Shown: piece after piece, positions 1 to 64,000 of the stretch | How the letters are laid out: every line of letters starts with the position of its first letter | Numbering within the stretch: position 1 is the first letter of the stretch | Source of the DNA: Malacoraja senta | Taxonomy: Eukaryota | NCBI GenBank assembly: GCA_038087875.1 | Contig: CM075989.1 | Location: 22,074,001 to 22,138,000, forward strand | Direction of reading: 5' to 3' | Length of the DNA stretch: 64,000 nucleotides | Program-made: the position numbers and the translations under genes | The notes under the pieces: generated by a model | The model's input: only the letters and a program-made list of their open reading frames with translations | What the model was told of the DNA's origin: nothing | The model's database searches: none

Positions 1-91
1 TCTCTCTCTCTCGTCCTCTCTCTTGCTCTCTTCTCTCTCTCTCTCTCTCTCCTCTCTCATCTCTCTCTCTCTCTCGTCTCCTCTCTCTTCT

Positions 92-181
<90 letters not shown>

Positions 182-190
182 TCTCCCTCT
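1..190. repeat. (CT)n microsatellite, truncated by the window edge
   Basis: Nearly pure CT dinucleotide run. Confidence 0.98.
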
Positions 191-429
191 CGCCAAAGGC
201 TACCTTATTTTATATTTATCAGTTTACACTAATCGGTCGTGCAAACAGATGACGGTCGATTAAATGAATGATTCTCTTCAATAGGCAAATTGATCAGGTG
301 AGGAGGAGACTAGCCCTCCTTCAGTTCACCTGCCAGAAAAAAAAAGATTTATCTCACTCAGTACTTTCCAACGCGGTTCCGTCAAGATTCACAACTTCCT
401 GTGTCCAGCGGAGACTCCAATCCTTCACG

Positions 430-481
430 ATGCAAATAATTTCGGACACTGAACAAAGACAGTTGCAAGCAATGATGTTTG
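430..481 (+). CDS. NR2F2: Putative alternative first coding exon of NR2F2 (isoform lacking the DNA-binding domain), MQIISDTEQRQLQAMMF
   Basis: ATG at 430, 17 codons plus 1 nt, then a strong donor G|GTATGT (481/482) in phase 1, which matches the exon 2 acceptor and gives ...[12 protein letters not shown]. Resembles the recalled N-terminus of human isoform b (MQAVWDLEQGKYGF-AVQRGR). Confidence 0.75.
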
Positions 482-3400
482 GTATGTTTTTAATAAATAT
501 ATATGTACTTTTGTTTACTTAATCGAGGGGAATTACGTTTTTCTTGCTCAAAACATTATCGTTCTTAAACACCTGTGTTAATTAATCTATATTATTTTGA
601 CACGAAGCAGGTTTTGAATTCGACACATACTTCTGGCCTATTGAATATCCGTTAATAACAATTAAAGTTTTGCTTTAATTATTTTCTAGGTATAATGGCA
701 ACAAATCATTAAATCAAGGTCGGGTTCTCTTTCTGACTATTTTGAGAAACCAACGCATAGTTTCTTATGCTCTGGGTAGATAATATACGTGTTTCCAAAT
801 GGATAGCACCGGTCGGAAATCCAATTGAACAGTGAATAGGTTACAGTGCCGCACGACAGTGTAATATTGGGAAATATGCAAAATAACCAGCAGAAATAAG
901 CATACTCGCCAACCCCGAAATAAACCAAGGGGATTGGAATCTTTCTAAACCGGGTTCCAGCCGTGTACGCAAAAATCCATCGCCTCTAACCCCGTGTTTC
1001 AATGAATTAGATTTGTTTTTCAATCATTGCTAAATTGCTGTGTAATAGTGGTTTGATTTACAACGTTGAATATCGCCGGCGAGCTCATTAAAAAAAAACT
1101 TTTCTCTCAATATAAGAAATAAGAACTGAATCGTCGCAAAATCTATCAAGTAAAACGTTGCTACAATCAACAGATTTAATTTGAACTGTGTATTAGAAAT
1201 TGGTACTCACCGTTTTAATCTAGATCCAGATACTCATCTGATGATTTTTGTGTGGGAAATGTATATTTATTTATTTGAGGGGCGAAGGAGCCGGCATCAT
1301 TTTGGCTTGGCTTTACTGTTTTAGATGAACCGTTTTTAGAAGGGGGGAAAAAAGGTCAATTAGCAATCGGTTGTTTTGGAAATAAGACCAATTCCTGGCA
1401 CTTAAGTCAAGCCAAGCGTAGAGGCAGATCTATACAAAACAAAGCGACGGAGATCACGGAGACCCGTTCAGCAACGTCCGAATCAATTAGAGAAAAATCC
1501 TAAAGAATTAATCATATTAAAGGTGCAGAAGTTTTTTTTCGGGGTATAAAGGACGTGTTGTGAGCAAGGAGGCGCCGCGATCGCTTTGAATGGCTGTTCA
1601 GCTCCGGAGTTCTACAGCGACACTCCATACGCTAGGTGGCAGCCGGATACTGTACAAGATTTTGACAAATTCTCCAGCATATGCTGCGATTCTAACACTG
1701 TAAATTTTTCAGAAGCCCGCTGCACTGACAGCTCCCGGCGGTTATCAAAGTGCCACAAGTCACCGCTTAAAAACTGCAATGACTTTGAGATCACCGGGAC
1801 ACAATGGGAGCCACTTTCCCCTATTCATTGTGTTGAGATGTAGAGAGAGAAGGAGAGGGAGGGTGGGAAGAGGGAGAGAGAGCAAGAGAGAGAGAGAGGG
1901 GGGGGGGGGACAGGGTGAATTCACAGGGAACTCAAATTCAATAGATTTAGCTGGTTATCAGAGAACAACTGGAAAATAAGTGGCATCTAGTTCGTGGAAG
2001 AAATAGGTTTCAATAAATATGCCACAGTTGGCATGCAACACAATATTAATTTACCAAATCCTGTACACCTTCATACCTTGGAAACTATTTAAACTCCGCT
2101 GATTGGTTTCTCTCTAGTTTGGTGTCGGAACAACTCAAACTTACTTTTGACAGTATCATATAAAGTGTATCCTTACTGTCTTATTAAAAATACTAAACAG
2201 CGATTCAATTTTGTACCAGAAAACGTGTTTCAAACTTTTGCCTGCACCTCTTAAATGAGCACTTAGCAACACGCATCCTTGGCTGGATAACATTGATACG
2301 CTGGAGTTTAATTACTAACAAAATATCTTCATTTCCTATTTCCCCAAACTAACCGCCCAGTGCACTCCAGTCTGTCGGCTATCTGCTCAAATTAAATTAA
2401 TATTTTTGCCAGGCACATTGAAGCCGATGAAGTTAAAACCACGCGTACTTGTTCCTGTAAGTTGCAACATATATGGTGTCGGACCGCTTAACGGGAGGGT
2501 TTGTGTTCGTGTCTTTACCGACCCAAGTGAGCGTAGTTGCTGTACAATTGTGAACTGGTCATTTCAAGAATAGGGAGGTTATTTACCTCCAAGTAAACAC
2601 GGAGGTAATTTTTTTTAATCACATGCCAGTAATCGCTGGGAGGCTACAGCGGTTACTGTACCCAAATATTATGTGCATTCGGGTAGATATGTGATAGATG
2701 AGGAGAGGAGAGAGGAAAATTGTACCTCCCTCCAAGTAACGGTATTTAACATTCTACCCATTGAACTTCAAAGTAAACACCTGTTTAATGCAATGTTCCC
2801 ATATGTGTGCGTTATATCCTTGGACGGGTATAATTCCTTATTTTATATATTAACCGCGTAACAATGCGAGCATCGACAGGGGTGAGAATCTCTGAATATT
2901 CTCGGTAACACATACGATGATATCAATTTTGAACGGACCATATCAAGGGTAAAGGATGCATCTAACATCTGCTTTAAAGTGCGTGTGTATTAAATTGTAC
3001 ACTTTTTTTTAAATTAAAGTACCGTGAAATGTAAAGATACAATTGGGCGCGAGCGGATTCTAGATAGCACCCAGCGTCCGACAATAATGCCTTTTCCTTC
3101 ATACATACCAATTCAATTCCATGCAGATATTTAGTATACTAGATGATTTTCGGGAAGTATTAATTGCTGCAATAAAATATAGCTTATAAGACGACTGGAC
3201 TCTCCAAAAACATTGAATTTACGTAAGTTTGATATTCCTCACGACAATATTAGTAATTCTGCTAGTTAATTCGAGTTAACTCTAGTAGCATTACCAAGAG
3301 AGTAGCCCTATCTGTCCAGAATGACCGCTGTACCTAATGTGACATCAATGAGAATGTCTATTTTTCCCCAAAATAAACACATGATACGTTGAAACCCATT

Positions 3401-4584
3401 AATATTGGGAAACAGGGAAGAACATCATATCGGAACAACTCAATTCTGAAGCATGATTCTCTTCTATATAGTTTCGGACATGTTGATGTATAACTGCATA
3501 TCCTCACGTCTATATCAGTCTTCCTATATGTTACAATGTATTTAGCTGATCAGTTATACGCATACTTCAAAGCTATTTTTCACTCTTTAGTATTTCAAAG
3601 GTAACGCGTTATTTATCCGAATTAATAATGGTTCATCAGATGAATGAGATTCTCTCGAGTATTCATGGGGTTTTTTCCAAGGCTAGTCACCTTGTCGAAC
3701 GCACAGAAACAATTCTTCTCCATAAACTGACCGCAGCTGATTTCTGACATTATTTCACTTCGTTGCATTTGGCCGCATTTATTAAGTTTCCTAAAAAAAA
3801 TCTAGCTGGCGTTAGGATGTCCCAACTCATACAATAGCAATCGTCGCTAATGTTACATCTTCAGCATCAACTTCGGCCTCTGATTTAAAAAAAAGATGCG
3901 TTTTTCTGTAATAATTTTGTCTTGACGGACCTTACACATTTGCAGCAATAAGCTTATCATAGAATCCTTCAAAATTGTATACACATAGTAGGCATATTGC
4001 AAACTCTGGAGTAATAATAATGCCAAATATACTATTCATATTTCAAAATTCCACCCTCACAAGGCGCGCTTGCATATATGATTGTAATTGGGAATATTCA
4101 ATGTCTGCTGTTGCATGAGTTTGCTGTTGTTTTTTAATTTCATATCCTTTATTAGTTGATTTAATATAATCTGTGTATTAATTTGTATCTATGGGTAGCT
4201 CATTTGAGAAAGTTGCATTTATTAAAGAAAAATCTACCGTCGCACCCATCAAAACCCATCTTTGAAGATTTATTTTTAATGAAAAGAGAAAAAGTGAAGG
4301 GAGGTTTGGGGGTGTCTGTGGCGTGGAGTGTGGGGGGGGGGAGAGAAGTAGCTTTTTTTTTGGGGGGGGGGGGGGGAACTTATTTTTCAAAGTGGACCCT
4401 CTGCGCATGGATTTCATGTAAATTTGCTGGCGGCCAGGATGTGTTAGATAATATGGAAGGTGCCCATCCAATGCGGTGCAGGGGGCGTGCTACAAGTTCC
4501 AGCCCCTCGAACCTAAAGCCCTGACCAGTCGGCTTTGATTGTCAGTCGCCAGAAGCAGGCGCTTGGCTCCGTCACTCGGCAGCG

Positions 4585-4651
4585 CCTTATAAGGAAATCA
4601 TCTCCATAGAAACGTGTCAGTTTGAATAGTCGTGTCAAAGTTCACTATATA
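4585..4651 (+). promoter_or_regulatory. NR2F2 main core promoter: CArG box, DR1 element and TATA box
   Basis: CCTTATAAGG at 4585-4594; GTGTCA-A-AGTTCA at 4632-4644; TATATA at 4646-4651, about 950 bp upstream of the ATG. Matches the recalled DR1/TATA layout of COUP-TF promoters. Confidence 0.8.
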
Positions 4652-4889
4652 CAGGCATCCGCGCAGATTCCCCCTTTCAGAAAAATTACTCCGCAAGCTC
4701 GCTCCTTCAAATCGGATTCACTTCCAACCCCTTTTGCATATTTGATCAGTTTGATTATCTCCTCTCTTCCTTTATTTCCCTGCCTCTTCTCGCATGAGAG
4801 AGGTTGCATAGCTCTTCCCTTTTTTTTTGCACGACGTCGACTCTTTTTTTTTGTAGTCCCTTTTCGCTAGCGAGTTGTTGACTCTCATC

Positions 4890-4890
4890 G

Positions 4891-4928
<38 letters not shown>

Positions 4929-4935
4929 TGAGTGA

Positions 4936-4968
<33 letters not shown>
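4890..4968. repeat. (TG)n microsatellite in the predicted 5'UTR
   Basis: Interrupted TG run. Confidence 0.95.
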
Positions 4969-4972
<4 letters not shown>

Positions 4973-5214
4973 TCCAGCACTACCGGTACGGCGAAGAATC
5001 TATGATCAGTTGATGGTCGGTCACTTCTACTCCGGATCGTGCATCTGCCTGCAAGAGACGAGCCTTTTTTTTGCTTTCAGTCTTTAACCTTTCGTCCCTC
5101 TTTTTCCTTTTTTGATGGGTTTCCTGAATGGCTGACTGCGTGTTGCCCTGGTCTTGGCCCCCCGACAATCGAATCTTCTCTTCCGATCGGGTCTGAACTG
5201 CTGCTGCTTGCTGC

Positions 5215-5430
<216 letters not shown>

Positions 5431-5509
5431 GTATTTTTTTTTTGGTCGGCTCATCGCTTCTCCTTCCTTCATTTTCTCCCCACCCCCGATCCAAAAGACA
5501 AGACCTGTT

Positions 5510-5550
<41 letters not shown>

Positions 5551-5596
5551 TTTTGTTTTGTTTTTTTTTGCTGCCTGATAACACTCTGCCCGAGAT

Positions 5597-6008
5597 ATGG
5601 CAATGGTAGTTAGTACGTGGCGAGACCCGCAAGACGACGTGGCCGGAGCTCAAGTCACACAGCCACCTCCGCCTCAGCAAGGACCGCAACAGCCTTCCGG
5701 AGCACCCCTTACCCCGCAGACCCCAGGCCAACCTGGAGGTCCGGGCACGCCGGCCCAGTCCAACCAGCAGCCAAGCGAGAAACAGCAGCAGCATATCGAG
5801 TGTGTGGTGTGCGGGGACAAGTCAAGTGGCAAACATTACGGCCAGTTCACCTGCGAGGGCTGCAAGAGTTTCTTTAAAAGAAGTGTGCGCAGAAACTTGA
5901 CGTATACATGTCGTGCCAACAGGACCTGCCCAATAGACCAACACCATCGCAATCAGTGTCAGTACTGTCGCCTGAAAAAATGCCTGAAAGTCGGCATGAG
6001 ACGGGAAG
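5597..6008 (+). CDS. NR2F2: NR2F2 (COUP-TFII) coding exon 1: A/B region and two C4 zinc fingers
   Basis: [12 protein letters not shown]...[36 protein letters not shown]...CLKVGMRRE; donor G|GTATT at 6008/6009, phase 1. Confidence 0.97.
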
Positions 6009-6216
6009 GTATTGAGAATTAATTTATTTCAAATGTTTGAACCGCTCTTACCCGCCGACCTAGTTAAAAAAAAAAGAAGCCGAAATGTTTGATTCTATAA
6101 AGTTAAAATGGGCTACCATGCTTGCATGCCTCACTCAATTGCTACCGCCTGTCTGTGTAGTTTATGGTTGAGAAACTCAGTTAAGTGTTCTTGCAAATGT
6201 TATTTTTTGTTTTCAC

Positions 6217-6260
<44 letters not shown>

Positions 6261-6261
6261 C

Positions 6262-6293
<32 letters not shown>

Positions 6294-6367
6294 GGGGTGA
6301 GAGAGTGTGAGAGAGAGAGAGAGAAAGAGTGTGTGTGGGGAGAGAGAGAGAGAGAGAGAGAGAGAGT
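6217..6367. repeat. Compound (TG)n/(GA)n microsatellite in intron 1
   Basis: Seen directly. Confidence 0.95.
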
Positions 6368-6758
6368 GCTGAAAAATTATAAGTTGTAGAATAACCATAG
6401 AAAGCGTGTTTTGATTGTAATCTAATTTGATAAAATGTGCTAGGTCACACACGCAACCGCACGAGAAGAGAGGAGGGTGCTACTAATGCACCATGCAAGT
6501 TGGAGCAGTTTGCAAAGTCGAGATAGGAAAATAAATCAGCCATTGTTTTAAAATATGTAATCAGTTTTTACACGCGTTAGGGAAATGACATAGCAAAATT
6601 GCATTGCAGTGCTTGGCTTAGCATATGCAGTCGTGGTTTAAAATATGCACCATTGTGCTGCGGCATAGGTGAGATTTATTAAACAAAAAAAGCAGTGTCT
6701 GCGGCAGCTCTTGCATTTTTTGGGGGGTTGTATTGTGTGAAAAACTGTCTGAAAATGA

Positions 6759-7364
<606 letters not shown>

Positions 7365-8380
7365 TGATCTGTAATCAAAACAGCCATGATATCATATCAG
7401 AATGGAGATTCAGGCGAATATTCAGCGTCATTTTCCGTGCACTTAGAGTGCTGGCATACACTCTCCACATAATACCCCCTAATATTGAAATGGCTGGAAA
7501 AAAAGAGTCTTCATTTGCTGGAGCAAAATATAAGTTTAAAAATATGATGAAAACACTCAGTGAGCTTTTTAACCATTTGTAGTAATTCGTGTCATAAGCA
7601 ATTGCTGCATAATTCCCAACACATTGCATGGGAATGTACATTATTATCAAAAGAAAAATGCTGTGCGGTTGTAAATATTGAAGGAGAGTAAATTATTATA
7701 TATATATTTCATTTTTCGCGTGTTTTAGTTAGTCATTCCCATTTATATTGTGTTCAGAATTGCTGCACTTAAGTTATAATATTACCACAGCCGCTCATCT
7801 AGAGCTGGCATAATGCGTTCAAGGATTGATATCAGCAAACAGAAAAAAACAGTTTATGTGAGTAAGCGGTCCACAATCCCTTCCTTGTTGTGTCAGAGTG
7901 ATCTGGGGATCTAGAGGACTCCCTGGACCTTTTCAAGTGCAGGAGTCGTGACCCAAACTTCCTTTTTATATATATATATTCTTACTTCACACATAAAAAC
8001 GACGCTTTTCCAAAATGTCTTTTTTAACCAAACTAATCAAATGAAAGTGAACATCTAGTTAGAGAAAAACAATATTCAGGCCACTGAGCTTAAGTGAGGG
8101 TGACGTTTTGTGTGTTTGCTTTAAGTTAACACATGCCAGCTTTTATGAAGTAGTATTTTTCTTAGTCTTTTTTTATACTTGAATTACTAACCGACTTGGA
8201 AACACTTTTAAATTTTATGCGGTTTATTTTGTTTGTTCAGTCTACTTGATCCTACTCAACCAGGAGCAATCGATGACATTACCATTGCAGTTAATTTATT
8301 ACTATTTGTAAAATGTCAGGCCTGGTGTGCAACGAAGCAAGCTCACTGTTTTGTGAGCACTTTGGTGTTACACGTTGATG

Positions 8381-8382
<2 letters not shown>

Positions 8383-8429
<47 letters not shown>

Positions 8430-8444
8430 TAATATATATATATA

Positions 8445-8518
<74 letters not shown>
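8383..8518. repeat. Compound (TA)n/(TG)n/(CA)n microsatellite in intron 2
   Basis: Seen directly. Confidence 0.95.
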
Positions 8519-8782
8519 TGTAAATGTATACACTGCTCGCCAGTGCAGGCTAAATCTGGTTTAAGTTTACAAACGCCAAAAAGTATTATGTGAAATGTGG
8601 CTGTGAATGGTTGCTATATCTGTGCTTTGTGTTTTCTTTGATGCCTGTAATAATATGCGTCTGCTGGGCTGGGTTTCGGTATTGCAAGATGCAATGGCCA
8701 GGTCAGGTCATAACCTATGCTCTCTAATTAAAGGTCCCATGCTAGTGCGGGTGTCATATATTTAATCCTACACTTTTTCTAA

Positions 8783-9109
<327 letters not shown>

Positions 9110-11690
9110 ATAGGAAGGGGGAAAAAGGCAAGTGACATTATTTTGCAAATTCCTTCTGTAAAGAAGGAAATAAAAGGCTGTTACAAGTTTACCTATGTGA
9201 CGCACAAAAAAAATTGAAGAGTGGGAAGAATAAAAAAAAGGACTGTGGATTTCAATGACTGTACACGAACTTAAAAACAAACGCATTCAAAAACTCTTCT
9301 GTGTCGTTCAGAACAACTTGCTACTTATCATTTTGTAACAAAAGGAAATTAGTCTTTTATTTTGGTTTATTTTGTAAACTTTTGAGAAATATCGATATAA
9401 AGATAAGTGCATTTAAACAAGAATTTCAAAATTAGGAGGAAAGAAAAATGACATTTTTCCAAATTATTATAAATTGTCCGGTGTCTATGTATCTATAGCT
9501 GTTTTGTATTATTCCTGGTTTCAAACCAGTCTCCTCTGTGATTCTCTACTAATAATTTTGATATAACCATTGCTTCTTATCAGATACGGTGTATCACGTG
9601 AATATGTTCTGCAAGAATTAAAACGGAACCCGCTAAAATGTTAGATGAAAAGGTTTTTTTTAAAAAACAGAATCGCAACTTAATGCTGGAAGCGCACTTA
9701 TAGTGTTAACTCAAAATACGTTTAATTTGGGGGGGAAATGGACTGCAGACCTATATTAAATGATACACACTTGTAATTTAAAAATCCATTGTTGAAAACT
9801 CGTTAATATTGACATGTGGGGGGTGGGGGCGGGAGTACAATGTGGGTATATATCTGAAAGCAAAGATCCTTTATGTGTCCAAGACACAGTACAATATTTT
9901 TCATTAAATCTATGTGGCTCAATTTAGTTCCTGTTGCAGTATAGAATCGTACGAGGTTCCAAAACACGCCTGTTTGTATATTTCCCACCCATTTGTAACA
10001 ATGATAAACCCTTAGCCCTTTTAAAAGGAAAAACAACCACGATTTATTTTCTTGGATTCAGCATGGAACTCAATGTCGGCACTTACTATTTTACGTGTGG
10101 TTAATTAAGTATCTGGAGTTTACAGTCGTGTATACAAGCTGAAGGGTTTTTTTAAGTGCAAAATTTCTGTACTGTAAAAGTTATGATTGGATTGTTTGGT
10201 CAGTCTTGTGTGTTATATTCAAGAAAAAAATGAAAGTATTCGGAGATTATAATATTATTTGATATATGGAACTTTTCGCTGTTACAATTGTATGTTCACC
10301 CAAGGAAAAAAAAAAATCTCATTACAATGGTCAAACATCGCAGTTTACTGGAGTCATTACAATTCGTGCATTATTTGTCTTATTTACTCTATATACCTGT
10401 ATAGTTTACCGCCACAGTCTGTAGTAGTGGACAAACCACATGCTTTTTCAATGAAAGCATAAGTCGTGGACTCATGCTGCTCCTTGCCTTTAGGTCTTAG
10501 CGATGACACCCTAAAGATACAGTCAAATGGCCCCTGTACGACACGCCGTACCCCTTTCCTTTTTAAATTCAAAATGCCATGGGGATTTTGACCACCGACC
10601 CTTATTTAGTTCTAACTTAAGTGCCTGTGCAACCAATGTACATTAGACAGGTGTTAGGAAGCATGGATCATTATGTATGTTAATGGTCAGGGTTTTGTTT
10701 TGAAGCTTATTGTGTCTGAAGTTCACGCACATAACACACTTAAACAAGCAATTGCTACTAGGAACAGTGTTGATTGTAAATAAAATATATTAAATGAGAT
10801 TTATTCCAAAAAAAAAGTATGTCTGGAAAAATGTGGTTGCCAATTTTTGTTATTGGAAGATCTTCAAACGGAGGGTGATGTGGCTGACGTTTGATGTGTA
10901 GCACTACAAGTGAGCCTGATTTTATGTATATAAATATAAATTCATTTGAATTTTTATATATGGAAATAGACTGTGAGAGCATGGCCACAGGTCGCGAATA
11001 CATTTTACATTTGTTACATACATGTAAATGTTTGATTGTATAGAGGATATACATTTGGGCGAATGTTTGGCTTCAGTGCTCCCATATACCCTTGTTTAAA
11101 AGCAAAACACACACACATACACACACACATACACACACGCACACACACACACACACACACACATACACACACGCACACACACACACACACACACAAAAAG
11201 CAAAAATAATAACAGAGCGAGCTGGCTTGGGTTGGCCAAGCTATAGGTTCCAAGCTTTTTCCGGTAGTGCTGCAGTGTGAAAACTTGCATTTTGTCCCTT
11301 TTTTTAAAGAAAAAAAGAAAAAAAACCCTTTTTTTTGTGTGTGGCTTTCGGCCGCATTCTACATCATGTTATGGGTTGCACAAAAAAAGAATCATTTTGT
11401 ATAGTTGATGGAACAGTGATCTTTACCTGTTATAGAGACAGATATGGACCAGAAATGATGTATGATTGTCATTATTAACACGTTTGCAGCTGACCCGCGT
11501 TTTTTTTTACTTCAGGGTATTGCTACGCTGTTCTAACTTATAGATTGAGCCTTTTCAGATGTTTTTTATTGCAAGTACTATGTGTGTGGAGTTACTACGC
11601 CAGACTCCTGTTTGTGTTAGCTATTGTATACAGCGTTTTTGTTGTAAATTGTTCTTGGTATTAAATTATAATTTATGGCTTTGAAACAAA
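9110..11690 (+). other. NR2F2: Probable long AU-rich NR2F2 3'UTR (3' end uncertain)
   Basis: No interspersed repeats. Blocks at about 9320-9360, 9480-9570 and 10150-10240 resemble the recalled mammalian UTR. Candidate poly(A) signals AATAAA at 10779-10784 and ATTAAA at 11660-11665. Confidence 0.55.
11108..11195. repeat. (CA)n microsatellite
   Basis: Seen directly. Confidence 0.95.
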
Positions 11691-12203
11691 GTCTCTCCCT
11701 GTTTCATTCCCAATTTTCTCAACATAAATATTGATAACTCGAAGCGCTCGTCATAATCAGCGATACTGCGATCAGCGAGGCTGCGTGTTGCCTCGAGTAA
11801 AGTTCCACGGTTTCAAGTTTCTCACAATTTGTCTGCTTTGCGTTGAGTTTAGATTAGTTTTATAAATTATAATCCCCCCGCCCCTCCACCCACCAGCACC
11901 ACCACCTCCTCTCCCTCCGTCGAAATCCCCCTTCCACACTTTAAAAAAAGTTTTCCCCCTTTCTCGCTGCGTTAGAACAATAAAATTAACCCGGGGTGAA
12001 ACTGACAAAAGGGATTGAAATTGACGAGCTTGTCCTTTAACTGGCAAGATCTGAGGCCGTTGAAATATGGTGACGAGCCCCTGAAGTGTCCATTTTTTTC
12101 CTGCGGCTTTTTTTTATCTGATCTTACTTCGCATTTCTCTGCTAGGGGTTAAAAGAAACCAGCCAAACATGCTCTGCAAGCTTGTAGGAATCCAGCATGC
12201 CGC

Positions 12204-12260
12204 CCCTCCTCCCTCCCTCTCTCTCTCTCTCTCCCTCTCTCTCTTTCTCTCTCTCCCTCT

Positions 12261-12293
<33 letters not shown>
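12204..12293. repeat. Compound (CT)n/(CA)n microsatellite
   Basis: Seen directly. Confidence 0.93.
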
Positions 12294-12295
<2 letters not shown>

Positions 12296-14174
12296 CTCGC
12301 AGCGAGGAGAGGGAGGACTGGGCAATATGTGACTTCACTCGACATGCTCAGTAAACCCAAGTGATTTGCCTTTAACCGCTAATGACCAAACCTCGGCAAA
12401 CTGAGGGGTGGGGGAAGCATATCAGATCATGTTTTACAACGCGGCCAGGCGATCTTTAAACATCAACAAAAAGCCCCATTAAGAAGATATAACTCAATAT
12501 TACACCACATCAAACCCTGTGCGATTTCTAAAAGGCTGTTTTTAAATCTAGACACTGGTGTTACGACATGAAGTTTGCTGCATTCTTTCCCTGTTTGTCG
12601 TTAATGTATTTTATTGGGAGGTTGAAGGAGGGGGGGGGGGGGGGGGGGGGGGGGGGTGTATTTGTAATCGGAGATCGAGCGTGTGAAAGTATGCGCTCAG
12701 CCGGCTTGGTGTTAGTGTCCTGTTAGCAGCCCAACATGGCGTCGTGTTTTCTGCTGCCGTCTCCAGGCGAGTGGTAATAGGAAACATATTTCAACCCCCT
12801 TTTGCTATTTACGTACAGGCCCGCTCTCATAAAACTATTAGCAGCAGGCAACATGCATCGGCTTTATTATATATATACATATATATACATATTTACAATA
12901 TATATGCTTATATTTACAATCGTAACCTGAGAGCGATCCAAGGCTGGGGGGATTGAGAGAGCTCGGGTCTGGTGCTGGAAGCGCAGTTGTTTTCGCGATA
13001 GACAGTCAGATTTTTACCCCTTAAAGACCTCGAGGTTAAAAAAAGGGCCGACATTTCACGCGATCCTATTGTGGATTCACATTTAAATATGCAAAAATCG
13101 GCGGCCTCAATTCAATCTCAACTCGCTGCAACTAATACAGAGTGGAGTCGCAGGCTACACACACACAACCACACAACTACAATATATAATCGCTGAGATA
13201 GTTGTCTCTCCAATGCTCTATATAAATCGCTGCGCCCCATAAACCCTACTTTCGGTTATTCATTTATTGTTTTTTTTAATTGCAAAGACCAAAAGTGTTA
13301 AATTCAACCCTCTGCAGCAGCCCGGCTTAATGGGGGCGATGACAAAAGCCAAAATAAAGAAAAGGGACACGAGTGATTCAACTAAGTTTGGATTCCCCGT
13401 GCCATCGACTTAAGGGAAAGGCATTTGCAGCGTGTGAGACGCAGACACCATCAGAATTCTATACCTCTGCGAGCATTTATTTATTTAAACTGGGCTGAAA
13501 GTTGCTTCAGATGATCCCCACCCCCTCCCCTCCCAACTATTTTCTCGAATCTCAAAGCCTCCCCACTGCGGTGTTGCCTAATTAATGGTGAAGCGCAACT
13601 CAATCTAATTACTCAGTAATTTTAAAGCAGTTAAATTTGGGCATTGGTTGTAACAGGATTCCAGTTGATGAAGAAGTTTGCTTGAAATGTGTGTCTGTGT
13701 AGGCTCAATCAATATAAATGTATTTATTGACAAAAAATATATATCCAGAATATTCTTTAGAGATAAGGCCTTTAAAAGCACTGGCGTTTAACAGGAAGGT
13801 CAGCGTTATAAAATAGACAGAATACTTTGCAACTGTTTTCTGTTCCTTACACATAATCCGCGACAAATGTATTTTAATGCAGTCTTAAGGCAAAGATGAT
13901 TGTCGTTATACTCGCCACCTCAAGGACTGCAATGCAATTCTGCAGCAATTTGTATCATAGGTCTAGGGGGCTGATTTCAGTTGACAACGCGTGTGCTGGG
14001 TTTGAACTCTATAATTTGCACTTATGTCCCCGTATTAGGATCGCACAGGGAACTAATGAGCTCTTGCTTCGCCGAATGTCACATTTATTTATTTTCTTCA
14101 GCAGAAAGTTTCTCAAAGAGCGGAGGGTTTGCACGAAAAAAAAGTCCCAACGCTGCTTGACACAGCACCGAATC

Positions 14175-14374
14175 NNNNNNNNNNNNNNNNNNNNNNNNNN
14201 NNNNNNNNNNNNNNNNNNNNNNNNNNNNNNNNNNNNNNNNNNNNNNNNNNNNNNNNNNNNNNNNNNNNNNNNNNNNNNNNNNNNNNNNNNNNNNNNNNNN
14301 NNNNNNNNNNNNNNNNNNNNNNNNNNNNNNNNNNNNNNNNNNNNNNNNNNNNNNNNNNNNNNNNNNNNNNNNNN
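14175..14374. other. Assembly gap (200 N)
   Basis: Run of N with a round length, so probably a placeholder. Confidence 1.
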
Positions 14375-15607
14375 TATTGATATGAGAAATTTGTGGAACC
14401 ATGAATGAAACGACATGATAATTAACAATCAAAAATCAATGTGTCACATCATGTGAAGGACATATTTATAGCCAGGATCGCAGGACAAGCTATAAGATCA
14501 TGTACAGTGGACTGAAGTAAGTTTACTTTTACGACCAAAAGTACCTTTCCTTTGCGAATCTAGCTAAAGTCATTTTGAATGGAAAGAGCTCTGAATTGAG
14601 TATGCCTTTCACCATTAGTAATTTGGAACCATTTTCATGAATGGAACCCAATTTTTGAATTGTACCATTCAATTTCTGCTATTGAGACCCTTATTCTTTC
14701 TCATCTTGTTTACAGATACACCGACGCGTGCCAGCGGATTTTATTCATGAATACTTTCAAGCACCACTAAATAGTTATTTGTTGTTACTACTTTGCAAAG
14801 CACCCAATTAATGGTCCAACTGAATTCTAAATCATGCTCAGTGAAATGAAATGAAACCTGATAATAACTCTTGAGGATTTTCAATAGAAGTGTACCTGGA
14901 ATTGTCAGAAGAAAACAATATGCTCTTCTAAATTCCTTTGGATTTATTTTTAATCATATTCATGTTCTTGCTGTGCCAAACCTAATTTACATCTGTTAGA
15001 GTGGGAATCTACAGTGTACTTGTCCTTATGCACACTTACCGAAGATGATATTATGACATCCCACAGTAACAAGCATTCTTCTGTTTAAATTTATATCAAT
15101 TAGTTAGTAACAGTAATTCAATGTGACAGGGCAGTAGATGTTGAAAGGCTTGTGACGATGTCAATGAGGCGACCTTTCTTCCTGCTCACTGCCAAAAGCC
15201 ATTTTTAACAAGGAATTCTGAAAGAACTGCTACCTCAGCCATACTTTGATAATTAGTTATTGATTAAGAACAATGTAGTGCTGAATATTGCCGGATTAGT
15301 TTGACGCCAATGGGTCGCGACATACAGACCTTATCACAATAATCTACGAAAATATATATCATGCTCTAACAAGTTATTGTTCTCCTCTACTTTGTAATTC
15401 ATTGGACCTGAGCACTTAAGGTCAATAATATTACTACCAGTGCAAGGAAAATGGATTTTAACCTTATTAGAAAAGCCAATATGCTATTCTAATGGTTATC
15501 CAATTATATTATTTCTTGAAATTTGCATGGAGTCCGGTCATTAGGCATTGTGGGCTCTCAGTGCAAACTACCTTTGAGTAGAATTTCAGAACAAGATTTA
15601 AAGGATG

Positions 15608-15708
15608 CAACACATCACCTATTCTTTTTCTCCACAGATGCTGCCTGTTACTCCACTATTTTTTGTCTATCTTTGGTATAAACTCGCATCTGCAGTTCCT
15701 TCCTGCAC
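15608..15708 (+). mobile_element. Penelope-like element 3' terminal fragment
   Basis: Matches the recurrent terminus ...agatgctgcctg...ttactcca...gtctatct...gcatctgcagttccttc. Confidence 0.7.
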
Positions 15709-15987
15709 GTTTGCTAAACATGTATTTACGTCACCTTCACAAGAAACATGTTGATGTTTAAGGATGCCACAATTTTATGGAAATAAATCATTGCGTAGTA
15801 AATATGCGATAGATACCTGCATAGGACCTGCATTCTTAGCAGTTGATGCCATTTAAATATATTAATTCCATTGAAGTTTGGAGTTGACACCACTGTGAGG
15901 TTGAAACCTCAAACAATGATGAAATGGACTACAGGAAGGGATAGGGAGTTTAGTAGCTTGATGTCAAGACAACAATCTATAAATGTT

Positions 15988-16109
15988 TAAGAAGGAACTG
16001 CAGATGCTGGAAAATCAAAGGTACACAAAAATGCTGGAGAAACTCAGCGGGTGCAGCAGCATCTATGGAGCGAAGGAAATAGGCAACGTTTCGGGCCGAA
16101 ACCCTTCTT
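15988..16109 (-). mobile_element. Penelope-like terminus (subfamily B) with 15-bp TSD
   Basis: Flanked by caatctataaatgtt at 15973-15987 and 16110-16124. Confidence 0.8.
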
Positions 16110-16149
16110 CAATCTATAAATGTTATCTGGGAACCAGGTTGGTTCACGC

Positions 16150-16815
16150 CCTAGCCTATATCATGGTGCGCAGGTGAACTCTGTTGAGGGCTTCAAGTTC
16201 CTTGGTGCAAATACCACCAACAATTTCTCCTGGTACAACTACATTGGTGCCAAGGCCAAGAAAGCTCACCAATGCCTCTACTTCTTCAGAAGGCTAAGGA
16301 AATTCTTAAATTACCAAATTCACTAGATGCCCCAGAGAAAGCATCCTATTTGGATGCATTACAACTTGATATGCCAACTGCTTTGCCAAAAGACTGCAAG
16401 GATTTGGAGAGAATTGTAAATGCAGCCCAGTCCTTCACAAGAAATAAGCCTTCCATCTCCCCCTCCTCCCCCATCAACTAACTCCATCTGCACTTCATAA
16501 TAATTGGAAAAGCAGCCAACATAATCAAGGACCTTCATATCTTCTCTCTTCACCCCTGTCCCGTAGGGGAAAAGTAACAAAAGCTTACAAGCACGTACGC
16601 CAGACTCAAGAACGCCTTCTTCCCTGTGTTATCAGCCTCTTGAATGGACCTCTCACATGCTCGGAATGAATTCCTGCACTTCGAATCTACCTCGCTGGAG
16701 TCCTTGGAGAAAAGGTCCTGGAGACCTTTTTTTATCTGCACTACCTGATATACTTATGTGGCATGTATGCAAAACAAATTTTTTCACTGTATCTTGGTAC
16801 ACATGACAGTAATAG
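16150..16815 (+). mobile_element. Degenerate Rex1/Babar-type LINE 3' region
   Basis: Broken frames give VEGFKFLG...KKAHQCLYFFRRLRKF, DLERIVNAAQ and RLKNAFFP; the 3' tail ttttcactgtatcttggtacacatgaca recurs in other copies. Confidence 0.75.
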
Positions 16816-16934
16816 ACCATTACCATTTAGCCCACGATGATCTGAGTAACACATTGAAGGGCCACCTGGTTAGTTCCATTGCACAACACACTCTGCCGAC
16901 CTTTCATATGTTTCAATTTCAAGTCTGCATCCAA

Positions 16935-17173
16935 TTAGTTTAGTTTAGTATAGAGATACAGTGCAGAAACAGGCTCTTCGGCCCACCGAGTCCGCGCCGA
17001 CCAGCTATCCCCACACATTAACACTACCCTACACACTAGGGACAATTTTCAATTACACCAAGCCAATTAACCTACAAACCTGTACGTCTTTGGAGTGTGG
17101 GAGGAAACCGGAGATCCTGGAGAAAACCCACGCAGGTCACAGGTAGAACTTGCAAACTCCGTATAGACAGCGC
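16935..17173 (-). mobile_element. HE1/V-SINE-type tRNA-derived SINE, 5'-truncated
   Basis: Reverse complement of the SINE body with (CTAAA)n tail. Confidence 0.85.
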
Positions 17174-17419
17174 CTATTCCCTTTTGAAAGTTACTACTTT
17201 GACTGACCTTCTGGCAAAGCAAACCTGGCCGTAATAGGCAGCAGCATGGTACAGAAAATAAATCACAGGCATCTCATGTTTTTCTGTCGATGGAAGAACA
17301 TGCATGGGACATGTATGGCCTCAGGAGCATGTGGATAGGAGATATCCTCCTGTTAGGAGTTTTGTTTCTCTCTTCATCACCTCTTCATCACAGTTAAGAG
17401 CTTGTCTATGTCATTGTTA

Positions 17420-17715
17420 TAGAGTCATAAAGCGTGGAAACAGACCCTTCAGCCCAACTTGCCCACACAGCCTAACAGGTCCCATCTACACTAGTCCACC
17501 CTGCCTGCATTTGGCCCATATCCCTCTAAACCTGTCCTATCCATGTACCTGTCTAAATATTTCTGAAGCGTTGTGATAATACCTGCCTTCACTACCCCCT
17601 CCGGCAGCTCGTTCCATACACCCACCACCCTTTGTGTAAAAAAGTTATCCTTCAGGTTCCTATTAGATCTTTCCCTAGTCACCTTAAATCTACGTCCTCT
17701 GGTTCTTGATTCCTC
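17420..17715 (-). mobile_element. CR1-type LINE 3' fragment
   Basis: Minus ORF NFFTQRVVGVWNELPEGVVKAG...LDRYMDRTGLEGYG, the typical CR1 ORF2 C-terminus. Confidence 0.85.
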
Positions 17716-17716
17716 T

Positions 17717-18140
17717 AGATAGACACAAAATGCCGGAGTAACTCAGCGGGGCAGGCAGCATCTCTGGATAGAAGGAATGGGTGACGTTTCAGGTCGAGAC
17801 CCTTCTTTAGACTGAGAGTCAGGGGAGAGGGAACACACACAGAAATATGGAAGAGTATGGTGTGAAAACAAGAGATCCAAGAGGACGAAATTCAAGGAAC
17901 ATGTAGAATAGATCATTGTTAGCTAGCGGTAGGTAACAACGAGGTATACAAAGATAAAACGTAATCAGGAGGACAGTCAGACTGGTGGGAGAACTTGGAT
18001 GGGGAGGGATGGAGAGAGAGGAAAAGCAAGGGTTACGTAAAGTTAGAGAAGTCAATATTCATACCGCTGGGGTGTACGCTGCCCAAGTGAAACATGAGGT
18101 GCTGTTCCTCCAATGTGCATTGGGCCTCACTTTGACAGTG
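17717..18140 (-). mobile_element. Penelope-like element 3' end: GIY-YIG C-terminus, 3'UTR and hammerhead-motif terminus
   Basis: Minus strand reads HCQSEAQCTLEEQHLMFHLGSVHPSGMNIDFSNFT*, then a pyrimidine-rich UTR, then the recurrent terminal repeat. Confidence 0.8.
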
Positions 18141-18944
18141 ATTCCTCTATTGAAAATACACATCAATCGGTTGAAATAATGAATCTAAATATCATGGCAC
18201 TTGTTAAAAATTGGAACCATTCTGTTTGCAATCTCCTTTGAACGTTATATGGAGATATTTACAGTAGGCAAGTCACTGCCAATGTATTTCATTTGTGTTA
18301 ATTAGATATTATTCTCTTCCTTCCTTCTGTGAGTGTTTACATATTTTTTTAACATGTTGCCAGCACAAATTTTAATTATCCGTTCTGCATTGTGTGTTAC
18401 CATGCTGGTACGGCAGAATTTGTTTTCGAGAAAAAAATAAGGCAAGGCATAATTAAGATTTCTCAATGATTAAATATTTTGTATTAAGTGACTTACTTGT
18501 CTAATAGGAATAGGATACGACTGAAGCTGGGTGTTTTTGTAGTGTTGAATGCTCTACTTTTTTCCCACTACAAGGGAAATGTCATGATACATTGATTATA
18601 CTTCTGATCTAGTTTGAAGTTAAGAATCGAAGCTGTAATGTTGTAAATGCAATTTTTTTTTTGGTGACAGGTGAAAATAAACATAATGGAAGCAGTACAC
18701 ATCAAAAACAAATAAATAAACGTAGCCTTTTCCTTTTCTCCAGAGAGTCTGTCTGGCTCCAGCTTTTTGTGTCTATGTTCGGTGTAAACCAGCATCTGCA
18801 GTTCCTTCCTATCCACATCAATTCAAGTTGGGCAATCAAAATTGGATCAGGATCTATGTTAGAAAAAGGGGAAGTCCCATATAAAACTCTTTACCTCAGT
18901 TTGGTCATTAGGCCAGTCATACATTATACAAGCTTTAGAAAAAT

Positions 18945-19335
18945 AGAAACATAGCAACATAGAAAATAGCTGCAGGTGTACGCCATTCGGCCCTTTGAGC
19001 CAGCACCGACCAGCCCTCCAAGTATACTCTGCTGTTCAATCATGGCTGATCTATCTTTCCCTCTCAATCCCATTCTCATGCCTTCTCCCCACAACCTTTG
19101 ACACCCGTACTAATCAAGAATCTGTCCGCTTTTAAAATATCCAATGACTTGGCCTCCACAGCCATATGTGACAATGAATTCTGCAGATTCATCACCCTCT
19201 GACCAAAGAAATTCCTTCACATCTCCATTCTAAAGGTAAGTCATTTTATTCTGAGGCTGTGCCCTCTGCATCTTGTCTCTCCCACTAGTTGAAACAGCTT
19301 CTCCACATCTATTCTATCCAGACCTTTCACTAATT
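18945..19335 (-). mobile_element. CR1-type LINE 3' fragment
   Basis: Reverse complement resembles the 3' end of the CR1 at 41141-42480. Confidence 0.8.
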
Positions 19336-19674
19336 CACTGCTAGATAATGTTATCCAGTTGAACTTTTTCTCCATATGATAAACAACATTAACGATCATA
19401 TGCTATAATATATTTATTTGAAAAGATCTGAAGAACTCTGGTGAATTTGCATTCTGGAGAAATGCCATGAGATGTGATCAGTTGCCTTCCCCCCCTCTAA
19501 CTGGAAAACCATTTTGATGTTGGATCCCCCCCCCCGCCCCCCCCCCACCCACACATTTCACTTCATACACAGCCCACATTCGAAAACCGACTTGATAAAT
19601 CCACATCTTTGCAGATTAGTATTCCACATACTGTAGTACTCCTAAAATGTCTGCAGGAAAGATAAATGGGCCAA

Positions 19675-19990
19675 GACCACTGCAGAGAATTGTTGACGCA
19701 GCCCAGACCACCACACAAACTAAGTTCCCTTCCATTGTCTCCATCTACACTTCACACTGCCTTAGCAAGGCCAGCAGCATAATCAAGGATGTGTCTCACC
19801 CTGGTCATTCCCTCTTCTCCCCTCTCCAATCAGGCAAGAGGTACAGCGATGAAAACACACACCTCCAGATTCAGAGACAGTTTTTTTCCCAGCTGTTGTC
19901 AGGCAACTGAACCATCCTACCACCAACGAGAGTGATCCTGAGCTACTATCTACTTCATTGGAGACCCTCAGACTATCTTCAAATGGACTT
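19675..19990 (+). mobile_element. Rex1/Babar-type LINE 3' fragment
   Basis: LQRIVDAAQTTTQTKFPSIVSIYTSHCLSKASSIIKDVSHPGHSLFSPLQSGKRY. Confidence 0.8.
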
Positions 19991-19997
19991 AACTAAG

Positions 19998-20230
19998 CTA
20001 GTCCCATTTACCCGCAGTTGGTGCATGTCCCTCTAAACCCTTCAAGTGCCATGTCCCTTTCCCATCAACGTATCTGTCTGAAAGTATTTTTTAAATGGTC
20101 TTATACTACCTCCACTGGCAGCTTGTTCCATATACCTACCACCCCCTGAGTGAAAAGGTTGCTCCTCAGGTTCTTATTAAATCTTTCCCCTTTTACCTTA
20201 AAGCAATCTCCGTTGGTTCTAGATTCCCTA
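19998..20230 (-). mobile_element. CR1-type LINE 3' fragment
   Basis: FKVKGERFNKNLRSNLFTQGVVGIWNKLPVEVV. Confidence 0.8.
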
Positions 20231-21020
20231 CAACAGATTGACAGATGTGATACCAGAAGATCTGGAAATAGTACATCCATGCTTACCTTGTGGATAGACA
20301 AGGTTCTCATGTCACTTGTATAATGGAAAATCTCCGTCAGTTTCAATGGAGCTTCACCAACATGCAAGAACATGTTAGGTCATCCATTCAACAAAATTAT
20401 TAAAGCCGTTTGACTATAACCTTACCAACGGTAAATATATAGGCATGTGTAAGAAGGAGTGCCTGAAGAAGGGTCTCGACTCAAAACATCACCTATTCCT
20501 TTTCTCCAGAGATGCTGTCTGACCTGCTGAGTTACTCCAGCTTTTTTTCCTATCTTAAATATACAGGAGGTTTTGCAAGAACACTGGGATAATCACATTC
20601 ACTGAATGTTTTAAAGTGGATGATCCCACCACAAGATAAATGCCCATCAATCTATTGCAAGATTCATTGTGGCTAACCTTTCCAAGTCAACTGGTTATAA
20701 TGTTATTACTTTGTGGGAAGGATCCCTTTGATTATCATTGAGTAATAGTTGAAACTGTTGAGTGTAGTTACTCATTTGACTGGTTTGGAAACTCTCCAAA
20801 ATAGTCATCATGTTTTGTTACGATAATGTGATGGGTTCAATATTGCCCATGGCGATTGCTGGAAGCACTAGCAAGGCAAATCATATTCAAACGTGGAGAT
20901 ATCAACCAGGGCTGTATACCAATGTGGTAGCAATAGAGCTGCTCGTAAATTATTGAAATGCGTTATAGTAACAAAATTTACCGACCAGGTTAAAGGTCAA
21001 GTAGGAAAGAAAATCTTGTA

Positions 21021-21452
21021 TTGACACAAAATGTTGGAGTAACTCAACGGGTCTAGCAGCATCTCTGGAGAAAGTGGACAAGTGACGTTTCGGGTAGGGA
21101 CCCCTCTTCAAACTGATTGTAGTAGGGAGAGCGTTAACTTTAAAAGTCCATTAACTAGCTTCACATTCCACAACTATGTATCCCTCTTGATACTCACACC
21201 CGTCTCTATCCAACAATCTGCCTATCAGGGAACCTCCTCGCCAGAGATCATCTGTTGCCAACACTGATTTGTGTAGCTTGTTCTTATTTCCATTTTTTTC
21301 CTGCTCTCCCTTCTACAATCAGTCTGAAGAAGGGTCCCGACCCGGAATGTCACTTATAGATTGTATCCAGAGATGCTGCCTGACCCGCTGAGTTGCACCA
21401 CCATTTTGTGTCTATCTTTGGTGTAAACCAGCATCTGCAGTTCCTTTTAATG
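21021..21452. mobile_element. Inverted pair of Penelope-like termini with spacer
   Basis: 21021-21115 is the reverse complement of 21320-21415. Confidence 0.8.
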
Positions 21453-22139
21453 ACATTAAGAAAATATGGTAATCGTTCTGTTCTGGCCTATATTAGCCCA
21501 ACTAATGTGGTTGATTCTCAACTGTGGACTGGAACAGCCTAGAAAGACTTACCAGGTGAGCTTCAAGGTAAAGGATCTCATTGAGTTCGATGTGAGTGCA
21601 GAATGGATATTTGTGATGTTCATGGGAGTGCAGGAATGAAACCCTAGTAAGTTAATAGGGGTGCAAGAACCAGGGCCCCAGTAGAAGCATATGAGCAGGA
21701 GTCTAATGTGAGCATGGCAATTCACATTTGGTGATCTCCCCCTGGTAATTTGTCCCTGGGGAACAAAGGTGGATGGGGGAGGAGATGATGTCGGTTGCTT
21801 GCCGACCAAGGAAGGCGATGGCTGGAGGCCCTGCAGCAGCCTGGGGCTCGCCTGGATCGGGCTCCGATTAGAACAACTGGAATGTGGACTTGACTTGGAA
21901 AATGGCGCCTAAACTTGGCACCTCTTGCATGCGGGCTCAGTAGATTATTTTTCTACAACTGCTAATCGGGGATGGTATGGCAATACTCTACTGGACTATT
22001 TGGAAGAAAGGAATTTCACTGAGCGTTTGCACTTCACACATGTGACAATAAAGCATTGTTGAACCATTGAAATTTCAAATAATTGGGATCTCCAAACAAA
22101 TGTGGAGTGCATTATCGGAGTTTTATTTTAATCCATTTT

Positions 22140-22280
22140 GATTTAAGAAAGATTTGGACAGGTACATGGATAGGACAGGTTTAGAGGGATAAGGGCTAAA
22201 CGTAGGCAGTTGGGACTAATGTAGATGGGACATGTTGGCCGGTGTGGGCAAGTTGGGCCGAAGGGCCTGTTTCCACACTA
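22140..22280 (+). mobile_element. CR1 3' end sharing the SINE tail
   Basis: Ends in gggccgaagggcctgtttcca. Confidence 0.75.
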
Positions 22281-22435
22281 TGAATAAATTAGCTTGGACA
22301 GAGGAAAAATGTCCTTCTCTAATTTAATTGTATTTTAGGTGTGTATATTTACATTTATCCAAGAGGTCAAAGAGGATCTCAATTTAACAAGTCACTCCAT
22401 GGCAACACCTATGCACTGCAGCATTCCTGCAGAGT

Positions 22436-22763
22436 TAGTTTAGTTTAGTTTTTGTTTAGTTTAGAGACATAGCGTGGAAACAGGCTCTTCGGCCCACCGA
22501 GTCCGCACCGACCAGCGATCCCCGCACATTAACACCATCCTACACCCACTAGGGACAATTTACACATGCACCAAGCCAATTAACGTACAAACCTGTACCT
22601 CTTTGGAATGTGGGAGGAAACCGAAGATCTTGGAGAAAACCCACTCAGGTCACGGGGAGAACGTACAAACTGCTTACTGATAGCACCCGTACTCGGGATT
22701 GAACCCGGGTCTCCGGCGCTGCAAGCGCTGTAATGCAGCAACTCTACCGCTGCGCCACCGTGG
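22436..22763 (-). mobile_element. Full-length HE1-type SINE
   Basis: Minus strand shows A box (gtggcgcagcggtagag), B box (gggttcaatccc), central V-domain-like core and (CTAAA)n tail. Confidence 0.9.
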
Positions 22764-23939
22764 CTGCCCCATTACATTTGATCAGTGTGCCACCAATTAT
22801 TCGAGAGTAACAGCAGTGTTAAAATAGTGAATAGTGAAAGGCCTGGATAGAGTGGATGTGGGGAGGATGTTTCCACTAGTGGGAGAGTCTAGGAACAGAG
22901 GCCACAGCCTCAGAATAAAAGGACATACCTTTAGAAAGGAGACGAGGAGGCATTTCTTTAGTCAGAGGGCAGTGAATCTGTGGAATGTTAATGAATGATC
23001 AAATAAAGCACATGTATTATGTTAAAAGCAAATAGTTCCACCGACCCACTCTCCCCCTTCCTTCCCACACTCGCCAACATCCCAACACGGCACTATGTTT
23101 GTTTTTGAATCTACATATCTTGACAAAGGTGATCAAAATTTTAATTGCGTACATCATCCCTGTTAATACACTTAAAAGCTGCTTTGCTGTTTACGTATAA
23201 GATAAAGGTAAAGGAATTGTCACTGGCCCTTATGATGTACATCTCCCAAATTTATATCAACTGTCACATCTGCCATTAGCACTTTCCATGGGGACAGACA
23301 GACGGATTCTCCTACAGCTGGATTGGTGAGATGAGCTCTTACCCTCTGAAGATTCAGTCACATTAGCTGGTGAGTCGAACGCGTCATATGAACAATGGAC
23401 GGCTGTCAACGGAGACAGCAGGGCAGAAATGTATGATCTCAATGCTGACAGTGAGGGTCTCCAAGGGTAAACTGCTTTGCTGGAACTAATTAAACATATG
23501 AAATTATTACAAGAATATGCAGATGTTGTTTACATTTTACCATATGCTATTATGCCAGGTAATAACTCTCGTGCAGAAGACACCCCCATCAAGAAGAAAT
23601 GGTCTGAAGCCTTGTCTCCAGGTGTCACCTTTGAGTTGCTAGGCTGACTGTGAATTTGACAGAATCTGACTGTACAAAAAAACTTAGCAGTTTTTTCCCT
23701 CATTCCCTTTTCTACCTTGACATATCCTGTTGTTTCTCATAAACCTTTATATTCCCTTTCATTCCTCGCTTGTGAAGGCTGTTTTGCTTTTTTTCAATGC
23801 TGTTTTTATCAATTAAGTTTAACGTTTGCTCATCTGTTACCTTTGGAGGTATAAATATTACTATTTTCAGCTAGTTGACTTGCGCCAATGTAATATAAAT
23901 TAATAAAAATAATCTATTTTTTTATTCTTGGTTATGGCA

Positions 23940-24160
23940 CTAATTATCTACCTCATTGGAGGCCTTGGAACTATCTTTAGTTGGACTTTATTAGACTTCA
24001 ATGTTATTTTTTGCTCTGAAAAGTCTACCCTTTATCCTGTATATGTACACTATGGACGTTTCGATTGTAATCGTGTATAGTATTTTCTCGGACTGGATAG
24101 CACGCAAGCAAAAGCTTTTCACGGTACCTCGGTACACGTGACAAAAATAAAGTAAACTAG
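23940..24160 (+). mobile_element. Rex1/Babar-type LINE 3'UTR fragment
   Basis: Similar to 41040-41140 plus 42481-42600, and to 44925-45120. Confidence 0.7.
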
Positions 24161-27100
24161 AATTATTTAATAAAAGGTATAACAGGATGGTTCAATTATT
24201 AAAATATAGAAGCCTAATTTTCTAGTAGATCACAATTTAAATAAACAACCAAACAGTGTTTATTTTGATGTTAATCTTTACATCATGTATTAATCTATAG
24301 ATCATGCATAATCTTTTCTATTTAAAGTGTGATGACTATTCAGAATTTCACAACAACAAATTACTTTTATTTGGTACCCCAACTTTTTTTTAACTGGAAT
24401 TAGATTTCACATCAAGAATATATGTTAGAACATAGCAAATGATAAACTGTAAGGTGGATTATCGTGTATATAATATGTGGTAGACTAATTTCGCCATGAT
24501 GTGTTAGCAGATTGGCTTGCACTATAGACATTGACATGTTCAAACATATTTTGATACTGAAATGATTGCGAAAATTAAAGCATAAATTTCCAGGGATACA
24601 TCACAGATATGCCCCGCCTCTATTTCAATAAAACATGAAATATAAGCAATATGGTTTTGCTGGGAATTATTCTAAGGTTTGCATCTAAAATATTAACATT
24701 CTTTCTCTTTACAAAAACAATTAGAAATGATATTTCTCCCATTGTCAGCCTTATTTCACTTTGAAGATCTTATATTTTGTACTTTTATTAAAAATATTTT
24801 GTATAAAAATGCCATTGATTCTTCAACTTAACAGAAATACTCATTGTTTTTAATATTTCTTAGAAATTATTTCATCCTTTTATGATTTGTTTAATTTTAT
24901 CATGGCATTGCAAACGTAAAAATCCGAAACTCCTAAAAGTCTCCATGCAAAGAAAAGGACAAAAATAGTTCATTATATTAATAATAAAAGAGCAATAGTA
25001 TATTTATACTATTTATTTCAACTATGTGACCGAACTTAATACTGCAATATTTATATAGCATTATTTCCTATTTTAGTTTTTATTTAGTCAATCAAATATA
25101 TGCAATCAAATTGTACTAAAAAAGTTATGAAAATGTCCTATAAAATTTTTAATTCACACAATCTGTAAAATTAGTCCTAATGCTCTATTCAGCCGCCACT
25201 GGGTTTAATTGTCCCGGTTGACTATTGTAATCAGACCCAGATATCACGATATTCCTATAATTATCAGCTCGCTAGTAAAACTAGCAACAATGACTAGTCA
25301 CCAACTTCTACAGTATAGCGTGCAAACAGATGAATAAATAAGTAACTCTTTGTCAAATCGATACAATCAATGCGATAAGCGCATACAACTAGCATCGCAT
25401 AATAATACGTTTATAGTAAGAATGAAGTTGCATCACTTTGGTTATTTGAAAAATAGGATTCTGATGTTTAACGCCAGAAACTTCTTTCATAAAGTTTTAT
25501 TTATAATCGGGAGTGCCATGTAATTTGACGTGGAAGCAGCTTGTACATTTTATGTTTGCCATGCAACCCAAATAAAAATAAAATTGAGCATTTTAATACT
25601 AAAGTAAATCATACTTATTAGTGCATTTATTTTGCTACCAAGTATTGCAATATTATTTTAACAAACTGAGATTATTTTAAAATAGCAAATTGCAAACATT
25701 TGTTATATAGCTTGCATTTCGAAAATAAAATATATATGTCTTGACACTCTAAGCAAATATATCCACGACCGAAGGTCTTAATTTATCCATTAATACAGAG
25801 AAATAATTTTTATTGTTAAGGATGAATCACTTAATAAACTAGTCCATGTGTACAGTTTCTCATTTGCTTTCATTTTTCATAAAGTCATAACATCAAAAAA
25901 AGCAACTGCTGTTTAGTTTAGTTCAGTTTATTATTGTCGCATGTACCGAGGTACAGTGAAGAGCTTTTGTTTGCCTGCTATCCAGTCAAGGAAGACTACA
26001 GATGAGGACAATCAAGCCGTCCACAGTGCACAGTTAAAGAAGGCCTAAAGATAAGCTATTGAGATGAAAATATTTTAAATAAATCAATACAAACTTGTCG
26101 GTGTTGGTTCTTGCATTGTATGGTAATTTGGCAAGTTTGTTCTACAATACTGTATATTCTAGAAATTGAATTAATATATAAAATTATTTTCACACAAGTT
26201 ACATAGGAATATTTTGAGATGATTAATCAAAAATACCCACTGTTAGTTACAATAAATGTCAGTGTAAGTGCATAATATGCTGGAATTAATATTTATGAAT
26301 TAAAATAAATTATTGATTCTCAACATATTTTATTCTTAGGAGGCTGTAATCACTGTTCCCCTATTAATTGTGGTAAAGTATAACAAACCTAAGAATAGGA
26401 GAAAACTAAAACAAAAAAGTCTTTCTATCATCTTCTCACCATCCCTTTGATTTTAAAATTATGCAGAAAGTACCAACCTAGAGGTTACAGAATTGCTTGA
26501 CTCCCATGCTGTTTGGGACCGGCTGTCTTTAATGAAGCAGACAGCCCACTATTGAAAGTGATGACCACCTCTAACCTTTTTAGTGCTTCTACTCCCCTCC
26601 TCTCGGGTTAGCATTCAGCTGAGGGGTACGACAATTTGGCAGAAGTTTTCAGATTAGTTGGCAGCTAGTTCATCCCTGGGAGTTTTCAGCTGACATCTCT
26701 CTCAACCAGCCTGAAGAGAGGTCAGTGGTAACCCTGACTCCCAGGCCCCAACTCACCAAACTGTGTCACAAGTCACGACCAATATAAATTGAAATTTTAA
26801 ACCTCTGCTGTGAAGATTTTACTTCCCTCAATACTTCCTGGGTGACAGCTTATATTTGACTCAGACCCAACTATAGACTTATTATAGTGTTAAAAAAATC
26901 AGAGCGCGTGCAATCTGCAAATATTTAAGATCACAGGAACAGAAACTATCTGCATTTCTTCAACACTAGATAAATACTTACTCAGTGCCCTTGGAAATAA
27001 AGTACATGGTTTATCCTTAAGGGTTTTTCAATAAACAAAATTATCACTCCAAGCAACATATGATAGAATTATTTTTATGGAGTTTATCTACTGCCATATA

Positions 27101-30100
27101 ACTGTTGCATAACGCAGTTTGGCAATGCAATTAGTATTCACCTTTGTTTGGCTAAGCGCTTGCTTGAAAAGTAATGTATTATATGTTGTGAACAATGTTT
27201 TTTTCCCCCCCAACTACTAAGAAGTTCTCAAAGGGATTAATGATATTAATAAAAACAAATTAAGGCACTTATCTCAGCAGTGATGCCAACAATTGTCATT
27301 CAGGTAATTAGATTTCTGAAAAGCATTTAACCAGAAAACAATGGCATATTATTATGCTGACAGAACAGCGAGTTATTCTGAGTGCTGGGGCTACTTGTCA
27401 CAGTGTTTTTTGAAAAGAATTTCAGCAGGTCTGGCGAACAGCATTTCATAGTGTGTTGAGACTCCTTGGGTTAGTGTATGAGACTAACAGTGGCAAACTA
27501 CACCGAACAACGATCATTCCTGAACAATTGTGTAAAAATTATGCATAGCTATGCAAATTTATCATGAAAAATGTAATCCTATTTTTAACATTATTACAAT
27601 GAAACCAGTTAGACTCTTGCATTTTTCAGTTAAACTGATTTGAGCATTTGCATAGGTTATTGTGTTAGGACATTTACATTCAGTATTTTTTTGCAACGTT
27701 AAGGAAGCTTCTAACAATAAATTACCATGCATTATATATTAACATGATTTTTGAGTTCCATTTTCTATAATACAGCAACTTGGATGTTTTAACTATTAAT
27801 TGGAACAAAACATATTTCATGATCTTTTAATCCTTTCCCTGTCCTCCAGTTCAAAAGGAAAATACAGTACAACGCTTTCTAGTATTGCAGTAATAGAAAC
27901 TTTCATGACAAATGTTGATATTATTGTTCCGAGTTGAAAAATCATTCAATGAGCTATTAGTTATATTAAGTTCATATCACCTTGATAGGGCTTGGTAGGA
28001 ATTATATTCTATCACATGAGGAAATATTGTGTGCTGTACAACTAAAGAAGATGACTAAATTTATATAACACTACAATTCTAAATAATGTGCTTAATAAAA
28101 TTGTTAAACTAGACTGCGAGGGATTAAAGACAAAATAAATATTTCAATTGATTTGTAAAAATTACGGAGTTATAATTTTTTTAAAGTTGCTTCTGAATGA
28201 AATTACCATTGTTATGAAGTTAGAATGAAAAAGTGTAGTTCAATTACAGATATTCCCTAATTTCAATAGTTTTTTGTTACTTATTATTTAAGTTGAGAAA
28301 TAAAAATTCCAGCAATAAGTTTAATTTCATTATTGATCTACAGGAGTTCCCAACCACCAATCCAGAGATATTTGTACTGCTTTGAAAATACGTTCCCTAA
28401 TTTGCTTGCAGGATTATTGCAAATAAATGGCATTGATGAGAAGTAAGCTTGGAGATTGTTTCAATAATAACTCTCTGCACATATTTTCGCGTTTCAATTT
28501 GATTTAAGCTTAGCTCAGTTTGACAAGGCTATGTGCTCCACAAGTCACTTAAACTTGATTTAATGGGCGACATGCGTTGGGAAATGTACAACTCTTTACA
28601 TGTTGGACATCTGAAGTAAATGCAAGCATCACTCTTGGATGTGATAAAGTAATCTTAAGCCATCCCTAGCCTGCCACATCGAGCCTAAAGGGATTTGATG
28701 AGGTGTCAGCACCTTTGGCCCAAGGGTCACTTTCTATTCTTGCTTCCTTTATGACAAAAGCAGGCTTTTGTCTTGTGTATTCATCACTGATGTTGCACAC
28801 AGGCGGGGGGGTTTTCTGCCTTCAGAAACATTTTCATTAAAGGTGAAACTCTGAAGTATCGAAGACAGACTGTATAAGTTAAAACCCAGACCCTCTTATG
28901 CAGCCTGATTGAAATCACTACAGCTCTATGGCTATGTCATGGCCGTCATATCTCAGAAAGACATAAAACACATGGAAACATCAATAAAAAACAAGCTACT
29001 GACAGCTCAGAGACATACCAGCTGATGATAGAAGAAGGGGGGAAGGTTATGGCTCAAGGGGGAATTTTAAAATGCCTAACAGCCAGTGGAAGTGTCTGTA
29101 GACTTCAGGGAGGTTGACGAACACAAGATAAAGTCTATCAGGTTATCACCTGTTCGAGCAGGAACTCAGACAGCAAGGCCGCAGGGACCATGGATGACAC
29201 ATGAACCATTTTATTTGCAAAATATATCAGAGAAGAGGCCCCATACAGTAAGGTTGCCTTGACAGCTCTTATGCCAAGTCAGATAAAAGAAAATGTTAAA
29301 GAGGAAGATGAGCAGTGCGTTCCAGTGAAGGAATTCTGCTTCTAGCCATAATTTACAGACAAAAAAAAGGATTAGCAAAGTGTTTTAATTCTTCGTTAGT
29401 ATAAGTAGAGCAACTCGTGTACTGGGATCAGAGATGTTTTCAAGTAGTAATTTTGTTTGATTGCTATAATAATGAAAATAGCTTTCATAAAGTTCAACCC
29501 TTTGACTGGCTGGGTGAGGGGGGGGGGGGAGACATCACTGTTATTATTTTATTATGCCTGGAAGCATCTTTGATATACATTTGTAATGCAATATTTATCA
29601 GTCTGATTCATAAATTAAAAGTAATTGAAGTTTCAACCAATGATACAGTAATGCTTATTCTTGGCAGGGATAAGTACTCTATTACAGGAAACTAAAGTTT
29701 AGTGAAAACAAGCTAATTATATTTCTTTAAATCTTGACGTCAGATTTATCGCGTTTTCTGTTATCCACATATATCAATATTGCAAATTGCATCAGCATTT
29801 TACAAGTTGCACTTTTCTTATTCTGTAAACTTAGCTTTAATGCTGGGACTTTAGTTGGTGCATTTTCTGGTTCTTTATATTAGATTTAATAATTAACGCA
29901 AATTACTGTGCGTCTTGCACAAATTTTATATAAATCAAAGCACAAAGTGCTGGAGTAACTCTACAGGTCAGGCAACATCTCTGGAGGACATGGATAGGGG
30001 ATGTTTTGGGTCGGGACCCTTCTTCTGACATGGCCAAGATACTTTATAACAAGATGATTTTGATAAGTGTGATAAATATTGATGTAAAAATGTTTTAAAA

Positions 30101-31289
30101 CCTTTCTGAGATATTAGAATTTTGGTATTTGGATGACACATTTTAAAACTTGTGCAGTGATGTTTGTCTCTTATTACTGATAATTTTAAATATATATATT
30201 TATTGCATGCATGGCAAATTTATTTTCCACCAAAATATCAAAAAACTTCCAGCATTGTATATATATTCAGCATCTATTGAAAAATAATATCTCTTCGTTT
30301 ATATTAAATTCAGGCAATGATCTGTTTCGGCAAACTTTTTATTAAGGTGATATATTACTTCAATTTTTTATAGTTGAAAATTTGACTCCACCATAATGTA
30401 AAAAAATAGAACTGCAAATCAAATTATCTCAGCAATGATTCAAAAGTCCTCTGTAAAAATAAGATTACCATTTGTATTTAAAGACCACACAGCACGTTTT
30501 TGGCCACACTCGAGCTATGCTTCAGACCCCTATTTATTTCCAAAAATATAAATTATCTTCCAGCAGATCTTCAATTTTGCTTTTTCAAAATGTTAGCTTA
30601 ATATTTTAAATTACTCAGGTAAAATTATTCAAGCGTTAACATTTTGTGAATTCTTTCAACAGAATCAAAGCAATGAGCAGACAAACGTATGTGTGTTCAT
30701 AGTTCTGGCTTGGGTATTGATATATTAAATATTACTGCTCCCACTGTGTTAGCTCTGGTGTTGATACTTACACTGAAGCACTGAGGTACATAATACCAGC
30801 ACATTGGAAGATATAATCTCAGACCAAGCAGCTGGAAAACTATATTGTGTTAACTGAGTATTGTAAACACAACAGCTTGTAGTAACTGTTTAGTAACCAT
30901 TCCATCACGGATATTTAGATAGTAAATGTGGTAAGAATATGGATAGAAATGAGTGAAAGTGTAAGCTAAGTTTTCTGAATGCTAGACTTTTACATTCAAA
31001 AAGGCATTTGGACAATTTTTAACTCAGTGAGAGCCCTTCAAAAATGTATACTTTTGTTTAAATTCTCCTTGCTGAACAAGCATCCAAAATAGTACCCTCA
31101 GTGTTGAGGAAGAACGGTGGAATCGAGAAACATTGGATAAAATTAGTTCCATGTCGGGCTGTTTGTGCAGATTGTGAACATCATTCAGTGTCCCCGAGTT
31201 ATCTCTCAGTAAGAGGAAGGTTTTTTGTGTAAAATCAATAGCTGTGCCGTACAACTTCCCGAGTGATTTTTCACCATTCCACAATTTTT

Positions 31290-31945
31290 TTTAAACATGA
31301 CAATTTTCAAGCAGTTCAAAAAAGTTCTTCGTCACTTCATTAAATGTTTGCTTTGCTGATGACGCCCATGTGCTGAATGTTGAATAATTCTTTTCATTAA
31401 AAAAAAATTAATGCACATGTCGATTGTTTTATGACAAGTTTTGTCATTTTGTTTTCCGGTAGATACTTTTTGAGGTAAATTAGTTGCTTAATTTTCTTTT
31501 GAGCATCTCATCTATGTTATTTATCAACATTGATGTCTGTCTTTTCAATTCTAGAATTTTGTCTTAAAAGAATGATAAATTAATTGCATGGGAGTAAATA
31601 ATTTTAAGTGAAAAATATATTTATATAATATAAGTGAAAAATATATCACTAGCATTCTTTTAAGACAAAATGCTATAATTGAAAAGGCAGATATCAATGT
31701 TGATGAATAGCATAGATGAGACGCAATAAAGAAAATTAACCAATTAGTTTATCACGGAAGGTAGCTACCAGAAAATTTCCTTAATTGTGTCCGAAAACAA
31801 TTGATACATGAAATGAATTTAAAAAAATTACAAATAATTATTCAGCTTTCGGCATGTGGGTCAGTGGCAGGGCAAGAATTTAAAGAAGTGATCAAATATG
31901 TTTTTGAACTGCTGGAGACACTGAGGAAAATTGTGATGTTTTTAG
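31290..31945. repeat. Long imperfect inverted repeat (foldback)
   Basis: Arms of about 280 bp ending at 31574 and starting at 31653; the inner ~70 bp differ at only 7 positions. Confidence 0.9.
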
Positions 31946-32289
31946 ATGTAAAAAAATGATACATCCTCATTTTTGATGAATTGGCCATTGTTCACAATTT
32001 TTTGTGAATTAGTCAGAAGTTTCAGTTTTTTTTGGAAAATTGCATCTTTGTTCCTTCAGTGAGGATTGTGTGAATCATTGTCAAAACTAAAAGGCAAAGG
32101 GCTGGAGTAACTCAACGGGACATGCGCCACCCGTTAAGGGTGTAACACAAAGTGCAGGAGGGACTCTGCATATTAAGTACGTTGATAACATGATATTTTC
32201 CTAAAATCATAAATTTTGTTCCTTTGTCTCGAACAGAGCTCATCAAGCACTATCAAAGCAAATGCCTGCCCGGTTGACCAAGGAGTACT

Positions 32290-32540
32290 GCATCTCCTGG
32301 TTGCTAACCAATTCAACTCTCTGTCCCATTGCCTGTCCCATTCCCATTCTGTCCTGGGCCTCCTCCACTGTCAGAGTGAGGCCCAGCGCAAATTGGAGGA
32401 ACAGCACCTCACATTTCTCTTGGGCAGCTTACAACCCAGCAGTATGAACGTTGAATCCTCTAATTTTAAGTAACTCCTACTAACACTAGCCTCCTCTCTC
32501 CCGTTGATCCATTCCTCCACCCTGGTCATATAACCAGTTC
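32290..32540 (+). mobile_element. Penelope-like GIY-YIG endonuclease C-terminal remnant
   Basis: VANQFNS...SVLGLLHCQSEAQRKLEEQHLTFLLGSLQPSSMNVESSNFK*, fitting the PLE pattern VAxHFN...LE..I..LG.L.P.G.N. Confidence 0.75.
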
Positions 32541-32635
32541 CGCAGTTTACCGGTGCTAAAATGGGATCTGCAAATTTCCAATGAAATCTCTTCAGTTTTG
32601 CCTTTCTCCCAACACGTTGTTGTTCAACATATTTG

Positions 32636-32905
32636 GGCGGCACGGTGGTGCAGCAATGGAGTTACTGCCTTAGAGCACCAGAGACTCAGGTTCGATCCTG
32701 ACTACGGGTTCTGTCTGTATGGAGTTTGGTCATTCTCCCTGTGACCTGCGTGGGTTAGCTCCTACACTCCAAAGACGTACAGGTTTATAGGTTAATTAGC
32801 TTGGTATTGTTGTAAATTGCCTCCAACGTGTCTAGGATAGCATTAGTGTTAAGGATCGCTGGTCGGCACGGACTTGGTGCGCAGAAGGGCCCAAACTAAA
32901 CTAAA
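32636..32905 (+). mobile_element. HE1-type SINE
   Basis: A box, B box (ggttcgatcc), core and CTAAA tail. Confidence 0.88.
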
Positions 32906-33549
32906 GAAAACATTTCTCATGGGACAAGGATGCAGCAACACACAAGGATGACGGCTTCCTCCTTCTCTCAAAGAGTCGCGGTCAATTAAATACATGCCTG
33001 GAGCGAGGTTCTGTGCTCTGGGTCACAAGGCAACCTACCAAACCTACAAGAAGCGATGCCTGACAGGAGGTCACTGCAATCGGCACATTCTCCTGCTCAT
33101 TGGAGATACAGAAAATAAATGCCATGTCCAGATGATATCTATTGGAATGATCAGCGCTTCATTTATTTTGCATCAAAAGAGCAGAGATCCTTGGAGAGCC
33201 TGTGTCCATCATGTGATGTGCCACTCATAACAAAATTCAGAGATGTTGTAGCAAGCTATTGAACTAATTGTTGTAGAGATTCATTCAGTCATGTGCTACA
33301 ATCAGCGCTGATGAACCCCGTAAAGCAAGATCTGAGAGATTTCAACGCCTCATCAGGGCTCCTCCAACTCATTATTAATGAGAAGTTCAAATGTGAGAGT
33401 ATGCTTGAAGGGAGAGTATGCTTGAAGGTATTGTTCAGAATGCTGGGTATCTCGATTATGACAGATTGGGAAAATCTGAGACTGTGAAAAACTGAGACTG
33501 TGAATATATTACTTACCAGGGAAACCAAAACACGATATAAGAGCAGAAA

Positions 33550-33665
33550 CAAAGAACTGCAGATGCTGGTTTATACCAAAGATAGACACAAAGTGGTGCA
33601 GTAACCCAGCGGGTCAGGCAGCATCTCTGGAGAAAACGGATAGGTGACGTTTCGGGTCGACACCC
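33550..33665 (-). mobile_element. Penelope-like terminus
   Basis: Recurrent terminal repeat including the tail. Confidence 0.75.
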
Positions 33666-33799
33666 TAGACTCTTCATTGATACACAAGTTTTTTAACCTT
33701 CTATCCAAAGGATCTCACCTCAAACCAGGTGGCCAGCCGAGAGATATTTAAAGCATTGGTTTGAACAAAAGCATAATTTTGTTAAATTATAAACACAAA

Positions 33800-34012
33800 G
33801 TGACACAAGGTCCTGGAGTAACTCAGAGGATCAGGCAGCATCTCTGGAGAACATGGATAGGTGATGTTTCAGGTCGAGACCCTTTGTCTGAAGAAGGGTC
33901 CCAATCTGAAATGTCACTTATCCATGATCTCCAGAGATGCTGCCTGATCTACTGAGTTACTCCAGCACTTTGTGCCCTTTTGTGTATTAACCAGCATCTG
34001 CTGTTTCTCCTG
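33800..34012. mobile_element. Palindromic Penelope-like terminus pair
   Basis: Arms meet at about 33885, next to ctgaagaagggtc. Confidence 0.8.
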
Positions 34013-34337
34013 CAAACTGTTATAATAGATGGATGATCAGCTATATCACTTACAATTCTCAAGGCTATCACTCAGGTTGTGCTGCCTGTGCTAATCATTC
34101 AGCTCTTCATCAGTGTGATTGCTCGTCTAAATTGTGGAGCAAGCAATCACTAGCTGACTGCAGAACAAAAGTCTTGGACTTGAACAAAGATATTATCCAT
34201 GCGTGTGCACTGTACAGTGGTAGCAAGCTGTCGTCAATTATAAACTTTCGGTTTTGTGCTTTGCCGATTACGTGGGGTAATTTCTCCAACATTAGCAGAT
34301 CGAAAAAAAGAATGAAGATTGAAGCTGTGTTGCAGCT

Positions 34338-34372
34338 GTGTCTGAAGAAGGGTTTCGGCCCGAAACGTTACC
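34338..34372 (+). ncRNA. Minimal type I hammerhead ribozyme motif (representative copy)
   Basis: CUGAnGA at 34342-34348, helix II with UUCG loop, GAAA, palindromic ACGU helix III, UH site. Confidence 0.65.
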
Positions 34373-34436
34373 TATTTCCTTCGCTCCATAGATGCTGCTG
34401 CACCCGCTGAGTTTCTCCAGCATTTTTGTGTACCTT
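34340..34436 (+). mobile_element. Penelope-like terminus (subfamily B) with intact hammerhead core
   Basis: CTGAAGA-A-GGGT-TTCG-GCCC-GAAACGTT. Confidence 0.8.
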
Positions 34437-34649
34437 GCAGATATAACAATTTGTAGTGCTTTGCCCGATAGTATGGTGCAAAGCAGATCAGAAGGGATTC
34501 AAAATGGACTGGGATATACTGTACACTGGCCTTTGGGATCCTATGGATGGTACTTTGAGAGAGCTGACACAAACATGGGGCAATGGCTTTTGTTTCCAAC
34601 ATGTTGTGCAAGGGTCGACACTTACTAGCTTTCCAAGAGCCATGGCTGA

Positions 34650-34948
34650 AGTTTAGATTTAGTTTTAATTTTAGAGAGACAGCGTGGAAATTGGCCCTTT
34701 GGCCCACTGAGTCTGCGCCGCCCAATGGCCACCCATAGACGAGCATATCCTACACACTAGGGACAATTTACGGAAGCTAAATCAACCAACAATCCTGCTC
34801 GTCTTTGGAATCTGAGAGGAAACCAGAGCACCCGGAGAAAACTCACGCAGGTCACGGGGAGAATGTACAAACTCTGTACAGATAGCACCCGTAGTCAGGA
34901 TCAAACCTGGGTCTCTGGCGCTTTACTGCTGTGCCACTATGCCACCGT
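34650..34948 (-). mobile_element. HE1-type SINE
   Basis: Similar to the other copies. Confidence 0.85.
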
Positions 34949-35374
34949 TTGTTAATATTTGACCATGTGTGATATATTCAGAACAGGAGCAGAGAAGCTC
35001 AAGGGTTTCTCTTTGAGCAGTACCTACCTGTAGTGCATTTTTTGCAACAAGAAATACACTTAGTGAATTATCTGCTGCGGTGTTATTGGAACTACTGGAC
35101 ACATCAACACTGGGCTTTATTAAGCTCCCTTTTCATTACCCTAATCATGTCTGAACCAGCAACAATGTAATTACTAGTTCATCATAAAAGTAGAATTTTA
35201 TTGTATGGAATACAGCAGATCTACACAGGGTGGTGAAGAAGCCTTTTGGCACACCGGCCTTCGTCAGTAATGGCAATGAATATTGAAGTTGGTTCATATT
35301 GTTGCAGTTGTGCGGGATGTTGGCGAGGCCACACTTGGAGTATTGTGCACAGTTTTTGTCAGGAGAGCTTAGGG

Positions 35375-35657
35375 TTTAGTTTAGTTTAGTCTTTAGAGAT
35401 ACAGCGTGGATACAGGCCCTTCGGCCCAATACACCCGTGCTGACCATTGATCACTCATTCACACTATCGCTCCTACAACTAGGGACAATTTACAAGTTTA
35501 CCAAAGCCAATTAATCTACAAACCCGCACGTCTTTGGAATGTGGGAGGAAACCTGTGTAAGCGGTCACTTACAAACTTCGTACAGATAGAACTCAAAGTC
35601 AGTATAGAACCCGTGTCTCTGGTGCTGTGAGGCAGTGACTCTACCACTGTGCTACCG
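35375..35657 (-). mobile_element. HE1-type SINE
   Basis: Similar to the other copies. Confidence 0.85.
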
Positions 35658-35734
35658 AACCACCCTATTAGTACCTCATTAGAAACAGTTCCACTTTTCC
35701 ACTCTTGTGGTGGCCAAGATGAACAGAGTACTGG

Positions 35735-35826
35735 CGAAGAAGGGTATCGACCCAAAACGTCACCCACCCCTTCTCTTCAGAGATGCTGCCTGTCCCGCTG
35801 AGTTACTCCACCACTTTGTGTCTATC
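35735..35826 (+). mobile_element. Penelope-like terminus
   Basis: gaagaagggtatcgacccaaaacgtcacc...gttactcca. Confidence 0.75.
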
Positions 35827-35894
35827 CAAGGTGAATAGAGATCTTCATTGGTGTTTCTGTTGTTGCTTGATTTGCTCTGAGGCAATACAGCTGA

Positions 35895-36208
35895 TTTAGT
35901 TTAGAGATACAATGCAGAAACAGGCCCTTCGGCCCATCGTGTCCGCACCAACCAGCGATCCCCGCACACTAACACTATCCTACACACACACTAGGGACAA
36001 TTTACATTTCTACCAAGCCAATTAACCTACAAACCTATGCGTCTTTGGAGTGTGGGAGGAAACCAAAGATCTCGGAGAGAACCCACATAGTCACGGGGAG
36101 AAAGTACAAACTCCATACAGAGAGCAGCAGAGGTCAGGATCGAACCTGGGTCTCTGGCGCTGTAAGCGCTGTCAGGCAGCAACTCTACCACTGCGCCACC
36201 ATGCTGCC
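35895..36208 (-). mobile_element. HE1-type SINE
   Basis: Full body with A and B boxes on the minus strand. Confidence 0.9.
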
Positions 36209-36425
36209 CTGGATGGATATTAAATCATTAGCCTGGAACTTCTCCTTAGGCAGATCCCAGAAGCTGGACTAGAAATGGTACCGTCATTAGGTGCCAAATT
36301 ACATCTAAGTACCTTTCAGGTCTATTTGGAATACAGACAAACTTAAACTTAGGTTAAGCCGGAGTAAAAATATACAGTGCTACGAAAACCATTGAGCTCA
36401 TTCCTTCTTGAACAATAAACATTTA

Positions 36426-36740
36426 ATAGACAACAGACAATAGACAATAGGTGCAGGAGTAGGTCATTCGGCCCTTCGAGCCCGCACCGCCATTCAATGT
36501 GATCATGGCTGATCATCCCCAATCAGTACCCCGTTCCTGCCTTCTCCCCATATCCCCTGACTCTGCTATCTTTAAGAGCCCTATCTAGCTCTCTCTTGAA
36601 AGAATCCAGAGAACCGGCCTCCACCGCCCTCAGAGGCAGAGAATTGCACAGACTCACAACTCTCTGTGAGAAAAAGTGTTTCCTCGTCTCCGTTCTAAAT
36701 GGCTTACCCCTTATTCTTAAACTGTGGCCCCTGGTTCTAG
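36426..36740 (-). mobile_element. CR1 3' end with (CTATTGT)n tail
   Basis: Near reverse complement of 40280-40535. Confidence 0.88.
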
Positions 36741-38120
36741 ATTTAAAGTTTCAATGAATATACCCATTGAATATATCCATGTTCACAGACATCAGGAACA
36801 GCAATGAAAGTGTATTGTCACCTGCACCGGTACAATGATGTAAGATCTTGCTGACTGCAGCATGACATAGTCTCGCACAATACACACACAAACATTGTAC
36901 ATAAATTACATGCAAAGTCTCCACGATGGCGAAAAGAAGAAAAGACTGCAAAGTAAAAACAAGTCATGAGTGCAAAAATACTCCATGAAAAAGTAGAGTG
37001 TACAGGCAACATGCAGATATTTTGCATGTTTGCATTTCATCAGGGATCGCTGGTCGGTGCGGACTCAGTGGGCCGAAGTGCCTGTTTCAGCGCAGTATCT
37101 CGAAACTAAGCTAAAATTTGTCACGCTAGAATATGATGGATGAAAAAGATTTAAAAGGAATTTGAATATTTTGTAGATACACTTAATTCATTTACACGTT
37201 AAAATTCTCCTTGCATTAAAAACATGACCTGGATGATTCTCTGAGCACTGATGTGGTGGAATCTCCATAATATTTGAATCACAACTTTGTGTTTAGTTTC
37301 TAAATGTTAACGTGTATTGCTGTAAGTTCAGTTGTTGAAATATCATTGCCCTCAAAATGAGACTGCATTAAAATGTCTCCATCCATAAAAATCAATAATT
37401 TCACTGCATTAGTTTACTTATGCCCTATCTTGTATGAGGTTAAGCAATTAGGTAGATTCAGTGAGAGATCAAAAGAGTACAAAGGGAATTTGTCACAGCC
37501 ACAGTTTATTATTAGTCTATAAAAATACTTTGTACTATTTGAACTGGAACTTAGGCAGCCACATCTATCCGAAATATTACAAAGCATACCTACTTTGGTT
37601 GTGGATTCCTCAGTCATTATCCTCTGAGTACAGTCACACATGAACAACATTGACCTTTAGGCTTCTGCTTTAATCCCTTCAAACCTGTCTCGTAAAATTT
37701 ACACAAGTCTCTTTTCACTTCTTTTCACCTCAACACACTGCCCTATCCTGATCCATATTTGTTGATTTCCATTTCTGTTACGTTTTGACAATTTCACTAC
37801 TTTATATCTAACAAGGTTCAATTCTACAAGAGGTTTTTTTTAATATATAGTTTTGAATCAAGCCTGTTCTGTTTTAGAAGCCAGCAGCAGGAACCTAAAA
37901 ACAAGTTGTCATTTATCGGGTATGTTCTCGTCATGATGGCCAAACACTTTCAAGGAGTGGGTAACTCAACAAACCACATGTAAGCTTTCAGATAAAAAGT
38001 GACTCCAAGGCTAGGATGGTTAAAATGGTGTAAAGGACGAGTCGCACCACAGACTTTGGTCTTTGCACTCTTGTGGTTACCTAATATTACAGTTTATTTA
38101 AGAACAAAACTGCAGACTAT

Positions 38121-38572
38121 AGGGCAGTCACGGTAGTGCAGCGGTAGAGTTGCTGCCTTACAGCAAAATGTAATATCAGCGCCAGAGACCCGGGTTTGAT
38201 CCCGACTACGGGACTCATGCTGTCTACAAACTCAACTATGGAAGTAGTCGGGATCCAACTATGGATCCCGACTACAAACTCATGCTGTCTGTATGGAGTT
38301 TGTACGTACTCCCCGTGATCTGCGTGGGTTTTCTACGAGATCTTCGGTTTCCTCGCACACTTCAAAGACGTACAGGTTTGTAGGTTATTTGGCTTGAACC
38401 CAGGACTCTGGAACCCGGGACTCTGGCACTGTAAGACTCTACCACTACGCCACCATGCCGCCCCAATTTATTGAATTTTTGACTATTATATACTATCTGT
38501 ATGTTATTGGGTTTACGGGACTCAGTGAGCTGAAGGGCCTGTTTCTGCACTGTATCTCTAAACTAAACTAAA
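38121..38572 (+). mobile_element. Rearranged HE1-type SINE
   Basis: Contains an internal duplication and an inverted SINE head at about 38395-38462. Confidence 0.8.
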
Positions 38573-38944
38573 GTCTATCGGAGGATGAGAAACTTCTGTA
38601 ACCCCAAGTTTTTGAATTTGATTACTCCAGTCACTCTGGGCTGTAGGGTTGGGTTCTTTACTTTTCTTTGATCACAGGCAATCATAGTACCAGGTAACTC
38701 AACATGCAGTCTCCACATGCCCATCAGGGGACTTCCTGCACTACACAAAATAAGTCCTCATTTTAACAATTGATGGTAGGAACCAAAATTAACGTGGGGC
38801 GAGATTGAATAACCAATAATCTTATGCAATGATAATAATATAATTAGTAGTCGTAAAATTATAACTAGAGCAATAATATATTGCATAGTATTATTATAAA
38901 TCTTACAGAAATAAATGCAATACAATAAACTAAGATTACACTTC

Positions 38945-39061
38945 GTGTTTAAGAAGGAAATGCAGATGTCTGAAGAAGGGTTTCATCCCGAAACGTTGCC
39001 TATTTCCTTCGCTCCATAGATGCTGCTGCACCCGCTGAGTTTCTCCAGCCCTTTTGTCTAC
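38945..39061. mobile_element. Short inverted Penelope-like insertion with 15-bp TSD
   Basis: ctaagattacacttc at 38930-38944 and 39062-39076. Confidence 0.85.
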
Positions 39062-39102
39062 CTAAGATTACACTTCCATAGATATCTACAATGGGAGATT
39101 TG

Positions 39103-39290
39103 AGGGCCTGTCCCACTTACATGATTTTTTCGGCGACTGCCGGCACCCTTCATAGTCGCAGCCGGTTGCCGAAAAATTTCAACATGTTGAAAATCCAGCG
39201 GCGACCAGAAAAAGGTACAACTCTTTGGGCGACTATTCACGACCATAGAGGCGTCACCCCGCGACATGTCGCATAAGTGGGACAGACCCT
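39103..39290. mobile_element. MITE (PIF/Harbinger-like, non-autonomous)
   Basis: 17-bp TIRs AGGGCCTGTCCCACTTA and TAAGTGGGACAGACCCT (1 mismatch); central 16-bp palindrome TTTCAACATGTTGAAA. Confidence 0.8.
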
Positions 39291-39959
39291 TTAACCTTTT
39301 TCTTTTACAGGGTTTGACTTATCAGAAGAAATTGTGCCCATTGTTTTGCACAGGAAGGAACAGCTACAAAGGAGAAGAGAGAGATGACATCTTTGTTTAT
39401 ATCTTTAATTGGATTGATTTAAATATATTTAATTGCTTTTGATTGATTTCCAATTTTCTAATGATCTGACTTTTTTTTTTAAAGCTCTTCATTATTTTGA
39501 AGATATTTTTACAGGAACATTTAATATAATTTCCCCCAGAGCACCTGGAGGAAACCCACATGGGCTCGGGGAGAACGTGCAAACTCCACACTAGACAGCA
39601 CCCGAGGTCAGGATCGAACCCATGTCTCCAGTTCTGTGAGACCAGCTGCACCCTAATTGACATCAATGTAGACATTAATAACAAAGGAAAAACAATCAAT
39701 TCTTGCCCTTTACTGGTGATTGCATTCTCATCTCATTTCTTTGCACAAGATATGTCCCATGTTGTAGGAGAAGATTTTGCTGGTGCCATTGCTACTATGC
39801 ATCTGCTATCATTATTCTACCATGTGGTAGAGTTTGTGGTCTGCTTGAATATAATTGAAAGGCAAGTGGCGAGAATTTATTCAACATTCAAGTGATCATC
39901 TTTGTTGTTACTGACAAGTACTTGTTGTGATGGGAGGTAACTCACTCCTTGCTCCATGT

Positions 39960-40173
39960 TAGACACAAAATGCTGGAGTAACTGAGCGGGACAGGTAGCA
40001 TCTCTGGAGAGGATTGGGTAATGTTTCGGGTCATTACCGTTCTTCTAAAGAAGGGTCTCAACCCGAAATGTCACCCTTTCCTTCTCTCCAGAGATGCTGT
40101 CGGTCCCGCTGAGTTACTCCAGCATTTTGCGTCTATCTTCGGTACAAACCAGCATCTGCCGCTCCTTCCTACA
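39960..40173. mobile_element. Palindromic Penelope-like terminus pair
   Basis: Inverted arms around about 40045; tail on the right arm only. Confidence 0.82.
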
Positions 40174-40279
40174 CAATCTCCCTTGGTAGCTTGACTCTTC
40201 CTCTGAGATAGAAGACCAACACGCATTTCACACTGTGGTCTAAAGTCAACATTGCCCATTGTCTCTTAATAAAAGATGA

Positions 40280-40535
40280 ACATTTCACCCAGAGAGTTGT
40301 GAGTTTGTAGAATTCTCTGCCTCAGAGGGCGGTGGAGGCCGGTTCTCTGGATACTTTCAAGAGAGAGTTAGATAGGGCTCTTAAAGATAGCGGAGTCAGG
40401 GGATATGGGGAGAAGGCAGGAACGAGGTACTGATTGGGGATGATCAGCCATGATCACATTGAATGGCGGTGCTGGCTCGAAGGGCCGAATGGCCTACTCC
40501 TGCACCTATTGTCTATTGTCTATTGTCTATTGTCT
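40280..40535 (+). mobile_element. CR1 3' end with (CTATTGT)n tail
   Basis: Degenerate ORF2 C-terminus, 3'UTR and tandem tail. Confidence 0.88.
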
Positions 40536-40944
40536 AACATGTGCTACCTGAAAATTTGACTTCATTTCAAATGAAAACAGAACCAAGAAAAACAGATTCA
40601 CACTAAATAAATTTGGTCATCTCTCGTGATAAAAAAGGCTACCGCCTCAAATGGGATTAGCAGGAATTTTAATGCTAGATTTACAGGCTACAATGCCTGA
40701 TCTTAATGACATATTTCAGATTGTTGCATGGTGTACGATTACGTCTAGTGCAAATTCAAAATAATTCACTTAATATTATCAGTAGGCTGTGCATTGAATA
40801 TCTTCGAATAATTTTGGTGAAGTTATAATATTTTATAAATAAGCAAAATGTGATCACTATTCATTATTTTTTGCTCTTTGTTGGACACACATCAGAATGT
40901 TGTAATTTCAAAATCTTTCTGCTCAAAATCTCTTTGAGTAAATG

Positions 40945-42600
40945 GGAAAACACACACCTCCAGATTCAGGGACAATTTCTTCCCAGCTGTTATCAAACAA
41001 CTGACCCATCCTCCCAACAACTAGAGAGCAGTCCTGAGCTACTATCTGCCTCATTGGAGACCCTCAGGCTATCTTTAATCGGTCTTCACTGGACTTTATC
41101 TTCCACTAAATGTTATTCCCTTTATCCTGCATTGGTACACATTTGGAAAGTGGTGAAATCATTGGACAAAGTCAGCATGGATTTACGAAAGGTAAATCGT
41201 GTCTGACGAATCTTATAGAATTTTTCGAGGATGTAACTAGTAGAGTGGATAGGGGAGAACCAGTGGATGTGTTGTATCTGGACTTTCAGAAGGCTTTCGA
41301 CAAGGTACCACATAAGAGATTAGGATACAAGCTTAAATCACACGGTATTGGGGGTTCAGTATTGATGTGGATAGAGAACTGGCTGGCAAACAGGAAGCAA
41401 AGAGTAGGAGTAAACGGGTCCTTTTCACAATGGCAGGCAGTGACTAGTGGGGTACCGCAAGGCTCAGTGCTGGGACCCCAGCTATTTACAATTTATATTA
41501 ATGATCTGGACAAGGGAATTGAAAGCAACATCTCCAAGTTTGCGGATGACACTAAGCTGGGGGGCAGTGTTAGCTGTGAGGAGGATGCTAGGAGACTGCA
41601 AGGTGACTTGGATAGGCTGGGGGAGTGGGCAAATGTTTGGCAGATGCAGTATAATGTGGATAAATGTGAGGTTATCCACTTTGGTGGCAAAAACGGGAAG
41701 GCAGACTATTATCTAAATGGTGGCCGATTAGGAAATGGGGAGGTGCAGCGAGACCTGGGTGTCATGGTACACCAGTCATTGAAAGTAGGCATGCAGGTGC
41801 AGCAGGCAGTGAAGAAAGCGAATGGTATGTTGGCCTTCATAGCAAGAGGATTTGAGTATAGGAGCAGGGAGGTTCTACTGCAGTTGTACAGGGTCTTGGT
41901 GAGACCACACCTGGAGTATTGCGTACAGTTTTGGTCTCCAAATCTGAGGAAGGACATTATAGCCATAGAGGGAGTGCAGAGAAGGTTCACCAGACTGATT
42001 CCTGGGATGTCAGGACTTTCATATGAAGAAAGACTGGATAGACTTGGCTTATACTCGCTAGAATTTAGGAGATTGAGAGGGGATCTTATAGAAACGTACA
42101 AAATTCTTATGGGGTTGGACAGGCTAGATGCAGGAAGATTGTTCCCGATGTTGGGGAAGTCCAGGACAAGGGGTCACAGCTTAAGGATAAGGGGGAAATC
42201 CTTTAAGACCGAGATGAGGAAAAACTTTTTCACACAGAGAGTGGTGAATCTCTGGAACTCTCTGCCACAGAGGGTAGTTGACGCCAGTTCATTGGCTATA
42301 TTTAAGAGGGAGTTAGATGTGGCCCTTGTGGCTAAAGGGATCAGGGGGTATGGAGAGAAGGCAGGTACGGGATACTGAGTTCGATGATCAGCCATGATCA
42401 TATTGAATGGCGGTGCAGGCTCGAAGGGCCGAATGGCCTACTCCTGCACCTATTTTCTATGTATCTATGTATGTATCTATGTACACTGTGGATGGCTCCT
42501 TTTTAATCATGTATAGTCTTTCCGCTGACTGATTAGCACACAACACAAGCTTTTCACTGTACTTCGGTACACGTGACAATAAACTAAACTAAACTAAATA
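40945..42600 (+). mobile_element. Rex1/Babar-type 3' fragment split by the CR1 insertion
   Basis: 40945-41140 and 42481-42600 rejoin to match the uninterrupted copies at about 23940 and 44845. Confidence 0.75.
41141..42480 (+). mobile_element. Young 5'-truncated CR1 LINE with open reverse transcriptase frame to 42378
   Basis: QHGFTKGKSCLTNL, YLDFQKAFDKVPH, GVPQGSVLGP, KFADDTKL and FFTQRVVNLWNSLP with no stops over about 410 codons; 3'UTR and short tandem tail. Confidence 0.95.
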
Positions 42601-42603
42601 ATA

Positions 42604-42831
42604 TGTTTAAGAAAGAACTGCAGATGCTGGAAAAATCGTAGGTAGACAAAAAATGCTGGAGAAACTCAGCGGGTGAGGCAGCATCTATGGTGAGAAGAAA
42701 TAGGCGACGTTTCAGGTCAAGGCCCTTCTTCAGACAGTCTTAAGAAGGGCCTCGACCCGAAACATTGCCTATTCCTTATCTCAACAGATGCTGGATCACC
42801 CGCTGAGTTTCTCCAGCATTTTTTGTCTACC
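42604..42831. mobile_element. Palindromic Penelope-like insertion with 15-bp TSD
   Basis: ctaaactaaataata at 42589-42603 and 42832-42846. Confidence 0.85.
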
Positions 42832-44844
42832 CTAAACTAAATAATAGATCAGTTTTCCAGTCTTATTGAACATATTCCAGTCTTATCCTGTTGGAATCTA
42901 TGGCTGTAAAATTTAATCTGTTACTTTATTTGAATTTTTTTCCTATCATTTAATTCCATTGTTTCCTACTTAATGCACCTAACTTTGGTTGTGAGTGAGA
43001 CATGATGTGGGCTGTGGCTACTCCCATGATTGTTTCATCGTTGCATGGATCAGAGATTGGAAATTACATAGCTTGAGACGATGACAAAATCCTTCTCCTC
43101 TTTCCAATGTTACAGCTTCCTTTCGAAATTACTTCCATATATTTATGTATGTCGAGTCGATTTGGGATTAACATGTTATCTGTAATAAACAAGTTGATAC
43201 CTGGCAAACGTTCATGCAATCGCTCCATATCATTTTCGGTATTAACTATAATCTCTCAATTGGCATGGAATAATACAAGTTAACAATTAATTTATTTACA
43301 GCAGCCAATAATTGAAGCTTGCCACATCTATCTTGAGATTTGGAGGTGCTGGAAGCTTCTTGACCTCCACCCTACTTGCTCAAACCTTCTTTCTCTCTCT
43401 GGAAGACAAGATGCACACTCTCACCTCAACTCCACTGTAACAGCTCTCCAGAGAGACCAACTTTCTTTCTCCTGTTCCTGACTGTCAGGACTGATTATCT
43501 TATTACACCATCTATCGGAGTAAATGGTTCCCTCCTGAGTCTTGCTGCCAGCACTGACCAGAGACAGTACCTCACCTAACTCCATGAAGCTACCTTAGTT
43601 GACTCTCTGGAGGGAATAAGCTTTCTTTCTCCTCATTAGCTCTGCTAAGCACTCTACCTAGTGGAAGTGATGTTTCCCCATTGTGAGCGGTGATTGACAA
43701 AAAAAAAAATGCTACTCTAGGTAACTCCCTTGAAGGGACAATTATTCCCCTCCTCATTAACCCTCTCCCACCTAGTGTTTCTTCATGCGATTACTGTCCC
43801 CGAATCTTCAAACGATGCGCTCAGAAGTACTGAGCAAATCAGTATTCCCAAAATGTCACGTTTTATGCACCCCACAGACATATTCTAATGATGAAATTGC
43901 CACATAATTGATTATAAATATTACAAGGCTAGAGCAACATGATGGCTTCTAGTCCTGCTTTGAAAAAATTATGAGATGGCCAATTTCACCCAGCCTAAGT
44001 GAGATGAGGTTAACCCATAGACGACAATATCTAGACAGAAATAATTAGCTGGCTTCAACTTTGGCACTGACTTAAGCCGATAATATTTGCTGCAGTACTA
44101 ATATTCTTCTATGTACCACATTACAAGTCTATGTTAGGATTTCAACTTTTGATGGATAATGTATAGTTAATTTTAATTAAAGTGGATGAAATAAGGCTTG
44201 GATGCTGCACCGAGGCTCAATCACACGAATACCAAAACCCTGACCCTGCATCGTTGTGCCATCCTCTGTGTTAAATCATTCAGCTTAAATCCGTTATAAT
44301 ACCTCTCTCCAACTCACCACAGGTTTCTGACTCGTCAAAAAGAAACCAATTCAGGATACTAGTAAAGGAGCATATTGTAACAATGCAATGAAGACAGGTT
44401 TTACAGTCTGTTTCAGTTGCTTAAATCCCATTTAATTAAAGATTAAGTGCCCACGTTTGATTTTTCGCCAAGTTGTGCTCTTCCTCACTGCCTCTCAGTT
44501 GGGGCACAGTGGCGTGCGTTCCAAGTGGCAACTCTTCACGTGCGAGCCCTGACATTGATTGGCATGCTATTTTGCCAAGAGGGCACCACAGCCGAGGACA
44601 CTCGTTTCCTCATTTTAAAAGCTGCATGTCGCTAATTAGCTGAGACTTACTTTGCATGCAACGTGCTGGAAAAAAAAATTAAAGTTCTAGCCACCGCATT
44701 GTCACCCAGGTGAAGTTTCATTTGTTTCACCCGTCAGTTACCGGAAAGGTCGCAGGGTAGCAGCCAACTGCAGAAACCTTGGCCAATTTGTACCTTCTGC
44801 AATCCAGGGGCACTGAAGAAATGGAATCCACCTGCTGCTGACAT

Positions 44845-45120
44845 TCAGATTCAGGGACTGTTTCTTCCCAGCTATTATCAACCAACTGAACCATTCTATC
44901 ACCAACTGCAGAGGTCCTCAGCTACCATCTACCTCTTTGGAGACCCTTGGACTATCTTGAATTGGAAATATATCTTGCATTAAACGTGATTCCCTCTATC
45001 CTGTATCTGTCGCCCGTGGGTGGCTTGTTTGTAATCATGTGTAGTCTTTCCGCTGACTAGATAACGCGCAACAAAAAGGCTTTTCACTGTACCTCGGTAC
45101 ACATGACAATAAACTAAGTT
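44845..45120 (+). mobile_element. Rex1/Babar-type LINE 3' fragment
   Basis: cagattcagggactgtttcttcccagct...cactgtacctcggtacacatgacaataaac. Confidence 0.75.
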
Positions 45121-45766
45121 AACTATTCTAACGAATTATCTCAGATTACACCAGCCATTGAATTTAATACAGTTAAATTCAATGGATAAACCAAACACCA
45201 AGTTACAAACTTTAAAATAATACCAGTATCGATGTGGAGATATGATCTAGGATTATTAGCTGAGAGAAATTCACGCCAAATATTAAAGTATTCTGACCAA
45301 CTAGTTTTTTCTTTTATATGGAGCCACCAATGTCAATACTCAAATAAATTTGCCATTTATTGCCCATTTAATCAGATCTAGTTATCAAAGTGATAATTCA
45401 GATTTAATATTACACCATTTTAATCTATGAATTCCTATTATACGTTGGTACAAAATTCCTTTGTCTCCATTGTGTTAAGGGAGTATACCACTTGTTTAAT
45501 TTTAATAGATTAACACTTGTGTGAAGTAGCAACAAGCCAAATTCCATACAATGATAATAAATGTTCAAATATAACTATCACACAGACTAATTTTGGGGAC
45601 TGAGTTTGTTTTGCTGCATTCTAAACATGTGCAAATTCCCAAACTAAAACATTACCGATCCAATCACAGATGCTGCCTGATCTACTGAGTTACTCCGGCA
45701 CTTAGTGTTTTGTGCAAGGTTCCAGCACCTGCAGTTCCTCGTGTTGAAAATACCTGCAGTGTTTTT

Positions 45767-46125
45767 AGTTTAGTTTAGTTTAGTTTAGCGATACAGCGCG
45801 GAAACAGGCCCTTCAACCCACCGCGTACGTACTGACCAGCGATCCCCGCACATTAACTCTATCCTACACACACTAGGGACAATTTACAATTTTACAGAAG
45901 CCAATTAACCTACATACCTTAGGTACACAAAAATGCTGGAGAAACTCAGCGGGTGCAGCAGCACCCGCTGAGTTTCTCCAGCATTTTTGTGTACCTTCGA
46001 TTTTCCAGCATCTGCAGTTCCTTCTTTAACAACCTACATACCTTGGAGTGTGGGAGGAAACTGGAGCTCCTGGGGAGAACCTACTCAGGTCACAGGGAGA
46101 AGGTACAAATGCTATATAGACAACA
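45767..46125 (-). mobile_element. HE1-type SINE interrupted by a Penelope-like palindrome
   Basis: SINE sequence resumes after the insert at 45921-46030. Confidence 0.85.
45921..46030. mobile_element. Short palindromic Penelope-like insertion with 14-bp TSD
   Basis: aacctacatacctt at 45907-45920 and 46031-46044. Confidence 0.85.
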
Positions 46126-46294
46126 GTCTTTATAAAATAATATTCCCTACCTATCTTTAATTTTTAGTACACATTTTCTTTAATTATCTGGTATTTAATA
46201 AAAGAAAGAGGACTTTAAAATACCAGGCTAAAGCATTCTAAACACATTGTTGTCACAAAGCATTTCCAAGAAGGAACAACATTCCAATACCCAC

Positions 46295-46442
46295 AAGGAC
46301 ACAAAGTGCTGGAAAAATTCAACGGACCATACAGCATCAACATGGACTTATCCATGTTCTCCAGAGATGCTGCCTGACCCGCTGAGTTACTCCAGCAATT
46401 TATGTCCTTTTGTGTAATCCAGCATCTGCAGTTCCTTGTTTC
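46295..46442. mobile_element. Penelope-like inverted terminus pair, degenerate
   Basis: Recurrent terminal motif in both orientations. Confidence 0.7.
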
Positions 46443-46477
46443 TGCATTCAAATACTCAACTTGGGCATTCAAGCTTT

Positions 46478-46806
46478 AATTTAGTTTAGTTTAATTTAGT
46501 TTAGTTTAGTTCAGTTTAAAGATACAGCACGGAAACAGGCCCTTCGGTCCACCGAGTCTACGCCGACCAGCGATCTCCGCACACTAAGACTAACCTACAC
46601 ACAATAGGGACAATTTACACATACACCAATTAACCTACCAACCTGTACATCCTTGGTGTGTGGGAGGAAACCGAAGATGTCGGAGAAAACCCACGCGGTC
46701 ACGGGGAGAACGTACAAACTCCGTACAGACAGCACCCGTAGTTGGGATCGAACCCAGGTCTCCGGCGCTGGGCAGCAACTCTACCGCTGCGCCACTGTGC
46801 CGCCCT
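46478..46806 (-). mobile_element. Full-length HE1-type SINE
   Basis: A and B boxes, core and tail. Confidence 0.9.
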
Positions 46807-49800
46807 ACAATGCAGTTCTTTCATCTACTGCGTTTTGGAATACTATCAATTAGTTGTTATTTGAACAAGTGGTGGGTTTAATTATTGAACATTTTTGGAA
46901 AAAGATTTATTTTTGCTGAACCACAATTTATTTTGATGCACCATAAAATGTGCTGTTTTCCTTAAAGTCCCAAGTGAGTTTGAAAAGAAAATTCCATTTG
47001 CATAGCTAGCAGTCAGCATGTACTCCACCCTAGTAGCAGTGTGCAACCAGCACTTTGGGTAAATAATCTGTGTGTGTAGTTACTTCACAGTAACAAGAAA
47101 AGGAGGAAGAGGCAGAAAATACATTTACAAATTCACCTTGGCAGTATTTCACACTATCAATAGGCTGGCTGTTGCAGTTTTAATTTGCTCTTTGTACTGA
47201 AGGGGCTTAGGTTAGTTAATTTCAATTTTTGATTTCAAAAGCTATCAAATACTGCTCATATGAGAAATCAATTTTCTCAGTTGCCCTGTTTTTGACAGCA
47301 GGGATTTGCCATTGGTTACGAGGTGGTCACGTGCCAGCACTGAAGATTAGTTCAGTAGGTCTCTATCACTAGCACCTCAATTACTCGCTGCCTCTTGTAA
47401 TTTAGCTTTATAACACCTAATTCAGAGACGAGACTCATATATAATTCATGAAAGCTTCCACAAGAGTAATTGTGAAATAAATTGCCACAGAAAAATATCC
47501 ATTTGTGACTAAAATATATATTTAGAGCGTCGGCAGCCTTTTTTTTGCTTCACTGCTGTGGTATTTCCATGTGTCGTAACAAATAAAAGAATTTCGGGTG
47601 GCAATGTTTGGCTGACCATCATTACCCTTACTGAATAGGCACCACTCTCTTATAACGCTCATTACGGATTACAATTTAATTTTATTTCTCTGAAGTTAAG
47701 CAAGAGAAAACACTTTGTTTTTTTTTCTTCTACCCATTTGTCTGTTGATTCCATCCTGTGCGTTGTTATGGCAACAAGGTAGGTGAGGCCTACTCAACTG
47801 ACATCCTCAGCTGTCAACTCACCTAAAAGCTTTGTAATTGCTCCCATTTGCATATGACAATTAGCCAAGATAGCTCACAGCAAGAGATTGAACCTTTCTT
47901 GTTCAAAGTATATAAAAACGCATGACTATTATTTTGAAAGATATGTTCCATGTGGCTATGCACTCAGACATTGCAATGGGCCTTTTCATCTTATTCTCAA
48001 GATAAACAAAAGGAATAAAAAAGCTTCACTCTCGACGTAAGGAATGCCCATCAGCTACAGAGTGAAAAAAACACAAAGTCTTCACATTTTGTTCTTCTCA
48101 CGCGGAGAGAAAGAAAATATAACCCTGGATTTTTTTTTTTTGATTTGCAGGCAGTGGTGGAGGGGAGGGATAGTCATGAAAGGCTCTTGAACTAGTCAGA
48201 TAGTGACAATGTTTTTGGGAGGGGGAAAAAAAAAGTGTCGTTGGCCTTCTAACTCTTATATGAGAGCAGGAGGAATAGATCTGTCATTCAGGAGTGCGAG
48301 GTCCTCCACAGAGTGTTGAATCTTTTCATTTTGAAGAATCAGCTCAGAATCCTCATGAAAGCAGAAGCCATGTTACTGCACTTTCTCTCGCCCTCCAAGT
48401 CTGGAAGTTTAATGGAACTCCGGCTGCTTCATAAAAGCCGGGGCTCACAAAAGTATTCCAGACAGTTTCTGCGGAGGAAAAAAAATTGTGTTTTTTATTG
48501 TGCTCACTATTTAGACCGAAAAAAGGGGGCTTTAGAATTGTAGACGGACGCTGGAAAGATAAGGTATCCACACACACGCCGACGCCGCTGCTAAATTAGC
48601 CCGTGCTTCCCTCAGTGAAAGTATATTGCTTATATTTCCTTCAGTAAATATCCATACACATATTGCAATTTGCACCTATACAGCTGCATCTGCAATCTGT
48701 GACTTTCATCCATGAGGGAAATAAATATTGCTTGCAATGTAGGAAACGAGATTGCAAGCTGTCTGAATTCTATTAATACCATTTGGAGAAGAAGTGTGAT
48801 TATTTGATTTACTGGGCAAGTTGGTGGTGGTGGTGGGAAAGGGGGGCCAGGGGGTGTGGGGAGGGTGGGTGGGGGGGGGGGGGTGTTCATGTGTGTAGTA
48901 AATATATTAAAGGAGAAATCTTTGGCATTGTAAATTTTTTTTTAAAAATCTTACAATCTAGCAATTCCATTCCATTTATTGGGTCAAATGGAGCACAGAC
49001 ATTAACAGGGCCTGCTGTGTGCTGCATTATTGCCTGATGGTATCCACAGGCCAGTATACCTCCTAGTAATCATGCAGGAAAAATGTATAATGTGATATTA
49101 TGGACCAATGCACATATGTTTGCCCCATAGCATTAAGGATGCATGCAGGCGGCCTTGTGGAAGACAGACCATTTCAAGTCCTGTGCTTGCCTGTATGTGG
49201 AACTATAAGTGCCAATTTGCTTTCATGAGTCCAAAGTGAAATAGCAGTAAACAAGACATCCTTTTGATGCAAACCTCAAGTCGCCAAACCTATGCACACC
49301 TTATTTCTGACTGGGCTCGGTGGTTCAGTGCATGGCTCAGCCTTAAGTGAAGCCTAAGGGCTCTTTAGAAATGGAGAAACCTCTGGTTGATAATCTCGAA
49401 AAGGAGCCAAGCTTGACTTTCACTTGCCCATTAATTTCTACCTGTGGTTCAGTTCAGGCGCAAAGTTAAGTGGTTTTAGGCACAGATTCAACCAAAGTAA
49501 ATTGGGGAATCAGGAACTATTATCACCTCAAGTATTTGTGCATCAATAAACATAACTCTTTTTTTTTTAAACGCAGCACAGGTATCAATGGGAAATGGGC
49601 CATATTGTGGGCTGTCTTGTTGTTTCGTGGATCCAGGAGTGTGTATAAGCTGTATCCCCCCCCCCCCCTCCTCCCCCTCCCCCCCCTCCTCCCCTCTCCC
49701 AACAATCTTCCAGAGAAAGAAGTGTGTAATTTGTACAGATAGCACTAATGTTAACAAAAGCAGTTAACTGTGGCATTCACCAGAACATTACATTTATAGC

Positions 49801-50737
49801 ACCTATTCCTCAAAAATAATGCTATCGTATGCTGTAAATTATTTAGTTCTAATTTTGATGATTCAAATAATTAACTCTTTATTTTCTCGTCCTGCAATCC
49901 ATGCTATGACCTGAATATATCGTGCTACTGAGGAAGAGAGAGGAGATTTGATGGGTGTTCACCTTAGTTTTGTCTTTATTATTACCATTCACCATTGGAT
50001 TGGATAATAACATGCAGAATTAAGTTTGAATGCACCTCATCTTAGTTTGGGCTATATTTATGAATAGATAAAGATATTAAGTACTTGTATCATATAGGTC
50101 CATAATGAAATCGGAGAACAGTGGAAAATATTCCTCCTAGCCATGTAAGGGTTTTTTTTTCTTCCCTTCTGCAAATTTTAAATGCGGTGCCAGGCTCGGG
50201 TGAGACTGAAGACTTGGCACATCTTTCACTGCAATTTGCAATCTGCAGCGTATGTTAACTGAGACCCTTTCCTTCAGCTTGTTTGCGAGAGCCAATAGGG
50301 GGCATCCTTCATCTGTCATAGAGAAAAAATAGCTGAATTCTAATTAGCATTCTATTTGTCATCGGTGAGGATCTTGTTGTTAGATTCTGGGTTTCATTGT
50401 TTCGGTTCGATTACCAGATTTTTTTTTCTCTTATCCGTGGCATGAGGGAGACGGTGCCTCATTTTGTGACCAAAAGGCTTAGGCTGAGGGAATGCTGGTG
50501 GAATGCGAGTGCTGTGTTCAATGATGCCAACATATAATGGCTGTGCTCATCTTGGCACAGCCGGCGAGTGTTGGCAGAGATTCGATGCTCCTTGTGACTG
50601 AATAGATCGCCACTGTAAAATGCAGGCATGCTTCACATACTTAAACCGGGGTTTGGACTCTGCCCAGAAAGCATCGCGCTGTGAGACGACAAGGAGGCCA
50701 CAGAAACGGACCTCTTCCTTTGCTATTAATGCTCCCA

Positions 50738-50907
50738 TTAGACACAAAACTGAGTGTAATTGTAGACCGCAAAATTTGCTAATATTTCAGATAAATTCTC
50801 CATCATTTGGAGAGTGTAAAATACATGTTAGACACAAAAATGAGTGTAATTGCAGACTGCAAAATTGCTAATATTTCAGATAAATTTCGAGAATGAAAAA
50901 TACATTG
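50738..50907. repeat. Tandem duplication with a period of about 90 bp
   Basis: ttagacacaaaa(c/a)tgagtgtaattg...gctaatatttcagataaatt at 50738 and 50828. Confidence 0.9.
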
Positions 50908-53217
50908 TTTTGAAAACATCAAAAATTATTAGGCCATGCTCCAACACCATAAAAGATGAAATTATATTTAAAATTATGAGATTACTTTACAGCAAGAGAA
51001 TTCAATGGACCGTTGCATACTTAAAACAATATTTTTGCTTTATGTTATTAAATCTGCGTGCTGCGTTTATTTTGTGCTTCCATGTTATACTTTAAGGTTT
51101 CTGCATTCCTTGTTACGGTCACAATTGATTAATATTCAGAATGCCTATCCGAGTAACTATCGCACCTATAATGACAGCAGCATGCAAACAATATGTTGAA
51201 ACTGTAAATATAATGCATCATTAAAAATCAAACATATCTGATAATTACAGAGCTTCAATTATAATTTCAAAATGCTGATGCTTTTGAATGTGAAAACGGT
51301 ATTATATTCAAGTAGGTGCGATTTTTGTCTTCCTTTATGATCTGATGGTTAGATGTTACCTGTTATTCTAGATAGTTTGATTTCAAAAGCTTAAATTTGA
51401 TTTTACATTTCACATTTAAAAATCAATAAAACTTTTGTGCCAGTTGTTTAAAAGTTGTACAAATGCCACGACTAGATGTGCCTTTCCCTATACATATATG
51501 GCATACAGAAGAAGTGAGCATTTCAATGTAAGTGCGGGAAAAAAAAAGGCTACATGATTTATTAACTGTCTCAACAGTTGAGTCCTGATGTGAAATTTAC
51601 TGGGAATTTATCTCGTCCGAACAATGTTTGCGTTTTTGTTGGCATGATGGATTTGAGGAAATTCATAAACTGTTGGCAGCAATGGGTATTGTCTGGATGC
51701 GCTATTTAGTGCCTGATGTCAATTAAAGCTTCAGGCCGACACACTCACAAACAGGTTTTACCTCTCTGTCACATTCAGCAAGAAAAGAGAGTGGGAAGAA
51801 AGAAGTCTAAAACTATTTCCTCCTTGACTTGAAACTCACCGCTTTAATGAATGTTTCATACAATGTTGTGGTCCTCAAAGGGTAAGGACAAGAACTGCCC
51901 TCTCATAAACTAAAACTATGTGGTACCCAAAGGTGAGAATACCAAGTAGGTTGAATATATTTCAGAGATAAACGTTTTGCATAATGCATGCATACTTTGC
52001 AAGATAATTCCATATTTTGATGTCATTTGAGAATCCCATTTCCAATTCGTGAGGGGCACCAGATGGCATTGAAATGGAATGACCTGCGAGATAGCAATGG
52101 CCACCAGCGAGACTCCACTAATCCACAGTCCTCGGTCTCGGTGAACTTGCCCCAGTTTTACTGTCACCTCCTCATTCTGTCCCTTGTCAGTGACTCCCCA
52201 GAGTTGTGTCGAGCATCCCTGGTGTTCCTTTCTCACCTTCTGAAAAAAACCCATGCAAAATGAAAGAAGGGAAAGAAAAAAAAACAATTACCATAAGAGA
52301 ATATCTGCCTTTATTAAACTGCTTTCCATGTTATTGATTTTGTTTGAGGCCAAGCAAAAATAATTAGACCCTGAGCTGGAGGAGAATCACAAATTCACCC
52401 ATTTCCCAAAAGTTATTATACAATAGCCTTTTTAATTACAGTTGCTGTTTTATCAATAATTAGCATAATGTAAACAGGTCAGGTTGTGGTAATTTTAAAA
52501 TATTCCATATATTGCATTTGCAAATTCTGCGGTTTATTCTGACGTCTGATGTCACACTAAAATCTCCTGTGTGTTTTAACACTGTTTCACGAGTTATAAC
52601 TTTACTTGCTGACCCAAAGGAAAGCAAATGACCACTGTGGTAATATTCTGTTCAAATAATCGGGAAGTCTTTAACTCTGCACATGCTAAGAACTATTACC
52701 TTGGTTACTTCATCTTCACCTGCATCATTATGTCCATTGACATATTGACATGTTGTACTTTTAAAGTGAATTATGTTAATAATTTTGTATTTTTAAAAAG
52801 ATTGAAAAGTAAACATACTTTGTGATCACATGTGTAATTCTGTACCACATGAATACCAGCTAGTGTTTCAGTAAGAAGTAGTTTCTGCACAATGTTCTCA
52901 ACAAATGATAACACTTGATGGGTTATCATGTATGGAAATGAATATGATCTTTCATTGTAGTAGTATTGTTTTGTGCATGACTGGCGGTTTATTCCCATAA
53001 GTGTCGCTCGGCCCTTTGCCTCAGTGGTGAGATTTTAGTTTTGTTTTAACGCACATTCACCTGCTCACCACCATTGCCATTCTCAGGGTTTCTCCAATGT
53101 CCATTGTACTCCAAGCCCTGTAAAAAAGCTTTTAAAAGACACAAAATAACTCATTTTTCTGCTACTGAAAAGTGCAAATCCACATATTACTATATAAACT
53201 ACTGTGTGCAACTTTGC

Positions 53218-53808
<591 letters not shown>

Positions 53809-54979
53809 ACTCTATTATCAAGGGTGAGTAAATCTATTATCACTCTCTCTCCTGGCTATAATCAGATGGTCCACAACTGAACCACCATCTTTTGCCCTGT
53901 CCGTCTTTACAAATAATTGATCCATTTAGGTCAAAATTAAAATGGGAAGTGCGTTATTTTAAAAACAGATTAATAAATTATTATTAGAGGCAGTTATGAC
54001 ATTTTGTTTTTTTCCCCCTTTCATTGAGTTGCTATTATTGGAATATGATATTTTTAAGTTTTTAAGAATTATTCTGCATTATGCACACCTCACTGAAATT
54101 AATAGCTAACAATGAATGCCATTTGAAAATACATCAAATATTATTTTCAGCATCTTGATATTCCACAAATTATTTATAAAAAGCCGCTAACCTTTGGAAA
54201 GAAATTGCTCAAATACATTGTCCTTCCATATCAATTTGGAATTAAAATAAAAGGTTTCTTTTTTTTTTATTAACGCCAGGCCCGACGCTATTATTTTTTG
54301 GCCAAATGATGTTTGCTTCATGCTATCAATTGTTTGAGTTGTGAGCCTTCACAACTGAGGGAGGGACAATGTAGAAAAAACTAATTAGGACCTATTCAAA
54401 AGGCTTGTGGACCAATATCCTTCATCTCTGTGCCATTTTGTTACAATGCGGGGATAGAGAATTATACGGGGAAGGAGAAACCACAGGGCATTAACCCCTG
54501 ATGGTGAAGTGGCCATCTGGGGAGATATATTTTATTTATTTGTATTTGTTAAAGGCAAATTACAGAGCCAGACTCTCGCAGAGTAATTCCCATTTCTCTG
54601 GTGCTGGTGCTGATACCAATGGTGGCCTCATCATTGCCACCTCATTTAAATATTAATGCGTTCCCCACTTGCAGGTCTTTCCAATTTGGTGCAATGGTGC
54701 TGAAAATAGCAAGTGTGTGAGGAGAGGCAAGGTGTGTGCCATGCTTATCCAGCATCAGTTTGTACATGTCTTTGAAGTGCCATACAACAGCGACAAAGCA
54801 TCCTAAAGTTATTAATATATATATTTGTCAAGGCGTTGAACATAAGGTATTAAAATAGTCCGAAGATAGCCATTAAATGCTGGAGTAACTCAGCGGGTCA
54901 GGCAGCATCTCTGGAGAAGGTGAAGTTTTGGTTAGGGACCCTTCTTCAGAATCCAAATATTCCTGTCCTTTTGTCTTGA

Positions 54980-55370
54980 GGGCCTGAGCTACAGAGAGAG
55001 GTTGATCAGGCAAGGACTTCATTCCTTGGCGTGCAGGAGGATGAGGGGTGATCTATTAGAGGTGTATAAGATCATGAGGGGGTAGATAGGGTAAATGCAC
55101 GGAGTAAGATAATCTGGGACCAGAGGACATAGGTTTAAGGTGAGGGGGTAAAGATTTAATAAGAACCTTGGGGGCAACTTTTATGCACAATGCTTCTTGG
55201 GTGTACGGAGCGAGCTGCCAATGGAAATAGTTGAGATTGGTACTGTCACACTATTTAAAAAAAACATTTAGACAGGTACAAGGCAAGCAAGACTATTATA
55301 GATAAGACATGTTGGTTGGTGTGGGCAAGTTGGGCTGAAAGGCCTGTTTCTGTGCTGTATGACTCTATGG
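54980..55370 (+). mobile_element. Degenerate CR1 3' fragment
   Basis: Similar to the CR1 ORF2 end; tail gggctgaaaggcctgtttctgtgctgtatgactct. Flanked by Penelope-like arms at about 54870-54950 and 55395-55495. Confidence 0.8.
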
Positions 55371-55639
55371 TGTTTTGACTCTAAACATTGTGAGAAGCGT
55401 CTTGACCCGAAACGTCACCCATTCCTTCTCTCCAGAGATGCTGCTTTTTGTGTCTATATTCAGTTTAAACCAGCATCTGCAGTTCCTTCTTACACACTGT
55501 GAGATGCATGGAGGTTTGGAAGGAGATTATTTATTGTGTTTATGGGTTCCAACAAAGACGAAAACTCCAATCTGCTCTGCTTGTGGTCACTCAGAAGACC
55601 CTCACTCAATAAAAACATATCTGGATTGGATTAAGATTT

Positions 55640-55972
55640 GGGAGATACACCATGGAAACAGGTCGTTCAGCCCAACTGAGTCCAAGCTAAACCATTGATC
55701 ACCCATTCACACTAGTTCCACGTTATCCCACTTTTGCATCCACTCCCTACACATTAGGGGCAATTTACAGATGTCAATTACCAAAAGGTCAATTAACCTA
55801 CAAACCTGCACATCTTTAGGATGTGGGAGGAGACCGCAGCATCCAGAGGCAAACCCAAGCGGTCACAGGGAGAACATGCAAATTTCACACAGACAGAACT
55901 CAAAGTCAGGATCAAACCCAAGTCTCTGGGACTGTGAGGCCGCAGCTCTCCAGCTGCACCACTCTGCCACCC
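55640..55972 (-). mobile_element. HE1-type SINE, diverged
   Basis: Similar to the other copies. Confidence 0.8.
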
Positions 55973-56166
55973 ACTGCCTAAAGCTCTGACAAAAGGACTT
56001 TGGGTTGACCTATACTCAACTTTTGCGGGTGACGTTCTTTGTAATATTAAACTAATTAATAGTGGAGTATTGTTCATAAGGCTGCACTGTTGTCCTTGTT
56101 CTTCCCATTGAATCTATGTGAATGATGGTAGCACACACACACACTGAGGATGACATTGGCTCTGGA

Positions 56167-56470
56167 GGGCAGCACAGTGGTGCAGCAGTGGCAGAGTTAC
56201 TCTCCCGCAAGAGACCCGGATTCGATTCCGACCAGGGGTGTTGTCTGTACGGAGTTTGTACGTTCTCCCTGTGACCGCGTGGGTTTTCTACGGGAGCTCC
56301 GGTTTTACCCCACATTGCAAAAAAAGTGTGGGTTTGTAGGTTAATTGGTTTCTGTCAATTGTCCCTAGACTGTGGGATAGAACTAGTGTATGGGTGATCG
56401 TGGTCGGTGTGGACTCGCTGGGCCGAAGGGCCTGTTTCGGCCTTGTATCTATAGACTCTAAACTAAACCA
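56167..56470 (+). mobile_element. HE1-type SINE
   Basis: A and B boxes, core and tail. Confidence 0.88.
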
Positions 56471-56732
56471 AAATCATAGAGCTATTGCCTATAACCCAAC
56501 AACATGGGTTCAGTCCTACTGTTTAATGTGTGGGAAGGAACTGCAGTTGTTGGTTTACATTGAAGATAGACACAAACTCCTAGAGTAACTAAGCAGGACA
56601 AGCAACATCTCTGGATAGAAGGAATGGGTGACTCCATTACTTGGGTCTGTCTACTATTTACTGTTGTCTGTTAGCAGATTCTCTCTGTGACTGTGTATGA
56701 GTTCTAGGTTAAACTAAGATAAAACATATGGC

Positions 56733-56917
56733 GTTTAAGAAGGAACTGCAGATGCTGGAAAATCGAAGGTAGACAAAAGTGCTGGAGAAACTCAGCGGGT
56801 GCAGCAGCATCTATGGAGCGAAGGAAATAGGCAACGTTTCGGCCTGAGAAGTTGCCTATTTCCTTCGCTCCATAGATGCTGCTGCACCCGCTGAGTTATC
56901 CAGCACTTTTGTCTACC
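56733..56917. mobile_element. Young palindromic Penelope-like insertion (subfamily B) with 14-bp TSD
   Basis: Near-perfect arms; ataaaacatatggc at 56719-56732 and 56918-56931. Confidence 0.9.
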
Positions 56918-57542
56918 ATAAAACATATGGCAATGTGTAAGACTGAATAGGTGCAGCATGACATTTTTTGGCAGCTTTGAGGAAGATCCTATAAAAGAGA
57001 GAAACATTTCCATGACTTTGTCATTATTTGAGCATCATTGCTTTAAATGGAGGAGGCCTGTTACATTTCAACCTGCTGCTTCATTATCAATCTGCCCACA
57101 TCAGAAATCTGAAAATGCAGAGATCATGATTATCCATGAGGGAAAAGTGGAAATAAACTTCAACCTCAGCTTCCGGACAATAAACCGCTCGGATTACACC
57201 TTCTTCTCAATTAGCAGCTTTCATGCAAATCCAGACAGGGTCAACCATTTCCCCCGTGACACTGACTACCTGCCTTGACTGTTGAATGCATGCCGATGCT
57301 GGGTTTAGATATAATGCTGCCTTCGTGCCTGGACGCTATGACTCACAACACATTACGTCTGTGTGCCAGCCAAATATGATACGAACTGCTGATGAGGGTC
57401 TGAGGTTAACATTGTAGTATTCAGTCATTCCTTTTAGCTTTCAATTAAACTGATGATCAAATATGTTTTTTTTTATTAAAAGGACACCTATCTATTTCGT
57501 TTCAAGGCCTTTTTTTTCAAAACTATTGTTTTGAAAAATAAA

Positions 57543-58203
57543 TGTGTCGGAAGGAACGGCAGATGTCGGTTCACACCGAAGATAGACACAAAACGCTGGA
57601 GTAACTTCGCAGGACAGGCAGCATCTCTGGATCTTCTTCAGACTGAAGAAGGGTCTAGACCTGAAATGTCACCCATTCCTTCTATCCGGAGTGTGGCCTG
57701 GTGGCGCAGCGGTAGAGCTGCTGCCTTACAGCGCTTGCAGCCTGCGCCAGGGTACGATCCTGACTACAGGTGCTGTGTGTACAGAGTTTGTACGTTCTCT
57801 CCGTGACCGCGTGGGTTTTCTCCGAGATCTTCGGTTTCCTCCCACACTCCAAAGACGTACAGGTTTGTAGGTTAATTGGCTCTGTGCAAATTGTCCCTAG
57901 TGCGTGTAGGATGGTGTTAATGTGTGGGGATCGTTGGTCGGCGCGGACTCAGTGGATCGAAGGGCCCGTTTCTGTGCTGTATCTCTAAACTAAACTAATA
58001 TATTTCTAATTTACATAAATAACCAAAGTCCGCCTATTGAGACATTCATGTTCGTAAAGCATGGTGAAATCATCTCTCACAGTAGGGCCTGTTTCTGTGC
58101 TGCATCTCTCACAGTAGGGCCTCTTTCAGTTTATCTAAACTAAACTAAACTGAAAAGATGTCGCCTGTCCCGCTGAGTCACTCCAACATTTTGTGTCTAT
58201 CTT
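57543..58203. mobile_element. Penelope-like palindrome split by a later SINE insertion
   Basis: The right arm stops at about 57690 and resumes at about 58156 (agatgtcgcctgtcccgctgag). Confidence 0.75.
57695..57998 (+). mobile_element. HE1-type SINE
   Basis: A and B boxes, core and tail. Confidence 0.9.
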
Positions 58204-58817
58204 CATTTTATAAACGAAACTTTTTTTGAAAAAAATCATTTATTTTTGACATTCTGCAACATTCCTAAATGGTAGAAGCAAGACAGCTGATCTGTGAACC
58301 ACACACTATCAATCCACAGAAAGAAACTAATTTTTCAATTATCCAGCAGCAGTGTTACTCTACCCCGCTGTGAGATAAGACAGGGTTAGCAATTTTCAGT
58401 TTAATGATGGGATACCATTATTAAAGCAAAGTTCCCAATGAAGTGTTGTTTATTTTTAAAGCATTCATGATGATAATTATACCTATTACAATCTGTAAAG
58501 TTATAATGTGTGCAGAACATCACCGAGCTGCACCATTTCATGATATTACTTAAAGCAGGTACGGTTAATTCACACAGAAAAAAAACCCACAAAAGAAAAA
58601 CAATATTTGAACTCCTTGAAAAGTCCGTTCTAAAAATTTGAAATACTGCCAAACCGACGAACACTACCCAGTAGATTATTGTTTGTATTATCTTGGGCAA
58701 CGATATGATAAAATCTCATAAAACAATTATTTTAGCACAATTACATTCCCTTCATTCCTTCAACCTGAGTAGAAGCAAACATATATGCGATGGAGGTAGC
58801 TAGTTTTGATTTTATGT

Positions 58818-59050
58818 AAAGGAAGGAACTGCGGATGCTGGTTCACACCGAAGATGGACACAAAATGCTGGAGTAACTCAGCGGGACAGGCAGCATCTCT
58901 GGAGCGAAGGAATGGGTGACATTTCAGGTCAAGACCCTTCTTCAGATCTGAAGGTCTGAAGAAGGGTCTCGACCCAAAACGTTACCCATTCCTTCCATCC
59001 AGAGATGCTGCCTGTCCCGCTGAGTTACTCCAGCATTTTGTGTCCATCTT
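58818..59050. mobile_element. Palindromic Penelope-like insertion (subfamily A)
   Basis: Inverted arms of about 95 bp meeting at 58945-58955; imperfect flanking duplication tttg(a/c)ttttatgt. Confidence 0.88.
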
Positions 59051-59644
59051 TGCTTTTATGTGTCCCATAATAAATTGGATCAAATCAACAAGGCTGATTT
59101 ATCAATATAGATTACAAATCATTGGATCTTAACCAATTAATTGATCATTGGAGAATGACAACTTGTTTGCAATTTATACAAATCGCACATGGAGTCTTGA
59201 TTTTCTTCCAATGTGTCATTTTAGGCTGGAGGGTTTTGTGGACCTTAACATTGAACAAGGTCAGAGGTTACTTTCATATTTGACACGTACATTTCCGACA
59301 TACAGTCACAGGGCACTACACTTTCAATTTAATTGCCGCCACTATTGTATGACATGGATATGGTATTATTCCAGATTGAGGTCACTTCCAGACAATAATA
59401 CAAAACAATTGTTCTTATCATATCATGGTTTAATTCCATGAAGCTCTCAGATGTAACTAACTGCACCACCGTGGTGCTGAAACTTGTTGAAACTGGTGTT
59501 AAAATAGTTTGTGGCTGGTTTTAGCTTTGAGTCAAGAGTTTCAGTCAAGAGTTAATGAACCACATTCGAACTTCCGCAAAGTGTGGTACAGCAACGATGT
59601 TTACTTGAAACAATCGTTGAGTAAATATATTTTATGCTTCCACA

Positions 59645-59953
59645 GGGTAACACGGTGGCGCAGCGGAAGAGTTGCTGCCTCACAGCGCCAGAGACCCGGG
59701 TTCGATCCTGGCCATGGGTGCTGTCTGTACAGAGTTTGCACGGTCTCCCAGAGGACCTGCGTGGGTTTTCACCGAGAACTTTAGTTTCCTCCCACACTAC
59801 AAAGATGTGCAGGTTTGTAGGTTAATTGGCTTGGCATAATTGTAAATTGGCCCTGGTGTTGTGTGTTGCATAGTGTTAGTGTGCAGGGATCACTGGTCAG
59901 CACGAACCCGGTGGGCCGAAGTGCCTGTTTCCGCGCTGCATCTCTAAACTAAA
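59645..59953 (+). mobile_element. HE1-type SINE
   Basis: A and B boxes, core and tail. Confidence 0.9.
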
Positions 59954-60459
59954 CAGAAATAAAACATTTAATTTACTTACAATGTATAATTTCTCATTTC
60001 AGTTTTATTGGCCACTGGGTAGATCTCATCACATTGGGATGATTGACTGTTTTGTGCGTTCCATTCATGAGCTTTGACAAGTCATGATTTCGGGATCTAT
60101 TTATCTAAAATAAAATCGGAGAATATCAGCTCTTCATGCACGAGGATATTGGGGTAGAAAGTGAATGCAGTCACCCCACGGAATTAGCAGCGTTCTTTTT
60201 AAAATAAATTGTTGCATTTGTTAATTCTCTGATCTTTGACGCATCAATAATTAAATACATGGATCATACAGATCCTCGTTCTTCACACTGAGAGTTACTA
60301 CTCCAACAAAAGGTCAGGAAAATCAAAATAAATATACACATGCACCCAAAAGTAAGTATGGCATTGCAATGGTCATGTTTTGAGTTTTAGTTTGTTATTG
60401 CCACATGTACCGAGGTACAGAGAAAAGTGTTTGTTTGCTTGCTTTCTAGTCAAAGAAAA

Positions 60460-60778
60460 GGGCGGTGGGATGGTGCAGTGGTAGAGCTAATACCATGCAG
60501 TGTCAGAGACCCAGGTTCCATCCTGACTACGGGTGCTGTCTGTACGGAGTTTGTACGTTCTCCCCGTAACCTGCGTGGGTTTTCTCCAAGATCTTTGTTT
60601 TTCTCCCTCACTCCAAAGACGTACAGGTTTAAAAGGTTAATTGGCTTAATAGAAATGTATAAAATTGTCCCGAGTGTGCGTAGAATAGTGTTAATGTGCG
60701 GGGATCGCTGGTCGGCAGGGACTTGGTGGGCCAAAGGAACTGTTTCCGCACTGTATCTCTAAACTAAACTAAACTAAA
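60460..60778 (+). mobile_element. HE1-type SINE
   Basis: A and B boxes, core and tail. Confidence 0.9.
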
Positions 60779-61034
60779 TTATACATGAAATGTTATTGAA
60801 TTAGAATTCAGAGATAGCGATTCAAATCAACTTATTGAGGCTGAAGAATTGAAATATTGTAAACTGAAACTAAATATGTGCATGTAGTAATGAATAAGGA
60901 ATTATTGAATTATTCTGAAAACCTGCCAGGTTCATTAATGTTATTTAGGAAACGAAATCCTGTATTTCTACCTTGATTGGTTAAAATATGATTCCAAACT
61001 CAAAGTTGACTCTTAATCAACATCCAAAATATTG

Positions 61035-61450
61035 GGTAAGAAGGAACTGCAGGTGTTGGTTAACACCAAAGACACAAAATGCTGGAGTAACTCAGCAGGT
61101 CCGGCAGCATCTCTGGAGAAAAGGAATAGAGGACATTTCGGGTCGAGACCATCTTCAGACTGAGAGTCAGGGGAAAGAGAAATGATAGATATAGAACAAA
61201 TGAATGAATGATATGCAAAAAGTAACAATGATCAAGGAAAAGTAGAGCCCACAATGCTCCATTGTTGGCTGTGAGGTAGGTAAACTGACCCTTCATCAGA
61301 CTGAAAGTTATTGAGGCGGAATTAAAGGTAAACATGAGGTATTTAAATTATTTACAGTGTAAAAAAATAAATACCTGTAATTTCCCCCTCCTTGACCCTC
61401 AGTCTGATGAAAGGTTTCGACCCAAAATGTCACCTATTCCATTTCTCCAT
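61035..61450 (-). mobile_element. Penelope-like 3' fragment with inverted arm
   Basis: Similar to 63015-63300; the inverted arm has CTGATGA at 61404-61410. Confidence 0.75.
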
Positions 61451-61689
61451 GGGGATGGGTGATAAATGCTGGCCCCACTAGTGACATGTCAATCCATGAA
61501 GAAGTACAATGATTGCACTGTTTAAAGAACTCTTTGACAATGTATTCTGCAGTCACGTTTTGCAAGTTTCCAAAGAAGCTTTGCCACTCCAATGTCTAAA
61601 CCTAAGAACTACTAATACTGTGAAAGGATTTTAATTCGGTGTCATCCTTAGTTCATTTCCGAGGCTTAGATTCAAGAGGCTGACAGCTC

Positions 61690-62140
61690 TGTTGGCTTGA
61701 GACCATGATCTAGGCTGACACTTCACATAATGTGTAGATTCTGGTTTACATCGAAGATAGACACAAGATGCTGGAGTAACTCAGCAGGGCAGGCAGCATC
61801 AAGGTATGGGTGTTGTTTCGGGTCGAAACTATGGAATCTATGGGGTTTGTGTCTGATTATGGGTTATGAGAATGAAGAAGGGTCCCAACCCGAAACATCA
61901 CCCATTCCTTCCCTCCAGAGATGCTGCCTGTCCCGCTGAGTTACTCCAGCATTTTGTGTCTAACTTCAGTGTAATACTGAGGGACAGCAGCACTGCCAGA
62001 GAACCTGTTATTGAATGCAATAGATCCCATGGTGCTATTTAATAAAGAGAGTGGTGTGTTCTCTACGACCATAATTAATCTCTTAATCAACATTGGCAGA
62101 ATAGATGATTCTGGTCATTAACCTGATTGCTATTTGTTGA
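61690..62140 (+). mobile_element. Ancient Deu-domain SINE (SacSINE1/AmnSINE1-like) split by a Penelope-like palindrome (about 61735-61963)
   Basis: tctaggctgacacttca|gtgtaatactgaggga...agatcccatggtgctattt...ctggtcatta resembles the recalled Deu-domain consensus. Confidence 0.6.
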
Positions 62141-62223
62141 TGTGTAGTTAGAAACTGCAGATGCTGGTTTATACAGAAGATAGATACAAAGTGCTGGAGT
62201 AACTCAGCGGATCGAGCAGCATC

Positions 62224-62420
62224 TTAGTTTAGAGATAGAGCGCAGAAACAGGCCTTTCGGCCCGTCGAGTCCTTGCCGACCAGCACACTAACACCATCCT
62301 ACACACACTAGGGACAATTTACAATTATTACCAAAGCCAAACCTGTAAATCCTTGGAGTGTGGGAGGAAATCGTAGCTTCCGGGGAAAACCCACGCGCAG
62401 GTCATGGGGAGAACGTACAG
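62224..62420 (-). mobile_element. HE1-type SINE fragment next to a Penelope-like terminus (62150-62223)
   Basis: Similar to the other copies. Confidence 0.8.
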
Positions 62421-63014
62421 AGAGTTGGTGTTAGATTCACATTTTACACGCTCGATGAAGACTAGGCTCAGCACTCAAATAAAATGTGACCGACCTTGAA
62501 AGTCTGGCTCTATTTACCTCTTCCTTGTTGCTTCGTGATCTGCTCAACTCTTCCTGCAATTGCTATCTTTGTTTCAGCTGCAGTCATGGACAATGCAAAC
62601 TGGAAAGCACGTTTCACTTCTGCACCCACATTTAGTTGTCTACAGGAGAGTCCTGAAGATCGAGGATTGCCAGAGAGCAGTGGTGCATGGAGTGTTATAA
62701 TCGTAAGGGACTCTATTTTACAGAATATAAAATGTGGGCCCCATTTCCTACACTGATGATGGATTTGAAAGTTGAAGCCTCCAAAGGTGCACATATGCAA
62801 GTGTCACCCGCGTACTGCAGCTATGTGATTAAAGATAGCAGTGACCTTTATTAATAATCAAAAGCAAAATGGCTAGAACAATTTCCTGTTTGTCCTGGAA
62901 TTGTGAAACAGCATAGGAGCTGGCGTGTAGAGGTCATGGAAGGCTGTAGTATATAAAAAAAGCCTCTGAGTGATCCATGCTACATGCTTATTGGTGAAGC
63001 AATCTTCACTGGCT

Positions 63015-63510
63015 ATAGATAGACACAAAGTGCTGGAGTAACTCAGCGGGTCAGGCAGCATCTCTGGAGAAAAGGAATAGGTGATGCTACGGGTCGACAC
63101 AATTCTTCAGACTAAGGGGTAAAGGGAAACGATAGGTAGTGATATAGAGATATACAGAACAAAGGAATGAAAGATATGCAAAAAGTAACAATGATCAAGG
63201 AAAGGTGGAGCCCACAATGGTCCATTGTTGGCTCTGGGCTAGGTGATGACGAGTTATCCAGACAGTGAAACTCAACAGGATGACAGTGAAAGTAGTACGA
63301 CAACTAGGATGGGGGAGGGACAGAGAGAGAGAGGGGATGCAAGGGTTACTCGGAGTTAATAAATCATATTCATTTTGCTGGGTTGTAAGCACCGAAGCGA
63401 AAGGTGAGGCGCTGTTCGTTCAATTTGCATTTGGCCTCACTCTGACATTGGAGGGGGCCCAGGACAGAAAGGTCAGTGTGGGAATGGGAAGGGGAGTTAA
63501 AGTGTTTGTC
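63015..63510 (-). mobile_element. Penelope-like element 3' end (GIY-YIG remnant, UTR and terminus)
   Basis: Minus strand reads HFNSPSHSHTDLSVLGPLQCQSEAKCKLNEQRLTFRFG, followed by the UTR and terminal repeat. Confidence 0.8.
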
Positions 63511-63826
63511 AATTACAAAATGGCTGATTTGTTAACGTGCTGAGAAGACATGAAACACAATCATTTATTTTCTAAAAGCTTGTAACATTCACACATTATC
63601 TCTAATCAAAAACTGAGGCTTGAATAATACGTGTTTAAAAACCTGCTGTTGGTAGCAGCTTAACATCTCCTGCAGTGGAATATTATTGATCTGTTATTTT
63701 GCAAAAGTGTTTTGCCTGCCCTGTCACTTTCCCCAACAGGGCACTGATAACTTTACAGAACCGATCACACTGTAGGAGTCCCAGTGTTATTGTGTTGGTT
63801 ATTGTAAACGATCTATAAAGTGCTTT

Positions 63827-63973
63827 AGATAGACACAAAGTGCTTGAGTAACTCAGCGGATTAAGCAGCATCTATCTGGAGACAAAAAGGATAGGTGAAT
63901 TTTCGAGTCGGGTCCCTTCTGCAGTCCGACCCAAAACATCACCCATCCTTTTTCTCCAGAGATGCTGCCTGAC
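63827..63973. mobile_element. Penelope-like inverted terminus pair
   Basis: Recurrent motif in both orientations. Confidence 0.7.
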
Positions 63974-64000
63974 AGCAGCAGAGACTCAGGTTTGATCCTG

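Follow-up and report, generated by a model that had tools for sequence, protein, structure and literature searches.

An upstream alternative first exon of NR2F2 in Malacoraja senta and the predicted COUP-TFII form without DNA-binding domain

Background

The locus described here raises the question of whether NR2F2 (COUP-TFII) of a cartilaginous fish has, besides the canonical receptor, an upstream first exon for a form missing its DNA-binding domain (DBD), and how old such an exon might be. According to the part of PMC10073109 available to us, human isoform 2 (Iso2) of NR2F2 arises from an upstream transcription start site (TSS) under methylation control, is devoid of the DBD, and binds the AF-2 region of isoform 1 (Iso1). 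It moves targets up or down depending on the context, while chromatin binding of Iso1 is mostly unchanged, and the same text reports that Iso2 drives melanoma metastasis under a methylation switch and that neural crest cells express it (PMC10073109). In the available sections of a review, short NR2F2 forms are described only for mouse and human, and their action is given as unknown (PMC7016888). Short variants were nearly 1000-fold rarer than variant 1 in human gonad-like cells, as stated in the accessible portion of PMC10768475.

At the level of search results, literature searches returned no paper on an NR2F2 short isoform in cartilaginous fish; Yamazaki 2013 and Rosa and Brivanlou 2011 may discuss its conservation. 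The main text of the Nr2f evolution paper PMC8608329, in its available part, contains no occurrence of “isoform” or “splice”. The DNA analysed is a stretch of 64,000 nucleotides of the Malacoraja senta genome (hereafter the window), and positions refer to its first letter unless stated otherwise.

Results and discussion

The NR2F2 locus of Malacoraja senta

The window contains a three-exon NR2F gene with the canonical ATG at 5597, exon 1 extending to 6008, exon 2 at 6808–7335, and exon 3 from 8835, which together code for 404 aa. This product is identical to skate NR2F2 (P0326) in 403 of 404 residues when the 7-aa insert of P0326 is gapped, compared to 377/404 for skate NR2F1, and a separate NR2F1-like locus is found on contig C1. 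By these comparisons, the window gene is NR2F2 of a skate-like fish, being closer to NR2F2 than to NR2F1. Its coding parts are as follows.

5597..6008, + strand: coding part of canonical exon 1, with the AF-1 region and both zinc fingers (zf-C4 being residues 68–136 of P0326); skipped in the short isoform
6787..6807, + strand: alternative acceptor extension of exon 2, which adds 7 aa in frame and is present in P0326, P0193, P0288 and P0322
6808..7335, + strand: exon 2, coding for the hinge and the initial ligand-binding domain (LBD) portion; common to both isoforms
8835..9109, + strand: coding part of exon 3, with the rest of the LBD, AF-2 and the stop codon

The acceptor at 6787 had been missed in the preliminary description of this DNA; a short product that uses it comprises 291 aa. 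Inserts similar to that of 6787–6807 are also present in models of electric ray, paddlefish and Xenopus.

Structure and annotation of the alternative first exon

The upstream features are listed below; X5, X7, X9 and X11 designate sequencing runs of other organisms whose contigs match the exon.

1..194 and L008:9905-10000 before the window, + strand: CT microsatellite, in total about 290 bases long with its portion ahead of the window, compared to about 10 in relatives
195..481, + strand: in-window body of the NR2F2 alternative first exon; contigs of X7, X9 and X11 cover 215–481 and that of X5 covers 383–481, and matching stops at 481 in all
268..429, + strand: in-frame upstream ATG268 with a 54-codon extension, T at –3 (weak context); used in NCBI models and overlooked in the preliminary description
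430..481, + strand: 17 codons plus one base from ATG430 (A at –3, likely the main start), probably homologous to bony-vertebrate isoform-2 N-termini
482..487, + strand: phase-1 splice donor GTATGT, with junction letters in X5, X7 and X9

As described before, ATG430 opens a run of 17 codons that ends at the phase-1 donor TTG/GTATGT (481/482), and splicing from 481 to the exon 2 acceptor at 6808 and on to exon 3 stays in frame and yields 284 aa. This form contains no CxxC motif, compared to three in the canonical 404-aa form. Window 200–520 has a single match in the genome. With a rough donor matrix, 13 GT sites in 190–5590 scored within 1 bit of the 481/482 donor or higher, four of them with an in-frame phase-1 ATG, and taken from the sequence alone the combination of ATG430 and donor is within chance expectation. 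Since it is one of four similar candidates, outside evidence is required, and it is the junction contigs and the database models that raise the exon call above chance. A strong GT at 298 was also considered as a donor and rejected; it would be in phase 0 from ATG268 (28-aa product), and it is read through in X7, X9 and X11. The unspliced ORFs 430–519 and 268–519 are absent from the protein collection, and the translation of 268–480 gave no Pfam match.

Words of the exon occurred in 23 runs, none of which is recorded as RNA (17 are RNA by guess) and none of which is known to derive from M. senta. Eight of the 23 were aligned on 195–900, a stretch that excludes exon 2, so that a junction becomes visible as an unmatched end. 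In X5, X7 and X9 (three of the eight runs, representing three organisms and three studies), one contig each matches up to 481 and continues with an identical 29-letter tail that agrees with the start of exon 2 (6808–6836) in 28 of 29 letters, a length below the 31-letter bridging bar of the tool. These contigs carry neither strand nor level information. The X11 contig ends exactly at 481, which would be compatible with a branching at this point, either to the two acceptors (6787 and 6808) or into unspliced RNA. Contigs of X1, X3 and X4 continue into the intron and look genomic (X3 and X4 are flagged as probably DNA), and X15 contributed only a 35-base intron piece, leaving the exon uncovered.

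A protein search with the translation of 268–480 retrieved two matches among 24 candidates, namely P0406, COUP-TF2-like isoform X4 of Amblyraja radiata (thorny skate; 338 aa, 96% over 71 aa, cluster of 2), and P0407, isoform X3 of Rhincodon typus (whale shark; 339 aa, 74%, cluster of 3). Both are predicted gene models; both join the alternative exon to the same exon-2 residue and contain PF00104 but not PF00105, and residues 97–338 of P0406 match the COUP-TFII LBD structure 3CJW. The 17-residue segment of P0406 is identical to that of M. senta, whereas P0407 has Thr at the position of Met430 and a middle segment that looks frame-shifted and then restored when compared to window 310–345. Because NCBI models of thorny skate and whale shark already include the exon, it is not “hidden”, as had been suggested, and the gain is an age estimate and the start-codon question rather than a new system. 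In a search with exon 2, none of the 120 matches listed (of 1,226) was a short form from a chondrichthyan. Likewise, no chimaera or lamprey NR2F2 short form appeared among the up to 15 listed members per cluster, which is not evidence of absence. Taken together, NR2F2 has an alternative first exon that precedes its canonical start by about 5 kb; this exon is real, already annotated and probably the ortholog of a studied isoform, to which its age and the turnover of start codons are modest additions.

The extent of the exon had been given as 240..487. Its donor end stands; its start at 240 probably does not, and the 5' letters of the contigs place the beginning of the exon likely about 200 bases before the window. 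Contig sequence of X7, X9 and X11 continues from 215 in the 5' direction by 136, 114 and 408 letters, with 5' ends that map to approximately –202, –184 and –478 if no indels are assumed; these are contig ends and not transcript starts. The loose 5' letters of these contigs connect sequence around 191–214 with an anchor located 100 bases ahead of the window, and the CT microsatellite therefore likely belongs to the alternative exon's 5' UTR. CCAAT-like motifs at –320 and –262, a GC motif at –250 and a TATA-like motif at –242 precede the window, and no clear CpG island was found. The position of the contig ends near these motifs is only a hint of a separate TSS.

Choice of the start codon

Three ATGs, at 249, 264 and 268, precede ATG430; all have a pyrimidine at –3, and ATG430 has an A. 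Under the standard scanning rule, these contexts make ATG430 the likely main start, an assignment that we somewhat favour for M. senta. No change is listed at 430–432 in any of the seven runs covering these positions, and Met is also present in P0406. The preliminary description was right about the ATG and its codons, while its use as start codon is contested by the Thr of the whale shark.

The exon and its splicing might be the same with the main start located elsewhere, i.e., at ATG268 (338 aa), at Met 472 or 475, or at an exon-2 Met (261 aa), in which case the 17-aa leader would be dispensable. The frame from ATG268 is open in the window, in P0406, and in P0407, which lacks Met430, and both models start at the equivalent of ATG268, in contrast to the 284-aa reading from ATG430. 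ATG472 and ATG475 have purines at –3 and form a Met pair common to the whale shark, and a 261-aa DBD-less form has been modelled in little skate. However, ATG268 has a T at –3, lies 4 bases after the stop of uORF249 and is overlapped by the uORF from ATG264; X7 has a deletion there, and in X9 and X11 the frame does not match. Moreover, Met430 aligns with Met1 of the bony-vertebrate forms. We regard a main start other than ATG430 as rather unlikely.

Coding capacity or regulatory by-product

Alternatively, the importance of the upstream transcript could lie in the RNA itself or in a regulatory by-product, namely promoter or enhancer activity or control through the 5' UTR, with little short protein being made and the exon being conserved as non-coding DNA. 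Such a role would agree with the conservation of the untranslated part, since 215–429 is also about 94–95% identical in relatives, with the three upstream ATGs, with the absence of the start Met in whale shark, and with the rarity of short variants in some human cells (available text of PMC10768475). On the other hand, all 19 variant sites listed for relatives (five of them indels) fall into 215–429 and none into 430–481 (P ~0.02–0.03, with 1–2 differences per contig unlisted). The likeness of the peptide furthermore reaches tetrapods, and effects of the human protein have been reported in the part of PMC10073109 at hand. A purely regulatory significance appears improbable to us.

Probable homology to isoform 2 of bony vertebrates and age of the exon

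Databases contain NR2F2 short forms with a 13–14-aa leader on the same acceptor from mammals, lizards, turtles, birds, amphibians, bichir, sturgeon and teleosts. The primate leader of P0144 and P0147 is presumably that of human Iso2. Variant 2 of human and mouse (Iso2, NM_001145155, COUP-TFII_V2) resembles the fish form in its upstream location, its alternative first exon, the lack of the DBD and the same LBD, judging from the available portions of PMC10073109 and PMC7016888. The 281-aa forms of mammals, lizards, amphibians, bichir and sturgeon carry a 14-aa leader on the same residue as in M. senta, the leader of which comprises 17 aa and is thus three residues longer than those of tetrapods. 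Two further features set the M. senta exon apart from isoform 2, namely an additional in-frame ATG farther upstream and a long CT repeat in the likely 5' UTR.

For a ranking of the leader peptide, 11 distinct bony-vertebrate leaders (12 records) were compared with 1,898 overlapping ATG..GT phase-1 candidates from 114 kb of genome. By mean score, the window peptide ranked first of the 1,898, a score reached by one of 20,000 shuffles; by group, its rank was 3 for tetrapods, 2 for bichir and 26 for teleosts. A held-out sturgeon leader, which shares six of the first ten residues, placed it at rank 5/1,898 (15/20,000 shuffles), and a held-out conger eel leader gave no match (rank 180/1,898; 3,305/20,000 shuffles). 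With 11 unrelated alternative N-termini, ranks of 311–1775 were obtained. Homology of the leaders is therefore good for tetrapods, bichir and sturgeon and weak or absent for teleosts. Peptide, phase and position together indicate that the leader is probably homologous to that of isoform 2, in line with the agreement noted in the preliminary description.

Upstream exons that skip the DBD could also have been gained independently in cartilaginous and bony vertebrates, the likeness of the peptides being due to chance. The old phase-1 intron behind the DBD, kept in all Nr2f subfamilies according to the available text of PMC8608329, could accept any exon with a phase-1 donor, and in gene models of NR2F2, NR2F1 and hagfish the same acceptor is combined with many unrelated N-termini; besides, the matching stretch is short, and teleosts score weakly. 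The first rank among 1,898 candidates and the single shuffle in 20,000 nevertheless speak against coincidence, as do the residues shared with the sturgeon leader, the background-like scores of unrelated N-termini, and the location of both exons upstream of the canonical TSS, which renders independent gain quite improbable. Since the exon is present in ray-group fish and in a shark and its peptide resembles that of bony vertebrates, a jawed-vertebrate origin of the exon is likely. Of the earlier proposal that a two-promoter receptor/modulator arrangement dates back to the jawed-vertebrate ancestor, the part concerning the origin of the exon is thus likely to hold, based on peptide comparison.

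That the junction contigs represent a processed DNA copy or an assembly artefact instead of spliced RNA is hardly credible, for although the runs are RNA by guess only and the joined form is unreported in DNA runs, an identical junction at a GT-AG intron occurs in three organisms and three studies, the genome has one match of the exon and no extra NR2F2 exon-2 copy among six matches, and the NCBI models of two species use the same junction.

Proposed mode of action

Overall, we consider it probable that the upstream exon is spliced to exon 2 to give a COUP-TFII with only the LBD, which likely goes back to the same jawed-vertebrate exon as human isoform 2 and likely modulates the full-length receptor. 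A separate promoter about 200–250 bases before the window would drive the upstream transcript. Its mRNA would skip the exon for AF-1 and zinc fingers and enter the canonical gene at the phase-1 intron, and leaky scanning past the weak ATGs at 249, 264 and 268 could lead ribosomes to ATG430. The predicted product would consist of hinge, LBD and AF-2 and would lack zf-C4. By extension from human cells, the short form may bind full-length NR2F2 via the C-terminal domain and exert context-dependent effects; by this analogy, a modulator role in M. senta seems reasonably likely. Should the exon indeed go back to the jawed-vertebrate ancestor, a conserved role of the isoform in development would be likely, and the isoform would be separately deletable in zebrafish or Xenopus and mappable in skate embryos.

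Other COUP-TF forms without DNA-binding domain

DBD-less models of NR2F1 (Stegostoma isoform X4, P0328; amniote P0151 and P0053) resemble the fish NR2F2 form in that an alternative start is joined to the same phase-1 acceptor and only the LBD is retained, but their leaders are unrelated to the NR2F2 leader. Intron 1 of NR2F1 in M. senta (L009:9680-9698; G000:C1:115436979-115436997) harbours a candidate six-codon ATG exon with a phase-1 GTAAAG donor, the peptide of which matches the leader of zebra-shark P0328 in five of six residues. This suggests a separate DBD-less NR2F1 form in elasmobranchs, predicted from sequence. In contrast to the NR2F2 exon, with which it has no DNA similarity, the candidate is located in intron 1 and not upstream. 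In the 30 kb examined around NR2F1, we detected neither a paralogous copy of the NR2F2 exon nor an NR2F1 leader of the amniote type. In hagfish, a 309-aa Nr2f model with only the LBD (P0364) carries an unrelated 41-aa leader.

Since the NR2F1 and hagfish leaders are unlike the NR2F2 exon, forms with only the LBD may have arisen more than once. Tentatively, such COUP-TFs might be an old vertebrate device and not a mammalian add-on. In this view, the NR2F2 exon would go back to jawed vertebrates or further, NR2F1 of rays and sharks would possess an unrelated start exon of its own in intron 1 and a hagfish gene a third one, and start codons would turn over. If this is true, the whale shark, having lost the ancestral Met while keeping an open frame, would indicate that selection keeps the DBD-less product and not its leader.

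Exon 2 of NR2F1 occurs twice, at G000:C1:115437214 and C1:115559146 (L009, L012), 122 kb apart, and the 10 kb compared are 99.76% identical. This probably reflects a duplicate in the assembly, or perhaps a tandem duplication of recent date. Long ORFs gave no indication of a further protein-coding gene in the remainder of the window; an open 422-aa frame at 41110–42375 looks like a LINE reverse transcriptase, which we take to be of the CR1 type, and 14175–14374 is a run of 200 N. Non-coding blocks that are alike between NR2F2 and NR2F1 (68–86% identity) were observed at window 4522–4771, 5120–5375 and 9325–9623 and at L008:5047-5126; they comprise core promoter, 5' UTR and 3' UTR sequence as well as, about 4.9 kb ahead of the window, an element of 81 bases.

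Follow-up and report, generated by a model that had tools for sequence, protein, structure and literature searches.

Copies of a Penelope-like terminal repeat with a minimal hammerhead motif in the genome of the skate Malacoraja senta

The locus and its repeat copies

The window, i.e. the whole stretch of 64,000 nucleotides analysed here (Malacoraja senta, assembly GCA_038087875.1, contig CM075989.1, forward-strand positions 22,074,001 to 22,138,000), carries three coding exons of an NR2F (COUP-TF) nuclear receptor gene at 5582-9120 on the plus strand, an assembly gap of 200 N at 14175-14374, and at 41110-42375, again on the plus strand, an open reverse transcriptase (RT) frame of 422 residues (Pfam RVT_1, E 8e-25). 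The last is apparently a young LINE fragment, which we take to be CR1/L2-like. Among the non-simple 14-mers of the window, the 30 commonest all come from a single repeat, which is the pLTR (terminal repeat) of a Penelope-like element (PLE): its profile recovers 41 pieces against none in reversed decoys, all of them in the 48 kb that follow position 15,608 and none before it (Table 1). A hammerhead pattern matches 19 times in the window at up to three mismatches and not once in 100 shuffles, and the motif that an earlier note, made from the letters of the window, had placed at 34338..34372 is indeed found there. Every one of the eight plus-strand starts listed in that note is exact, and five of its six minus-strand copies lie within a few bases of where it had put them, while the sixth, at 61036-61163, is short of one base at the boundary of the core and helix II.

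With C3 of the core taken as position 0, the predicted cut falls between +27 (H17) and +28, and the plus-strand letters at 34340-34371 read GT / CTGAAGA / A / GGGT-TTCG-GCCC / GAAA / CGTT / AC. By hammerhead numbering this would place the cut at the boundary 34369/34370. Helix I, left unnamed in the note, has only two pairs, which across copies are GT/AC or GT/GC, and it is 2 bp long in 44 of 47 matches to a strict descriptor. The CTCG loop with a U-A closing pair, given as the consensus in the note, does not describe the focal copy, which has TTCG and a U-G closing pair; helix II is closed by U-A in six of the seven subfamily consensuses and by U-G in the youngest. At 61404 the CTGATGA called canonical in the note is present, but the motif is broken because G10.1 and G12 are lost. 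By our criteria the core and helices are intact in only two of the 41 pieces, with motifs at 34342 and 38970.

The proposed fit to the published minimal hammerhead consensus holds, including the base after A9, which is typical of PLE minimal hammerheads, and the palindromic helix III (PMC4209133). The Rfam check suggested alongside it returned nothing of the kind: none of 45 matches at E<=5 is a hammerhead. That the repeat resembles a hammerhead by chance would agree with this lack of a match to the Rfam models, but we consider it extremely improbable: a family-independent strict descriptor, run on the first 800 kb and on 10 shuffles, gave 43 matches, all in the pLTR repeat, against 0 in each shuffle, and the sense strand and pLTR position of the motif are those published for PLE hammerheads (PMC4209133).

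Table 1. Features of the window, with the focal copy and the parts of its motif
Feature	Position	Strand	Basis or remark
NR2F C4 zinc finger	frame 5582-6019	+	one of the three coding exons
NR2F ligand-binding domain	frame 6759-7364	+	another of the three coding exons
NR2F third exon	near 8905-9120	+	
Young copy with tail, C3 changed	15985..16115	-	pattern and profile
Older, longer copy, reaching back into apparently decayed GIY-YIG coding sequence	17701..18137	-	left end from profile; right end approximate
Decayed copy, motif 20463	20461..20565	+	profile
Two decayed copies on opposite strands, motifs 21111 (-) and 21324 (+)	21022..21448	.	profile
Truncated minus-strand copy and head-to-head inverted pair centred near 33888	33548..34011	.	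profile
5'-truncated pLTR of the young PLE subfamily, without 36-nt tail	34340..34437	+	97/98 bases as in the 3' pLTR of full-length element L017
Helix I 5' strand, 2 nt	34340..34341	+	partner 34370-34371
Core C3-A9, CTGAAGA	34342..34348	+	identical in 7/7 subfamily consensuses
Extra A between A9 and G10.1	34349..34349	+	window letters
Helix II, 3 G-C and 1 U-G, UUCG loop	34350..34361	+	window letters
GAAA core, loopless palindromic helix III (ACGT), U16.1, H17	34362..34369	+	window letters
Helix I 3' strand	34370..34371	+	window letters
Second intact-core copy, 3-bp helix II, motif at 38970	38967..39070	+	profile
Inverted pair, head-to-head	39954..40174	.	profile
Inverted pair, head-to-head	42605..42833	.	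profile
Inverted pair, motif 57643	57544..57691	.	profile
Head-to-head inverted pair, motifs 58945 (-) and 58956 (+)	58816..59055	.	profile
Two decayed copies, including 61404	61036..61450	.	profile

The host element and the number of its copies

Upstream of near-identical copies elsewhere in the genome the sequence passes into a frame that carries RT and GIY-YIG motifs. With 233 residues from this frame as the query, 31,109 candidates came up, and all 150 that were scored are 98-100% identical. Among 20 loci fetched from the frame matches, picked mainly for long open frames, seven retain both pLTRs, with an RT and GIY-YIG frame of 1,213-1,302 residues between same-strand motifs that are spaced 3,918-4,152 bases apart. 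In the full-length elements the sense-strand motif lies 116 nt after the stop codon, beyond a tract that is 84% pyrimidine, and the first ATG of the next unit follows 163 nt downstream of the start of the motif. The single frame joins RT (YIDD), a C-X4-C-X2-C linker and, at the C terminus, a GIY-YIG domain (YIGET), as in EN+ PLEs. It has 615 homologues at E<=1e-30, the best 54% identical, and the Pfam RT and GIY-YIG matches on a 460-residue partial frame stay under the curated cut-offs. In the full-length element at L017:4131-7883 some 350 residues inside the protein form a proline-rich region that contains tandem repeats; 5' extents near -2,765 reflect alignment failures in the proline-rich repeats and are not true ends. 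The upstream pLTRs of full-length copies reach from -28 to -2,436, i.e. they form partial tandems of variable 5' extent. Over their last 1.6 kb, 19 loci share 98.6-99.9% identity with L017, from which we infer a recent expansion of the family.

To describe the repeat genome-wide, a profile seeded with 277 copies was run on 160 evenly spaced 10-kb stretches (1,596,435 non-N bases), drawn from the 22 largest contigs only. It found 730 pLTR pieces and none in reversed decoys: 430 solo, 196 inverted, 61 long, 28 tandem and 15 at a locus edge. Their 3' ends fall into two classes ~35 nt apart, at +89..104 (256/730) and +120..128 (280/730), and target duplications of at least 8 nt flank 53 of the 430 solo copies, against 1.6% of shuffled pairs. 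An optional 36-nt tail and inverted 5' copies are present, as in EN+ PLEs, and target duplications, inverted copies, partial tandems and a short tail are described as PLE hallmarks (PMC8557442). The earlier assignment of the repeat to a PLE terminus is thus borne out by the RT and GIY-YIG frames upstream and by the same-strand motifs that flank the frame, and we regard it as close to certain that the repeat is a PLE pLTR with a minimal hammerhead motif.

Two further structures were noted in these sequences. A predicted stem of +47..+56 with +103..+111, seen in four of seven consensus folds and in the L017 pLTR, would span the first 3' end site and is a candidate protein-binding or priming structure. 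A composite repeat, in which a CT-rich tract comes after two decayed pLTRs in inverted orientation, occurs in six of 10 control loci (L217, L219-L221, L223, L224).

Extrapolated from the sample, the genome holds ~890,000 pLTR pieces (780,000-1,000,000), of which 405,000 would span the motif, 178,000 have intact core letters and 82,000 (63,000-101,000) have both core and helices intact. Exact counts over the genome are 45,118 strict motifs and 19,101 motifs of the young variant. The very large copy number anticipated in the earlier note is therefore confirmed, both by the 45,118 exact motifs and by some 0.9 million pieces. Its further statement that most copies had decayed by CpG mutation needs qualification. 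In the alignment 397 of the 730 pieces do not span -2..+29, mainly through 5' truncation. Among the 333 that do, 266 have a broken motif; a CpG-type change is present in 179 of these, but CpG change alone breaks just 53. Overall 254 of 857 changes are CpG-type, and they fall on four of the 22 scored positions. CpG decay is the leading single cause of damage but not the cause of most losses.

Conservation, folding and the 5' ends of copies

Seven subfamily clusters were built from downstream positions only. All 11 core letters, and H17 as C or U, are kept in each of the seven consensuses, while 33 of 96 flank positions vary. The excess of core over flank conservation that the note's reading called for is thus found (0/11 against 33/96 positions variable, p=0.013), with a p-value that is soft because the subfamilies are near relatives of one another and long stretches of the flanks do not vary either. 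Changes within the motif affect loop II, H17 (C/U) or convert U-A to U-G in helix II and helix I; one further change is CpG decay in the oldest cluster, and the ACGT palindrome stands in six of the seven consensuses. Contigs of other organisms (four runs) show the same variants and no other core letter at >=15%. Two-sided base-pair covariation was not found among the seven consensuses, where the only pair changes are from U-A to U-G, on one side; in the 2-bp helix I the change is a one-sided wobble, and the published range of helix I includes 2 bp (PMC4209133).

Folding predictions are unfavourable to the hammerhead. The predicted pairing probability is 0-0.35 for helix II and at most 0.01 for helix I; pairing of helix II is low because the core purines pair downstream or upstream, and in the young family because GAAA lies hidden inside a 6-bp hairpin. 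The prediction gives a ground state other than the hammerhead fold, and the best predicted dimer is a different duplex. We also considered a conserved alternative hairpin that would silence the ribozyme in all subfamilies and found no support for it, as the competing stems differ between clusters. Published assays found no activity for a monomer and low activity for dimers (PMC4209133), and the hammerhead of a lizard PLE was active only with the protein of the element and dispensable for insertion in vitro (PMC11167929). We infer that weak, protein-assisted cleavage as a dimer would fit the conservation, the predicted folding and these assays.

The 5' ends of the copies bear on the RNA that was copied. 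Of the 39 ends counted in the young family, where one edge copy was left out, 26 lie at -8..+11 and one at +27..30; of the 26, 14 fall at -8..+1 and 12 inside the core at +2..+11, seven of these 12 being inverted. None of the nine copies that pass -8 ends at -30..-9, and none ends before -45. A set of starts across subfamilies, comprising the 394 of 501 anchored copies with a definable start and including the window and L001-L030, has ~25 starts per base at -5..-1. This unbiased sample has no excess of starts at the cut site, with 4 at +28 where neighbouring positions average 3.4 (p=0.44). Genome-wide, the 19,101 young motifs fall to 13,305 with AGT in front, 11,325 with CAGT and 6,736 that reach -11, the last drop being partly due to a sister subfamily; in contigs of other organisms depth rises roughly 25- to 100-fold at the same 5' boundary. 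Copies begin mostly at the 5' edge of the motif and not at the cut site, and the template was therefore probably uncut RNA in most cases. Longer RNAs also exist, because the upstream pLTRs of full-length copies reach from -28 to beyond -2,400.

The pile-up of 5' ends is spread over ~15 bases, and the sequence TCAGT before the core resembles, in our estimation, an initiator. An internal Inr/DPE promoter is reported for Drosophila Penelope (PMC2377424). Among 1,980 cases with a base other than C before AGT, that base is G in 810, whereas its context predicts 547-706; in sample copies G precedes AGT in 18 of 37 (a post hoc count), against one of 58 long copies. A copied cap would account for this excess, which is modest and present before -2 too, and which target preference could also produce.

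On these grounds we consider it likely that the repeat is the pLTR of an EN+ PLE with a match to the minimal hammerhead, and that the window copies are short insertions made from uncut RNA. The reverse transcriptase of the element would prime at one of two internal sites ~95 and 128 nt downstream and run off the 5' end of the RNA, likely 2-6 nt before the core. In naked RNA the ribozyme is predicted to be folded off; any cutting would be weak and carried out by dimers joined through ACGU, probably with aid from the element protein, and the solo copies are likely inert by-products. A precedent is presented by the lizard PLE, for which internal priming, uncut RNA as the main template and a protein-assisted ribozyme are described (PMC11167929).

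A serious rival, which we hold possible, keeps the same element but has the 5' pile-up arise from stalling or template switching of the reverse transcriptase at RNA structure: the core purine run would pair with the upstream pyrimidine tract or with a downstream CCUUC, and short palindromes would favour fold-back. The predicted hairpins use exactly these bases, and both the 12 starts inside the core, with their seven inverted copies, and arrays with a +40 to +7 junction in two of 160 random loci agree with it; against it, more ends (the 14 at -8..+1) lie beyond the predicted stems, G is in excess at -4, and none of the nine copies that pass -8 stops before -45. Splicing could also set the boundary if the pyrimidine tract and CAG before the core acted as a splice acceptor. 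The 42 bases before AG are 95% pyrimidine, and an intron of D. virilis Penelope ends at helix I (PMC4209133), but solo copies abut target duplications without a common upstream exon. We regard a role of splicing as quite improbable. No GT-AG joint ending at the core is among the joints listed for the contigs of the sequencing runs.

Arrays at the predicted cut site and the closest known systems

In three tandem arrays the start coincides exactly with the predicted cut site; all three came from a search pattern that selected for +28. At L200:756-2293 (G000:C1 near 27.817 Mb) there are 11.1 identical 138-bp units without a core, each with +28 as its first base and the G of the start codon as its last; the insertion starts in the middle of a unit and stops at the usual tail site, the outcome expected if a circle had been copied round. 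L206 and L207 are unlinked arrays of a common 61-bp unit, +28..+88, with the same blunt junction, and one array of this unit lies within a 14-bp target duplication. The same search also gave a solo copy with a target duplication. The scorable array junctions have no donor-side homology, and all arrays inspected lack all or part of the core. In L206 adjacent units share a variant, which suggests duplication at the DNA level.

The pattern counts are 311 at +28, 251 at +30 and 763 at +26. By eye ~8 of 12 from the +28 list are true junctions against one of 10 from the +30 list (p=0.011), or 7 of 12 against one of six once a doubtful case and duplicates are removed (p=0.15). No short-period array is found among the first 100 matches listed for +30 or the first 100 for +26, against three for +28, which is a thin margin. 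Arrays with the +40 to +7 junction are far commoner, because they are present in two of 160 random loci: arrays of a 34-bp unit (+7..+40) lie at L065:5591-5729 and L070:8230-8434, with related junctions in L099 and L101. On their sequence, the three arrays that start at the predicted cut site may be a weak hint of a trace of cleavage.

A wider reading, speculative and in our judgement unlikely, is that the genome preserves, as fossils would, the two RNA states of the PLE, a capped uncut transcript behind most copies and a self-cleaved RNA behind a small class. The transcript would then start on helix I, so that promoter and ribozyme would overlap, and the cleaved RNA would be circularised, or repeatedly re-primed, from the cut site to yield the tandem arrays. 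If true, this would amount to evidence from the genome for germ-line cutting by the minimal hammerhead of a PLE, a question that PMC4209133 and PMC11167929 do not settle.

The opposite possibility is a hammerhead-derived relic, non-cutting in this lineage and kept as a promoter or protein-binding sequence. The 2-bp helix I, the lack of two-sided covariation, the disfavoured fold and the absence of a start excess at the cut site (4 against 3.4, p=0.44; 311 against 251 and 763) speak for it. Against it, the 11 core letters and H17 are retained while loop II varies, minimal hammerheads with a 2-bp helix I appear in Fig. S3 of PMC4209133, the lizard hammerhead was inactive alone yet cut with protein (PMC11167929), and three arrays begin at the cut site. 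We find it doubtful, and keep to the preferred reading of short insertions from uncut RNA with a ribozyme that would cut weakly.

The pairing of PLEs with minimal hammerheads has been in print since 2014, and the motif itself is ordinary. The value of the case lies in its scale and youth (~19,000 identical young motifs, frames 98.6-99.9% alike): so many young copies allow the start and stop points of reverse transcription to be counted exactly, and two points become testable, namely where PLE transcripts start and whether the ribozyme cuts in vivo. A vertebrate PLE that is intact and has expanded recently can also serve in vitro studies of the kind carried out on the lizard element.

Among known systems the closest are the PLE minimal hammerheads of Cervera and De la Pena (2014, PMC4209133), which share CUGANGA with an extra base, G10.1-C11.1, GAAA, the loopless palindrome and the UH site; the skate motif matches their Fig. 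S3. As there, the motif lies in both pLTRs on the sense strand, copies are mostly solo and truncated, and one inverted neighbour is common; as a difference, helix II (4 bp) and helix I (2 bp) lie near the lower limit of length here. No shark, skate or chimaera is found in the examined rows of Fig. S3 or by a term search of that file. We found no open-literature report of the motif in a cartilaginous fish, although subscription papers, Repbase/Dfam and supplements may hold the family, and no literature report of cut-site arrays in PLEs. The 45,118 exact motifs compare with ~4,000 minimal hammerheads in coelacanth and ~9,000 in Xenopus (PMC4209133) and with 126,247 type I motifs in axolotl (PMC7229834), which makes for a high density but not a proven record, because motif descriptors differ between studies.

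Non-LTR retrozymes likewise combine type I hammerheads with high copy number; they derive from PLE pLTRs and are reported in one chondrichthyan genome (PMC7229834; bioRxiv 10.64898/2026.07.22.740005). As described there, retrozymes consist of tandem units that each hold a whole hammerhead, whereas the window copies are solo or inverted, only 28 of the 730 sampled pieces are tandem, and the cut-site arrays are without a core. In its protein the element resembles EN+ PLEs of the Neptune/Nematis type (Craig et al., 2021, PMC8557442), with a C-terminal GIY-YIG and a CX2-5CxxC linker, and it shares with them partial tandems, an inverted 5' copy and a tail of 30-40 bp. The skate C-X4-C-X2-C fits the Neptune CX2-5CxxC, a linker common to Nematis and so not diagnostic alone. 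The skate unit is ~4.0 kb and its frame ~1,240 residues, against 700-1,000 in most of the homologues found. Finally, like PAc, the Poseidon element of Anolis carolinensis (Frangieh et al., 2024, PMC11167929), the skate element has two 3' ends ~36 nt apart, probably uncut RNA as the main template and no footprint of ends at the cut site; whereas the PAc ORF starts inside the hammerhead, that of the skate PLE starts 163 nt after C3, and its protein differs from that of PAc in a Zn-finger-like linker and a long proline-rich repeat region.

Follow-up and report, generated by a model that had tools for sequence, protein, structure and literature searches.

Inserts in the window

The window, a 64-kb stretch of Malacoraja senta DNA on contig CM075989.1, contains a COUP-TF-like nuclear receptor gene, named from a reading of its translation, with three exons at 5582-9109. 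The DNA after these exons is repeat-rich, and the inserts described here lie 7-55 kb downstream. The window also holds an assembly gap of 200 N (14175-14374) and an AT-rich 126-nt inverted repeat (31452-31775) that is 83% complementary, unrelated to the Penelope-like element (PLE) arm and possibly a non-autonomous DNA transposon. A 422-codon stop-free frame at 41110-42378, about 210 nt before the insert at 42589, matches RVT_1 (E 7.8e-25) and is presumably the 3' fragment of a CR1-like LINE.

About 40 copies of a short PLE arm occur in the 64-kb window. Five inserts flanked by target site duplications (TSDs), listed in an earlier note on this DNA, are the youngest of these. The one at 56719-56931 is composed as follows:

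56719-56732, unstranded: left copy of the 14-bp TSD, an exact match to 56918-56931
56733-56767, minus strand: 35-nt PLE tail on the left arm, between two inferred reverse transcriptase (RT) start sites (alignment, sequence)
56768-56842, minus strand: left arm, the 3' end of the pLTR, 5'-truncated inside hammerhead stem II (alignment)
56836-56842, unstranded: apex, a short stretch common to both arms in the self-complementary hammerhead stem II region (sequence, BLAST arm overlap)
56836-56917, plus strand: right arm, the same pLTR end without the tail, ending GTCTACC (alignment)
56918-56931, unstranded: right copy of the TSD, an exact match to the left copy

The right and left arms are identical in 65 of the 66 columns compared, and the sequence they have in common at the apex would represent a microhomology join. 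The remaining inserts and copies to which we refer are these:

38930-39076, unstranded: TSD-flanked; a 24-nt inverted tail stub (38945-38968) plus a tail-less arm that begins 2 nt ahead of the hammerhead core
42589-42846, unstranded: TSD-flanked 228-nt palindrome (42604-42831); a tailed and a tail-less arm, both reaching the hammerhead start, with one central base
45907-46044, unstranded: 110-nt palindrome between TSDs; the right arm carries the tail, and the apex falls ~50 nt downstream of the hammerhead start
15973-16124, minus strand: TSD-flanked; one arm with tail, its truncation point 1-3 nt inside the hammerhead core
58805-59061, unstranded: older 231-nt palindrome; 13-bp TSD (1 mismatch), a single tail and, at the apex, a duplicated stretch of 8 nt
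20432-20567, unstranded: older; short inverted tail stub (by eye) plus a tail-less arm, 12-bp TSD (1 mismatch), arms non-overlapping
34340-34434, plus strand: young single tail-less arm; intact minimal hammerhead core, no clear TSD
35714-35840, plus strand: older single tail-less arm; 15-bp TSD (2 mismatches)
17707-18149, minus strand: longer single tail-less copy of 421 nt (17718-18138); exact 11-bp TSD; endonuclease C-terminal remnant, then pLTR, then hammerhead
63017-63500, minus strand: second long copy, tail-less, with the pLTR and a remnant of the endonuclease C-terminus; its upstream limit is approximate
32297-32470, plus strand: stop-free remnant of the C-terminus of a PLE GIY-YIG endonuclease, which served as protein query

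Five near-identical young copies (15973, 34340, 38930, 45907 and 56719) measure 95-185 nt and have five different layouts, while the old copies at 57549 and 55393 show internal deletions. The earlier note had described palindromic inserts, which is accurate for 42589, 45907 and 56719 but not for 38930, where the tail stub and the other arm have no sequence in common. It had also proposed that the inserts would form dsRNA if transcribed. Folding prediction agrees for the insert at 56719-56931, in which 56733-56917 is predicted to fold as a long hairpin (z -20.7, with 0 of 200 shuffles as good), and the inserts at 45907, 56719, 42589 and 58805 all have predicted long hairpins of -71 to -182 kcal/mol. 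At 38930 the proposal fails, as 38945-39061 folds at only -24.4 kcal/mol and is not a hairpin. Among the sequencing runs listed, 23 contained part of 55500-58500, and no RNA run was among them.

Identity of the arms

The sense strand of the arm starts with a minimal type I hammerhead motif, consisting of CUGAAGA, an extra A and a 4-bp stem II that opens with G-C, followed by GAAA, a palindromic CG and UC or UU. Taken together, stem II and a further helix formed between the tail and the arm core show 90% pairing, compared with 27-45% for slid partners, with weak covariation in the helices. A search of Rfam returned no family at gathering score.

Both long copies (17718-18138, and 63017 onward) belong to an older subfamily. 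Upstream, they continue across some 210-330 nt of pLTR and take in the end of an ORF, which supplies the C-terminal 30-55 residues of the endonuclease. There is a third remnant at 32297-32470. These coding remnants were located by motif search of six frames. An exhaustive search with the 58-residue remnant at 32297-32470 found 54 protein homologues at E ≤ 0.001, which include proteins from a skate, a stingray and the whale shark; a word-indexed protein search with the same remnant returned no match. Pfam GIY-YIG matches were weak and occurred in 4 of 12 scanned homologues, and the remnant itself had no Pfam match. One homologue, P0029, has RT and GIY-YIG look-alikes. The CX2-5CxxC linker before GIY-YIG, a region absent from the window, is present in P0029, P0034, P0039 and P0013, and PMC8557442 gives such a linker for Neptune and Nematis. 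Judging by this motif in the homologues, the parent element is probably of Neptune type.

Because the hammerhead arm is accompanied by long copies that run into an ORF remnant and by homologues with GIY-YIG and RT features, we regard the parent as an endonuclease-bearing PLE. On this sequence evidence, the inserts appear to be its severely 5'-truncated ends. A Penelope-like origin, as the earlier note had it, is supported by the hammerhead arm, the long copies and the elasmobranch homologues, and its suggestion of very short abortive insertions is supported by the truncated arms, the long copies and the homologues. The link of the young subfamily to an ORF is indirect because the window has no long copy of it and its arm is 77-79% identical to the older long copies. 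The mini-inserts themselves carry no ORF. An insert at 21021-21457 (437 nt, two arms, degraded TSD at 21007/21458), whose arms reach different lengths into the upstream pLTR, is intermediate between the minis and the long copies.

Two skate proteins, P0004 and P0013, end in a PLE endonuclease C-terminus (one, for example, is named neuromedin-U receptor 1); either these are gene models that have absorbed PLE fragments or the exonisation is real. A 20-nt arm pattern was absent from viral contigs (0 matches) and occurred 7 times in metagenome contigs and 3 times in prokaryote genomes; these matches were treated as chance because none extended beyond 20-32 nt.

Target site duplications and stagger

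All five TSDs of the earlier note proved exact: 38930/39062 (15 bp), 42589/42832 (15), 45907/46031 (14), 56719/56918 (14) and 15973/16110 (15). To place these among the other copies, flank pairs were scored for 24 inserts with boundaries taken from alignments, using 552 mismatched flank pairs as the control. Scores of at least 9 were found in 9 inserts, 8 in 4 and lower in 11, whereas mismatched pairs scored at least 9 in 0 of 552 cases and 8 in 2 of 552. The five original inserts scored 14-15. Additional TSD-flanked copies emerged from the same search at 58805/59049, 17707/18139, 20432/20556 and 35714/35826. In two-arm inserts, a single TSD brackets both arms.

Between 1 and 4 bases at the TSD ends in some inserts also match the element, so that the TSD lengths may include element bases. 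The stagger read from the sequence is 14 nt at 56719, 15 at 42589, 13-15 at 38930, 13-14 at 45907 and 9-15 at 15973. At the tailed end, at least 3 TSD bases match the element terminus in 4 inserts (15984-15987, 58815-58817, 56527-56529 and 55491-55496). Such matches hint at short pairing between primer and template in vivo; the start site is called non-homologous in vitro in PMC11167929.

The motif TAAACTAA is found at the tail-less end of 3 of the 5 young TSD-flanked inserts (38926, 42580-42590 and 56710). Only 1.1% of the window lies within 12 nt of this motif, which was picked post hoc, after the data had been seen. Its adjacency may reflect a bias for the (TAAAC)n tails of other repeats.

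Tails and 3' ends

The 3' ends of the arms are bimodal. BLAST gave 40 hits: 18 of them stop within arm positions 81-99 and 20 within 111-125, none stops at 100-110, and the other 2 are cut short. The gap between the two 3' ends corresponds to the tail of 35-36 nt, somewhat longer than the ~30 nt given in the earlier note, which was right that only one arm carries it in 38930, 42589, 45907 and 56719. In the same four inserts the alignment also upheld its placement of the tail-less end at GTCTAC(C)/GTGTACC(T).

The window has 15 two-arm inserts, all arranged head to head with both 3' ends touching the TSDs. The tail is present on exactly one arm in 11 of the 12 that could be scored (those at 20.4, 21.0, 33.8, 38.9, 40.0, 42.6, 45.9, 46.3, 56.5, 56.7 and 58.8 kb), and none lacks it on both sides. 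The twelfth, at 61.7/61.9 kb (61733/61873), is ambiguous, with about 10 tail-like bases on its second arm. Three inserts (57.6, 61.0/61.4 and 63.9 kb) were left unscored, as their second arm is cut by another insertion. Counting the ambiguous insert against the pattern, one tail per insert departs from an even chance of a tail on each arm (p = 0.003), with tail and arm calls in old copies scored by eye.

Single arms of both kinds carry TSDs, the tailed kind at 15973 and the tail-less kind at 17707 and 35714. Because tailed and tail-less single arms each carry a TSD of their own, we take both ends to be priming ends. Partner arms are mutual closest matches (rank 1-2) in 5 of 8 pairs, third in 1 and far lower in 2 old pairs.

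Apexes and 5' ends

No two apexes are the same, and the joins show microhomology or added bases. The apex lies in stem II at 56.8 kb and ~50 nt downstream of the hammerhead start at 45.9 kb, consists of one central base at 42.7 kb and has an 8-nt duplicated stretch at 58.9 kb. The arms do not overlap at all at 38.9 and 20.4 kb.

The 5' ends are more regular. They fall at -2 to +3 of the first hammerhead core base in 18 of 41 arms, while 6 arms run upstream and 17 end further downstream. Relative to a uniform model, this hot spot has p of about 5e-9, with the 18 arms coming from 15 inserts and 4-5 of them having no TSD or partner fixing the end. The 5' ends were read from the capped-reference column, with the left arm at 33.8 kb corrected by eye; automatic calls with long references were confounded by the pyrimidine run of the partner arm. 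In the insert at 46.3 kb, the right arm (46354-46440) begins either at the point where hammerhead cleavage is predicted or 1 nt beyond it (+28), which is a single case.

In each of the four long references, the hammerhead start is immediately preceded by a pyrimidine tract and YAG. This fits a 3' splice site, but an initiator, an RT pause or a non-autonomous RNA of short length would fit as well. A spliced form with the end of the ORF joined to the hammerhead start was not seen by eye in the long copies. The Penelope intron of D. virilis is described as ending at the 5' end of helix I (PMC4209133) and as lying 46 bp after the start site (PMC2377424).

A model for integration

The anatomy to be explained comprises PLE identity, two fixed 3' ends, head-to-head arms, one tail, a stagger of 13-15 nt and varied apexes. 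In vitro, the PLE protein of an anole nicks the two strands, extends each of them and begins RT at two internal sites, one at either boundary of the tail (PMC11167929). The same source found no difference in start site between the strands, product length follows the RNA 5' end and the protein is a predicted dimer. When this in vitro reaction is joined to the anatomy of the inserts, twin priming is their simplest account, and we consider it the probable one: both nicks of a staggered cut of 13-15 nt would prime RT, and the two cDNAs would be end-joined anew at each insertion.

We infer the following steps from nicking to joining. An RT-GIY-YIG protein would nick both strands about 14 nt apart, and each 3'-OH would prime RT at its own internal site of the element RNA, which is the tail end for one and a position 35-36 nt upstream for the other. 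Both cDNAs would halt early, mostly just 5' of the hammerhead core, and their free 3' ends would be joined through short microhomology or by end-joining with a few added bases. Fill-in would then yield a palindrome with a TSD. Priming from a single nick would leave a single arm, with or without the tail, and early stalling of the tail-primed cDNA would leave a tail stub without a hairpin, as in 38930 and 20432. The hairpins would be by-products, and we assign them no function. This evidence comes from one 64-kb window, and several observations count against twin priming. The stubs at 38930 and 20432 could be later deletions in one arm, for which a 4-nt direct repeat would serve at 38930. The ambiguous insert at 61733/61873 may have tail sequence on both arms. 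Partner arms are mutual closest matches in no more than 5 of 8 pairs, and their similarity fits fold-back equally well.

Fold-back is the weaker of the two mechanisms, and we judge it rather unlikely. In this alternative, which is close to a model in PMC3846280, one cDNA (or antisense RNA) turns at a short palindrome and copies itself, and an endonuclease cut removes the second tail, so that one tail per insert follows naturally. The apexes at 56836, 45954 and 57632 do lie on short self-complementary stretches, and partner arms have subfamily variants in common in 5 of 8 pairs. Palindromic junctions are taken as self-priming in PMC3846280, and the tail is attributed to endonuclease resolution in PMC8557442. 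However, arms without common sequence (38930 and 20432) would need a later deletion ending at the apex, and the tail-less single arms with TSDs (17707 and 35714) mark that end as a start site. Both ends of the tail are RT start sites in vitro (PMC11167929), and the added or duplicated apex bases at 42589 and 58805 resemble end-joining of two ends. The fold-back origin put forward in the earlier note therefore loses ground on the two inserts whose arms have nothing in common and on the tail-less single arms with their own TSD.

A non-autonomous palindromic master, whose transcript the PLE enzyme would copy in full and whose hairpin would thus be inherited rather than rebuilt, seems improbable. 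In its favour, the apexes of five inserts (42589, 58805, 33.8 kb, 40.0 kb and 57.6 kb) group at the hammerhead start, sizes of 212-231 nt recur and no young copy reaches upstream of the hammerhead start. Yet every apex has its own details, and each of the five young copies is laid out differently. On the same grounds, namely five anatomies among five young copies and an apex that differs every time, the palindromic or MITE-like non-autonomous family of the earlier note is not supported. It is possible that a short single-arm non-autonomous RNA served as the template, which is compatible with twin priming. Finally, a true MITE derived from a cut-and-paste DNA transposon, or two unrelated neighbouring insertions, would suit the small size, long inverted repeats and high density but is highly implausible given termini that are offset by 35-36 nt and are not inverted repeats, a sequence identified as the pLTR of a retroelement and connected to what remains of a PLE ORF, and one TSD around both arms in units of 110-231 nt.

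Returning to twin priming, it leaves one regularity unexplained, namely the 18 of 41 arms that stop at the hammerhead start. We offer tentatively, as less likely than not, that the inserts are pairs of strong-stop cDNAs. One PLE dimer might hold one RNA, with the RT sites 35-36 nt apart and the nicks ~14 nt apart, start on the 5' pLTR copy and extend the two cDNAs as far as a discrete 5' end of the RNA, which could be a start or processing site at the pyrimidine tract and YAG. This would give one tail and palindromes of ~131 + 96 nt; 42604-42831, for comparison, measures 228 nt. If this reading is true, the later half of PLE integration, which is still unsolved, would be captured in the genome as snapshots numbering in the thousands.

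The origin of the inverted ends and one-sided tail of PLEs is stated to be unresolved in PMC8557442 and PMC11167929. Tiny, fully resolved and TSD-bounded, the inserts (15 with two arms in 64 kb) offer a test bed for PLE integration, in which simple counts made across an elasmobranch assembly can separate twin priming, fold-back and master-copy models. Annotation can mistake palindromes of this kind for MITEs, and if transcribed they would supply abundant hairpin RNA. The element is ordinary, but its inserts record, in a compact form that can be counted, a step of PLE integration that is still unsolved.

Comparison with known systems

A mechanistic parallel is twin priming in L1, where a second nick primes a second cDNA and the inverted segment is joined by microhomology within a single TSD, likewise as proposed here. 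L1 differs in priming at the poly(A) end and a random internal site, resulting in non-overlapping parts, whereas two fixed sites and usually overlapping arms are found here. In searches of the open-access literature, we found neither a twin-priming reading for PLEs nor a description of these elasmobranch minis.

The inserts have three features of endonuclease-bearing PLEs: a minimal hammerhead motif in the pLTR, the optional 30-40 bp tail at one end (here 35-36 nt) and an inverted 5'-truncated copy by the 5' end with a TSD around the unit. They do not qualify as MITEs, with 35-36 unpaired nt at one terminus, no inverted repeat at 38930, and young copies of 95-185 nt in five layouts rather than of uniform size and structure. 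Nor are they non-LTR retrozymes, as the arms are head to head or single and a tandem scan found no head-to-tail array.

An inverted pLTR, a one-sided tail of 30-40 bp and a TSD are already published PLE anatomy. Insertions of endonuclease-bearing PLEs described in PMC3846280 and PMC8557442 have the same truncated copy plus inverted truncated copy, tail at one end and single TSD, but here the unit is 110-231 nt without an ORF, some arms do not overlap and the TSD is 13-15 bp rather than the 8-10 bp of the rotifer cases in these sources. The minimal hammerheads of metazoan PLE pLTRs (PMC4209133) have the same core, the extra base before stem II, G10.1-C11.1 and a palindromic 15.2-16.2. Relative to those, the predicted ribozyme here has a helix I of only 2 bp in the DNA context and, in the young subfamily, a GUU cleavage triplet. 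That source also describes Schistosoma hammerhead pairs on opposite strands, 100-700 bp apart.

Non-LTR retrozymes (10.64898/2026.07.22.740005) are likewise short, non-coding PLE-derived units with hammerheads, although theirs form head-to-tail tandem arrays while the units here are dispersed and head to head. Poseidon of Anolis (PAc; PMC11167929) likewise has two internal RT start sites bounding the tail, nicking and extension of both strands, a hammerhead just upstream and AT-rich targets. The main text of that paper describes neither inverted arms nor TSDs, and the family here looks Neptune-type.
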